Positions 1-64,000 are shown, counted from the stretch's first letter. The stretch is 64,000 bases of DNA from Psilocybe cubensis (GCA_017499595.2 CM039010.1:1550001-1614000); one strand, 5' to 3'. Translations and numbers: made by a program. Notes: generated by a model from the sequence alone, not told the origin.

Positions 1-276
1 AGTTGTACCAGGGATTGGAATGGCTGGAACGAAAGCACATTGTGGGCAAGGTTCGAGGGTGAGTTATATTCATTGCGTGTATCTGTGCATCTTTTGACTG
101 CATTACTTCTGAAGGTTCCTCCCATATGTTGGTTACGTTACAATCGCTATGGTTCGTCTGTTGACAATTGTTCTTCCATGCTGTGATTTTAACTTTCATC
201 ATAGAACGATTTCCCGCAGCTGAAATACGCGTTGCTCGGCGGTCTGGGTCTTTTAGCACTAATACAACGGGAATAG
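1..276 (+). CDS. SEC11: Signal peptidase complex catalytic subunit SEC11, 3' end (partial, last three exons)
   Basis: Splicing 1-58 / 115-151 / 205-276 at GT-AG junctions gives [54 protein letters not shown], the recognisable Sec11 C-terminus. Confidence 0.92.
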
Positions 277-846
277 ACGCATTCTGTTAAAAGCATTATC
301 CCACTGGCCCCGAAAGGATCACATTAATGCAATACATACCCGCCTGTACTATTACTCATAATTTAACAGATATTTGTGCTGCCGGATTCAATTAATTTCT
401 GTTCGATGGCCTCTCAAGCACGTTTTCAGGTTTTTGATCCATTATTTTTCGACAACCGTGGAACTCGTAAAGCCGGGGATCTCGAAATGCCGTCAATTGC
501 GCGTCTGACGTTATCATGGTCCACATTCTTGCAGAGGACAAAAACGAAGTGTGGCATCACTTCAAGTTTGTCTGAGGACAGTCTCAGTTGTCGATGTTAT
601 CTGAAAAACTGCTATAAATCAACTGCAGTCCAAGATCCGGCGTCGAATCTTTTTCCTGGCTCTAATCGACTTCAATTGTCAAGTAATCGACGTTCAACAT
701 TTGGTTTGCCAAAGCATTCAGCATCGGGTATTCCTGTCAATTTGATGCCTTCTGATTGTATATTATTGAACGCTAATAATGATACATGATGTACAGCTTA
801 CACAAGTTGCTAGGATTCATCATTCGGACAACATACTGTAAATAAC

Positions 847-1320
847 CTAAGCAAGCTGGGTCTTCACTGTTTGGCTGCTGATTGACCGCATTGTACTAGT
901 TGTAGATAACCTCGATGGTGCAGTTTTTACACGTTTCATTCGTCCTGCAGAAGGCGACGTTTCGAGGGGCTCTTCCTCTGATTCTTTCTCTTCTTCTTGG
1001 AATATCTCCAGGTTTCGCTTTCCACCGACTCGGCCATAACATGCAGAATCGTTTTTCCAAGACCATTTATCGTCGTCCGGAAGGTTAAGCATGTGTTTAC
1101 GCAGAATCGCAATGACAGCTTTATGCGTGGGTTTGGATCCATGGATTGACTGAAGAAAGATCAACTGACGTAGCTCCTCCATGCATGGAGCCAAGTCTTT
1201 GAAGTAGGGCGTGAAACAGTCGGTAATGCCTACTTTGAAATCTTCTGGAGATGGTGTCTTCATGAGCACGCCTTTTGTAACGGCAATGAGTGTGAAGTCG
1301 CTGCCGTGTCATACTTTTTT
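847..1320 (-). pseudogene. Probable relic of a fungal-type (FunK1-like) protein kinase C-terminus
   Basis: Reads HGSDFTLIAVTKGVLM...FKVGITDCFTPYFKDLAPCMEELRQLIF, similar to the F.PYF.DL.P...ELR motif at FunK1 C-termini. A stop and a poly-T run (~1315-1326) lie just upstream, and no kinase core is visible. Confidence 0.45.
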
Positions 1321-2204
1321 TTTTTTGGTGGAGCCACGTAGTAAACGACAGCTTACAAGAGTTAGTTTCGAGTACTGGCCAAAGGGTGCGAGGGTTATAA
1401 ACCCTCACTAACAGTAGTGATTGAGAGATTGAAGAGAATGCCGACCCGGAGGAATGCTTTAGGCACATCGTATTAAAGGCAGTGTGGGACTTTGACATAG
1501 GTTTTGTCCGCGTCCGCGAAGACGCGTCATTATGCCTGTACCCACTACAACCCCCTTCATTCTAGTCCAATCCTCGTGCAGGTATTCCTCATCTTTGAGG
1601 TTCCCTGCCACGTCTTTAGGACGGTCTCGAAACAGTTCATTTTCAAAAAGGGCAGCATAAAGATTCCAGAAACTGGCGCTGAGGTTAAAACGGTGATCCA
1701 TTCCAAATTCAATCGTTTTGAGTTGCCAGCTTTTTATTCCTCCGCGGCGTGCTGTAGCCAGTTCATAATGGTTATTGATAAATAACGAAACTAATAGCAT
1801 ATGGGCTCGTCATAAAGGCGCTGTATCTAGCAATTTAAAGTCTATGTAGTTGTGCCTTGCAAAAAAGCACATCATAATTTTGGGAGGTTTGGACATGAAT
1901 AAATAAGATTGAGTTACAGTATCAGTATTAAGGTCAAGGAACAGTGTAACGAAACAATGGTAGAAAGCGAGATAGCAGGAGGGGTTAACGATACGGTGAA
2001 ACGAAGGACGATGGTAATACAGAGAATTTTAGCAGGGTGTGGTTACAATAACAGCAGTAGGAGGAATAGATAACAAGGGTGTCAAAGGTAACCTAGAAAA
2101 ACCGAGAGAGATAGCATAAGAGGATAAATGGCATGTAGGCGAAGTTTAGGGAAACACGATGAAGAAGCGGAAAGGATGATTACTCATGCACATGGGTATA
2201 AATG

Positions 2205-5200
2205 TCATGTATAGAATCTGTATTCGGATTCATTACTCCAGTACGTCGGAGGACCTTGAACGGTCTGAGGTCGTGATTGTTGTTGTTGTTGCTGCTGCTG
2301 CTGAGGATGCCATGCAGCGGAGAGAGCCATGTCGATAGAAAGCTGCTGACCAGGTCTAGCGGTGTCCATATCCTCACCATACGGGTGGGGCGTAGGTTCC
2401 ATAGACATATGTGGCTGGTGATGCTGTGGTCGATGTTGTTGCTGGGTCTGTTGTTGCTGTTGTTGTACATGCATATGTTGCAGTGCGTGATTTCCTCCCA
2501 TTGCGATGGGCTTCACATCGTACAAACTTTCTTGCTGCTGCTGCTGATGCTGGGGTTTGTCGTACACGGCGTTATCAGATACAGGAACCATATTTTGGTC
2601 CATGCCCATATCCATGAGAGACATCGTCTGCGTGGGCTGATGATGTTGCGATGACGAAGATGGACTACTATACGACTCGTTGCCAAAGGTATTCGTGGAA
2701 TGGAAGTAAGCTGTTGGACTGCTGTTCACACCCTGAGGAACTGATGGTTGGGGTCCGAAAACAGGAGGAGTTGGATGGTGCCCATTGAACGTGGGAGTCG
2801 GAGGGTGTCCAGAGCTAGCGGCGCTGGCTGTGGCGAATGGAGATCCAGAAGACGATGGTGGCCCAGCAGAGTTCGAAAACGGACTTGAAACCGAGTTGTT
2901 GTATGCCATAGCGTCAGACGAAGAAGGACCGGCATCGAAGGGGGCCTGGTTATGCGTCTGGTCATACATTGTGTGAGCCTGATCAACAATTCGAGGAGTG
3001 AAGGGAACTTGAGTCGGCGAAAGTTGCTGTTGCTGAACTGGGTCGTGTTCGTGAACCCCGAAAAGCTTCCTCTGTATTGAGTCGTTTGAGGGTTGACCGA
3101 ATGGCAAGGGATAGTCTGGGTCAGATCCAAGTCGTCGTCTATGCGGTTGGTCATTGGGCCGTGGTATTTGATCACCAAAGGATTCTGGTCTGGATCTCTG
3201 CATATCGTCTACATTTTCGATGACCTGCATCTTTTGCTTCTGTTGGAACGCTAAGACCGCCTCCGCAGTAGGGCCGTTTGAAGAAGGCAGAGGGCGAGGT
3301 ATCGATGTCATGAGAGGACCCGAGACAGACTGGCCTCTTGATCGAGACGGGGAAGGGGCTTGTATATCTTTGCCAGCCCTGACGCGGATGCCTACCGTTG
3401 GATGTGTTTTCTTTGACTGTTTCCTGTCCCTTTCCTTGTCCTGCCCAGATTCTTTTTCTGCACTCCTTGCTGCCGCTGCAGACAGCCTGGCCGCCGTCAC
3501 GGACAAAGCAAGATCAGTCTTTGACTGCTCGTTATGAAGCGGATGGTCTTGTGGGAAGCTTGCGAGCGCATTTGCCTGTCCAGAGCTTAACGGGACAGAG
3601 GTCACGTGTGTTGTAGACGAGGATCCTCCAGGGGAATCGAGCACAATACTATTGGCAAGAGGTTGCTGGAAATGCATGCTAGTTTGACGACCGTTTTGAT
3701 TGTGGCCGAAGTCCAAATCAGATAGGGAGGTGTTGCCACCGCCAACTCCGTTTGCCATTGTCGAATAATTATGCGGTGCATCTACTCGTCGATTTTTGGT
3801 ATGCAGCATACAGTTGATCACCGGTGCAAACTTACCTGCAAAAGCGTTTCCCAATTCCATTTCACCGTGTTTCCTTTTGAGCAAGTTCAGACCCCCCGTC
3901 CCATCACTGTGCAACGAAAGACGCCGGTATAGGGCCCCGATAACCTTTTTCTGGGCCTCTCCAACTCCGCGTCCAGGTCCAGCGCACATGTCAGATAACA
4001 TATTGAGCCCCACACTCACGTCCTCCATCACCCCTTGTGCGCCATCGACAGAGAAAGCCAAAGCTGACAATGACGAACGTTTCGAATTGCCCTGACCCGC
4101 AACGAGAGCGGCGTGTGCGCAAATGACGACAGCATCAAACACAACTTTTTCCAAAGGGTAAAAGTCGAACATGGCAGGCAAGATTTCTAATGCAGTCGAG
4201 GAGTGAGAGCTGGTGCCCGAGTTTGCGATAGTGTTTGCATTCGGGATGGCGATCGAGTGCCCCTCCGTGATTCCTGGAAGCTTTGTCCGAAGATCTTGAA
4301 GTATGTTTGCAGCGCGTACGATGCACTGTCCCGCGTGCATTGTGGTTTGATACGCCACTGAGATCCCGCTAGGTGATGTAGTTGTGGTCGTTGTTGATGG
4401 TGGAGGAGACTGGGCAGCGACAGCTGACGTTGACGCGTTCCGGAGAAAGGGCGTGAAAACTTTTATGAGAAGCATGTTGGCCATTATGGACAGTTCGCAA
4501 CTCTGCATTTTGAGAACGAGTTTGTGTCTTTCTTCGTCCCCAAGAGCCGGGATATTCGACTGAGATCCAGGAACCTCCGAGGCAGAAGAAAAAGAAAGTC
4601 TGAAAGTTAGGGGCAACCCCGATTGCCATCTCCTGATGTCGTCCTGAAGCGACGTTGCTTGGTCGAGCGTATATCCACAACAGCAATCAGGGCTCATAAT
4701 TCGTGCCTTGATTGACTGAGCGATGTGGGCCAGCCTTGAAAAGGAAAAGATAGGCTGAGTTCAAAGCATTCGGTGAAGCGAATAGATAGCATACCTGTAG
4801 CGAGCATCAAGGTAAGATTGTTCTGTACCTGAAGTATCGGAATCACTGAATTGTGTTGAATGACAATGAGGCCGCTGAGTCGGGTTGCTACTGGTGAATT
4901 CATCGATATCCTCATGTTCGCCGTCATTGTGGTGTATGTGGAGGACGTTCGGGAGAACGGAACTCGAATCTAGAGATAAAGATCCAGAAAAAGGAAGCTT
5001 TGCAGAAGCACCCTTGGAAGATGTCGTATGTGGTTGCATACCCGAAGCGTCTGATGTAAACCTAAAAGCACAAATAAGACGATTCGTTAGTACAAGTTAT
5101 TAGAAACAATTCACGTCAGAAGCGTCAAAATTGGGGAACACATACAGGTCCAATAAGGTAACGTGGCAGAGTAACATCCTCCTCCATTCCTCCCTGGTAG

Positions 5201-8200
5201 TTTTCCTTTCAGACCGTTCTCGCTCTTCGAAATCTTTTGTCTTCTCTCTCTCAGCCCCAACGACGTCCTTTTCTTTTCTTCGCTTTCCAATACCTGGCCC
5301 TGAAACGTTATGCCCCAAGCTGATAGTTCCCAGAGTGTTGCTCGTAGAATTCCCGACCCTACGAATGAGGCTGGAGGTGGAAAATTTTTCCGTTTCGAGT
5401 CCAATAGCACGGGCTGCCTTGATCGCTTTACCGACCTACCGAAAAACAATCCATGTCAGTATAAAACAAATAAGAAATACCCCGCCTCTTCGGGAAAAAT
5501 GGAAGAACTGCAAAAGATATACATACCAAACCATGAACAGCCCCGCCATCATCCGCTCTCGTATCCTCTTTACCAATACCCCTGCCGGAGACGGAAGCGG
5601 ACGATAGCAGCTGCAAGTATTCAACGCCTACAATGCAGGCCAGAACGGATTGCATTCGTTCCTTCTCTACCTCGTCCGACTTTTCCGTAGAAGCATCCAA
5701 TGCTTCCCTATTGGTGTCCGAAGGCAAAGGGGAAGAAAGATGAGTTTCCCAGACGGTCAAGGCCTGCTGAGAGAGAGCGTAGAAGAATGCTGCGCTGTCT
5801 GTTGCGACAGATGTCGTTGGACTGGAGTTTCTTCCGAAGTTCGAGCTGGAGCTCGACGATATAGAGGAAGATGAGGATGAAGTGGACGCTAATGCCCCAA
5901 TGGCGAGCACAGCACACATGGTCGAAAAGAAGGTCAACGACTCCTCGTCACCCGATTCCTCTGCTGCGGCCATCGATGACGATGAGGGATGCAACGGGGC
6001 GTCCTTATCCCGATTCGTACCACTGGAGCTCAGTTCTTCCATCTCAGCATCCTGCACATGCGAGGACGACGTTGAGTTGGCTCCAGCTTGCAGTCCGACA
6101 ATTCCCCCGAAATATATTTGCCGCGCCCGCCGCGCCTCTTTTGCCTTCTCCTTCTTTTCGCGCTCCTTCCTTTCTCTCTCGCGCTCTCGTTCTCTTTCAC
6201 GCTCCCTCTCCTGCCGACGTTTCACTCGCGCTTGGTAGGCCGGCCCAGAGCTGGGTCCGCTGAGGAGAGTGATACATCGATTTTCGAACGCCTTCCAGCT
6301 GGTCACAATGGCCTTTGCTGGAGAGTGCAGGCCATGAGTTGCAGTTCCACCTCTTCGAATTTGCCGGCTGTTTTCTCGCTGTTTAACCTTGCGCCTTCCA
6401 GCCATAGCACCGCCACCACCACCATCGTCCCCGTCTTCGTCGCCGGTCCACTGGTTCTCTCCACCCCTCCCACCCCAGTCCCAGGCTCCAGCCTCATCCA
6501 TCCCGATTCGCGATGCATCCATGTTTATATCCGGTCCATCGTCAACACCGTCCAGATCTAAATCGGAGCTAAGTGGAAGCGGCAGCGGCAGAGGCCGCAC
6601 TTTGAAAACTTCGCCTGCGCGGTCGAGAAGAGATTTGCATTGTTCTAGAGGCGGCAGAAGAGCGAGTAGGGCCGGAGTTACTTGGGGCTTGGTACTTGGG
6701 GCTTGTGACGAGGGCACGGGAGAGGGATTCGAGTGCGGGTTCGTAAGCGCAATGCTGTGTGAATTTTGAGGTTGGGTGTTGTGGGTGGGTGGGAAGATAT
6801 AACCATTGACCGACGCGGTTGCGGATGAATTTGACGCGTTCGCGGTCGTTGCGGAACTAGCCGTATGATTTGAAATTGAGACGGCGCTTGGGGTGGAGGA
6901 TGTGAAATGGTTTGTCGGTGACGTATGCGCGGGCTGTTGGAACGGGAACGCGGCGGATGAAGAGGGAGAAGAGCCTGGAGGTGGTATAGATGGTACCGGG
7001 TAGTAGATGCTCAGTGCTGGTAAGAGTAGCTGTGCATGTGCAGCAACAGCAGCTGACGACGAGCACAATGAGGAAGAAGTAGTATTTGAACCGGACGGTC
7101 CGGCACGGGCATGGTTCTGCGGCTGGTGGTATTGCGGAAAGTGGGCGACATTTGCCCTTTGGGCAAGTGGAGGAGTAGAGGACCGAGATTGAATGTGGGA
7201 GGTAGCATTCGAATCAATGTCTATGACAATCGAGCGCCCAAAACCACTATTATTATTGATGTTGGGGTTACTGTCGCTAGACTGCGGATAAGAAAAGTCG
7301 ACATCGACGGTCGAGGGTTCCAATTTGATATAGCCCAAGTTGCCCACATTTGAGCCCGTTAGCGTGTTGTTTGTATGATGCGTATGTAATGGTGGACTAG
7401 GATTCGTCCGCGAATCCGAAGCCGATGAGGTGTTCGTAGTGGCGGTGGAAGAAATTCGTGGAATACCTAGATCAAGGTCTTCTAGCCAGATACTAGATAC
7501 ATCCTGTGGGGAAAGCATGAGTCGTGAGTCGTGAGTCGTAGATGGTGGCGCAGCGTAGTGGTGGTGATGTTGGTGCTGCGACGACGGTTGTTGAGATACA
7601 GACGTTGAATTTGCACTAAATGCAGGCGTGACATTGCTTGCTGCATTAGAAGCAGTTGTACTGCTGAGACTTGGGCCCGGCGTATATGAACCAGCAATTG
7701 GATATGCGGATTGAAAAGCAGGCGGTTGCTGCCCGTTGGTAATCATTTGTAGAATGGCTTCAACTTGAATAAGTCGATTATTCAAAGAATGCAAGTCCCT
7801 AAATTGAAAGAGATTCGCACTGCCTCTTCGAATGATGTAAAAAAAACCAATGCTCACACTTTCTCCGCTGCGGCAGGCGAATAAATACACCTCACAACCG
7901 TGTCGCGCTTCGTACAACTACCACAGGGAGCCCTTCTATCGCATTTGAGCTTTAAACGCTTGCACTACACATTTGAAAATGGAGAAAGTCAGCGGTGTTC
8001 ATAGTTCGTTTCAAATAAGGACCGACGTACCTCAGCGCATACTACAGTGATTCTGGATCTGATTTGACTGGACGAAGATTGACATTATGATGCATCGGAG
8101 GCATAGAAGACAACTCACGGGCCCGTTGATGATGTGGGTGCATTCTGGGAGACTGTAGAGGACGAAGGATTGATGGGCTGGGCTGGAGGTACTGGAGACT

Positions 8201-8204
8201 CCAT
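2205..8204 (-). CDS. Large Zn(II)2Cys6 fungal transcription factor with poly-Q, poly-S and RE-repeat tracts (multi-exon)
   Basis: ATG at 8204; splicing gives MESPVPPAQP...GP|QIRSRITVVCAE|CKRLKLKCDRRAPCGSCTKRDTVVRCIYSPAAAEKV|DLHSLNNRLIQVE (six-Cys binuclear cluster plus coiled coil). Continues through ORFs 5428-7917 and 2205-4697, with remnants of the middle homology region (WRRMLLCHVTLLD; YLDARYR). Confidence 0.88.
6140..6215 (-). repeat. Coding GA-rich microsatellite encoding an (RE)n/EK tract in the transcription factor
   Basis: CT-rich run on + strand; translates to RRQERERERERERERERKEREKKEK. Confidence 0.75.
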
Positions 8205-11200
8205 GGGTTGGGGGAGGAGGGATTGTATTGTGGGCGTGAGTGCTTGATATCTATTCTAACAGCCCAACACCTCAGGGTCAGTGTGACTCTGTCACAAAGA
8301 TCAAGATCTCGCCCTTGCCGCGGCTCGTGCCGTGTTGCTATTAGCTTCCGTATCCCGATTTGGGAGATCCATGTCACCCCCCTTTCTTAGGCACAATAAC
8401 GTCACATACGCTCGGCCCGTCATGTTTTCTCTCACAGTTCGCTCGCCAATCGCTTGCAAGTCCAGAAATGTGATCACTTCCGCCCCCTTTCATCCACCCG
8501 TTGTCCATGGATCTCTCCTTCTCGTTTCGGCCGCCCAACCTATGATATACGCGTTTGGTCTGAGCAACGTTAGACCTGTCAAGTAGCTCCCACACCAACA
8601 TCATCGCCATCCATATCAACAACTACGGCTTGCGCACCCAATCAATTTGTATCCGCAGAAAGTATGTAGGTCGAGGTTAATCCATCACCAAGATCCTTTT
8701 ATCAAGCTTAATTCATTTCAACACACGCCAATGACGGGCCACGCCGATATCATCCTAATACTCGTCTGACACCGAAAGGGTTCAACCTCCTCCTGGACTT
8801 CCGCCCCATTCGACGATACAATTGCATCTTTGCATACATTCACTTGACAACCTGAAACGGAACTCTCTCGAAATAGGAACATGAACCCCCGTAGTCAAGT
8901 GGCGGTAGGGCATCATGCCGTCCCGTATATCTGTGAGCCTCGAGGCTTAGGTTTCTCCCCAGGGACGTGGCACTACATTACCATGGCCTTCAGAACTGTA
9001 GAACCAACTGCCATAACAATCCACAGCCGAAAATTAAGGCCCTTATTATATCTTGAAGTCATATCAATTTAATTGACATGTCATACTCAGTTCAAATCTG
9101 AGTCTTCATTTTTTTTTAAAAAAAGAGGCGATAACATCGACGAATGGTACTGTCTCGGTGCAAAATTCCTCCCCAGGTACTTCCCATATCTTCTGAAAGT
9201 TTCTTCACGTTCAATTTTCACTGTGAATGCGGCAAGCTAGTTAGGCAATCAAATTTCGAATAAATGGCATAGCGGACGATATAAACCTATCACCATGTCA
9301 TGATACGCACCCAATCATGAGTTTGGGTGGTGTTATCCAACAAGCGCCACTGACACTAATCGACATACAGGCTCACATTCTATCCTTTAGAAAATAAATT
9401 CGCATTATTCCAGGTTTCTGTCTTTCACATCGTTTTGAGAAAATATCTTCGATTACGAATACTCAACAATGTCGCAAAGATTCGTCCTCATCTGACAGCG
9501 ACATAGCTACCCTCGCCACCTCCCTACAATGCACAAACCCGCAGTCCCTGAAACCAACCGAGTACCTGACGCAGCCACGGCGGCCACACGTAGTGACATC
9601 CTGATGATGGATACCGTACATATCTCAAATTCTCGTTCGTGTACTTGCCACATTATAAGTTAACGTCAACATAATTTAATCGCAAGCGTTTATTCACGCA
9701 TAAGTAAATATACAACCCATTGACGCTCCCCGCTTCCGCACCCGTCTCCTCTGATAGAAGCGGTGACGACAGCGCTTTCACCACGCTCGCAAGTTTCCGG
9801 GAGCAGGCATGCCAGGATCCAGGAAGACCACTGCGAAGTGACAAGTGATAAATCGACGTATGCACAGCGCACGGTTATTCTTGGCCACTCCCGCCACGAT
9901 TTCCGTAACAGTTCCTCCATAGATTTTCGGATTCAGCGTTACGGATTTGTCATGCCGTTTTGTATACTGTCGAGCGCCGGAAAGTTGTATACGGATGACG
10001 AACCTCAATCTACAAATACAGTACATAACATATCTCACTCACCCAGAAACATATCTCGTTTCCGAGTTACGACCCCCTCCAGACCCCCTCCATATTACCC
10101 GGGACGCTCGCCCGAGTACATTACGACAACGTCTTGAGTATATCTCACACTGTCTCCCTGTTTTGTTCAAAGTGGCATTAAGTTCAGAAGTCTATAAAAT
10201 GCCTTCGACGATTACTCAGTCTAAAAAAGACTTAAAGCACTTATTTAAGACCTTCCCCATCTCCCCAAATCACCGAACGTAAAGAATAAAAATATCCACC
10301 GCTTTTCTTGGGTAGGACATGCGCGTTGTTTCTTACTTTTTCACCACATAACTCAAAATCCAAAAATAGGTTGAATTGTGCTGTGGAATTGATTGCCTTA
10401 AAAAAGTCAGTTTCGTGCTTGTACGTGTTCACGGGTAAACTTTCTGGTGCTTACATATATAGCGCCATGGTCTATAGTTGGGGGAAGAGAGCGTGATAGA
10501 TGGTGGCTAGCCTTTATATCAACAAGTCGGGACCGGTCTCGGATTCTTCAAAGCGCTCCAACAATATTGATGGGTACGGATGAATATAAGTACCCTAGCA
10601 CTAACAAATAATTGCTCAGGTAAAATCAGTTGTAATGGGTTTAGTCGGCCTCAGTTTCTTGTGCGTAAATCATCGTGATCCTGTGGAATGTGGACCTCAA
10701 ATGAACTAATGAACACGGATGTAATACTCGTAAACATGCAGAAGTATGACCTGTGTTCTTTTGATAGCATTTCATTTCCTCTTCATCTCTCGCGAGCCTT
10801 TCATCTAGAAATTAATCGCTCTCATTTCATTGGACTCTGCGATAAAAAAATCACACGGTGAAACTTGACGAGAAGAAGAAGGCAACGTGGTATCGACTCG
10901 TGTTCCCTCCATTACTACATGAACCTTTCGATCGAGGCGTAGAGCTTATATTCCGGATAGCCTATTATTTGACTGCAATGATCGGTTTGCCGTCGCATAC
11001 CAGAGCCACAGCGCGATTATTGCTGACTAGCGCCGTAACATTGACGGTCCCGAGACACAAGCTTCAATGGTCCCCTTGCGCAAGCGCCGGAGCCAGATAC
11101 GCAGTATCTCCTGCAGATTAGATTGCAAACGAAGTTCTCTAGAGAGGACCCTGTTTACGATGGGTCCTCCGTACGACACGTGTATTCATTTGAGCCATCA

Positions 11201-14200
11201 TACGTCCGAAGTTTCAATCAATGGGCTTCTAAGACTTTGGCGACAAACCAGTAAGGTAGTATTTCGTGAAGATAAGCAGGGATTAGTTTTCCACATTCAT
11301 GAGGATTTCTACGATAGATTGACCCCTTACTTACACAGGAGATTTCAGTCTAACGGTGAGCCGTCACCTCAACTCCCACCTCCCTCCCTCGCATGCGGCA
11401 AGCGTCAAAGTAAGATACCATTTTTCGGGGTCACTTTACGCAGTAGAGATAAATATAGCGGCGGCATTTCATTTACATACGACCAAAACTTATAAATAAC
11501 CACCATGGTGCTCATAGGCATTCACTAATCTCCAAAGGTTTGAGTGACATCCATCAATCATTTTTCCAACTGAAATACTAATTGCAATTCAATTGAAGGT
11601 TTTAAGCCTTTCTCACATGCACGAGGCTTGAATGCAGAGACGGACAGGTTTTCTGCACATTCCGTCAACCTACAAATGGTTCTGAACCGTCTTCGATTTC
11701 CCCCCTCAAGGTTGATTCTTTTTCATTCTCCACATTCAAGCTTCCGATTTCAATGAATCAATGTGAAGGTTCCGAAGGTTCCCCAGATAGTCGGCAATCT
11801 CCTCGGCCTCCTCGGCATTGCAATGCCGTTAAGATGCCGTCGCAGGGTCGGCTCACAATAGAGAGACAAAATAAGCGACCGCAAAATGCCTGAAGGACTG
11901 ACAACGCTGGATTGATTCCAGCGTGGTTTATACTTGAAATCCCGTTATATATAGAACCTACCGAAAGAAATGGATATCAATAAAATACGTATTTCATCTC
12001 GGATCCGGCACATGCTAGGGCGCTCGATAGCAGCCTGCCTTTTCCCTCAAAGCACAAAGCTCCAGTTTATCTGAACTCAGGGCAGTAGTTCCGGCTGCAT
12101 AACGGTGGAGGGGGGTCTAAAATGACTATCATTGTCAATGTCGCATTGATCTTATTCGGACCGATACCGCGTGATTCCGTGCAAGGTATACTCGCCAATC
12201 GGAACTTACTGAAGTTGACCTGACCATACGATGGTGGAATGATGGTCTCGATGGCAGTACTCAGCTGTGCGTTTTGAAGTATTTAGTACTTCTGCGGATA
12301 ATTAATGGATCAATCGAGCTCTTGTACTTTCATACCCGTAGCTGCTATCGAATCTTAGCGACCTTCTTGATTAAATTGCCATATCACATTTCTCTTGTTC
12401 TTTCGCCCGAAGCCCCAAATCGGCATATATCCACCTTGTTAATATTCGATTGGCCTAATACAAATTTTCAACTCTGGAAAACACAATTCAGCGAGTGCAA
12501 CACCATCTCAAATTATCAGAGCTCCACCTATCGGTTGGAAGCTTCTTGAAACTCTTGGACCGACCGGTCCCGGTATTAAGCAGGAGAAATCTGGGGGGGT
12601 TAATTGTCCTCTATACCCGGATCATCCTCGTCAGTAAGGTAACCGCAGAGTTTATTCCATGCTGTATCACGGCACTTAAGACTCGCTGGCTGTAGACCAA
12701 GTATTTGTACAAGCTTATAACAGATCAGATCCTATAAAAGCGGGGACAGGCTCTGCCGTCGAAGTCAGGAAGTTGTTCCACGAATCGATATTGAACAGAT
12801 CCAAGGATATGCATACACGTACGTTCCTCAAGTCTGCTATTAATGTAGATAATGGGTGTACTGTATGTCCTTTACCCAAGCAGTGCTTTACAGACTTACA
12901 GTTCCAAAATCTCAAACAGTTTTAAGCCTCTTCATCGAGTAGACGACGCGTTCCTTAAGCTACTACAAGCTGTCAAATAGAGTGACGGAACCATGAGTAT
13001 TGACATTTCAAAACCATATAATAGAGTAATGTTTATGGAAATTATGATATTGACCCTCGGCGTCTTTGTCACCGAGGTATGTGCCTGAGAAGACAGCGAT
13101 AGGGATTGCCACCAGAAAGGTCTGATCTAGCTTAAAGAAGCCCTTCTGAGGATTTTACAAACAGGTGTGTACCAACTGGACGCCTTGGGTCACAGACCTA
13201 CTAGACGACGTGGGCACGACCAAAGACATGCTTGAAGTAACGGGCTACTAGTGTCAGTGCACATGAGAACTGAATAGAGAATCGGTGACTTCTAAACGAC
13301 GCCACTCTCTCATGACAGGCTTCTTTATCAAGGACGTGACTTTGACGTCTGGCTCATGACATATCTTGCAAGCAGTCTAAATGCGCATGATACTCTCCGG
13401 AGCTACTGTTCTAAGCAATCTCGTGAGCCGCGAAGGGGATAGACGGTACGATGTGCGGCCAATGACTTATCTATCAAAGATAAGGGAGCCAGAGGTGCAT
13501 TTAGTTACAGTAAGCCTGAGCAAGGCACGGGTTGAGTGGTAAGCTTAATCCAGTGGTCAGTAACTAGGGACATGTGCATATATATTACTATTAGACAGTA
13601 CTACCAAAAGAATCTCGTACCCTTTTTTTGCATCTTCTCAGCAGTATGAAAAGGCATCGTGCGGTGTTCATGAATAACCTATATTTCATACCAACCAGTG
13701 GCAACCACCTGTAGTTTTTACTGTTTTAAAACTTGTATTTTTCTATGTTGGGTGGGAGATTGTGCGTATATACGACGTGCAATAAGCAAGGAACTTCATG
13801 AGGTAATATCAAGCTCTCTTTAGCTGGTTGGTAAAGTCAGAATAGCCCGAACCCTACTGGTCGACAAGCACGACGCCTTGCATTCTATGCTTCTGGCACA
13901 CACTACTTCAAAAACTAGGCGGGTTTAAATACAACACCTGCAGTAAAAGTAAATAATTTCTCACTTCTAGAACGACAAGAAACAGAGTGGGAACTCGTGA
14001 ATTAGCACCCTGGGCACAATCACACATTTAGACAACACTAGCTTGCAACTCTGTGGTCTATAACGTTGGATGAGATACCTGCGTCCCAAAGGAGCTTTTA
14101 TCGAGCCTATCAGCAACTTCCTATGCGCCATTAGGTATGACCAAGTGCGTCTGGGCTTTGGACAAGCGCTCATTGACACGTGTACGATGCTTGAAATCTC

Positions 14201-17103
14201 TCAAATATACATGAAAGTCTTCACGGTTTGATTATCTCAAACCTTACCTAAATGATTCAATGTATACAATGTAGAAGAGCAGAGAGACTAATATTTACTG
14301 TGCATGTTCACTGATGCCAATCAATGTATTTAATGCGCTCGTCATACGTTTGGCGAGAAACAATGTCAAGCCTGTACATCGGACTCTGACATCATTGCTC
14401 ACAGTCGTCAATGTGGTTCAGCTTCCACATTTTTCTTTCCCTCTAATCCCCTCGGATCTTTGGACAATGTCCAATCTCTTCTCGAGCACTGATCAGTGAC
14501 AAATGGATTATAGCTTTTCCAGTAAAGCCACCCTAGACACTGTTTGGCATGGTACTCGAGATATGATTGATGACGATGCGGTCATGAAAGAATACGCAGT
14601 GTCACTGTCGACTACTCGTGGTAGATCAAGTCAGGGTGAGGCGGTCCTGGAAAGCAGAAACGTGTGACGCAGCATCGCTCAGTTCTAGGTTGAAAAGGTC
14701 AGTGCGAACCTCTGGGAAAAAATCAGAAACTGTTCATAAGCCATAGGATAAGCCATAATATAAAGGAAAAAACACTATTGCAACATTCTTTTACACCAAA
14801 TCCACTCTGATTAGCGATGCTGGCGGCGTTTCGAATGCCCAAAATGGTAGGATTTCCATATATGAATAGATCATTGCCTGAAGAGGGTATAATCAAATTT
14901 GATCGACAGATAGCGGGTACGCAGCGTCTATTCCCTACTGGCCCACAAATTAGAGCAGATGGCATACTAGAGGAAAGGAGTATAAGAATAAAAGTGTATA
15001 ATCAATGACAACATGCAAACAAAAATGCGGTTAGACTTTGAGCAGTAGCCTTTAATTACGATCAGAAAATACTGACCGTTCAAGCTTCAAGGCTTCAAAG
15101 CTACAACTGTACCATCATATTATCATATCATAATCATATCATGTAATAGAGGGGTTGTAATGTTCTTCCGACATTTTGCGACGTGTCTGGGAATATGAAG
15201 TTTCACGGTTCAAGTTCACAGAAGGTGTCAGTGGTGCTTTGTCCGAGGATGCATATGCAATGCTGCAGAGTCTCCGACGACCTCGGTGCTCCTGTAGATT
15301 TACAGGGTTACCATCAGCTTAGTGTAGGGATCCAGTTTTATTGTACAATTGTGGAAGCTGGATAGATTATATGGTCACGTTCGTTCAACGTTGAACATGA
15401 TGCCCTCATTGCGATATAAGAATACTATGAAGTGTAGCGGTTTGTCTTCAAATCGTAATCGACTTGCCCTTATGATATCTGTAAGATCAATAGGTCAACG
15501 GCTGAAAATATAAAGTACCAGATGAATGCAAGACCCCCTTTTCACTTTCACAAACATTTCACAACTGCTTCAAGAATAGATGAGATTTCCAACGCCTAGG
15601 CTTCGGGGACAAGCACGGGGAGGGGTTAAAAGAAAACAAAAGAAGTTTCAGGAAATGATTGTATCCACACAACAAGCCGCACAAATTGCAACCACACCTA
15701 CCCACCCACGCAATTAATGAATTAACATTGTTCAAAGCAACTCGATCAATTCACTGTAAGCCAATCTTTTTTCCCGTCCATTATTTTTGGACATGCCGCC
15801 GGTAAATACTGTACCACGAAGTTTCGATTCGAACTGTCGAGATGTGGTGTACAAGATTCAGATGTGAAGGAAAAGAAAGATTTCGCACAGATTACAGTGC
15901 CGTTCACTTTATAGGTGTGTACCCGGTCCAGCGACAAGAATGCGGCCGAAAGTTTGAGATGAGCATATTCTTGAGAAACTTGACGTTTACATACATGCGT
16001 TTCACTGCAGTTTTTGGTTTCCGTCAAGCTAGCCCTGCTTTGTCTTTGGTGAGGGCTTCGAGTGCCAGTGCACGATGATATTTTACATCACATTTCACGA
16101 CTCACAAGATCGGTCCGAGGAGCGAGTTGCAAGTGGGGCGTAACGGCTAGCATAGCGCAGCGCAGCAAGCCAGGGCCAGGAGATATGAATGTGCAAGCTT
16201 GAAGCCCGATACGTGAAGAATAGCATTTTAGGGTTGAGAATATTAATATTCACAGCGATGGTTTGCCTGTGTGGAAAAAATGAAACTTAAACCCAAAAGA
16301 TGGCTCCACTTTAAACAGGAGAGTAACATCGCGGTTTTCTACGCGTGCCAATAGTCAGGTAGCAGAAGGACGGCAGAAGGAATGAAGAAAAATGCATCAG
16401 GTGATATCGATATTCGATACCGTGCCATTCCGTAACGGGGGCAAATTAAAGCTCTTAAAGGTTTAAAGCCTTTTCAAGCCTTGAGGCAAACCAGCCGTCA
16501 CTCGATATCGGACGACCTGTCAGCTGATATGTCGAAGAAGGCACACCGTCGCTGCTGTTCGATAGAAGCCATATTGTACACGCTGGGGAATGTTGACACA
16601 TCGTACCTACTTATCTGGTGATGTTCGACAGATGTCCTGTAAAGTAACATCCGGGGTTGTAACATATTTAACATGCGGTTTTGCATCGTGGCCGTTCGTA
16701 AATGTGAACGGATCATGAATCTGAGAGCGAAATGAAGTGGATCCATGGCTGCTCAGGTTCAAGCTCTGTGATTTATGTTGGAGTATACGGATTGCAGAAG
16801 ATGGGTTTTGCCCTTTAGCGAGATATTTTGAAGATTTGAACACCCGTTCATGTTAGATTTGTTGGTTGTTTCGAAACACATCTGAAAAAGATCCTGTTGA
16901 AGAGTGAAAAGACAGAGTTAGACATACATGGCAAAGAATGAAAGCCGCAGATGTCTCCTTGAATCAAGGAGTATAGAGACCCACAAACACAAGTACATCT
17001 TTTGACTTTTTAATTTGAATATATCGATACATCGGATAGTATGAGCATTAGTATTTTAATGGATGATACGTAATGAAATGAAGAACGCGCCAGATAACGG
17101 GAA

Positions 17104-18956
17104 TCACTCTGAATATGGGTCCGCCTCCGATTCTTCTTCCATACGATCCCTTTCTTCTTCAACATACTTCTGCATCAAGCCGACTACCTTGCGCAGATTT
17201 TGACTAAATTTGGCCGATATCGGAACTACATCCAATAGTCGCCCGTCAGGCAGCGTCATAGACGTCGTAACATACTCTTCAAGAACCCTGAGTTTCTCTT
17301 TAGCCTGTTCAACAGCGGCTGGGTCCCCGTCACTAGCCAGGAGGTCTGCTTTATTGGCAAGCACAAGCCTAGCCTTCTCGCTCATTCCGGGCTGATACTT
17401 TTCCAGCTCGTCTCGAAGTACGGAAAGCTCGTCCCAGGGCTTTTCCATGGAGAAATCTACGACGTATACAAGCGCCAGTGATCGCTCCATAGAACGCAAG
17501 AACGCATGACCCAAACCGACATTTTCTGACGCGCGAGAAATGAGTCCAGGGTTATCCGCAATGGTGAACCGGAACGTCTCGAAGACGTCAAAGTGGTGGC
17601 CTGGTTTCAGCGGAGATGTTAAGTTGGCGGGGAGCTCCTCTGTGATCTGGTTTCGCGTAGGAGACATGGCGTAGTCGCCTCGCTCGATCTTTTCTTGTTC
17701 TTCGAGTTCCTCTTTCCATGTTTCCTCGTGCACTGTTTGCCCGGAGATGGAGCCTTCGAATGTGCCGTCTTCTGCTACGCGCACGATTCCAACGACGGGG
17801 TTCAGTGTCGTGAAGGCGTATGACGCGACTTCGCTCTTCGCCCGTCCGCCTGTGAGGGCTCGAAGTAATGTGCTTTTGCCGGCGTTTGGCATCCCAACGA
17901 GGCCGATGTCGGCTAGCAGTTTTAGCTCCAGGGAGAGTGTCACTCGCTCGCCTTCGATTCCTCGCGTTGCGAATTTGGGTGAACGGTTCTCGGCAGATAC
18001 GAAGTGAGGGTTTCCTAGCCCCCCAAGGCCGCCCGAAGCAACGAGATGACCTAGGTTTTCTCGATGTCGCGTGCCAAGTGGTGCATTGACAGGTTTTTCA
18101 AAAATTTCCTCTTTGTCGAGGTCGAGGTAGATCGGTTCTTCCATAGCTTTTCTTCTGCTTTCGTACCTCCGTACCCTCTCAGAATTGTAATATGCCTCCT
18201 CCGCCTCTAAGAACGAGTCTCGTTCGATATTCACATCGTGGTGTTCAGGATAATGCACCCATCGTTTATCCCGCATTTTTTCGCGTTTCTCAGAGGGAGA
18301 CAGGCCCTGCAACGACTCTTCCTCTGACTCCCAAGCGTCCTTCGCCCGTCGCGGGTCGTCCCAAGGAAGCTGTCTAACGACTGTCCCAACAGGCACTTTT
18401 ATCACGTACGGTGCCCCGGCTTTGCCATTCTGCCACGTCCCCTGCCCGTGAGCGCCGTTTTCACCTCTGACCTTCTTGGGCACGGTGCTTAGCGTTGTGA
18501 GAGTCGAAGTTGGGAGTATGTACACGTCTCCTCCGCGCCCGCCGTCCCCTCCGGAAGGTGGACCGAAAGGTTTGAACTTTTCTCTGTGGAACGCGGCGCA
18601 GCCAGAACCTCCCGTTCCTAACCTGGGATATCAATTGTGGATCCCGGCTTGTACACAATGTACTCGGGACGGCGCACCTCCTCTAACTGTCACTATGACA
18701 TTATCGAGAAATGATTGCCCCTATTGTAGTCAATTGTCAATGATGTGTCCATAGAGAATGGGATATGGCATTCTCTGACTCCTTGTCTCCGTTTCCAGTC
18801 TGTTTTGCGTCGTCTTCGAAAGGTCTCGAGGTCATCACTTGTGTACGCGGGTGTTTCAGGTTTTTCTTGACTTGATACGTGTCGATGACAGTATGAAAAT
18901 GGATTTTGCTTCTGATGGATACAAATAGACCGTAGAAGAGGAGGGAGACGGGACAT
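17104..18956 (-). CDS. MTG2: Mitochondrial Obg/CgtA-family GTPase (MTG2-like)
   Basis: Gly-rich Obg fold (GGSGCAAFHREKFKPFGPPSGGDGGRGGDVYI), LELKLLADIGLVGMPNAGKS (G1), YAFTTLNP (G2), DNPGL (G3), NKAD (G4), ISAK (G5); Arg-rich N-terminus resembling a mitochondrial presequence. Confidence 0.93.
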
Positions 18957-19165
18957 GAAGAGAAGATACGAAATTTGGTGTACGTTGGCTTTCGCGGCGG
19001 GTCGAAAAGTGACTTGAAATTCAGAAATAAACCAGTCATGTGATCAAGGCTCCAGGTGAACGCGTGGTGGGGACGCGCGTCGCGTCGCTGACAGCCATAT
19101 GAAGAATTCCGATATACAGGATGGTGTGTCTAAGTTCAGTCAAGCTTTCGGAATTCGCAGTCTAG

Positions 19166-21589
19166 CTAATGAGGGATTCGTGCACTACTAAGTCGGTGGT
19201 CTCTCCCGTGACCCGGGCAGGCAGGTCATACTCGGGATCATATGATAACTCAGAGAGATTCGACGCAACGTCGTCCTCGTCACTATCTTCCGTCGTCAGT
19301 GTTTCATAAGAACCTGCATCTTCATCTGTCTCCTAATGACATATCAGTATTAATTTGAAGCGCATATAATGAAAAACTTACGACTGCAGAGCCCTCCGAC
19401 GTCGTAGAATCTGTTTCATAATCTACATCATGTTCTGTGCGGACTCGCTCCTGTCGTATAAATTATATGAATGACAAACTGAAAAGACAGGAGAACCTAT
19501 ATTCTAACCTTGCTGCTATACCAAATAGGTACGTCTATAGCATGTCGTTCCATGGAAATCAGAAGAAGGTCGACGTCGTAGTACACATCGCGGATGTCGA
19601 GCGTTCAAGTTACTCCAGCCGCCGCGATCTGAAGAAGTTGTATTGTAACGCTCTTGTCGATATCGTTACTCAATTTTTCCGATACTCTGGTTGTTGCTGG
19701 GATCTGTCTAGCCCAATGGTTTCCTAAAGACCACTTATGGATGACGTGTAGTGATTTAAGCGGGCGCCTACGCGGGTGAATCATATCAGATGTCGAGCCG
19801 AATATCACTGGTATATGGGTCCAAAGAAAGCCGATATCGGCGGAGAATTCAATAGTAAGGTCTAGTAGATCTGGAAGGAAGGGCTCTTGGTCATCCTGGG
19901 GAACGGTCGTGTTGCCGAAATAAGTGAACAAGATTTCTGGTTCATATTCTGTAAAATCGCTTCCCAAGAGTTCCAATTTACGGATTGAGGGCATAGCTTT
20001 CAGCGCAACTATGATATCTTCCCCGTCGCTTTGAATGTTTTTTAAGGTCAAAGATGTGAGATTGCACGTGGATTTTTTCAAAAATGAGTGAATTTGTGCA
20101 TGAGGTAGAATGGTACCCCTCGTATTCAGTTCCAAATGAGATAAGACTGGGAATTCCATTGACACGAGTATGTTTGACATGTAGCCAGTTTCACTTTCCA
20201 ATTTGAAGGATTTCATCGTTTGATTTGCTTTTAAATTGGAGGGGATGAGTTCACCGAAAGAGTTGATCAGGTTTAGTGAGCATTCGATCAGCAGTGGGCA
20301 TGCAGCCAATATGTCGAAAATTTGTTGCATCGATATAACAGCCCCTTCGAAGTGAGTAACATTTTTCCAGTCAATCGATATGGCTTCAAGAGCACATCTA
20401 TTCAGGTAAACGCGAATATTGTGAAGTTGCGTGTTGTCCAAGTGGAATACGCCACTATACTCACAATTATGGTACGAAGACCAAGGAAAGTCAGATGTCA
20501 CTCTCAGTCTCTGAAGGATCGGGGTATTTCCGCGCAAGTAAGGTAATACCGTGCGTGAACAATTGATTTCCAACTCGCGACATTGGAAAAGATGTCCATT
20601 AATGAGAGTCGCAAGAGATTTGAGTTCATCAGAGGTGGAGTGAGTACGGTCAGTTAGAGAGAGAGTTCGGTCAAAGACTTCGCGCTTCGAATATAGGAAG
20701 ATTGTCAGTGGCAGTTCGCCTGTCCTGTCGAACCAGCCTTTGACGACATCAAAATAGGATATATTATTTCGCAGAATCGGGCCTATGTTGATTGAAATTT
20801 GACTCCATAAATAGGGAGAACTCCAGGCGACATTTCTCCAAGTTCTGCACACAGCGCCAAAGGTGAATGGGGTTGTGACTGGTTTTGATTCTTGCAAACC
20901 CAGACGACTACCTATGCGCGCATTCGGCAGAGCTAACTGGAATATCATGGCTGAAACCTCAGGAGGAAATCGGCGTACTATGGGCTCGTGCACCATGTTT
21001 TTACTCTCACGCAATGCTCGATGTCGATTTAGCAATTCGTGAAGGTCCTTCTGTGCCTTGCCAATAAGTGCCTCTAAAAGGGCCATTTCCCGGCATGGAG
21101 TGCACGGTTGTCCGTCAAGCAGCAAGCAAGATCCGGGGTCATTATCAGAACATTCCTTCGGTACCGCACAGCTGGAGCATCCTGTATAGAGCATTTAGGC
21201 AGGCTGGACGGAGAATGGTCAATGCAGTGTATATATTGACAGCACAATGCCGATGGTTCATCAGTTTATATCATCTCATTAAGACTGCAGATTGAACGTG
21301 CCTGAGAACACACTGAATACTTCTAACGTAGGATGTACGCTTTCGCCGATCGAAGAAGAAACAATGTTTAAATGTAGATTGAAATTGATTGAAGAGGTGC
21401 AATGCTGACTCGGATTTATTAAGGTTCATAAATTATAACTGAGCTTAAATCTAATCGATGATCACTGGACATGCCGCACTTGAGTGACCTTTAACGTAAC
21501 GCAGTGTAACCACTACTTTCTTTTCTTTTCTAGCACATTTCTGGCGGTATGTTTTCACTTCTTGTTTGCCAAATATTTTTGTTACTGAT
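19166..21589 (-). repeat. Left arm of ~2.4-kb inverted duplication (partner 27105-29533)
   Basis: Reverse complement matches 27105-29533 through promoter, F-box CDS and 3' flank, e.g. ctaagtcggtggtctctcccgtgaccc here vs gggtcacgggagagaccaccgacttag in the partner. End points are approximate. Confidence 0.92.
19605..21194 (-). CDS. F-box-like protein with degenerate LRR/RNI-like C-terminus, copy A (truncated by an in-frame stop)
   Basis: Intronless 529-aa ORF: coiled coil, then VRRFPPEVSAMIFQLAL...FGAVCRTWRNVAWSSPYLWSQI (agaric F-box-like signature), then LxxLxL repeats. Confidence 0.85.
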   Translation of the reverse strand: MLYTGCSSCAVPKECSDNDPGSCLLLDGQPCTPCREMALLEALIGKAQKDLHELLNRHRALRESKNMVHEPIVRRFPPEVSAMIFQLALPNARIGSRLGLQESKPVTTPFTFGAVCRTWRNVAWSSPYLWSQISINIGPILRNNISYFDVVKGWFDRTGELPLTIFLYSKREVFDRTLSLTDRTHSTSDELKSLATLINGHLFQCRELEINCSRTVLPYLRGNTPILQRLRVTSDFPWSSYHNCEYSGVFHLDNTQLHNIRVYLNRCALEAISIDWKNVTHFEGAVISMQQIFDILAACPLLIECSLNLINSFGELIPSNLKANQTMKSFKLESETGYMSNILVSMEFPVLSHLELNTRGTILPHAQIHSFLKKSTCNLTSLTLKNIQSDGEDIIVALKAMPSIRKLELLGSDFTEYEPEILFTYFGNTTVPQDDQEPFLPDLLDLTIEFSADIGFLWTHIPVIFGSTSDMIHPRRRPLKSLHVIHKWSLGNHWARQIPATTRVSEKLSNDIDKSVTIQLLQIAAAGVT

Positions 21590-21793
21590 TGTAAATTGGG
21601 CTCATAGATTGCATTATTTTACAGGTATACAGGTCGTGGGATTGACTGAAACCAATGACTTTGGGAGGTTGTGCCTTTTCTCTTCCTCCCACGTGAATTA
21701 ACACCGGGTTCCGGGTGTCATCTATCGTCGATATTGCTTAAATGCCTCACTGTTGTCCCCAGAGTTCTCCTCTTTTTCTATCATCTTCGTAGA

Positions 21794-23666
21794 ATGAAGC
21801 CCAACTCGTACCCAGAACCCCCACCGTTCCAATGGGACCCATATCCTGTGCGCGTTCCACTCCCGGTCTATCCCCCTACAGAGCCTCTACCGCATCCACT
21901 GCCTTCTTTGCCTTCACCACCTCGCCAACCAAATTTCTCCGCTCCCTACACGTTAACTACCCATCTTTTTCCGGCATGCTATCTGCGCAGTACGCGCCCT
22001 GCACCAGTTCCAACGCCTCCATCACCCAGCCTGTCGAAGGATGAGAGGAAACAGTTTCTGAAGGAGACCAGGAAAGAGTTGGATCGGCTTAGAACTTTCA
22101 AAGAAACGGACGGCTATCCCAGAGTCCTGTGGAACTGTGTCAATCGATACGTTAAAAATGGGTTGAATGAAAAGCAGGCAAATGCAGGGGTTACACTTTT
22201 CTTCGCTCATGCCAATGGGTTCCCGAAAGAGGTGTGCTTTAACGTTGGAGATGCTGTGAAACCCGTTCGTTAATACGAGGTCTGTCAGATATTCGAGCCC
22301 ACGTTGGCTCATCTCCTTTCTTCTCCAGCTGCGGCTGTGATTGACGAGGTATGGGTATGGGAGTCTATCCAGCACGGCGACGCAGCACTCATTAACGCTC
22401 CCTCTGCTTCTGGTTTATGTACGTATTCCTACCCCACCATACGTCCTTTCTCTAACCATATGTTATCTACAAGTCGACTGGCAAGACAACGGACGTGACA
22501 TTTCCAACTTTCTGCTGTATTTCATGCCTTCTTCTTCTACCGCGTCGACCCTGCCCACACATCTCCCACGCGTCTCGACTGAGTGCACTGCGACACGCGC
22601 ACGGTCCGGGTTCGCGTCGCGTAATCTTATCGCAATTGGCCACTCATATGGCGGGTGCACCTCGTCAGTGCTAACTGCCCTTTTTTCTCGTGTTCATCCA
22701 ACTAACTTTCTCGTGCGTTCGATTCGTGTGGCCTTACTGTACTGAACTCCACAGTGCATTGGCGGCCATACTTTATCCAAGTCTCTTCAAGGCACTGTAT
22801 CTCATCGACCCAGTAATTCTCAGCCCGACACCTCCTCCCCCTCTTCCTGCGGGCACGACTCCTTCAGGAGACCTGGCGCTCGGTGCTTTGAGTCGAAGAG
22901 ACGGTTGGGAAAGTCGGTAAGTCGCATTCTTCAATCATACCTACCCTTCCATACACAACTGTCCACAGGGAAGAAGCCCTCGCGTCCTTTTCGCAGAACC
23001 CATTCTTCAAGGCATGGGATCCCGAAGTACTCAAGATATACATCGAGTGCGGGACACATTTTGTTGAGCAGGAGTCTGGAAAACGTACACTCAGGCTCAA
23101 GATGCCGGGTGTGCAAGAGGCGGTCGTGTTCGTGGAGGTGCATACGGAGAAAGAGGTGTTTCATTTGCTTGGGAGTGGTGGGTTCGAGGGGCTGTCGTCG
23201 TCAGAGAAAGAGGCACCAGACAGTAGCCAGAAGAAAAAGAAAACGATAGACGACATCCCGATTCGGTGGTGCGTGCCTGGTAAACCCGGGGCGCGGGAGC
23301 TGCGCGATGAGGTTGGGGGTACGCAGCAGCGTGTGTGGCTGCGGTCGATGCGCTCGCACTGGACGGGCAGAGGGCGGGGTGTACGGGATACGAATGTGAG
23401 GATTTTGGGTGGGGGGCATTTGGTGAGTTTGCATTTTGGGGCGGGTTGTAATTGATTTGTTGATATCTTGTAGATCCCGCAGGAAGCGCCAAAGGAACTT
23501 GGTATGTCCCTCTATGACCTTTCCCATTGTTAGGTGTTAAGTGGTTACTCTAGCGGATGATTTGGGAGAGTACATCCTTGAACTCAGCTCTTCTGAATAT
23601 CCTTCGTCTATCTCTCCTTCGGATACGCCACGGACACGTCAGTTCAATGTCAAGGCGAGTCTTTAG
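21794..23666 (+). CDS. Alpha/beta hydrolase (Abhydrolase_6, Lpx1-like), multi-exon
   Basis: LFFAHANGFPKE, QHGDAA, nucleophile elbow GHSYGG, LIDPVI, AWDPEVL, GGGHL|IPQE; last exon ends NVKASL* at 23666. Confidence 0.85.
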
Positions 23667-24637
23667 GTGTGCGGAGAAGCTGTTATGGTAGTCTGGTGTA
23701 TGTAAGTTGTAATCGCTGGGGCTTACGCGTTGTGGTGATGATGGAGCTCATGGTGAGTTTCTTTCTGGTCGGATATAGCGTACGGCTGACCAGGATGAAA
23801 TTGTAGCGTGTTTAACTGCAGTCGATTGTAGAATGTAAAAGTAATTGTTCAGACAATCTATTTTAGAAGCCTGTACTACAAATGGCTGTGGTGGGGGGTG
23901 TAGCGCGCGTGGCGCTTATCTAGTTAAGGCAATAGCGTGGTATAATATGTGAGATGGACTGAAAAATCTTGCAAGATTCAGAAGTCTATTCCCCAATGTT
24001 GCTCTTCGGGATAGCCCCTAGCCCCTATTTCATTCCCCACGTGGACGCGTATAAATCGAAAATTTCGAAGGCATAAATCTTGCCAGTTAATTCTTACCTT
24101 GCCACAGTCATCTTCCTGCTCTCATCACTTGGCAACGCGTATATAGTCTCATCCGGGGCTGTAGTGCTGAATTGAATTGTGAGGAGTGTTTCCTCTCAGC
24201 TCAATCGAACTGAACATAGTTGAATCTGACTCTGACCCCTTGCACTTTGACCCTGTTTTTGGGACCCCAGTGAGCTTGGGGACCTTGGGGCACTGATTTT
24301 ACATAATAGAAACAGCCTCGTGCACACCTGTATAAAAAGCGCTGTGTTTTTGTTCGTTCTTTTTCAGGTTTTTCATCCCCGCGCGCTCGACGCGTGAATT
24401 TACGAAAGGTTACAACTCGAAATCAAACCCTATCTTGGCGCTTTTCGACTTGAAGCTTGAAGCTTTACTGCTCTACTATATCTCGTCCCTTTCCCTTCAT
24501 TTCTCGTAATCAAACCATCTGTGAGTACGATCATGACTTGATTGGCTTTTTCTCTATCTGTCACCTTTTTTCGACTGCTCTAACGATACTCCACTTTCAA
24601 ATCAAATCACAGGGCCCAAAAGCCAAAAGTGCACACA

Positions 24638-26994
24638 ATGCCACCGAAAACATCATTACACTGCAACCAACACGCAGAGCATCTCAAAACGCAGGGAAAC
24701 GAGCTGTTCCAACAGGGCCAGTACAAGCCTGCGCATCGCAAGTATACTGAAGCGATCAAAGCTGATCCGGGCAATGCTATTTATTATGCGAATCGCGCTG
24801 CCTGCAATTTGGCTATGAAAGAGTGGGTTTGCATGCTTTTTTTTGGTTTTGATATGATCGTTGAATGCTTTTTTGGTAGTTATTTGGATGCGTCGTCAGA
24901 CGCGTCAAAGGCGCGTATTAAACTACCTTCTCGCTGGATTTTTGGTTCCATTACTAATACCTTGCATTCATATTCGTTTAGGCTACAGAGTTGGACCCAA
25001 ACTACGCCAAAGCATGGTCGCGACTCGCAACTGCCGCCTTCCACATGTCATCCTATCCAAAAAGTATCAACGCATGGGAGACAGCGCTCAAGTGTCTTCC
25101 CCCGGTAGAGCAATCAAGTGAGACGGACAAGAAGCTTCGTGCGCAGTTCAAGGCGGGCTTGGCGCAAGCGAAGAAAGCTGGCGAGAAACCGTTCGTGAAA
25201 GAGGAGCATACGCGTGTGTATTCAGAGGATGCGGCTAAGGAGCTGCCGTGGCATCGTGCTGCGGCTATGGAGAGTGAGATTGTTTCGCAGATGAAGATAT
25301 CTTGTGTATGTCGATTTTTTATCCGTTTCTTTTTGATGAAATTTTTATCGTGTTTTGGATGCTTGCGACATTCAGGCTATTGTGATTCTTCAAGCTTATC
25401 GAGTATGTTTGACCGCTGTAACGTCCATGATCAACCTCTGAATTATGTTCTTTTTGTCAGGAATTCAAAACTGCAGTTGAAGATATGAAGAAAATTAAAA
25501 AAATAGGCGAGGTAAACGGGAGGCCCAGGCTTTACGGAAAATCAGGAGTAAGCTTCACGTTTGGACACTGCGATATGTCACTGACTTAAATCAGACTCTG
25601 GAAGGCATTTGCAACGGGATTATGTCTGACCCTCGAGTATTCCATCTTGACTGTACAGACTGGAGTGACAAGTATAACCAGCAAGGCAAGCATTAGTTTC
25701 TATTCTGAATAAATTACAGGTTGGCTGATGGTTTTATTGTTATTTTTTCAGTGATTTTCGAAGCGTCTGCATTCAACGCCTGGCAAGACGGGGGCGCTAA
25801 AGTAGTCAAGGCTGAAGCTCCGAAACGACTCAAACGAGAAGGATGGAGCAAACTTCGTCCTGCATTATCCGTCACTGTTCGGTATGTCTCGTCTCCGAGT
25901 AACTCATGTCGACTTTTTTTACTGTGATTGGCGCTAATCTTTGCTGCTACAGGGCTTGGATTATTGCCGGGTTTGTGGGCGGATCCATTGGAAAGTACGC
26001 CGCTGCAATGGAATATCACTCTCGTGCACTGGAAGTTCTTGAATGGGGTGAACGTACATGGCAAAATGTACCTTTCACCGAGAGAGGCGTCATGTTCCGT
26101 AAAACTTTCATTCGGGCGGTGAAGCGTATGAAGCTGTCTTCTATGCACAATGTAAGCTCCTAAATTACCTTGTTTTCAAAAATTTTCCCCCAACTTAGAA
26201 GAAATGCTGATCCGCTTTTGGGTGATTGTGCATTTGCTAGTGCATTGTCAACAATGTGGAAGGTGTCGACTTTACGGTTGAAGATATGGCGGATTTGGCG
26301 CGCGACATTATCACCGACGTTGAGGCTAATCCACCCCTGCCGGAGTATCCGGGCGAACCTCTCGATCTAACCTTCACATTCGGATATTACATTTACCCCA
26401 AAGCTGCAGCTCTCTCGTACGTCATTTATTCGGTTTGCAATTTGGCTAGAAATTTGAAAATCTCACTCTCGTCGTATTTTTATAGAACCCTTGCCTGGCA
26501 CTACATGCAGCTTGGGCATAAAGCGACTACAGCCGACGACGCTCAAGCTGCGTATTCTCAATCAGCAGATTACTACATGCAAGCTGCCCAAATCTACCCA
26601 CCTGACGAGGAGCAAATGCTTATCTACTATAAAGTCGCGGTGGAGGCGTACTGGTTCTCGCCCGAAGGAAAGACGCTCGAAGAGGTTCTTCCTACCTTAA
26701 TGACGATTTACGAGCGACTGCCGCACGTCGTCAGGATATGGGAACACTCGGCGCTGGCGAGCAGTCGAGATTCACAAGTTGTTTATGCTCTTGATTTTAT
26801 GACGCGCTGCGGGGAGGCACTAGAGAGTGGAAAGATTACTAAGAAAAGCTTTGTCAGGCCAAAGGATATGGTGAGTGCGGTTTAAAGTCACTCTTCATGG
26901 CACAATGCCATTGTTTGTCTGATTTTCTGACCCCCCTGACGTTTTGCAGGAGAAGCAGTTTAAATGGAAAGCAGAGAAATATGTTTATATATGA
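24638..26994 (+). CDS. TPR-repeat protein of unknown function, multi-exon
   Basis: AEHLKTQGNELFQQGQY...YTEAIKADPGNAIYYANRAAC...LDPNYAKAWSRLA (three TPRs) followed by a helical C-terminal region; GT-AG introns link ORFs 24629, 24991, 25721, 25906 and 26256; stop at 26994. Confidence 0.85.
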
Positions 26995-27104
26995 TGATAA
27001 GCCTGAGACGAACCGAAGTCACTGTTGATTTTTGTAACTCCTCGTTGAATGATATTCTCGACTACAAATCCTATTTTACTTCTTGGTGCGGATGGGTGTT
27101 AAGT

Positions 27105-29533
27105 ATCAGTAGCAAAGATATCTGGTAAACATCAAGAAGTTGGAACTTAACCCAGACAATGTACTAGAAAAGAAAAGAAAAGAGTGGGTACACACTGCGT
27201 TACGTTGAAGGTCACTTCACCCCAAGTGCGGCGTGTCCAGTGATCATCGATTAGATTTAAGCTCAGTTATAATTTATGAACCTTAATAAATCGAGTCAGC
27301 ATTGCACCTCTTCAATCAATTTCAATCTACATTTAAACATTGTTTCTTCTTCGATCGGCGAAAGCGTACATCCTACGTTAGAAGTATTCAGTGTGTTCTC
27401 AGGCACGTTCAATCTGCAGTCTTAATGAGATGATATAAACTGATGAACCATCGGCATTGTGCTGTCAATATAAACACTGCATAGACCTTCTCCGTCCAGC
27501 CTGCCTAAATGCTCTATACAGGATGCTCCAGCTGTGCGGTACCGAAGGAATGTTCTGATAATGACCCCGGATCTTGCTCGCTGCTTGACGGACAACCGTG
27601 CTCTCCATGCCGGGAAATGGCCCTTTTAGAGGCACTTATTGGCAAGGCACAGAAGGACCTTCACGAATTGCTAAATCGACATCGAGCATTGCGTGAGAGT
27701 AAAAACATGGTGCACGAGCCGATAATACACCAACTTCCTCCTGAGGTTTCAGCCATGATATTCCAGTTAGCACTCCCAAACCCGCGCAAAGGTAGTCGTC
27801 CGGGTTTGCAAGTGACAAGACCAGTCACAACCCCATTCACTTTTGGCGCTGTGTGCAAAACCTGGAGAAATGTCGCCTGGAGCTCTCCCTATTTATGGAG
27901 TCAAATTCCAATCAACATAGGCCCAATTATCGAAAATAACACCTCCTATTTCGATGTCGTTAAAGGTTGGTTCGACAGGACGGGAGGACTGCCTCTGACA
28001 ATCTACGTGTACTCAAAGCGACAAGTTTCTGACCAAACTCGCTTCCTGTCTTACCATGCTCATGCCACCTCTCATGACCTCAAACCCCTTGCGACTCTCA
28101 TTAATAAACACCTTTACCAATGTCGCGAGTTGGAAATCGATTGTTCGGGGACAGTGTTACCTCACCTGCGCGGAAATGCCCCCATCCTTCAGAATCTGAG
28201 AATCATATCCGACGTTCACTGGAGTCAGCACCAGATTAGTGATGCCAGTCGGTATGCTGACCTCATTCACTTCGACAACACGGATCTTCAAAATATTCGC
28301 GTTTCTCTTCATAGATGTCCTTTAAAAGCCCTTTCGGTTAATTCGGAAGCTATCACTCACTTCGAAGGGGCTTTTACATCTATACAGGAGTTTTTGGAGA
28401 TATTGGATGCCGCCCCACAACTGGTCGAATGCTCGTGGAATCTGATCGAACCTTCTCGTGCTCACACATCCGTTGTAAAAGCACACCAAACGATAAAATC
28501 ATTCAAATTGAAGTGCAGCACCCATGAGATGGAAAAAATATTTTCGTCATTGGCACTTCCAGTTTTATCTCATTTGGAACTGGATACCAGGCGTACCATT
28601 CTACCTCATGCACAAATTCACTTACTTTTGAAAACATCCACGTGCAATCTCACATCTTTGACCTTAAAAAACATTCAAAGCGACGGGGAAGATATCATAG
28701 CTGCGCTGAAAGCTATGCCCTCAATCCGTAAATTGGAACTCTTGGGAAGCGATTTTACAGATTACGAACCAGAAGTCTTGTTCATTTACTTGGGCGCAAC
28801 GACTGTTCCACAAGATGACCAAGAGCCCTTTCTTCCAGATCTACAAGACCTTACTATTGAATTCTATGCCGATACCGGCTTTCCTTGGACCCATATACCA
28901 GTGATATTTGGCACAACGTCTGATATGATTCACCCGCGTAGGCGCCCGCTTAAATCACTACATATCATCCATAAGTGGTCTTTAGGAAACCATTGGGCTA
29001 GACAGATCCCTGCAAAATCTAGAATAAAGGAAACCGTGAGTAACGATATCGACAAAAGCATTACAATACAACTGCTTCAGATCGCGGCGGCTGGAGTAAC
29101 GCTCGACTTCCGCGATGTGTACTACGACCTCGACCTTCTTCTGATTTCCATGGAACGATATGCCATAGACGTACCGAGTTGGTATAATAGCAAGGTCGGC
29201 ATATAGGTTCTCCTGTCTTTTCAGTTTGTCATTCATATAATTTATACGACAGGAGCGAGTCCGTACAGAACATGATGTAGATTATGAAACAGATTCTGCG
29301 GCGTCGGAGGGTTCTGCAGTCGTAAGTTTTTCACTACATGCGCTTCGAATTAATATTGATATGTCATTAGGAGACAGATGAAGATGCAGGTTCTTATGAA
29401 ACACTGTCGACTGAAGACAGTGACGAGGACGACGTTGCGTCGAATCTCTCTGAGTTATCATATGATCCCGAGTATGACCTGCCTGTCCGGGTCACGGGAG
29501 AGACCACCGACTTAGTGTACGAACCCCCTTTAG
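27105..29533 (+). repeat. Right arm of ~2.4-kb inverted duplication (partner 19166-21589)
   Basis: Direct comparison with the left arm; non-coding parts are nearly identical. End points are approximate. Confidence 0.92.
27509..29206 (+). CDS. F-box-like protein with degenerate LRR/RNI-like C-terminus, copy B (full length)
   Basis: Intronless 565-aa ORF; IHQLPPEVSAMIFQLAL...FGAVCKTWRNVAWSSPYLWSQI; paralog of 19605-21194. Confidence 0.88.
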   Translation: MLYTGCSSCAVPKECSDNDPGSCSLLDGQPCSPCREMALLEALIGKAQKDLHELLNRHRALRESKNMVHEPIIHQLPPEVSAMIFQLALPNPRKGSRPGLQVTRPVTTPFTFGAVCKTWRNVAWSSPYLWSQIPINIGPIIENNTSYFDVVKGWFDRTGGLPLTIYVYSKRQVSDQTRFLSYHAHATSHDLKPLATLINKHLYQCRELEIDCSGTVLPHLRGNAPILQNLRIISDVHWSQHQISDASRYADLIHFDNTDLQNIRVSLHRCPLKALSVNSEAITHFEGAFTSIQEFLEILDAAPQLVECSWNLIEPSRAHTSVVKAHQTIKSFKLKCSTHEMEKIFSSLALPVLSHLELDTRRTILPHAQIHLLLKTSTCNLTSLTLKNIQSDGEDIIAALKAMPSIRKLELLGSDFTDYEPEVLFIYLGATTVPQDDQEPFLPDLQDLTIEFYADTGFPWTHIPVIFGTTSDMIHPRRRPLKSLHIIHKWSLGNHWARQIPAKSRIKETVSNDIDKSITIQLLQIAAAGVTLDFRDVYYDLDLLLISMERYAIDVPSWYNSKVGI

Positions 29534-29754
29534 AAGCCCCACGGAGGATGAGATTCCCAGAATAATAAAGTTCGTGTATGTATTTCGTTTTACATTATAG
29601 ATTATTGATAACGCTGAAGAGACTTCCATCATATCCAGAACCTTGGCATGGTTGGAAAACGACAAAGACTCAGTAACAGTACTCGTCATAAGTATTTCAT
29701 CTGATAATCTTCGGTTAGCTCATGTTGTTGTATATCGTAAACAAGAAAGTCGTA

Positions 29755-30159
29755 CTAAGAAAGGCAGACATCGGTTGAGCATCTGAAGGATTCCACTCCG
29801 TATCCGGTATTGATATTGCGGCAAACACCAGAATCGAGCCTGAAGGAAGTCCATTGGTCGAACCTCTCGTGTTGGCATCCAGCTTTGTTGTAAACGGTGA
29901 CACAGTTTCCAGGTCCACCACCGCTGATCTAATAGAGAGGGTTTCGGGTCAGCATATGCGACGATTTAAATGAGAATGAGCTATTGACCTTCAGAGAATG
30001 CCTTCCAGAGAATGAACGGCAGCTTCCATCGCAAGGCACGGTGTTGCCAACGTTGCCATTGCAAGTGTTTCCGCTGTAGGCGACGATGGTGGCCGCCTGA
30101 GCAGAAACAGAGAAGAGAAGGGCAACGGCGAGAGCGGAGAAGGACTTGTTGAAAAACAT
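29755..30159 (-). CDS. Small secreted cysteine-rich protein (~114 aa, 8 Cys, one intron)
   Basis: Signal peptide MFFNKSFSALAVALLFSVSAQA; spliced mature part ATIVAYSGNTCNGNVGNTVPCDGSCRSFSGRHSLK|ISGGGPGNCVTVYNKAGCQHERFDQWTSFRLDSGVCRNINTGYGVESFRCSTDVCLS*. Confidence 0.85.
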
Positions 30160-32314
30160 CTCTGGTGTGAGGATGAATATTGAAAGTAATACGAAGTTAA
30201 TAGTCTATTTATACCATTTCAAGTGGCACTTACCTTCTTCTGGACATTTGCTTGGGCTTTACAAATTTCCTCCGAAGCTCGCTCGATGTTAGATCCTTGA
30301 AACCCGGCTGCATACGCATGTCATAAAGCAAATATACAAGTTGATCGCAGATGAAGATTGACCACCTTCCTTTTACGGCAGTCAAATTACACTTTAACAT
30401 CTGGTAACAGAATTTATATGCTTTAAAGGCGTCAATTTATTGGGTTTTCAAGGGGTTATAGAAGAAAAAAGTCCTTCGACGCAGATTTGATCACTTAATC
30501 TTCCCGAGCTCAGCGCATTAACACTGGCAGACATGTTTATCAAGTTCTATGGTTCCACAAGCCATCCATTTCGTATGACGTCTAAAGCTTATGTATACGT
30601 ACATAGAGGCCGTGCGTTTCCTAATATATATCACGGTGCTCCATCATTCGATATGATCAAATGGTATCGCTTTCCCAGTATCTTCGATTTGCGCGGAAAG
30701 TACGTTCTCGTGATTTGTGCCTACACGGTAAGCGCCTAACTGTCGTATTCCAATAGTAAAAGGTACAGAATAACAGAAAGCCATACCCTAGAATATGAGG
30801 GCGAGCAGCAAGAATTGGTTTGATATCTAGTATGCTGTGAAACCAACTGCTCTTCTCGTATCTCATAGAGGCCGCATATGGTCGATTTTGTTATAGTAGG
30901 TGATGCAGTTGGTACTTGTTGTGTCGATAATCTACCAGGCAATATAACATATTAACATTCGTGCATATTGATGATTGACGTACATATATTGCTTCGGCCA
31001 GACTTTAGCGAGCACTGGAGAAAGGAAGGTAACTTCCGTAGAATTTGTCGCGTGAAAGCAATGTTAGCTATGCTACCGATGCAGTCGGTTCCGTTTCAAC
31101 TTCAACTGTCCGTAATGCAAAATTCGCAGTAAGTTAGTGGGAAAGAGTGAAGAAGACTCCTAGACATCAGGGTTTTTTAAGGTGTTGTCTGTCTTCATAC
31201 AGTAGATCTTGCCACAATAGATTGGCTTCGTTAAACTGTTAAAAGCATTTTAGATGAGACTTACCACAGGGTTACAACACCTGAATGAGATCAACACGAG
31301 ATCCAGAGAAATCAGTGTACCATCATACTTGATGACAATATTGCTGTTCTTTGCCGGTACAGCATCTTTCAAATGACTGCCAAGACCAAAACCTCTTCAT
31401 ATCTGATCACAAGCAGGGGCAGGTGCCGTAAACATGGAGTCGGAAGTTGACAGGGTTGGAGGTCGAATCTTCCCCGCTCAGCTATAACAATAACAACTTT
31501 AAGAGTTGGAGTTCTCTCTGATGCACGATCTGAACCGGTTTTTTGTTTCGCTGCAATATGATGGGCCTCCAGGCGCCCCTCACTTTCTTGTGCCTATCGG
31601 TCATCTTTGTCACTTCCACATGGGGACCGAGAGATATGATGTTTTGCTCACTGGTGAGTAGTCCTTCTCATAAATAATGACGGAAAACAAAGCCCTCAAC
31701 ATCAATTAATCCATCCCTGCACGTGCCACCTCCCGAATAACTTGATGCCCGAGTCATCCTGACTGAGAGCTGATGTTGAGCTGATGTGAATGCGCACAGG
31801 ACCTGGGTGGAGCAAGGCGACATAAACAAGAATGACATATGAAGCCTGAAGTTGGTCAAGTGCCTAGAAAGCTACGGCGTCTAAGACCCGAGAACAAGCA
31901 CAGTGAACAGATATTAGAACGCGATCTTCCAATTTGATATTGCAAATCATAATGACTGTGACCTACTGTGGCACACATGGATAATTTCTGGGAGCCCAGA
32001 GCATCCGCAGATTGCTATCACCTACATACCAGAATCCACATGAGGATGTTTTATGAGTATGTGTTTCGTATATCAAAGAACTAGACCTACCGTCGTTGAG
32101 AAAATCGCGGGTGGTCCCGCCGTGCCAATTCGATCAAAGAGTCACGCACCGGCAATTCCCGGGGTAAGCGAGACCAAGCAGGCTCAAACAACACGCGCTT
32201 TTCTCTTTGTCTCGACTGCTCGACGCGTTATCCCGAACGATCTTTTCTTAGTCGTCGGGTCAAGGCTTTGAGCTTTGAGGATAATCGCCTCGAAATCCAT
32301 ATCTTCTCTTGCCT

Positions 32315-33536
32315 ATGTCTGCGTCTAGCACACAAGTTGCTCAACCCAAATCATGTCCTCCAATCAATTTTACGGTACACGAATACGTGGACTCGGTGTG
32401 CCCCCGCCAGTCCCAACAATCGGTCTTGAAGCAAGGTTACGATAGTATACTCGCGCTTTATGATAAATCTATATGGAAATCTGTTAACCTCCATGCCCAG
32501 CAATACGAAGTGAAGACAAGTCAGTCGCTCTATTGCTCGTTGTCCTGCCTCTATCTCACAAGCGGACATTCAAGGCAATAGCTACGTGTTCAACATGGCA
32601 CCGCCAATGTCGTCAGTTCAGAATCGATCGCTGAAAGAATTGAAGGAATGGGGATCTGAGGTTACAGATGAAGAGATCTTCACTCTCGAAGCACTGGACG
32701 AATTCCGAAGTTCAGATTTTGGACAAGCCGGAAACTCACCGACGTCAACTTCCACCTTAGAAAAGAAGATCAATCAAAGGGCCACCGACACGTTTTCGGC
32801 AGAACTGGATGGTAAAGATAAACAATTCAAGTCCGGGTCACTATTTCGTGTCATTCCACAGGTGGGTTTCGTTAAGTCTTGTTGTTTGTTTTTGACTTGA
32901 CATTGTCACCAGCCTCACCTGTATCCAACGCCTTCGGACTCGAAGATACGAACAGTAAATACTGCATACACGAAATGCAAACCAATCTATCTCCCACCAT
33001 ACGTACCGGAAACATACCCAAAGGAATCCCGTGTTGCATGGGTAATCCCTTTGCGTGGATCACTTCGTTGGGAGAACTGCACTTCTGGGGAAGTCTTGGA
33101 TAATGTAGCAGTGCCATCTCCTGCTCAACTCGGAAGCAAGAATCAGATCTCGTGGACTACAGATGCCATCGTCAAATTTTGGGATTATCTCCTCATGTTG
33201 CGCCAAAAGGGCTCTTTGGGTCGTCTGGGTGTCTCTTTCCAGCCTTCGAAGAAACATAAGCATACGTCACAGATTTCTAAAACCTCCAACCCAGTCCTTA
33301 ACTCGTCAAAAATAACAGCAACTTCAATCAGTCGCCAACCATGCCGCGGGCAATGTGTAGTTGATTACATCAAAGTTTTCCAGGATGCGTTAGATGCCCC
33401 TTATGTTCGGCGTGCCATTGACGTCTTTCGTTATCAGTACACTCAGGAAAATGGAACAATGCAACATATTCGGTTGTTAAAAGGCTCCAGACTTGCTCTT
33501 GTGGACGAACTTTCTCAAGGAATACTGGTTCTTTGA
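32315..33536 (+). CDS. Hypothetical protein (multi-exon), family not recognised
   Basis: Consecutive + ORFs (32309, 32586, 33051) can be joined by short GT-AG introns; globular-looking C-terminus AWVIPLRG...ISWTTDAIVKFWDYL...DYIKVF...LALVDE. Confidence 0.65.
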
Positions 33537-33908
33537 CGTCGTGTGTCATTTCACTGGAAATCGACGTTGTTCATGCTACTGCCGTTGATGTCTATCCTGT
33601 CCCACATATGATCGTCAGGACATCTGTCGCTTCCAAATAATCGGGTCTTCACTGTCTGTGCCTCCGAATGTGTCGCTTCTATGCGCCGACAGCGTTCTTC
33701 TCACTGTTATGTCCTTCTTTCCCGGTCACAAGACGCTCCATTACCTATACCCCACATCAACACTACACCCAATGCTAGGGTACCTAAAAATAGGTCGCCG
33801 GTCATTTGGCCGACTCCAACCTCAGTTTAACTCTACAATCAATGCGCTACGTATAAGAAGGCTGTCAGTGACGAAACCGAAGATTGAATTCCCCCTTTCG
33901 TTCTTCCA

Positions 33909-36611
33909 ATGTCTTCATCACAGCATTCTCACTCTCCTGACGAAGTAGAGAAGATCAGCTCGCAGCACACGAATAGGGAAGGTACCTTACACCAGTCTGA
34001 ACTTGGGCCCAAGGCGCATCGCAAGCATTTCTTTTCTCCGCTTGATCCTGCATACGCCGAAGCCGTGAATCTGGATGCGGAATCAGTTGAATTCTCTGAA
34101 GATGAAGAGGTGAAAACACTTCCATATTGGCGCCACGATGCCCATCGCTGATAATTCTACGTCAATTTAGCGTGCTGTAAGAAGGAAAATTGATAACACT
34201 GTGTTACCCTTGGTCATATGTAGGTCCGTAAAATCAGATTCGTGCACGATTCCTGCGTCGTCAAGTTGCTCATCTGATATATCTGTCAGTTATGTTTGTA
34301 CGTCACCGCACACATTATGAAGTGGGAAATGAGAAAACTAAGCTGAAATTCAACTGGACTGTAGTCAATCAATTCGGTGAGATATTTACCCTCTCCAATT
34401 TAGCGCACAGCGATAAACTTGCGATCATCCTAGATAGGACAAATATGTTAGTGGAATCAAAAGTGTTGTTTGTCCCAATTCTCACCCACGTCAATGCCAA
34501 AAAGCGGAAATGCGCACGTCATCGACGCTTTCAACCGCAACTTCGTAAGCTGGACTCTTATTGGTTTCTCTTGTTTGTTTAAATCGTGTCAGGGAATTAC
34601 GGATAACAACAAATGGACTCTTGTTCTGAGCATCTTTTACGTAGGATATTGTGAGTGTGGAAGATGGTCGTCGGCTTTGTTTGGTATTGAACATGTCTAG
34701 GTCTGTTGGAAATGCCTGCTAACGGTATGGAATTATCCACAAGTTCATTGTTGATTATTACCTCGATGCTGATGCAACATAGTATTGCAACGACACATTG
34801 GAGCCAATCGTTTGTGAGGGATGCCGTCGCTTTGTCACTGTAATTGCCTCTAAATGAAAGATTTGTAGCTTCTTCCTTTCGTTGACCTTCTGGGGCCTCT
34901 CGTCTCTTTCGGTCGTTTATGCGAAAGGATATGGTGGCATCTTGGTCTTGAGGTGCGGGTCTTCTGATTCTTTGTTTGCTTGTACCGACTGTATTCTCAC
35001 AGGGTATTGATGGGTATTGGAGAAGCTGGGTACTATGCTGGAATGATTTACTACCTGTCATTTTGGTACAAACGGTGTGCTGTCTTTTCTAACCAAATGG
35101 TATGCTGGTATTAAACACACCCTTGATAAGGAACGAACTGGCGCTACGCATCAGGTTCGTTAACTTACTAACGTTTTAATGGACTTTCTTACACATCCGT
35201 AGCTTGTGTATGACTGGAACGCTTCCTGGTGCTATTGGGGTTCGTTGCAGTTTTTTTCCTTCTCTCTCCGATTTTTAATTTGCTGGTAAAGGGCCTACTT
35301 GCATTTGGATTAGTCCGCGCCCACACTTCTGTGCTCACTGGGTAAGTTATAATCCATTACCCACAACTGATAGTATATGGATCTGACGTGTAAACTGTCG
35401 AAGATGGCAGTTCTTGTTCCTCGTAGGCGTCGTCTATCCACTATATAACTACAATATTGACAATTGGTCAGGTAGAAGCTATTCCCACATTGATCATGGC
35501 TGTGATGATTCTTTTCTTCTTGCCATCTTTTCCCTTTTCCGCGGGTTTCCTTAGTCCCAGGGAAAGAGCTATTGCGCAGGCAAGGCTGAACAGGGACCAT
35601 AAGCCCCAGTCCCATGGAGGAATGAATGGTTGGAAGGGCTTTAAAGCCATAATTTCGGATATCAATGCGTGGCTTTTTATGCTCATTTATGCCAGCTGTG
35701 AGTGTCGTCGTCTTGGTCCAGACTCTTCAAGTTCAATGAATGATAAAAATAGTTAACGTTGGTGTTGCCACCGTATCCTACTTCTTGCCTACAGTAAGTT
35801 TTCTAACCTCATCTTATGACTGAAGCTGTAAACAGAACCTGTTTCTAGTTGATCAAGAACCTTGGCTTTTCATCCATCAACGCTCAAGGCCTCACTGTTG
35901 CCCCTTATGTCGTAGGGTGGTTCATGGTCTTCTTACAAGCACTACATAGCGATCGTACGCGAGAGAGAGGATATCATATCATGGCGTCTTGTGCAGTCTC
36001 TTTCATTGGCTACATCATCTTGGCCACTTCTGTCCAGAAAAGTGTTGGTGCTGCCTACTTTGCCCTATTTCTTGTGGTCGGAGGGAATTATAGTCTATTT
36101 CCGCTTGTTATGTAAGATTAACTATATCTTATCTGCCATGGATCGGTTTTCATTCACTAACTTCGTTAATTAGGAGCTGGGCAGCCAACGCATTTTCACC
36201 TACTTCCAAAAGAGGTGTAGGAACTGCTTTCATAGTCTCCATATCTAACTGCGTCTCGATGTGCGTTTTAGAGTGACATTTGACTATTCTGCGCATATAT
36301 AACTGACTCACTGTGCGCAGTGCTTCGCCTCAAATATACTTCGATCCGGAAGACTCTTTCAGGAAAGGGCACGCAATCTCCGCTGCGTAAGAGTTTTATT
36401 GGATCTTCTTCATGCATAACTAACAATGCGTTGAAGATGTTTGCTACTGGCGTTCCTTGCGACGGCCACTTTGAAAATACGGCTCAGCCTTCTCAACAAA
36501 CGTAATGCTCAACGGTTGTCCTCGTTGTCAAAGCAAGAAAAGGACAAAGTTCCTCAGTTAAGCGATGAAGAAATATGGGATAACGATCCTCGCTATGTGT
36601 TCATGACTTGA
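33909..36611 (+). CDS. MFS transporter, anion:cation symporter (allantoate/nicotinate permease-like), highly fragmented exons
   Basis: Spliced motifs VRRKID, FNQFDRTNIGNA, LSIFYVGY, EMPAN, FFLPSFP...FLSPRERAIA, GLTVAPY, SDRTRERG, WAANAFSPTSKRGVG, C-terminal DPRYVFMT*. Confidence 0.9.
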
Positions 36612-36873
36612 TATGTCAAATGCGTATACATTCTTCTCCGCGAACGTCGTAGGTGTTTGGCTGCGCTCGCTGATCATATGCCACCCTCTTGTACATGCTA
36701 GGACAATTGTAATGACCCACCGTATCCGGAAACTTAAAGTTCACCGTGTTGTGTGACTTACATCTTATCAACTTCTATATTTATAATCAGAGGGATTGCG
36801 GTATATAACCGGCTTTCTCGTCGTGGGGAGAAGTCAGTTCCTCCCTCCTTACTCGTTATTCTCGGCTTCAATC

Positions 36874-38560
36874 ATGTTCACATTGACTACAAAGACCAAA
36901 GAGACTCTGGACGCGATCCTTGTATGTTTGATACTATGGTATTCAGGCTTCAGAGTTGAAACTAAATATATCATCTTTGAATACTGTAACGTCGTGTAGG
37001 CGCAAGCAGTGGCTGATGGCAAGGTTCCAGGCGCTTCGATCGTGGTGGGAACACCAGACGAGGACATCTACTTTGGTGCTGCTGGGCATAAAGTATTGAA
37101 TGAACCCTCGTCCGGAGAGATTGACGAGGACACCGTTTTCTGGGTCTGCAGCCACACCAAACTTCTGACCACAGTACGAATAATCTCGTTGCTCGACGAT
37201 ACACTGATAAATCTTTCTCGCCTAGATTGCCGGCCTACAACTTATTGAATCAGGAAAGCTAGCCTACGAAACCCCGGTCGAAGATATAATCCCAGAGCTG
37301 AAAGACCCCGTCGTGGTTGATGACATTTCGTCGGAAACATCGGCATTCAGACCTGCAGAGAACAAAATTCTCATCAAGCATCTTCTCAATCATACGAGTG
37401 GTCTCTACTACTCTCAACTTGCGAAGGCTAGCGCAGATGACCTTACCCTGGGATATACATCCGCTCCATACAATGGCAATTTCTCCGTCGAGCAATTTTT
37501 TAAGATCATCAGAGTCTGTTCTTTTCAATTTTTGCGAACTGTTTTTCCACCGTGACTTATGTTCCTTTCGTTAGGAACGATTCCCATCCGTACCTTTGGC
37601 TTTTGAACCTGGCACTGGCTGTAAACATTACTTGAAAATTTTTTTACTCTCTTCTACAGTGCTCAATAACATTTAGGGAACTATGGCTGGGGTTGCGACA
37701 TACTTGGCTTCGTCATTGAGAGGACTACGGGTAAATCACTTCACGAATATTGGTGCGCGTCCATGCCCTTTTGCGTTGTCTCTCAGATTGTGACATCAAT
37801 TTACCCCACGACAGTAAGGAACATATCTTCGAACCTTTAGGAATGAAGTCCGGCTTTTACGTTACACCGGAGATGCGAGAGAAACGCGTCCATCTTACCT
37901 ACCGAAATAAAGAAGGAAAGTTGGAGCGATGGGCAAATCAACTGGGCACCATAGAGCCGGACCCCACGAAAGGTGAGTATAGCGAAAACTTGATAATTTT
38001 TGTTGAGACTTATATTAACTTTTGCAGCGCATTTCCTTCAAGGAGGTATCGGACTCTACACGACTTTGAAAGACTATCTCGCAATGCTTCGTCATCTTCT
38101 TCTCGTCAAGGGTAAATGCTTGTTATCTAGCCTGGTCATGTACTAACCATTAGCTATTGGGTAGAGGGACGCGCACAAAATCCTATTCTAAGTGTGGAGA
38201 CAGTTAACAGTCTCTTTGCACTGTCAATCCCCCAGTATTTGCATAAAAGTGTTGAATTATTCTCTACTTGGAAAAATGTAGGTTTTGGCATCGGTCTCTG
38301 CCTTGCCACAGAGGATTGGCCTGGTGGCAGAAGGAAAGGCTCTGGTTTCTGTGAGTTATGAGTGACTTGAAAGACTGAACATTTTCTCATTGCAAACAGG
38401 GTATGGGTGGGCGGGAACGTACTATTTCTTGGATCCAGAAACGGGTATTGCAGTGGTCTACGGGAGTCAGGTTCTCCCCACCCGCGATCCTGAAGTCGTA
38501 AAGTTGTGGGATCAGCTGGAAAAGGCTTTGTATGCCAACGCAGAGGAAACCGATGACTGA
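36874..38560 (+). CDS. Beta-lactamase/transpeptidase-fold serine hydrolase (EstB/LovD-like), multi-exon
   Basis: DTVFWVCSHTKLLT (SxxK), IKHLLNHTSGL, PLAFEPG, YGWGCDILG, HIFEPLGM, GWAGTYYFLDPETGIA; stop at 38560. Confidence 0.9.
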
Positions 38561-39365
38561 CTCGACTCGGCAGAGATACTACCGAGTCAGACCAAGTTTG
38601 TGATCGTCGATTTAATGTATTTTTATCTCAGAGTATGTTGACAGAATACGCCAATTGTACTGACATGGTCGATTGGTTATTTTTAATCTGGTGGCTTGAA
38701 GATACTGGATGTGATGTTGATGATATTGATAATGCATACTAGGTAACGTCTTTTTATATCATCAAGGTGTAGGATATGTTGGAGCATGTCGGTGTTGGTG
38801 ATCTACTCAACAGATAACCATTTAGCGTAGAATTCATGCGCTCTTCTGCCAAGAAACTGGACGCCTTTTATGTTTATTCAGGAGCCATACCGATAAGCCA
38901 AGAGCAAAGTTTAAACCGAAACAGGTGAAAACACAGAGAAACGGACAAATTTCGTCTTGGCATCTGCGGTTACCATCCAAGCTCACTGTCCCAAAGCTGG
39001 ACACGCGTCGAGGTGCTCTGGACATGAAGTTTTTAGAACTGTTAGAAGAAGAGAGAATACGATTAGTATAGCCTTACGCGTTTTCAGAAATCGTAATGAA
39101 TCAAATATGCAAGTTCTTGGAAAGTGGGGACCTGTATGTTATAGAGGCTGGGCATGTGCGTTGGGGCAACAGTCGAGTGATGTGCCTGATAAATACACAA
39201 GCAAAAAAGGACCAAAATGAGGGTTATAAATTCTCTGCATCGCGAGGTAACAGCGGTTCTTGTTTCTAACGTCCACCATCCTCCTACTAGTACACTGTAC
39301 TTGCTTTTCAGCAACCCCACTTTCCCTTAATCACACTTTCCTTTACGTTGATAATAACAGTTAAA

Positions 39366-40205
39366 ATGTTCTCTAAAGTCTTCGTCGCCCTCACTCTCGC
39401 GTCTACCGCTTTCGCGACCGTTTTCGTACGATGCCCTCTTCCGAAGATTCGTGGCACGGTTGCTAAAGTTGCATTTCTGTAGGTTACCGCCCCTGTTGCC
39501 TCAAGCACCTTCTCCGCCGGCAAGGAAAACACCATTAGATGGCAGGAGAGCGGTGAAGCTCCCACTCTTGCTGAATTCGGACCTGCGAGAATCTCCATTT
39601 ATGCCGGAAATTCGCAACAGCAGGTATTGATTTCTACTACGCTTTTTTTCGTGACTGCGACTTATATAACGCCCTAAGACTCTCCTCCAAGCCATCGAGA
39701 CCAACATCGATGTTTCCAAGGAGTCTTCTGTCACCTTTACCCCTGATGCAAGCATTGGCCCCAACGGAAGCGAATAGTACGTGTTCCTCTAGAGTTTCTA
39801 CGGAAAGTATCTTACCAATGTTGTAGCTTCATTCGCTTCGAGTCTCTTTCCTTGAAGGATGATAAGCAACCCCAGTTCCCTGCTCTTGCTTTCTCTGCCA
39901 AGTTCACGTATGTCGTTCCGAATCTGTTTTTATAAATTTCTACTGACATTGCCCACAGTCTCGAGGGCATGACTGGTGTCTTCAACGCCACCGTTGCTTC
40001 TCAGATCGCTGGCCAGGCCACTGCCCCTCTCGCTTCGGTCCGCCCTGCTTCGACCACTGCTTCCGCCACCTCTTCCGCCACCTCCAAAGCATCCACTTCC
40101 GCCTCCACTTCCGCTACCTCTACCCCTTCAAGCGGTGCTATGGCTATCAATGCTGGCTTTGCCGGAGCTCTCCTTAGCGCTCTCATTGGTGCTACAATGT
40201 TCTAA
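39366..40205 (+). CDS. Kre9/Knh1-like Ser/Thr-rich GPI-anchored cell-wall protein, paralog 1
   Basis: Signal MFSKVFVALTLASTAFA; VTAP...IRWQESGEAPTLAEFGPARISIYAGN...IGPNGSE|YFIRFES...AFSAKF; Ser/Thr tail; hydrophobic GPI-type end (SGAMAINAGFAGALLSALIGATMF). Confidence 0.85.
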
Positions 40206-40706
40206 ACACATGCTATCTTGTCACTTTTTGTTTCTCTGTTGCTTCATCAATGGATCGCCTTTGAGTGAGTAATATTGGATATGTTTGTCCCGCACATCCA
40301 AACTAGTGTATATACCCCGTCAACCTAAAGCCACTGTGGTCTATGATAGTCATTTAACTTCACGATTATGGAACCGGATGATTCAGCACGATATGGACGT
40401 GAGTCGACACTAGCTGTTGTTAGAATTAGAATGCTTTAGATCCTACATTTTTTTCTTAATATCAATGTCTGCTACCCTTATTCGAACGCCTGCGCCTACT
40501 TTCAACCTGCTTCAGGAGTTGTTAACGTAAGGCGCTAATGCTTTTTGAACTTCCCAGATCAAACGTTATAAATAGGTGGGCATCCCACCTCCATTCAATT
40601 GATAAGTCGCTTAGGTGATACATATCGAATAGGCGCCAGTGGCCGACTAATGTACACAGTGGTTAATTATACTTACATGGTTACATGGAACATTAGTTAG
40701 AGATTT

Positions 40707-41884
40707 TCATGTCTTTCGGTGCCTGGGGGTAAGGGGATGATCTTCCTCGATTACGCCAATTAGGTGCTGCTTCTTGGGCTTTCTGTCGCAGTTGTCTGCC
40801 CCTTTTCTCTTGCCATTAGGATCTATGTTCTTTGTTCGAAAGTTAAGACAGTGCATCACGTAGATTGACATAATCTGAAGCAAAGACGTATACGTACTTC
40901 ATCTACTTTGACTGATGCCACCTTGCCCTTTGCAGTCACGTTGCTGATAGATGGTGCCTGTGGTGCCTTGATACGCTCCACAGGCTTGACCGAAGGTGCC
41001 GCAGCAGATGCTTGAGATCTCTGCAGAAATATGAGTCGTGGTACGTGAATGCTGTGTTACTGACGAAGCACACCTCCACCTTCCCATCAGGCTGTTTTGC
41101 CTCCCTTCGTTTGCGATAACCTGCTTTGGCGAAGGCCTCAGCAAAGAAAGGGTAGGGAATTTCGTATTCGGTAAAGGCCTCTCGTAAGCGCTTGTAGGCT
41201 TTGGTTGACGAGGACGGTGTCTCTTCTGTTTCCCGCAAGTTTCTCAGAAACTCGACAGCAAGCTTAATATCCAGCTCGTCATTCAGCAACTTGGGCGAAG
41301 GGTTTGGATCAGGAGATAGCGTAGATAGGGTGTTCCGAATGTTTTCTTCGCGTATATTCTTCCTCTGTCCTGCGAGGGCTTTCTCGGCTGTTTTCTGTGT
41401 GTTTGGATAAGAAGAGGTGTCGACACGGTTAGCGACCTCGGAAGGCAGACAGTGACCCGAATGTACCCTTTGTTCTCTGGTTCGTGGGGCCATCTCTTTT
41501 GCCCTTTCCCTTGCTTCAGCTCTCTGTATGCGAGTCCAGTAAATATCTGATTGAAGCAAAAGCCACCAATTTCGTACCTCATCTTTAGTAAGAGTGCAAA
41601 GTTCTTTGATATCCCACCGCATGCTCTCATACGCTGTGCGTATCATGTCTTCAGTCACAATCCACTGCGGATGCTCTTTCTTGACGCGAGATACAACGCG
41701 CCATAACTGTGTCGGCAGACGGTCCGCACTTCGCAGTTCTGCAAGAAATGCCACAATAGTTTTGTTGTCGAGTGGACCTCGGGTTGAGGGATTTGTGTTA
41801 TGCTTATCGGTAGGCTTCACTATAGGTTGATGTAAGAACAGAAATGACGCGTATCGGCGCGTCAATGTGCATTCTGGACTCACT
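40707..41884 (-). CDS. Hypothetical basic protein; start codon apparently split by an intron (A|TG)
   Basis: Long open frame 40936-41940 has no upstream ATG; intron 41883-41820 (GTGAGT...CTATAG) creates an in-frame A|TG. Two further 3' introns extend it to a stop at 40707. Confidence 0.6.
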
Positions 41885-42161
41885 TCTTTTACAGGCGGTC
41901 GTGTCAACTTGAATTTGTTCAATATCCGGTGAACACTCAAACCAAACAGCGCTATAGAGATTTGGATAGGTAGAGGTTGCGTGAGCCTGAGTAGAGTTTG
42001 ATAGTTATAAATGTCGAGGTAGTTTGTGGAGTCAAGACTGAGAAAGTGAAAACCGGGCCAGCCGCGATGAAAAGAAGGTTGAGTCGCGTGACAAATATCT
42101 AGTCACATGACCGAGCCACACTCATTATTCCCACGATTTCGCGGATCACCTTCTGGTCTTT

Positions 42162-43492
42162 CATCGGCAAAAGTGACCAAGTCCCCAAATGCCTTGCCAA
42201 GGCATTTGGAGGCGTCCAAATGCCCCAAGGCCCAAATGGCCTTTTAGATTGACTAACGAGAGACTCGGAATTTTGAAAGGCTATAAATTATTTACAAAAA
42301 CCAATGTTTTAGCTAGATTTAAATTTAATCAAATCATTTCGGTAAAATTTGGGAGACCCAAAAACATTTGGATAACATTCAAGTTGCCTTTGAGAGCCCC
42401 AAAAACATTTAGAGTTCACCCAATATTGACACAATGATATATTTTGTATATTTCTACTTCTATTAGCCACTTTAGGTATTCACACAGTAGAATGTAGTAG
42501 TTCAATGAAAAATATTATTGGAAAAGATTCAGAACAACAAAGGCTACATAGAAATGACTAAGAGAAAATGGATTCAAGTTACAACCTGGGCGGCGTTACG
42601 AAGTCACGTGATCGAATTGATGTGTCAACCGTCCAACGAGATCTACTTTGTGATGAGTCACGGTCAAGCAGATCTAAAATATATGCGCATATACGTACCA
42701 ATAAGGTGACCAAAATGTGTATCTGGCTATATGATACACTTGAGAGAAAGGAATAATCAAGGCAGAGAAAGAACATGCCATGAAAAGGTATAAAACAGTC
42801 AGTTAGGGTTGTGTGATGAAAATGAGAGCATGTCTTTCACCTTTTCAGCTCTATCAACAGTTTTGAAATGCAGAGAAAGAGGCATAGCAGTATTGATTGA
42901 AACCAGAGAGCGCTGTCGTCAGAGTGGTGGACATGAGAGGGTAGAAAGAAAGCGACTTGGGCGTGTCTCAGATTCTTATGCTCAAAACGGATGTTCAGTC
43001 TCCGATTTAATTTGTCATCGGAGACGGGCCTCTCTAATTTATATTTCTTGAAGTTAAATTTCCCACGTACATGTAATTCTTATGACAATGGTGTCGTATT
43101 GGAAACAACCTGCCAGTGTCATAGGTATTACGTGTGGTCAGTAAAATTTCTTGTACCTAAATCATTTTGAACATATTTGAAGCCCTTTAATCATCTGTGT
43201 CAGCAAAAAGTTAAACTCAATGTTTTATTCTTTGTTTTTATTTTTAATCAATTGTTCTCTGCAAGTTTTATGGCAAACAAATCATTAAGAGATAAATGTA
43301 AATACATGGAATATTTTGTACTGAACTTTGAGGTGTATAAATGTTTGTGGAGCATTCAAATGCTCTCCAAATGTTTTGTGCACCTCCAAATTTCAGTGAA
43401 ATGTTTTTGTGTGACTTAACATGTCACGCAAAACATTGACCTGCTTAAAAAGGCACAAAAGGCATTTGGGGGTCTGGTCACTTTTGCCGATG
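42162..43492. mobile_element. Non-autonomous TIR DNA transposon, CACTA/CMC-like
   Basis: ~33-bp imperfect TIRs CATCGGCAAAAGTGACCA...CCCCAAATGCCTT / AAGGCATTTGGGG...TGGTCACTTTTGCCGATG; TTT on both sides (3-bp TSD); subterminal CCAAATGCC/AAACATTT repeats in both orientations; AT-rich with no transposase ORF. Confidence 0.85.
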
Positions 43493-44120
43493 TTTAATAG
43501 TCGCAAATACTCCGCGCGTCCGCATTTATACCATGATCATCTTCACGATTTTTGGTGATTTGTTGTGGATAAAATCGTCTGATGAAGCTAAACATAACTT
43601 CTCGGGACCCAATGTGAGGTTGTAGACGGCGTGGTGCTGTGATTATGTAGTCGGGTGTAGCATGGGTATCAGATATAAATAGACACGACGTTTGACATGT
43701 TGACTCCGGACGATGCGTAGGAACCTGTAAAAAAATGTGAGCTTTAGAGAGGTTAATCAATTTATTTGAATAAAAGAAATTCTTACTGAAGGAAGATTGA
43801 ATCGATGGCCTCGTATGAGACTTTAAGTTCATTTAAACGCAAAAGCCCCTTAAAAGTTGATACTTAGGAGTCAAGTCTTCTGAATCTAAAATAACTCAAT
43901 AACTCGGTCCATCTGACAATCAGGTCTCTTCCAACCATCATTACGGAATGGAAAATTTTACCACCCTTTATAGCCGCATTCCGCAACACGTTGTCACATA
44001 AAGTCTGCTTGCCAGCGTCAAAATTCCCTTGTTCACGACGCCCATCTCTCTCTGCTATTTTTTGCTTTTCAGCAATACCCACTCTCCCTTACCGCACTTT
44101 CGTTTGCTCGTTTAATAAAC

Positions 44121-45008
44121 ATGTTCTCTAAGGCCTTCCTTGCTCTTGCCTTCGCTTCTACAGCGTTTGCAGGCGTTTTTGTGCGTATAGGACTTTGGTT
44201 TTGAGAGACAAAGCTGATTACAAGCCTTGTGCTAGGTGACCTCACCCACTCAAACGACCACTTTCCAAGCTGGCCAACAAGCCACTATCTCGTGGCAAGA
44301 TGACGGAAAGGCTCCCTCTTTATCGTCATTTGGACCATCCAAGATTTCTATTTACGTAGGGAACTCTCTGCAACAAGTGAGTTTTGGTTTTACTATGATT
44401 GTGAAAACTCTCTTAACGAATGTTGACAGACTTCGCTCCAACTCATCAACGGCAATGTTGATGTTTCTCAATCTTCGTCCATCACTTTTACTCCTGACCC
44501 ATCTATCGGCCCCAACAGCAACCAATAGTAAATCCTAATTGTGCCGGTTCACCGTCTCTTGCATGCTCACCTTGTTTACCCAAGTTTCATTAGGTTCGAA
44601 TCCCTGAGCCTGATTGATAACAGTGTGCAGCCTCCCATCCCGGCCCTTTCCTTCTCCCACCAGTTCACGTAAGTTCAAGCTTGGACTCGTGTATTAGTTT
44701 TTACTTACCCAGTCGCTTTCAGTTTGGCCGGGATGACTGGAACGTTCAGCCCTGCTGTCAGCGCTCAAATCGCTGGTCAGTCAACGGCACCTATCGGAGG
44801 CGCTGTCGCCACCTCAGCCGGCCCCGCATCCACTGGAGGCTCCCCGTCTGCTCCCGCTAACCCTACCTCTGCGAATTCCACATCGAAGAAGGCCACCAGC
44901 ACCTCGTCCAGCGCACCTACCTCTTCCCACTCAAGCAGCGCCATGAGCATTCACGTTGGATGGGCTGGAGCATTCCTCAGCGCTCTGGTTGGCATGACCG
45001 TGCTTTAA
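44121..45008 (+). CDS. Kre9/Knh1-like Ser/Thr-rich GPI-anchored protein, paralog 2
   Basis: MFSKAFLALAFASTAFA; ISWQDDGKAPSLSSFGPSKISIYVGN; IGPNSNQ|YFIRFES; same intron positions as paralog 1; hydrophobic C-terminus. Confidence 0.85.
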
Positions 45009-45557
45009 ACCTGCGTACTCGTAAATTCGTTGCTTTCATATTCCTTTCTTCCATGGACATTAGGAAGCCGATTAATTAAACCAAGTAGGTCCGGCGTAAT
45101 ATTGATTTATGTTGAGGAGTAGCCAAAGGCTTTGTACACGCCATACTCAAGCAAAATCATATCTTCACCTGTCATGTTACAGGCCCTTTTTTATCTGGAT
45201 GCTAGAGTTTTCAGCACACCGCAAAACGACGAGTTTTAATTCTATGGGTGAAGTCCCTCCTCTTGGCATCTAGGCCCCTTGTGCTACAATTGGTCTTCCG
45301 GAGACCAAGCATGTTGATCACCCTTCGCCCTAAGGTTTTCTGAGTCACCGTTCAACGCGGCCGATCAAATATCCCATCACCGCATACGGCGAAACACTCA
45401 GGGTCAAACCATATAAATTTCGCATTCTCACACAGATATCCTTTTCAACATTTGTTGTTTTCTGCCCCACCTGTACGCTCTGTTCGTGCCCGCTTTATAG
45501 CACCCTACACTCCCTTACCCCACCTTCGTTTTTGTGCTATTGCTGAATTTCGTCAAA

Positions 45558-46445
45558 ATGTTCTCTAAATTCGTTGTCGCTCTCACATTGGCATCCACGG
45601 CGTTCGCGACAGTATTTGTACGACCGTTGCCCATTCTATTTTAACGTTGGCAACCTAAAAATTGACGCATTCCTAACTTTAGATCACTGAGCCCTTTGGT
45701 GTTACGACCTACGCAGCTGGCAAAGAGGCCACTATTCGATGGAAGGACGATGGCAATGCGCCCTCTCTAGCTGAGTTCGGGCCTGCCAAGATCTCCATCT
45801 ACGTCGGGAACTCCAGGCAGCAGGTATGTCTTGGCCTTTATTGCGCTATCGGTGTGTACCGACAAAACCTGTCAGACTTCCCTGCAACTCCTTGCGGATG
45901 ATATCGACGTTTCCAAAAATTCTTCCCTTGCTTTCACTCCCAATGCGACAATTGGACCAAACAGCAGCGAATAGTACGTCGCGTTGCACACCACATGAAG
46001 ACGTGCATTTGTAACTTTTTTGCTAATATGTGCAGCTTCATTCGCGTCGAATCTCTGTCGCTCAAGGATCCATCTCAGCCTACAATTCCCGCGCTTGCAT
46101 TTTCGGCAAGATTCACGTACGCCCAGCCTTCTTTCATTTTCGAGAAGATTAACTCAATTTAACACCGGAATTAGTCTTACAGGCATGACTGGAACGTTCA
46201 GCGCGGCTGTTCAATCTCAAATTGCAGGACAGTCCACGGCTCCCCTTCCGTCTGTAACATCCACGACCACTTCTACCACTACCTCAGCCACATCCACCTC
46301 CAGCTCTTCTAGCAGGAGCAGCACTGGCACTGCGTCTAACGCCAGTGCTTCTCCGTCCACTGGCAGCGCCATGGGTATCGTCAACCCACACGCCGGACTG
46401 GCTGGAGCCCTCTTGAGCGCCCTTGTCGGTATCACGTTGTTCTAG
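45558..46445 (+). CDS. Kre9/Knh1-like Ser/Thr-rich GPI-anchored protein, paralog 3
   Basis: MFSKFVVALTLASTAFA; IRWKDDGNAPSLAEFGPAKISIYVGN; IGPNSSE|YFIRVES; Ser/Thr tail and hydrophobic end. Confidence 0.85.
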
Positions 46446-46792
46446 ACTCATCGGATCGCTTGGCTTTTCCTAGTCCTCTTCCTCTGTGATGTGTGCTGGT
46501 CGACCCGAGGCAGAAGGAACTCTTCGACTTTTCTCATCCTTGTTTTCAATGCTCTCCTGTTCTATACCCAAGATGCGATTTACATGCCATCATTGGAAGA
46601 TGTATGTAAGTTGTAATCTGTACCGATGATAGTTTCTTACATGTATTTCATCAATTTATTGCCCGTTTGTCACAAGTTTGTTGCAAATGTTGTGCTTGAG
46701 ACGAACTAGTATTACAGTTATTCGAGTCCGTATGTGTGACTCAACCTTCCGCCATACGAACACCAAGATAAGTACACTCAAGAGCTGGACTA

Positions 46793-47540
46793 TCAAACCC
46801 CCTTGACTTTATAGCTGCTATACCTGTTTTTATATCCAAACAAAGGTGCAATGTATCCTCCAAAAATTATAACAAACTGGAGTTGTAACGGTCAGGCTTC
46901 CGTTTGCTTGGGAACAGTGATGAGGGGAGGGACTTACAGCCTTCTCCAACCATTTAATATGGCCAGGGAGCGGAATATACATATCGCCTTGATACCCAAC
47001 TACCAGGACTTGAAGGAGACTTGTAGGAGTCTTTCCATCCTCCAACAGATTTCGAAAGAAGAGCTCTTTTTCCCCGTCCTATAGCAATGTACAACGTTAC
47101 ATAGTTGGACGCGTATGAACGGCCTATAGGTACAGAATATTGATAATCAACGTACCATAGGGTCAGTCCGTTCCTCAAAAATAGTCTCCTCTCCCTTAAA
47201 TCCATGGAGGCTGTGGATCGTGCCTCTGGGAATGAGAATCTCTCCGTCCTCTGCAGTATAATCACGAGTGACGTCCCCGATCCTCACGCGTAAGCGCCCT
47301 TTGATGACGCGGAAGAGCTCGTCGTATTTGTCGTGCCAATGTGGTAGGACGTTCAGTGTCTCTGCGTCAGTTATGGCAGCAACGTGGACTCGTGCGAGAT
47401 AAGGCTCGTTCCGTAGAAAGGTCTATACCTTTTATGTTGAACTCCCTTGAATATCACGACTCTGGATAAGCGCTCACCATGGTGGACTGGTGCCCAAGGT
47501 CCAAGACTGGGGAAAGCGCATCATAGTCAGCGACAGACAT
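46793..47540 (-). CDS. Cupin-domain (RmlC-like) protein, multi-exon
   Basis: Spliced frame contains PHWHDKYDELFRVIKGRL...ILIPRGTIHSL (cupin metal motifs HxH...E and H), then KELFFRNL...GDMYIPLP and a C-terminal hydrophobic segment; stop at 46793. Confidence 0.82.
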
Positions 47541-47880
47541 GGGAGACAAACAACAGCAGCGTCGTTGATAAGACCGTGGCCTTTAAGTGAATGATGTACG
47601 GGAGGACCCTGAAGTGATGTCTCATGTCGTAATGGTATCCTTTGTACGAACACCGATCGTACGAGGGAAAATGTTGACGAACTTAATACGGTCTGTGCTG
47701 ACGCTTCGGCCAGTTTACCTAGGCATACCTGATAAATAAGTAGATACCCTTATTTTTGGAGCATCTAAGAGATGTCCTAAGTACCAAGAACGAGCATGTA
47801 TCTCGCAACACTCAGCACGGTGTAACAGGTCAGATATTCGCGTCAGACATATAAATAGCCAGCCCCAGAGGCAGCTTGTA

Positions 47881-48472
47881 AGATTGGGCTCATCAGAAAC
47901 CAGCACCCTTACGTAATCAATGGGCTTGGCGCCAAGAGCGGCCAAAATCCAGCTCGAAAAAAAAATCAAAAGTTATGTTGACGGAAAATGGTTTCAGACA
48001 AAAAGTTTAAAAAAAAAAAATTCATAAATGTGCATATACAATCCTTACTACTAGCCTTTATGCCCACAATAATAGAATTACACCTCAGAGGTCAAATTGT
48101 AGTCTCTGGAAGTCCATAATGAGTCTGAGAGGTATTACTTAGGCGTGACTTATTGTCACGTGTGGTCACGTGTACCATTATATAAGCGGCCAAAAGAACA
48201 TTGTCAAATTTTCGAAAATCTCCCAAACTCGAGAAAACACCATTTCTGACGTGTTAGACTAAAAAAAAAGGAAAAAAATTAAAATCTTTATAACTTCTTG
48301 AGATCAAAATTTTTTTGAAAAAAAAAACCACAGATGTGTTCAAAGAAGCATAACCTACATATCTGTGGTTCAAAAATGTAGAATAGTGTGAGTGCAGAAG
48401 GGTTGAAAAGGTTCGGAGGTAAGCCAACTTTTGCTTACCTAAGGGGGTGCTGGTTCCTGATGAGCCCAATCT
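47881..48472. mobile_element. MITE-like non-autonomous TIR element with TA target-site duplication
   Basis: TA|AGATTGGGCTCATCAGAAACCAGCACCC ... GGGTGCTGGTTCCTGATGAGCCCAATCT|TA; ~28-bp TIR with one mismatch; 592 bp, AT-rich, non-coding. Confidence 0.85.
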
Positions 48473-48816
48473 TATCTATTGCGCAAAGTGAATGATAACA
48501 TCAAAGCGAACGTTTATATGCATCATTGAAATCACGATCTCACCTGTAAAGGTACTCTGGCACTATCGAACACTATTAATTATATCGTCGTGGTGGACAC
48601 GAATGTATGGCCTAGAACTTGGTGGAAGCTAATCCAAACTTGTTTTGTTCAGGCGATCTACAAGATTCCGGCTACCAAACAGAACGTAAACAAATCAGTG
48701 ACTGTCTAAATTGGATGTATAGAAACTGTATACAGACAACACAGGAGGCCAGAGAGCAATGCAGATAAGTTGATAAAAATGGTAATGATCAAGGCCCACA
48801 GGTCATTTGACAACAT

Positions 48817-50612
48817 TCAAACCATCGCAAGTGCCCTTTCCATATCTGGCTTGGCCGATTGCCATGTCCACGCCCACACATCCTGGATGGCTTTGGCAAG
48901 TGTGTCTACACTTTCCTGGCTTACTTCATCGCCATCCTTAATGTTTTCAAATCCGGGTGAATGAAGGTCCAATAAGTATCCCAATCGAACCGAAGCGTCT
49001 GCGGCAAATACCGCAAATGGTTGACGGACTGTATCGTATATCTTGGTGAGTCTAGGTATATCAAAGTTGCCAGACGTAATTCCTTTGGCTAGGACGTTTG
49101 CGAGAACATAAACATCCTGACCAATATCTCGGTAAAGTTAAGAAATTGCGGATAGGGAGCTTGCTTACTTCAATGGCTTGACTAGCGCCGTTGCCAAGAT
49201 GTGGGGGTGCAGCATGCGCCTAATGTGTAGTGTCAACCATGAGAATATTTTCTCTGAAAGAAATACTTACAGCATCGCCTAGAAGGACAACGGATCCAGA
49301 TTCAGAGACGTATGTATCGAGCGGCGAATGGTGCTGAATTTCCCAGCGAGATGGGTTTGACATATGCTATACAATTATTCAAGAAATTAAACTCAAAATC
49401 TAGGGAAATGATGTAATTGACTCGTACCTTGATAAGCACTTCCACATCGTCAGCCCAGCCCGCAAAATTGGGAGCAAAGTTATCTTTAGATCCTTCAACC
49501 AGGACTGGACCGTCGACATATGTCCCTTCCCTAGCGTAGTTTGTAAGAAATGGGACAGCGTTTACTAATTTGCCTTGAAGGATCGGGTAAGCTACAAGAT
49601 GCTATAAACTCGATATCAAATTAATCTGTTGGTCGGTCATTGGTTGTAACAAACCAACCTTATCCTTTCCAAGGTACTGGGAGTACAAGCGCCAGTGTAA
49701 GCGCGTGGGATATTATATTAATATGTGAATTTACTGACCATCACTGCCTCAGTTAACGCACGATGATTCGGAGAGTCCTTTCTAATAAGCTCGGCATCGA
49801 TGGTGTTTCTATAGACGGTGGAACCTGTCCAAAGAGGTTGTGCTTTTTGGGCAGCTTCTTCCTCAGACCACCCGTTTTTGTTTCGAAGGAATGTCTTGCG
49901 AATGGCAGAATTTATACCATCAGCACCGATCAGTAGGTCGCAAGTGACTTTATTGCCGTTCTTGAACTCCAATTCAACGAGGCCTTCTTCAAGTTCACGA
50001 TAACTGATGAGTCGATGCGAGAGATGAACTTTAATGGAAGGAGATATGTGCTTGAGAAGAACTTCTTGCACGTCTGCCCTATGGAACGCAACTGAGCCAC
50101 CTACAGACGAGACGCGTATAAGATTCGTTGACTTCGTATCAGAAAAAACTAAATTACCTGGCATCATGACATCAATAATATGCCTATCTTCCTTTGTGTC
50201 ACCTTTTCTAATCTTAAATGTGGGCTCTGAAGAATTCATTAGCGAACGGCGCGAACAGGAGAGTGGCACAGAGTGAAGCCCACTGAGTTGCTCGGGTGAA
50301 GGAAGCTCTTGATCAGGAGACATTTTCTGAGCCAAGGAAGCTTCCAATCCCAGACTCTGAATAATTTCCCATCCTCGTGGCCAAATCATGATCCCAGCGC
50401 CAATTTGGGTCAACTTCCCTGTGGACTCATAAATGTCGATTTGAAGATGCTCGTCGACTTTGAGGTGACTTAAAGCGACTGCCATAGCCAACCCTCCGAT
50501 ACCACCACCACTATAGTCAGAAGAATCGGTAAAGAAAATGTTAGTTGCATTGGATCTGTGAGCAGCAATGTTGTACTTACACAATAGCAACGCGTTTCCT
50601 GATTTCAGACAT
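48817..50612 (-). CDS. FAD-dependent monooxygenase (salicylate hydroxylase-like, group A), multi-exon
   Basis: RVAIV|GGGIGGL, IGAGI, FHRAD, DLLIGADGINS, VLLGDA|AHAAPPHLGNGASQAIE|D; stop at 48817. Confidence 0.92.
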
Positions 50613-51957
50613 CAGCAATCCTTCTGAGTAATAAACGGTATCTTCAGGTTTCAAGGACCACTATATATCTAGTCTGAGCCATGCTAGTCCTGGATGGAAG
50701 CAATCTATCCGGGAAACGTCATCAAGAAGCATAAAGTCAAAAGTCGATTAGAGCACAGGAGGCAATCCAGCTGAGCGTGGTTTGTCATTATATTTCGCAA
50801 CATAACGGGTTTGGACTGATGAAATGCACGGCATGAATAGCAGGATGGGAATTCTAACAGAGCTTTCGCAGATATGACTGACTAAAACGGAAGATAGTTC
50901 AGACAGATGGTGAAATAGATGGAGGTTGGGAAACCCAAACCTACCAAAAGACACGGTTGAAGCGGAAGGGAGAAACCCATGGCGCGATTAGCCGAGGCCG
51001 TGAGTGACCCCCATAGCGATCACGTGGATGAAGATCAATCATCATCGGCAAAGATGCATCTTTGCAGGACTTCATTGCAAACAGATCTGTTTCGGGATGT
51101 ATAACTTAAAGACCTAGTATGCTCTCCTATGACATTTCTTTGAGTAGTATAGACGAGAGAAGAGAAGAATCACAAACCATGCTAGGAATTCCGAGTCGAG
51201 CGAGTGATCGCCTCAAGACTTCAATCCAGATACTTATGTTCAGGATATGTCCATACCCACTAGCTCAAAGCTCAGCTGAGATTACAGATAATTTCCGTGT
51301 GTATCTATAATACGCACCCGTTTCAATTAACCATGGAGGATCATCAATGGAGGTCAGGACTCTTCAATCAACTCACAAACCCAACTGGCCTCGTCCACCG
51401 GCATGCATCAGGCTTCATACCGGATGTCCGAGCTCGATTGATGTCCAATGTTCAGTATGTCGATGACGTTGTCGAGATAGTGTGGCAGTTGACATGAAAG
51501 GACGTCATCTAGGACGCGGCTGTGATGTAACAAAGCGCATATCGTGAAGTATGCAGTGATATTGGCAGGCGTCAGGAAAATAAACGTTTGACGACTTAAA
51601 CTCTACTGGGTTGGGTATCGCAGCAAAAAAAAAAAATCGGCATGTCATATCATGCCATCGCGAAATGGAAGAAAGAAAAAGAAATAAAAATAATAAAACA
51701 TAAATGAACAGGGTCAAAGGTCCAAAAAATATGGATTGAAACCGGGTCCGCAGAAGGTAAATAAAAAATGGCGGGTTGGTTTATGAATAGCTAGGCGACT
51801 TGGAAGGGAGGCGAGGTGGACGGGCGCGATGTCAGACAAAAATCAAAGTTGGTGTCGCAGAACAGCTACGCCTGTAGATGGGCGGGGTTCGCATGCTCTC
51901 TTGGCAAGCGACAAGGTGTCCAAGGAAGGATGGCGTCGAATGTTCGAGAAAGATATG

Positions 51958-53071
51958 TTAACTACAAAGTACTAACGAAGAAATGGACACAACAAGTAAT
52001 GTAAAAACAGGTGAAAGGATGCTGGCACCCCTGCAAGAACCGCTGGTATTCGAACTCAACGCAGAGGTAGGGGATGGCGAAGCAGAAGACGATGTAGTAA
52101 GAGATGTAGAAGATGGCGGAGATATCACAGTTGTCAACTTAGACGTAGATGACAGAGATCTGGAAGATGTTGAGCTGGATGATGAGGAGACAGTTGTCGA
52201 AGAAGATGGCGCCACGATAGCTGTTGACGAAGATGAAGTAGATATTGAAGGAGATGACGGTGGAGGTGATGGGATTGATGGTATCGTGGTAGGTATCACA
52301 CCGACTGTAACTGTTCTGGTCCCTGACTCAGTTGCGGATGGTTGGGTGAGAGACGCAGGGACTGAAATTGGTGATACGGCTGATGGTAAGGGCGTGTCAA
52401 ATGAGCCGGTCATCCCAGTGAGACTAGAACGATTTGAGCATAATATTACAGTAACACCATGCTTGAGAACCTACACAAAACTGGGAGACCATCCGGTATA
52501 CAGTGCGCTATTATTCCCTTGGAGTGTAGTGGAAGTAATGGCAATATAGCTTAACCAGGCAGTTAGATATGGTGATTGAGCTACGTAGGGAATTAACATA
52601 CTAAGTGTCTGAATTGGGACCAGCTGCTGGATTGGGCTGTAACAGGTCGGTTAGTAAGTGGAAGGTACACTCATTGGATATAGAAAGTATGCACCGTAAA
52701 TGTTACTGAGTGGACCTTTGCAACGTCTACTGGACTGATAGTTTGGACAAGTTGCTGCATCGCGGTAAAGCATTAACCCGAGTTCGCGAACACTTCGTGA
52801 GGTGCTCACCTGCTTGCCCGTGTACAATCCAACTGTAGCAACACCAACTGCAGAGAGTAGCGGCCGGGAACCATCATCTACCCAGCTGATAAGACACGGT
52901 TCACCTGCTCGACACGTAGAGCCAGAGAAAGGTTGATAAACCTGTGGATGAATGTTGAGTATGCAAAAAGATTCAACGGACAGCTTGACGCACGAAAAGA
53001 CCAGCATTAACGAGCAGCGCAGCGTCTAGATAGAAGACTGCCAGAGCCAAAGTCACGAATGTAGTATACAT
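51958..53071 (-). CDS. Kre9/Knh1-like Ser/Thr-rich GPI-anchored protein, divergent paralog 4
   Basis: Signal MYTTFVTLALAVFYLDAALLVNA; TCRAGEPCLISWVDDGSRPLLSAVGVATVGLYTG; AGPNSDT; SLTGMTGSF; long Ser/Thr tail; hydrophobic C-terminus. Confidence 0.8.
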
Positions 53072-54222
53072 TTCCGATATTTAAAGAGCGTGATTGATGC
53101 GCGGTGGATGCAAAAGAATGTAGGTTTATGCGTCAAAGGTCGACGAAGATTTGGTGAAATTTTGGGTTTTCAGAGATTATTGTATGTGGACCTTTGCCGG
53201 AGGCATATAAGACGGTGAGGAGGAGGATGTCGGTGGTGAGAAGTAAGGGAGAAACAGGCCGAAAACAGAATCGTAAAATCGTCGTTATGTCGTTCCAACT
53301 CGGTTGTCGTCAAGTTATTCAACATGGCCAGCCATGATTTCTGATTTCGGCATTGCGCGGCATGCACCGGAAACTTCCGAATTCGTTTTTTTCCCACTTG
53401 GCACTTGGCGTTCCCTCTTACTACCGCAACCACCATGCCTGACGCCTGACGCTGCTCCATGAAACATTACTAGTGGCTTTGTGCACACCGCTGCTGCCTA
53501 CAAGAAAACGTGCCGTATTAAAATCTACCGTCGTCGACAACTTTAATGAAACTCTCTTCGTTTGCACCAATCGTTTTATCTTACTGCGGCAATAATTGTC
53601 CGCATCTTCGGATAATTTACTGGTCCTGATAATGGGTGACGCTTGAGCGGGGTAGATGAGACAACAAGACAAACATTCCAATTTTGTTCGTGCTTGTTGT
53701 GAATTTTGAACACCACTTTTTGGAGCGAAATTTACAGTATGCATAACGAACTAGACTGTTGCTTGGAGCAATGCAACTACTGTTGTCCGCGTCTACGTTC
53801 CCTGTTGTAACATCCGGCTTGGAAGCTTAAGAAGAACACGGTATACACACACGTGTCTGGGTACATAACATCCATCTGACATCCTATGGAAGCTTCTGTA
53901 TTCCTTAGAAGGCGACATCACTCCGAAATCCCGTGGTGAAATCCCTGTTGTCTATTTTCGTGGCACAAAATTTGGGGCAAGGGCTTCATCTGCTGGACTA
54001 ACGCGAAAACTTCATGGAGCTTGACCCTTCTGCTTTGGATCTCGACATTGGGCAGAGTTATCGGTAACGCTTTCACGTACGCACCTTTCGCGCTGGTTAA
54101 CACTGCGGACTTTGTTGCCCCCGAAGAAAGCTTACATTCATTCAATTAACATACTGTCTGCTCCAGAGTGACGCATCGCAAAGTGCCGGTAAATATATTC
54201 TGGTAAACATGCTGGGCCATGA

Positions 54223-54620
54223 CATGAAATCTTCTGGTCAAGCTGAAAATTTTCAAAACAAAGAATTCTCCGTCTCCCCTTTCCCGCAGAACTTCGATGA
54301 AATTAAAGGCTGGCAATTTTACGAGACGCACAACACAAACTTTTTGAAAGCTGTATGTGACCCAATGGCAAATGCATACCAAGATGAATCCTCAATGTGT
54401 CTGCGCAGGATGAAGGAGCGCAGCTGGCAAACCCTCAAGGCATCAACTTTGTGCTTTGATACCATGGTAAGCATCCGCAGTTATGACAACGCACAGTATT
54501 GCCTCTTTGCTCACTGGGTCTCTTCACAGTACATGTGTCCGGAGTGGTGGATTCATTAAGCTGAAAAATTGACGGACGATGGGTCAGCCAAACTAACTGG
54601 GAATTTTTCTCTCGGGTGGG
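54223..54620 (+). pseudogene. Degraded intron-containing gene fragment, family unknown
   Basis: Frame ILNVSAQDEGAQLANPQGINFVL*YH|VHVSGVVDSLS*KIDGRWVSQTNWEFFSR spans a canonical GTAAGC...CACAG intron but carries two TGA stops and an upstream frame change. Confidence 0.35.
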
Positions 54621-55025
54621 TAAGTGCTATGTCATTCATTGACATATTTAATGCAATATTCTTAACCACCCATATCTTTGAAAGGTTGCCAAAATTAGCT
54701 TTTCTCCACTCCCTGGGGCCTGTGTATCATACTTACTAATTAACTCCATAGCAGACAACCTCACCAGCGCTGGTAGGAGCATTCTGTATAAACAAACCTC
54801 CCTTCGCAAATGATCCGCGATTAATTGGCACGAATGCAAACACAATGTGTACAAGTAATACTTCGACGCCCCACTGACTCAAACTCAAGAGAAACGGGTC
54901 AGGGAGAGGACAAGGGAACTAGCCGCAACGCTGCCATGAGTTCTAAGAGCCAAACAAGGACAACCAATTAATACTGAGCGACGGTGCGGAGTTTAAAGTC
55001 GAACACGTTCAGAACGTCAACGTAC

Positions 55026-57479
55026 ATGTCGTCCATTCAGGAGGAAAGCGACAACCTTGTCCAGGCTTCACAGCAAGTCCAGGTATATCACGACCCACTG
55101 TCTTGTTGGACTTATTAATTTTACCGATTATCAAGCAGGAGCAGTCGAACAACAGGTCTCCTAAATCCGATCCTGATCTGCCCACTGGCAAGTTGTGGGA
55201 CGTTCAAGATCCTTTCAGATTTGCCCCACCTAAACCTGACGGAGATTCATGGGCTTTACTACTAGACCCATTGATAATGAAGGATAAAGTTCAATGCGAC
55301 GCTTGGAAAGACGAAGTACAATACTTGCTCATTTTTGTAAATGTCATGTGTGACGTTTATAAAGATACACTGACCCCATCTTGCTTAGGCTGGACTTTTC
55401 TCTGCGGTAATTACCGCTTTCATCGTCGAGTCGTACAAGAACCTACAGCCGGACCCCAATGACGCCATCGTTAGCCTTCTTTCTCAGATAGCTTCACAGA
55501 TGGATCGGTCTCTCAATGTGACTACCGTCAACCTGTCGCCTGCAAACTCTTTTGCGCCTACCCCATCTTCCATCCGGGTCAACGTGTTTTGGTTTATTAG
55601 TCTTGTTCTCAGCATGGGTACAGTAATCATAGGTATTGTCTCTTTACAGTGGCTAAGGGAACATCAATCTTACGAGTCGGACCTCTCACCACGGGAAAAA
55701 TATGCATTATTCAACATGCGAGCCAATGGATTAAAACGATGGCACGTTGACAAATTTTTAAACTCTCTGCCACTACTACTACAGGCAGCTCTTGTCCTCT
55801 TTCTAGGAGGAGTCATCGACTTTCTTCATGCCATTGGATACTGGGCCGTCACAATCCCTGTTGTTGTTGTGATTGCTTTCATCTTGCTATTTCTTGTTAC
55901 TACTACACTTCTGCCATGTCTTCAGGTACTATCCCTATACTTTTATTTTCCACCCAGGAATGGTAAAATCCCAAAACACTTTGACCCACCCAGTCAATGC
56001 CCGTACAAATCACCACAATCTCAAACTATACGACGGTTCTTCAGAAACACCATAAAATTATATGGCAAATTTACTTTGTGGCATCTTCCACGGTTCTTTC
56101 ACAGAATTAAACACTACTTGAAAAACCCTTTCTCAGGACCACCTGGCCCCTTTCAGCCTGGTTACTATTCCTTCGACCCTTTTACTTGCTACCTTGGGGA
56201 GGCCTCCCGATCGCATTGGTGGAGCCAGTTTGATCTAGCCTGGCTCAACATTCGTGACGCATATATGCGGCGCTCATTTGGTCAACAACTTGATTTCGGC
56301 GATACGCTTGGGCGGGATGATGACCAGACTTTTCCCATCTATGATATCGTAACGGGGTTACTTTCTCAAGTTGAAGAAAAATCGACAGAAATTCCTGCCT
56401 ATCACTGCTTCGATGAGGTGTCGCTAATGTACGATAACCAATGCTGGTATCGTCAAGATGCGTATCTTAATCGCCTTGTATCGAATGGCTTTCAACTCGA
56501 GAATAACGTTTGTTTGTCGGATTTTCTTTGTATGACCGGCTCCCTCTACCCCCTTCGAACGGCGTATACCAGCCTCCTTCGCCAACAAAATTTGTTTCTC
56601 TTTATTAGAGGCTGTAGGGGCTGGAGACGCGCAGCATTGCTTACCAAACATCTATTCGAACTGAATTTTCGGTTGATGGGATATTATCTCCGTGAGGAAA
56701 ATGGACTACGCATTGCGGAACTTGGTGAACAAAAAATTCCCGAGTGTTTTAAGGTTCAAGAAGGCTATACCTCTCTCTTCGATCCTAAAGAGGACCATAA
56801 AAGCAGTGCTGGTAAGTTTCTTATTGATTTGTATCCCAACAAGTACGTGGTTGATGGTTTGTCAGTTGTAGAACTCTCCCGGCAGTTTGGAAATATTACA
56901 CTGCTAATGTTACGCCAGCTAGAATCAAATATCAACACAAGTTCAGTGCACTCTGCATCATTAGTTCGAAGCTATGGGTTAGGGGATTATATGAACCTCG
57001 CAGAATTCCTCGAAACTCGGAGCTCGTTTGTTCTTATCGCGCAAAATGGGACATCCATACATCGGCCCTTAGAAAAAAGCGATGTCTTTGAATCAATTCG
57101 TACTCTACTCGAAAAACACTTAACCAGTAAAATATTGGCGATATCTACCTCCCAGTTATCGGACGAACACCATCCAAGCTTGCTTCTCTACTTGGCCGCA
57201 CTGTATTGTGACTCTCTCGACTCTTTTCGCCTGCGTCACATTCAGTCTCTGCTCTCCGCGGTTTGTAGATACAAGAAGCTTACAATAGACAAAGGTATAG
57301 TTAATTCGGATATTGAAGCAGCATTACATGTTCGTCGAGTTTGGTTTTGGTCTGAGGCTGGACATACCTTCTCAAAAGAGTGGTGGGACCATTTCATGAG
57401 TCGAGTTCTGGAAGCATCCATAGAATCAGCGGGTACCAGTAATGACAACCGAAAAGGGACATATACTCGGAATATGTAG
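55026..57479 (+). CDS. DUF6535-type membrane domain protein with variable C-terminus
   Basis: MSSIQEESD...|...CDAWKDEVQYLLIF|AGLFSAVITAFIVESYKNLQPDP...RVNVFWFISLVLS...QWLRE...LPLLLQAALVLFLGG...CPYKSPQS, the hallmark motifs of this expanded agaricomycete family. Confidence 0.8.
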
Positions 57480-58105
57480 GGTTGTCATACTAGTTGTTGC
57501 GATCAATAGTACTTTCAAAATTTATTAAGAAGAGAATGGCCCGATGAATTGAAGCCTCCTATTAACGCGTAACGCGTAATCATTCACGTGATGGGAAATT
57601 TATGGTTCAATCTCCGATTATAGCTGGCTCCTGTATTGTTTCCAAAATGTTTCCACCAACATTTCACCTGGTGTATTAGCGTCGATGCTCGAGGTTTAAA
57701 CATGCACGCTTTTTGGTCCGTTCCGGGAACACCTTTTGTTGGAATCCATAAACGGCGTCAGTTAAAATAACATTGCTCCACTCATTACACTTGAACAGGC
57801 TTTGCCAATCTGTCAATGCCTTCACACCATCGCCATACGCGTTTAAAGGTTCGCCACAATAGGTGGTGCAGCTTATGTCATATACTTTCAGTAAAAGAGG
57901 ATATGTCACTACCAACGCTGGTGGAGAGTACTTGCAAGCATCCTCGAAGCTGCATCGGGATGTCATCTGTGACGATTCACCAATGCACCGGGCCTTTGAG
58001 AGGGGTGACGTCACCTTGTCCTCCATTCATAAATATGCCAGCTGCTATTCGTAGTCACTCGAGTTATAAAACCTCGTAAATTTTGACGCATACCACATTC
58101 TTACG

Positions 58106-59511
58106 ATGACAATGATCGACAAAACAACTGTCGCAGACCTCGTCGCCAAGTATGGATCCTCTAGTGCAACCGCCTGGCTTGAATTTGAGCGGTACAAACT
58201 ATGGCAGCCCACAGAACCGGTTCTCGAATCATCGTTCACGCCAGTACAAGGATACATGGAGAAGGATCCATACATCTTCGCCTGGGGAAACCCTCTCGTG
58301 TCTGACCCGGCTGCCTTACCTTCGGTTGCGCGCCAGTTCGTCGAATTCTGCGAATCTCAAGGGAAGCGCCCAATATGGTCGTGCGTTGACCGAGACCTCG
58401 AGGAAATTTTAGGCGGTCCAGAATTCGAATGGAGCACGGTGTCATGTATATACGAGGATGTTGTCGACCCTGCCCACGTGCTAGAGCTAACGTCGCCCGA
58501 ATCGAAAGGAAAAGAAGGCCAAAAAGTGGTGAAGGATTTGAAGAAGAATTTATATAGGGCAGATAAGTATGACGTGAAGGTGCAGGAAATTTTATCCAAC
58601 GAGTGGACAGAGGCCGACAAGATTGCAGTGGAGAAAGGAATTGCCGAGTGGAAGGAAAATAAGAGCGGGGTCCAAATAGCGTCGACAACCCTTCAACCGT
58701 GGCTTGACTCGGTACATCGAAGATATTGGCTAGCAAAGAAGGACGGTGAGGTGAGTTGCTCTTACCCTTTGGACCCAAACTATTCGTATCGTACCTAACC
58801 GACGGCCCTTGCTATAGCCTGTCGGAATCCTCATTCTCACACCTATCCAAGCGTCGTCGTGGCAGATCAAGAATGCTGTTTCTTTTCCATCCGCGCCCAA
58901 AGGCACTTCAGAAGCACTCATATTCACTGCACTGAAGGATTTGCATGAAGAAGAAGAGAAAGCCCGAGCGTCCGGAGACAAGATACCCCATCCAGCCAAT
59001 GGAAACGTCACCGGAGAAGTCATCCAACCTGTTGGGAACGGTGCACCAGCAGCTGACTCTGCATCAGAAATTAGCAGCATCAGCGCCGACGCCCCTTCAG
59101 AAAGCGAGACCAATAGTCTTTCCACTCCTCACCTGGAGAATGGCTCAAACACTAACGTCGGACAAGGATCAGCACCCGCGCCCTCGAAGACGAATCATCG
59201 AGATGCAGATAGAGTGACTGTAACATTTGGTATCAGCGCATCGCCGGAGTTCCAGCCTATTCGGAATCTTGGGGGTTGGAAAGTGAAGGCGCTAGGAAAG
59301 ACATATAATAAAGTAGCTTCTGGCGCCAAATTGATTCAAAGAGGCGAGTTCCGAGTGAGTATTGCAACCTTTTCCGAGGTAAATTAACCTGAACTTACCG
59401 TATCCGCAGAGTAAATTCGACTCTGAGGCGGATCCCATGTATGTCTGCTATCCGGCGGATGGATTTGGCCTGGACGGGGTAAACGCCTTGCTGAAGGTGT
59501 TGAAGAAGTAA
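58106..59511 (+). CDS. Free-standing DUF2156 / aminoacyl-tRNA transferase domain protein (ErdS-transferase-like), copy 1
   Basis: Three exons: LVAKYGSSSATAW, WGNPLVSDP, PIWSC, WSTVSCIYEDVVDP, QPWLDSVHRRYW|, QIKNAVSFPSAPKGTSE, VTFGISA, RGEFR|SKFDSEADPMYVCYPADGFG. This motif order matches the DUF2156 domain of fungal ErdS as I recall it. Confidence 0.82.
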
Positions 59512-60621
59512 CTTGAGGGATTTGACTTTTATTAGACTCCATGGTAATCTTCATATCCTTCATTTGTCAATTAAATTGAGATACTCGTTTTGTTGCCTTG
59601 GTCTCCTGGACGAACTGCAACGTGTGAGACTCTTTGGTCATGATACATCCCAGATGCATCCATTCATGATCGCGTCGAACTAATTTCGGCCTTTTGCGGC
59701 CGTGCATTGATGCCGATTGATTAGGGTGATTACCGAGAACAGCCGAAGTGCCGACAAATGAACATTGAACAACTCAGAACACCTCCAAAGTCAATGAGTC
59801 CTAGGCGGCACTGTGTAACCCTTATGCGCACGGTTAAACGATGATCTGAACTGAGACTCTGTACATATTATACTTTTAAAGAGCTTTCTATTGGATAATT
59901 AAAGCTCCAATGCGCGTACGCCGTACACCGTCTCGGCGATCAACTTCGTATATGGGGCACCCAATCGACATGAATAATCATTGTTATCCCGACAGGCGTT
60001 GGCCATTCTCCATACAAGAGTGAATTTAAAGACATAATCACGATATCACGATATATGCTATAGTCGCATCTTTTCCATACAAATATACCAGTCGGTAAAC
60101 TGTCTTCTTTGTATAATGCAGCTGACTAGCTTATCAAAATATACAACGACTTCAATGTGAGCTTGTGTAACTTGGACGTTTTAAGATTCCTCGAGAACTC
60201 TGATATTGTAGAGATTAGAATGGGTGTGTGAGCCCTTGGCATGATTTCTGTGGCTCCTTTTTTCATCACAAGGGATCCATCAACATGAGACCGTCAGCGC
60301 TTCCGATTCATTCCATGCTTAATAGCCAAAAATAGGTAAACAACCACAGCGTACACGCCGGGCTGGAAAGATCCAAGTTCTTCACTAGGACGAAAAATAT
60401 CGCCGAGCATACACTTCTTGTGTGTTTCAGTTCGCTGGCGCAGTAGTATGTAGTAGTAGGCGCAGTATACTGCGTCGCATATGCCAATGTTCAAAAATAG
60501 CTTTAACGCTTATATACAAGTCAGCGGTGAAGGTATGAATCCTCAAAAACGCATCAACTAATCGTGCCATTTCACATTCCCTCAAAGCACTCTCATATAC
60601 TTTCCAGACTCCTTCTGATTC

Positions 60622-61945
60622 ATGAGGAACATTGAGCAGCCGTCCCTTTCAGATTTAATCGCGGAACACGGGCATTCCAGCTCGACAGATTGGCTGGACG
60701 CGCGGTATCAGCACTGGTATCTTCCTTACCGACCTTCTGGATCCAAATTTACCCCCGTCCAAGGGTATATGATTCAAGGATCGTATATTTTTGCGTGGGG
60801 AAATCCGATCGTCTCTTCCTCAGCTGTTTTTCCTTCCTTTATCGACCACTTCTCCGCGTTCGCCGATTCTCAAAGCAGAATTCTTGTCTGGCTTTGTGTA
60901 AATCAGGAGTTTCAAGATGTCCTTGGGAGTAAATTCGGCTGGAGCACTGTTTCGTGTATAAAAGAAGATCTTATCGATCCGACTCATGTTTTGCACATGA
61001 TGTCGAAGAAGGAATGCGGTCGCATTAAGAATCTTCGGAACAGCTTAAGCAAGGCGTACAAGTCAGGTCTAATGGTGGAAGAGGTCCCAAAAGAGTATTT
61101 GGTCGAGTCTAATCAACGGGTCTGCATCGACGAAGGAATAGCGAAGTGGAAAGAGAGTAAAAAAGGAATACAAATCGCTTCGACGACTGTGAATCCATGG
61201 CTAGATATAGAGCACCGAAGGTATTGGTTAGCAAGATTGGACTCCACGGTGTGTAGCCTCTTTGCTTCTCGGTCAATTCAACTACTGCGAGTCGCCTGCT
61301 GACGTCGTTCTCCAAGGTCGTCGGAATTCTTATTCTTACCCCGATACACCATGGTCACTGGCAAATTGTCAACGTTGTTCCGTTTAATTCTTCTCCGAAG
61401 GGGACTTCAGAGGCTCTCATACACGCCGTATTGAAGGCCATCGAAGCTGAGCAAGACACATTAGACGAATCGACCAGTTCACTCGTTAGTCGAATTTCTA
61501 GTGCATCAGTTCTAGTGCTAACCGTGATATTTCGAAGCATTCCGACAGTACTGGCGACTCCATCCCTTACCCAAATTACCAGATTTCGATAGGGGATGCA
61601 ACGTCGACACCAGGGCTGGTAAGCTTTGGTATCAGCGCTACTCAGGATGTAGTGCCTAGGCACAATCCATCCCCAAAGCTAGAAACACTAGTTAAAATAT
61701 ACAACAAGGTGGCATACCTAGGGGGACTATTTGGACGGAAGGAATTTCGAGTAAGCATTTTGCTACCACCTAAACTCCGCTTTTCGTCCCATTTTCATGT
61801 TTTTATTTTGCTAACCCACCGCTATTTTCAGAGTAAATTTGACCCGAAGTACAACATTATGTATGTTTGTTACCCACGCGACGCTTTCGACAAGGGTAGC
61901 AGGTTCTCGTTATTCGAAGACCTCATAAACGCTTTGAGAAAATAG
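60622..61945 (+). CDS. Free-standing DUF2156 protein, copy 2 (possible frameshift/pseudogene)
   Basis: Same motifs and the same two intron positions as copy 1 (WGNPIVS, WSTVSCIKED, PWLDIEHRRYW, PKGTSE, SFGISA, EFR|SKFDP..MYVCYP), but the reading frame changes between ~61485 and ~61620. Confidence 0.72.
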
Positions 61946-62414
61946 TAAATTTGCTTGGCACTGTGCTACAAGCACGTTTGCACTTCTAGCGCATCGACTT
62001 TTCATAGTCAGTCAACATCTACTTATATATTTTGGCATCTTTCGTATTCGTTTTCGGGCACTGTCTTTGGGGAATTATGTGGCATATATACATGGACAAT
62101 TTACTATATTTGTACTTAATTATCGACATTGTATTTTTGTTATTTTTGGGCAACAGCTTCTTCCAACTTCATGTCAAACATATACACCGAAGAAATCGCC
62201 TGTGACTTAGTGTACAAGTGGTTATCCAACAAATCAATCCACCGAGAAACTATGCATTCATATTTTTTCTACAGCAACTGCCCAAATACCTGTTGGGCAA
62301 TGCCGAAGCAATGAACGCGTTTCTACCCGTACACGTACAGTAGTCCACTGTTCCGCTTTGAGAGTGCGTGCGTGCGTGTGCGGCTACTCCAGCCGAAGAC
62401 ATCAAGTGTCGGAC

Positions 62415-64000
62415 CTAGCAAGGGTATGCTCCTGAGATTGTGGAATGGGTATCAACGTCAACGGCAGTAGCATTGGACGACGAGGAAAAAAATTTGGTTG
62501 GATTACGACGACGCAACCGTCTCACAGGCCAACCTAGTCGTCTTAGGAAGCTTGTGTTGGGGGGATATAGGTCCGTACTCTGGAATGCGATGACGACCCA
62601 GACGGTCAACGCCGTAAGAGGTAATGTGAGGGCGGCGTATATGGCAAAGGTAGCGGTTGTTCCTGGGTTGATTTCGCGGACATTCATGCCAAAGATGCCC
62701 TGCTTGAAAATGTTATCGAGAGACGTCTGTAGTAATCACAAGCTGCTTACTGCGAGGAATGACGCTGGAAGAAAAAACATAGTCATATACGCAATTTGCT
62801 TCATCTGTTTGACCAATTAGCAATCGACTACTTGCAAGGGAGCCTATATGTCTAACTTACAGCTAGATTCGGTAGTGATTAATTGTATGATTCAATTCAC
62901 AGAGGGAATAAAACCTTACCGGCACTGTCGCGTATGGTGGCTTCCGTAATTAAGCGGGTGTAGCGCCTATCAACAAGTTCCAAGACATTTTGCAGGCGCC
63001 TTTCTTGCATATACAGTTCGGCTTCAAGGCGCTTGATCTCTACCAAGAGATTCGCACACTCCCGTGCCATGATAGCCTTGCTAAATTCACGTTCCTCTTC
63101 AGATTTACCGTCCATGGCAGGACTGGGCGTATCCCGGATGAAGATAACATGCTTAGCGTAGTCGTCGAGCAGGGATGTGTAGTGCAAGTGGTGCGCCCTT
63201 ATCACGTGAAGCTCATGAGTGAGAGGCATATCCTCCGTGGTTGTGATGACACGAGATTCCTGAGGTATAATGAGAAGGGCTACATCACCATTGCATGACT
63301 TACCAAGGTGCAGATGTGATCGTAGAGATTTTCCAGAGCTTCATCCCAACCATACATTGCATGCCATACAAAAGCTAATAGGACAAAGGTAGAATCTGCA
63401 GATCTCTGGAATATACTTTGCCAGTAAACGTTCTGACCTAGAAGGAGGAACAGAGTCAGGGAACCAATTAAAAAAAAACGAAGTCCAGGTGGTCCACCAA
63501 CCAGCATAACGAATTCGCTCGTGGAGAAATGCTGCCGACGTCGTCGGAAGATTCAACGTAGGATGAAATGATAAGATGGTACTCCCGTTGATGTTTCGGA
63601 TAAGGTGAACAGCGAGTAGGTCTAGCACTAGCAGCCTGTTGTCTGTCATATTTATCGGTTGTCAGATGCCTGTCATATAACGTTTTTCTTGGCTTTCTTA
63701 CTGGAGTGAAGCATTAATGGCGAATGAGGATCAATTCTTTGAGTACCTGAGATATCACAATCAGGAAAAATTGAAGAGAGAAGAAGACAGGAGCAGGGCA
63801 TACCAAGCAAAGTCCCCGATGGCCTGAGAGTATCGGTCGATTTCCCGAACGTCACTGTGTCCTGATTCGACATGGATCGCAAGAAGGTCAAGGTGATGGT
63901 GATATCTAGGCCGTGAGAGGATGAGAAGCTATAGATTCCTCCTTTCTGGATAGGATGGTGAATGCACAAGGGAGAAGATCGACTCACGGTCTCCAATTCC
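62415..64000 (-). CDS. CorA-like Mg2+ transporter-domain protein, 3' part (runs off the window)
   Basis: ATIRDSA|..MKQIAYMTMFFLPASFLA|GIFGMNV (GMN signature)...YAALTLPLTALTVWVVI: two C-terminal TM helices after a coiled region. Confidence 0.8.

What the first reader, a model, noticed from the sequence alone, without database searches (positions are those of the whole stretch)
58106..61945. Tandem free-standing ErdS-like DUF2156 aminoacyl-tRNA transferases with no synthetase or membrane anchor
Seen: two adjacent same-strand paralogs, each consisting only of a DUF2156-type domain, with shared intron positions, no N-terminal AspRS and no obvious TM helix. Known: fungal DUF2156 enzymes are ErdS (AspRS-DUF2156 fusion making ergosteryl-aspartate) and ErgS (stand-alone, membrane-anchored, Gly-tRNA-dependent, described mainly in ascomycetes). 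Inference: by recalled motif order these resemble the ErdS transferase module but stand alone in a basidiomycete. They may be an uncharacterised class that takes a cytosolic aa-tRNA and aminoacylates a sterol, another lipid or a metabolite.
Basis: partly seen in the sequence, partly recalled or inferred. Interest (0 to 1): 0.82.

Follow-up and report, generated by a model that had tools for sequence, protein, structure and literature searches.

The report
Stand-alone ErdS-like transferase gene pair
Two neighbouring genes in the mushroom Psilocybe cubensis encode stand-alone copies of the enzyme module that other fungi use to move amino acids from charged tRNAs onto ergosterol; they belong to an uncharacterised branch found across basidiomycetes, whose product is still unknown.

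Summary
Gene A (58106-59511, 3 exons, 427 aa) is letter for letter the database protein JR316_0013245 of Psilocybe cubensis. A transcript-like contig lacks exactly its two introns. Gene B (60622-61945, 4 exons, 373 aa by my model) is 44% identical and shares two intron positions. Neither has a synthetase domain or a hydrophobic helix.

Gene A matches the transferase domain of the solved A. fumigatus ErdS at E 8e-35 and folds as a double GNAT. In a tree, both genes sit in a fully supported clade of free-standing basidiomycete proteins, separate from all ErdS transferase domains. A recent truncation of ErdS is rejected.

The clade keeps most tRNA-pocket and sterol-pocket residues. It replaces the proposed ErdS general-base His795 with Ala in 47 of 52 members, and none has His.

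Most likely these are soluble aa-tRNA-dependent sterol aminoacyl transferases that rely on a separate synthetase. The amino acid is unknown. Gene B is fast-evolving and has no expression evidence. I could not obtain ErgS sequences, so that comparison is indirect. I rate it a new variant of a known kind.

The parts
58028..58105 (+). 5' leader of gene A, colinear with the genome in the transcript-like contig
   Evidence: The X1 contig starts at 58028 with no joint or loose end. A contig cannot define the true transcript start.
58106..58750 (+). Gene A exon 1 (residues 1-215): GNAT I, the basic helix and the first part of GNAT II
   Evidence: Aligns with ErdS residues 631-860 together with the start of exon 2.
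58679..58681 (+). Gene A codon GCG = Ala192, at the position of the proposed ErdS general base His795
   Evidence: Ungapped phmmer alignment to ErdS; column table; sequence.
58751..58817 (+). Gene A intron 1, 67 nt, GTGAGT..TAG, phase 0
   Evidence: Skipped in the X1 contig.
58818..59354 (+). Gene A exon 2 (residues 216-394)
58947..59210 (+). Low-complexity insert rich in S/A/E/G/P/N (about residues 259-346) inside GNAT II, predicted disordered
   Evidence: Not aligned to ErdS. pLDDT is below 50 at residues 292-333. Insert length is 89 in A and 38 in B; FS clade 4/15.5/120 (min/median/max); ErdS 1/4/4.
59355..59409 (+). Gene A intron 2, 55 nt, GTGAGT..CAG, phase 0, inside EFR|SKF
   Evidence: Skipped in the X1 contig.
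59410..59511 (+). Gene A exon 3 (residues 395-427 plus stop)
60622..61248 (+). Gene B exon 1 (209 aa)
   Evidence: PF09924 E 0.0034, below threshold.
61177..61179 (+). Gene B codon GCT = Ala, at the His795 position
61249..61316 (+). Gene B intron 1, 68 nt, GTGTGT..AAG, at the same position and phase as gene A intron 1
   Evidence: Predicted only.
61317..61484 (+). Gene B exon 2 (56 aa)
61485..61537 (+). Gene B-specific intron, 53 nt, GTTAGT..AAG, in the insert region. If it were retained, the frame would stop at 61592 before the conserved C-terminal part.
   Evidence: Predicted only.
61538..61750 (+). Gene B exon 3 (71 aa)
61751..61831 (+). Gene B intron 3, 81 nt, GTAAGC..CAG, at the same position and phase as gene A intron 2 (EFR|SKF)
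   Evidence: Predicted only.
61832..61945 (+). Gene B exon 4 (37 aa plus stop)

Best explanation
Gene A encodes a soluble, free-standing aminoacyl-tRNA transferase of the ErdS type: two GNAT domains joined by a basic helix. It belongs to an old, basidiomycete-wide paralogous clade, here called the FS clade, and is not a truncated ErdS. Having no synthetase of its own, it must take an aminoacyl-tRNA made by a separate cytosolic synthetase. It binds the acceptor end through the basic helix and the conserved CCA pocket. It most likely transfers the amino acid to the 3-beta-hydroxyl of ergosterol or a related sterol held in the conserved pocket at the GNAT I/II interface, giving an ergosteryl-amino acid. 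Aspartate is the leading single candidate but is not established. The clade has swapped the proposed ErdS general base (His795) for alanine, so activation of the acceptor, and possibly the acceptor itself, differs from ErdS. Gene B is a fast-evolving neighbouring paralog. It keeps the core pocket residues and an intact spliced frame, so it is probably still coding, but its activity and expression are open. Shown here: gene structures, splicing of A, homology, fold, clade membership and the residue pattern. Inferred: tRNA dependence, sterol as acceptor, and the amino acid.
For: Homology: P0001 matches the transferase domain of the solved A. fumigatus ErdS (9w9e/f/g) at E 8e-35. The match runs end to end except for the insert: query 10-255 to ErdS 631-860, and query 347-423 to ErdS 867-943. 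No other PDB sequence scored below E 1.

Fold: the AlphaFold2 model has pLDDT 86.5 and pTM 0.85. Its best Foldseek matches are the DUF2156 domains of Lys-/Ala-PG synthases and MprF (5vrv E 5.5e-14, target TM 0.77; 4v34; 4v36), followed by FemX and Sbb17.

Basic helix: net charge is +4 in both A and B at the alpha(+) position. The FS median is 3.5 and the ErdS median is 4.

Residues that PMC13219428 reports as needed for ErdS activity or lining its pockets (sections 10, 11 and 13 read) are largely kept in 52 FS-clade rows. W785 52/52, G791 52/52, Q793 47/52, R789 as R31/K21, F913 48/52, R914 51/52, K916 49/52. Sterol pocket: Y637 44/52, T643 46/52, W645 52/52, R649 51/52, C728 51/52, E731 50/52, W802 47/52, K838 47/52, Q836 38/52. 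Gene A matches all 79 columns that are at least 90% conserved in the clade; B matches 68 of 79.

Precedent for working in trans: the isolated ErdS DUF2156 domain uses Asp-tRNA made by a separate AspRS (PMC7334510, passages).

Expression: a spliced transcript-like contig covers gene A.

Clade: it has 100/100 support in a careful tree of 54 rows by 348 columns, and its internal order follows taxonomy: Microbotryomycetes, Tulasnella, Russulales, Boletales, Agaricales.
Against: His795, proposed as the general base, is His in 29 of 30 ErdS-clade rows. It is Ala in 47 of 52 FS-clade rows (D 3, K 1, E 1, never His), and Ala in both A and B. The H795A mutant of ErdS had strongly reduced activity (PMC13219428 section 10). 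S644, whose Ala mutant had the strongest sterol-pocket effect after Q836R, is Ala in 43 of 52 rows. K790 is not conserved. Eighteen columns are conserved differently in the two clades. So the acceptor or the mechanism may differ, or the proteins may be poor catalysts. No biochemical datum exists for any clade member in the papers I found. Amino-acid specificity cannot be read from sequence, as the authors of PMC8913301 say themselves (section 4). Pfam support for A is only just above threshold, 28.4 against 27.5 bits. I could not compare with ErgS sequences. Gene B has no RNA cover, no database protein of 367 aa or more that matches it (best 48%), and it has lost clade-invariant G414 and W369.
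Confidence: 0.55

Rival explanations
1. The FS clade is the basidiomycete counterpart of ErgS: a free-standing transferase that uses Gly-tRNA to make ergosteryl-glycine.
For: The architecture is the same, a free-standing DUF2156. An Atlas cluster of 437-aa PF09924 proteins, mostly Ascomycota, is the second-nearest by language-model features, at 0.94 against 0.95 for the basidiomycete cluster. PMC8913301 places one basidiomycete (Trichosporon oleaginosus) protein in ErgS.
Against: PMC8913301 gives about 20% identity between ErgS and the ErdS transferase domain, and says ErgS 'seem absent in Basidiomycota'. Gene A is 27-34.5% identical to 27 ErdS domains, median 31%, and reaches ErdS at E 1e-42 to 1e-23 by phmmer. 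Of 30 representatives whose names I looked up, none was named as an ascomycete free-standing protein. Some had no name. There was no direct test.
Confidence: 0.12
2. The enzymes are active aa-tRNA transferases but act on another acceptor: a non-sterol lipid, an amine-bearing metabolite or a peptide. The loss of the general base reflects a nucleophile that needs no deprotonation, as in FemX-type and Sbb17-type enzymes.
For: His795 to Ala is clade-wide. Eighteen columns discriminate the clades, including the block at P0001 44-48 and G178, S193 and S246. Fold relatives include FemX and the aminoacyl-tRNA-dependent peptide synthases Sbb17/Sba18. PMC13219428 contrasts the amine nucleophile of FemX with the need to activate ergosterol (section 13).
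Against: The residues lining the predicted sterol pocket are kept as well as, or better than, in ErdS itself: R649 51/52 against 16/30, C728 51/52 against 11/30, W802 47/52 against 15/30. I recognised no biosynthetic cluster around the genes. The upstream flank is a DUF6535 gene and the downstream ORFs gave no Pfam hit.
Confidence: 0.2
3. The proteins no longer catalyse transfer, because the general base is lost. They act as sterol-binding or tRNA-binding proteins, or as regulators.
For: H795A cripples ErdS. The second paralog group inside the clade (for example Galerina 66474) has even lost the positive helix, with net charge -2.
Against: The oxyanion Arg (R914, 51/52), K916, W785, G791 and Q793 are all retained over a span from Microbotryomycetes to Agaricales. 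That pattern is what purifying selection on a working active site would give. The His role is itself a proposal from docking, not a demonstrated mechanism.
Confidence: 0.08
4. The genes are truncated or mis-modelled ErdS genes: the AspRS exons were missed, or the synthetase domain was lost recently from an agaricomycete ErdS.
For: PMC7334510 says the 23% 'standalone' DUF2156 hits 'often' were truncated ErdS forms. Some clade members are named 'aspartyl-tRNA synthetase' in databases: P0040, P0079, P0081.
Against: The window holds no AspRS-like sequence, best E 1.1. The upstream gene is a DUF6535 protein. The spliced contig begins 78 nt upstream of the ATG and joins no other exon. None of the 108 relatives of 378 aa or more carries PF00152. 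P0040 and P0079 have only PF09924. Forcing the agaricomycete free-standing rows and the agaricomycete ErdS rows into one clade costs 120 log-likelihood units, p-AU 6e-123. The group was named after seeing the tree.
Confidence: 0.02
5. Gene B alone is a decaying duplicate, a pseudogene or one in the making.
For: Its end branch is 1.45 against a median of 0.40. 11 of 79 clade-conserved positions are changed, including G414D, W369P and K233V. There is no self-match among database proteins of 367 aa or more.
Against: It has 373 codons open across four exons with canonical splice sites. It keeps W785, G791, Q793, F913, R914 and K916 and a +4 helix. At 44% identity to A, a neutrally drifting copy would be expected to carry stops or frameshifts; this last point is inference.
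Confidence: 0.25

Closest known systems
ErdS (ergosteryl-3beta-O-L-aspartate synthase), transferase (ATT/DUF2156) domain; A. fumigatus structures 9w9e/9w9f/9w9g
   Same: Clear homology over the whole domain, E 8e-35. Same double-GNAT fold with a basic helix. Most CCA-pocket and sterol-pocket residues are shared, including R914, K916, W785, G791, Q793, W645, E731 and K838.
   Different: No AspRS domain and no N-terminal clamp helix. Separate clade: FS 100/100, ErdS 98/92. His795 is replaced by Ala, K750 by Asn in 50/52 rows, and N642 by Ala/Ser. Eighteen columns discriminate the clades. A variable disordered insert lies in GNAT II. I recognised no hydrolase gene next door.
ErgS (ergosteryl-3beta-O-glycine synthase), the ascomycete free-standing DUF2156
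   Same: Free-standing architecture that depends on a separate synthetase (PMC8913301).
   Different: ErgS is reported as about 20% identical to the ErdS domain and as essentially confined to Ascomycota. Gene A is at a median of 31% identity and is basidiomycete. I could not make a direct alignment or tree.
Bacterial MprF / aminoacyl-phosphatidylglycerol synthases (C-terminal DUF2156 domain)
   Same: Best structural matches in the Foldseek library, target TM 0.73-0.79. Same Pfam family.
   Different: No membrane flippase domain and no hydrophobic helix. Sequence identity is only 11-14% in the structural alignments. No MprF chain was reached by phmmer at E up to 10.
Free-standing DUF2156 proteins of Chlamydiota (P0251 Chlamydia sp. 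32-24; P0264 'Candidatus Rubidus massiliensis')
   Same: About 342 aa, free-standing, and the nearest bacterial sequences found: E 6e-12, 26-28% identity. An Atlas cluster of 52 members is a near feature neighbour.
   Different: Long branch of 1.7 to all fungal sequences. Tyr at the His795 position and Trp at R914. Function unknown.

Membership tests
DUF2156 / LPG_synthase_C (PF09924) aa-tRNA transferase superfamily | Pfam PF09924 match above the gathering score | tested here: met
   Gene A whole protein scores 28.4 bits against 27.5, E 1.1e-6. Gene B could only be scanned exon by exon; exon 1 scores 16.9 bits, E 0.0034, below threshold.
DUF2156 / LPG_synthase_C (PF09924) aa-tRNA transferase superfamily | Two GNAT folds joined by a positively charged helix | tested here: met
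   The gene A model has pLDDT 86.5. Top fold matches are DUF2156 domains. The helix at 139-154 has net charge +4 in A and +4 in the aligned stretch of B.
DUF2156 / LPG_synthase_C (PF09924) aa-tRNA transferase superfamily | aa-tRNA-dependent transfer of an amino acid | not testable with these tools
   Needs a biochemical assay.
ErdS | N-terminal AspRS domain fused to the transferase domain | tested here: not met
   PF09924 is the only family found. No AspRS-like coding in the window, best E 1.1. The spliced contig has no upstream exon.
ErdS | Transferase domain falls inside the ErdS clade | tested here: not met
   Separate clades, FS 100/100 and ErdS 98/92. A joint agaricomycete clade is rejected, p-AU 6e-123.
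ErdS | Proposed catalytic pair: His795 (general base) and Arg914 (oxyanion) | tested here: not met
   Arg is kept, but His is replaced by Ala in A, in B and in 47 of 52 clade rows. His is present in 29 of 30 ErdS rows.
ErdS | CCA-pocket residues W785, R789, G791, Q793, F913, K916 | tested here: met
   All are present in A and B, with R789 as Lys.
ErdS | Divergently transcribed erdH hydrolase gene next door | tested here: inconclusive
   The upstream flank is a DUF6535 gene and the downstream ORFs gave no Pfam hit. I had no ErdH sequence to search with.
ErdS | Makes ergosteryl-aspartate | not testable with these tools
   Needs a lipid assay.
ErgS | Free-standing DUF2156 without synthetase or flippase | tested here: met
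ErgS | Placement in the fDUF/ErgS clade of PMC8913301 Fig. 1C | not tested
   No tool gave me an ErgS sequence. The indirect evidence: gene A's identity to ErdS domains (median 31%) is higher than the about 20% reported for ErgS.
ErgS | Gly-tRNA-dependent synthesis of ergosteryl-glycine | not testable with these tools
   Needs an assay.
MprF / aaPGS | N-terminal multi-helix membrane (flippase) domain | tested here: not met
   0 hydrophobic 19-residue windows at or above 1.6 in A and in B. The proteins start at the domain boundary.

The most novel reading that the evidence does not exclude
The FS clade is a third functional class of fungal aminoacyl-tRNA transferases, as old as Basidiomycota. 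It would have a product that is neither ergosteryl-aspartate nor ergosteryl-glycine: either a different amino acid on ergosterol or a different acceptor. It would also use a His-independent way of activating the acceptor. Mushrooms such as Psilocybe would then carry an undescribed aminoacylated lipid or metabolite, and gene B could be a lineage-specific specificity variant.
Probability: 0.4. Interest if true: 0.75.

Novelty: new variant of a known kind. Interest (0 to 1): 0.56.

Why it matters
Only two fungal sterol-aminoacylating enzymes are characterised. One is ErdS, fused to its own AspRS. The other is ErgS, free-standing and reported as ascomycete-only. The authors of PMC8913301 list as open the origin of the fusion, the origin of amino-acid and sterol specificity, and the possible existence of further 'cryptic' transferases in Dikarya.

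The clade found here is widespread: 108 relatives of 378 aa or more alone, from Microbotryomycetes to Agaricales. It is free-standing. It is sister-like to all ErdS transferase domains rather than nested in them. It systematically lacks the residue proposed as the ErdS catalytic base.

That gives three direct tests. The first is of the proposed mechanism: does an Ala-containing natural enzyme work? The second is whether the fusion or the free-standing state came first. The third is how diverse steryl-amino acids are in mushrooms.

It also bears on one published observation. An Erg-Asp-like TLC band was seen in Schizophyllum commune (PMC7334510). For that species my searches found three free-standing clade proteins and no fused ErdS among 99 hits.

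Tried and rejected
Whole-genome search for a fused ErdS in this genome: not possible, because no genome is held. As a substitute I searched the protein collection with the transferase region of Laetiporus ErdS. Of the 99 hits, 98 carry PF00152 plus PF09924. They come mostly from Polyporales, Gloeophyllales, Phallomycetidae, Jaapia, Cantharellus, Malassezia and Ascomycota. Among Agaricales only three Mycena species and Cristinia sonorae appear, and none is from Psilocybe, Galerina, Coprinopsis or Schizophyllum. The search is word-based and capped, so this is weak evidence of absence.

RNA evidence: no listed holder is on record as RNA. Run X1 nevertheless gave the spliced gene A contig. Gene B had no cover in X1 or X5, which says nothing about its expression.

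ErgS sequences: I could not obtain any. Of the 150 representatives listed, I looked up the names of 30. None was named as an ascomycete free-standing protein, and several have no name.

Foldseek library: it ends in April 2026 and listed no ErdS entry, so the fold search could only show the MprF-type relatives.

Gene B full-length tests: a Pfam scan or a fold prediction was not possible, because a spliced product cannot be handed to those tools. Only its exons were scanned.

Search with gene B exon 1 for longer proteins: 19 hits, best 48% identity, no self-match. Gene B is therefore either unannotated or annotated at under 367 aa.

Earlier scan notes: nothing for this genome; four bacterial DUF2156 notes, which were not relevant.

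Amino-acid specificity: the read sections of PMC13219428 name no Asp-recognising residues, so no prediction was possible.

One search was a script error of mine, repeated correctly.

Supplementary files, and Fig. 6A of PMC7334510 and Fig. 1C/7A of PMC8913301, could not be seen. They may show whether the authors already placed these basidiomycete proteins, and how they scored S. commune.
Full report
**What is there**

The stretch 58106-61945 holds two same-strand genes.

- Gene A: CDS 58106..58750, 58818..59354, 59410..59511, 427 aa. It is identical to the database protein P0001, 'hypothetical protein JR316_0013245 [Psilocybe cubensis]'.
- Gene B: by my model, CDS 60622..61248, 61317..61484, 61538..61750, 61832..61945, 373 aa.
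- All five introns have GT..AG ends.
- The first exons are 46% identical, E 9e-68. The full proteins are 44.1% identical, 160 of 363 aligned positions.
- Two intron positions, both phase 0, are shared: after ..KKDGE / ..RLDST, and inside EFR|SKF. Gene B has an extra 53-nt intron in the variable insert. Without that intron its frame would end before the conserved C-terminal part.

A contig of run X1 covers 58028-59479 and lacks exactly the two gene A introns (skips of 67 and 55 nt, GT..AG). It has no joint to any other exon and no loose end. The DNA-like run X2 is colinear with the genome. The tool only guesses that X1 is RNA, and a contig cannot define a transcript start. Gene B has no such cover, which is no evidence either way.

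**Stand-alone and soluble**

- The whole gene A protein has one Pfam family, PF09924 (28.4 bits against a cut-off of 27.5, E 1.1e-6). Exon by exon the matches fall below threshold.
- tblastn of the synthetase parts of two ErdS proteins against the 64-kb window gave nothing better than E 1.1. The window holds only these two transferase copies.
- The upstream gene (55389-57479) is a DUF6535 protein. The downstream ORFs gave no Pfam hit.
- No 19-residue window reaches Kyte-Doolittle 1.6 in A or B.

**What it resembles**

P0001 matches the A. fumigatus ErdS structures 9w9e/9w9f/9w9g at E 8e-35 over the whole transferase domain. Query 10-255 aligns to ErdS 631-860 and query 347-423 to 867-943. Residues 256-346 are left unaligned as an insert. 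No other PDB sequence scored below E 1.

The AlphaFold2 model, built from a 54-row alignment, has pLDDT 86.5 and pTM 0.85, with a disordered stretch at 292-333. Foldseek against a PDB copy that ends in April 2026, and listed no ErdS entry, returns in order:

- the DUF2156 domains of Lys-/Ala-PG synthases and MprF (5vrv E 5.5e-14, target TM 0.77; 4v34; 4v36; 7duw);
- the free-standing 2hqy;
- FemX and the tRNA-dependent peptide synthases Sbb17/Sba18.

The helix at 139-154 carries net charge +4. Gene B's aligned stretch also carries +4.

**Family and distribution**

A word-based search for longer relatives of gene A exon 1 gave 108 proteins of 378-901 aa.

- By name, nearly all are from Agaricales, Russulales, Boletales and Amylocorticiales.
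- 93 of 108 (my count) carry a precomputed PF09924. None carries the AspRS family PF00152.
- Two are over 800 aa. P0025 carries 2-hydroxyacid dehydrogenase domains. P0032 has no second family.

An exhaustive phmmer search of 1.84 billion representatives found only 371 proteins at E up to 1e-3, of which 59 are at E up to 1e-30.

I looked up names for 30 of the 150 listed representatives.

- Free-standing relatives: Pseudohyphozyma, Rhodotorula, Phenoliferia and another Microbotryomycete, Jaminaea (Ustilaginomycotina), Tulasnella, Phellopilus, and two Chlamydiota.
- Fused ErdS proteins: Laetiporus, Magnaporthiopsis, Acaromyces, Tilletia, Filobasidium and a Dothideomycete.

A search with the Laetiporus ErdS transferase region gave 99 hits, 98 of them with PF00152 plus PF09924. 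Among Agaricales only three Mycena species and Cristinia sonorae appear. None is from Psilocybe, Galerina, Coprinopsis or Schizophyllum. Both searches are word-limited, so absences are weak evidence.

**Tree**

From these hits I chose 88 rows:

- 48 agaricomycete free-standing proteins out of the 108;
- 10 other free-standing proteins;
- 27 fused ErdS, cut to the transferase domain by phmmer envelopes;
- 2 Chlamydiota as outgroup;
- gene B.

I left out fragments under about 330 aa and near-duplicates.

A quick tree of the 88 rows and a careful tree of 54 of them (348 columns, LG+C20 PMSF) agree.

- All fused ErdS domains form one clade, 18 rows, 98/92.
- A clade of 32 free-standing rows has 100/100 support. 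It contains four Microbotryomycetes, Tulasnella, Russulales, Boletales, Agaricales and both window genes. I call it the FS clade.
- Its internal order follows taxonomy, as vertical descent from an early basidiomycete would give.
- Jaminaea and Phellopilus are free-standing but lie outside the FS clade, on long branches with weak placement.
- Holding the agaricomycete free-standing rows together with the agaricomycete ErdS rows costs 120 log-likelihood units, p-AU 6e-123. I named that group after seeing the tree.
- The root rests on a long chlamydial branch (1.7), so I do not claim which state is ancestral.
- Gene A groups with Galerina 139295, Flammula and Cyclocybe 'A' (93/99).
- Gene B has an end branch of 1.45 against a median of 0.40 and is unresolved within Agaricales. 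Its best database relatives are A-type proteins at 48% or less.

**Active site**

I read sections 10, 11 and 13 of PMC13219428, the 2026 ErdS structure paper. I mapped its residues onto the alignment through the ungapped phmmer alignment. The rows compared were 30 ErdS-clade rows (27 fused proteins plus 3 metagenome fragments that fell in that clade) and 52 FS-clade rows, window genes excluded.

| ErdS residue | ErdS-clade rows (n = 30) | FS-clade rows (n = 52) |
|---|---|---|
| His795, proposed general base | His 29 | Ala 47, Asp 3, Lys 1, Glu 1, never His |
| Arg914, oxyanion | 30 | 51 |
| K916 | 30 | 49 |
| W785 | 30 | 52 |
| G791 | 27 | 52 |
| Q793 | 30 | 47 |
| F913 | 28 | 48 |
| W645, sterol pocket | 27 | 52 |
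| R649, sterol pocket | 16 | 51 |
| C728, sterol pocket | 11 | 51 |
| E731, sterol pocket | 27 | 50 |
| W802, sterol pocket | 15 | 47 |
| K838, sterol pocket | 30 | 47 |

- Genes A and B both have Ala at the His795 position.
- Jaminaea and Phellopilus keep His there.
- S644 is Ala in 43 of 52 FS rows, and K750 is Asn in 50 of 52.
- Eighteen columns are conserved in both clades but with different residues.
- Gene A matches all 79 columns that are at least 90% conserved in the clade. Gene B matches 68 of 79, losing among others K233 (= K838), W369 and G414.
- The GNAT II insert is 89 residues in A and 38 in B. Across the FS clade it is 4/15.5/120 (min/median/max), against 1/4/4 in ErdS.

**How it most likely works**

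Without a synthetase, the enzyme must capture an aa-tRNA made elsewhere. The isolated ErdS DUF2156 domain does this with Asp-tRNA supplied in trans (PMC7334510, passages). ErgS does it with Gly-tRNA (PMC8913301, abstract and sections read).

The kept CCA pocket, basic helix and oxyanion Arg argue for the same transfer chemistry. The kept pocket at the GNAT I/II interface argues for a sterol acceptor. The clade-wide His-to-Ala change argues that activation of the acceptor, or the acceptor itself, differs.

The amino acid cannot be predicted; the ErgS authors say so for the whole family. Aspartate is the leading single guess for two reasons. The domain is closest to ErdS. And PMC7334510 reports an Erg-Asp-like TLC band in Schizophyllum commune (section 10), a species for which I found three FS-clade proteins and no fused ErdS. 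I could not see that paper's figure or supplement, so this link is an inference.

**Comparison and novelty**

The proteins work like ErdS/ErgS-type enzymes but fail the membership tests for ErdS: no AspRS domain, outside the clade, no His795.

For ErgS the decisive test, clade placement, could not be run. The indirect data are against membership. ErgS is reported as about 20% identical to the ErdS domain and as absent from Basidiomycota apart from one Trichosporon species. Gene A is at a median of 31% identity.

Five searches of the paper library found only the three primary papers and one review on this topic. In what I read of the three primary papers (abstracts, the named sections and the passages found), the basidiomycete free-standing clade is not described. 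PMC7334510 mentions 'standalone' DUF2156 hits (23%) as 'often' truncated ErdS. PMC8913301 says further cryptic transferases may exist in Dikarya.

I therefore rate this a new variant of a known kind: a real, conserved, expressed but uncharacterised third branch of fungal aa-tRNA transferases. Gene B is a divergent local copy of uncertain status.

Noticed in passing
not in the window; proteins P0061, P0036, P0072, P0103, P0113: A second paralog group sits inside the FS clade (Galerina 66474, Cyclocybe B, Flammula 1659701, Agrocybe 5133, Pholiota 795507; 100/99). It carries a Cys/His-rich N-terminal extension of 37-72 residues. In Galerina 66474 the helix has net charge -2 instead of about +4, and Lys or Glu stands at the His795/Q793 positions. 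P0002 and P0061 of Galerina lie on the same 1.38-Mb contig. P. cubensis shows no member of this group in the window.
   Followed up: partly
proteins P0251, P0264: The nearest bacterial relatives of the fungal ErdS/FS domains found by exhaustive phmmer are 342-aa free-standing proteins of Chlamydiota (Chlamydia sp. 32-24 and 'Candidatus Rubidus massiliensis', the latter named 'lysyl-tRNA synthetase'). They score E 6e-12 at 26-28% identity. An Atlas cluster of 52 mostly chlamydial members is a near neighbour. This could bear on the bacterial origin of the fungal enzymes.
   Followed up: partly
proteins P0040, P0079, P0081: FS-clade proteins of 390-461 aa are named 'aspartyl-tRNA synthetase' or 'aspartate-tRNA ligase' in public records (Lyophyllum shimeji, Moniliophthora roreri). 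P0040 and P0079 have only PF09924. These names are probably transferred from ErdS and are misleading.
   Followed up: partly
proteins P0320, P0326, P0335, P0287: Among Agaricales, a fused ErdS was seen only in three Mycena species and Cristinia sonorae. Mycena ErdS sits on a long branch (1.04) at the base of the agaricomycete ErdS group. Fused ErdS and FS-clade proteins appeared in largely non-overlapping sets of orders in the two capped searches.
   Followed up: partly
proteins P0025, P0032: Two relatives are over 800 aa. P0025 (Coprinellus, 901 aa) joins the transferase to a D-2-hydroxyacid dehydrogenase. P0032 (Pleurotus djamor, 858 aa) has a 550-residue N-terminal part with no family. These are probably merged gene models, but I did not check.
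   Followed up: no
window 55389-57479 (+): A single 696-codon open frame directly upstream of gene A encodes a DUF6535 protein (PF20153, E 4e-46).
   Followed up: no
window 62415-63340 (-): Two open frames on the minus strand just downstream of gene B gave no Pfam hit at E up to 0.01. By eye, one contains a GMN-like motif followed by hydrophobic stretches, reminiscent of CorA-type transporters. That resemblance is recalled, not tested.
   Followed up: no
window 17104-18630 (-): An open frame with GTP1/OBG and MMR_HSR1 domains, an Obg-type GTPase.
   Followed up: no
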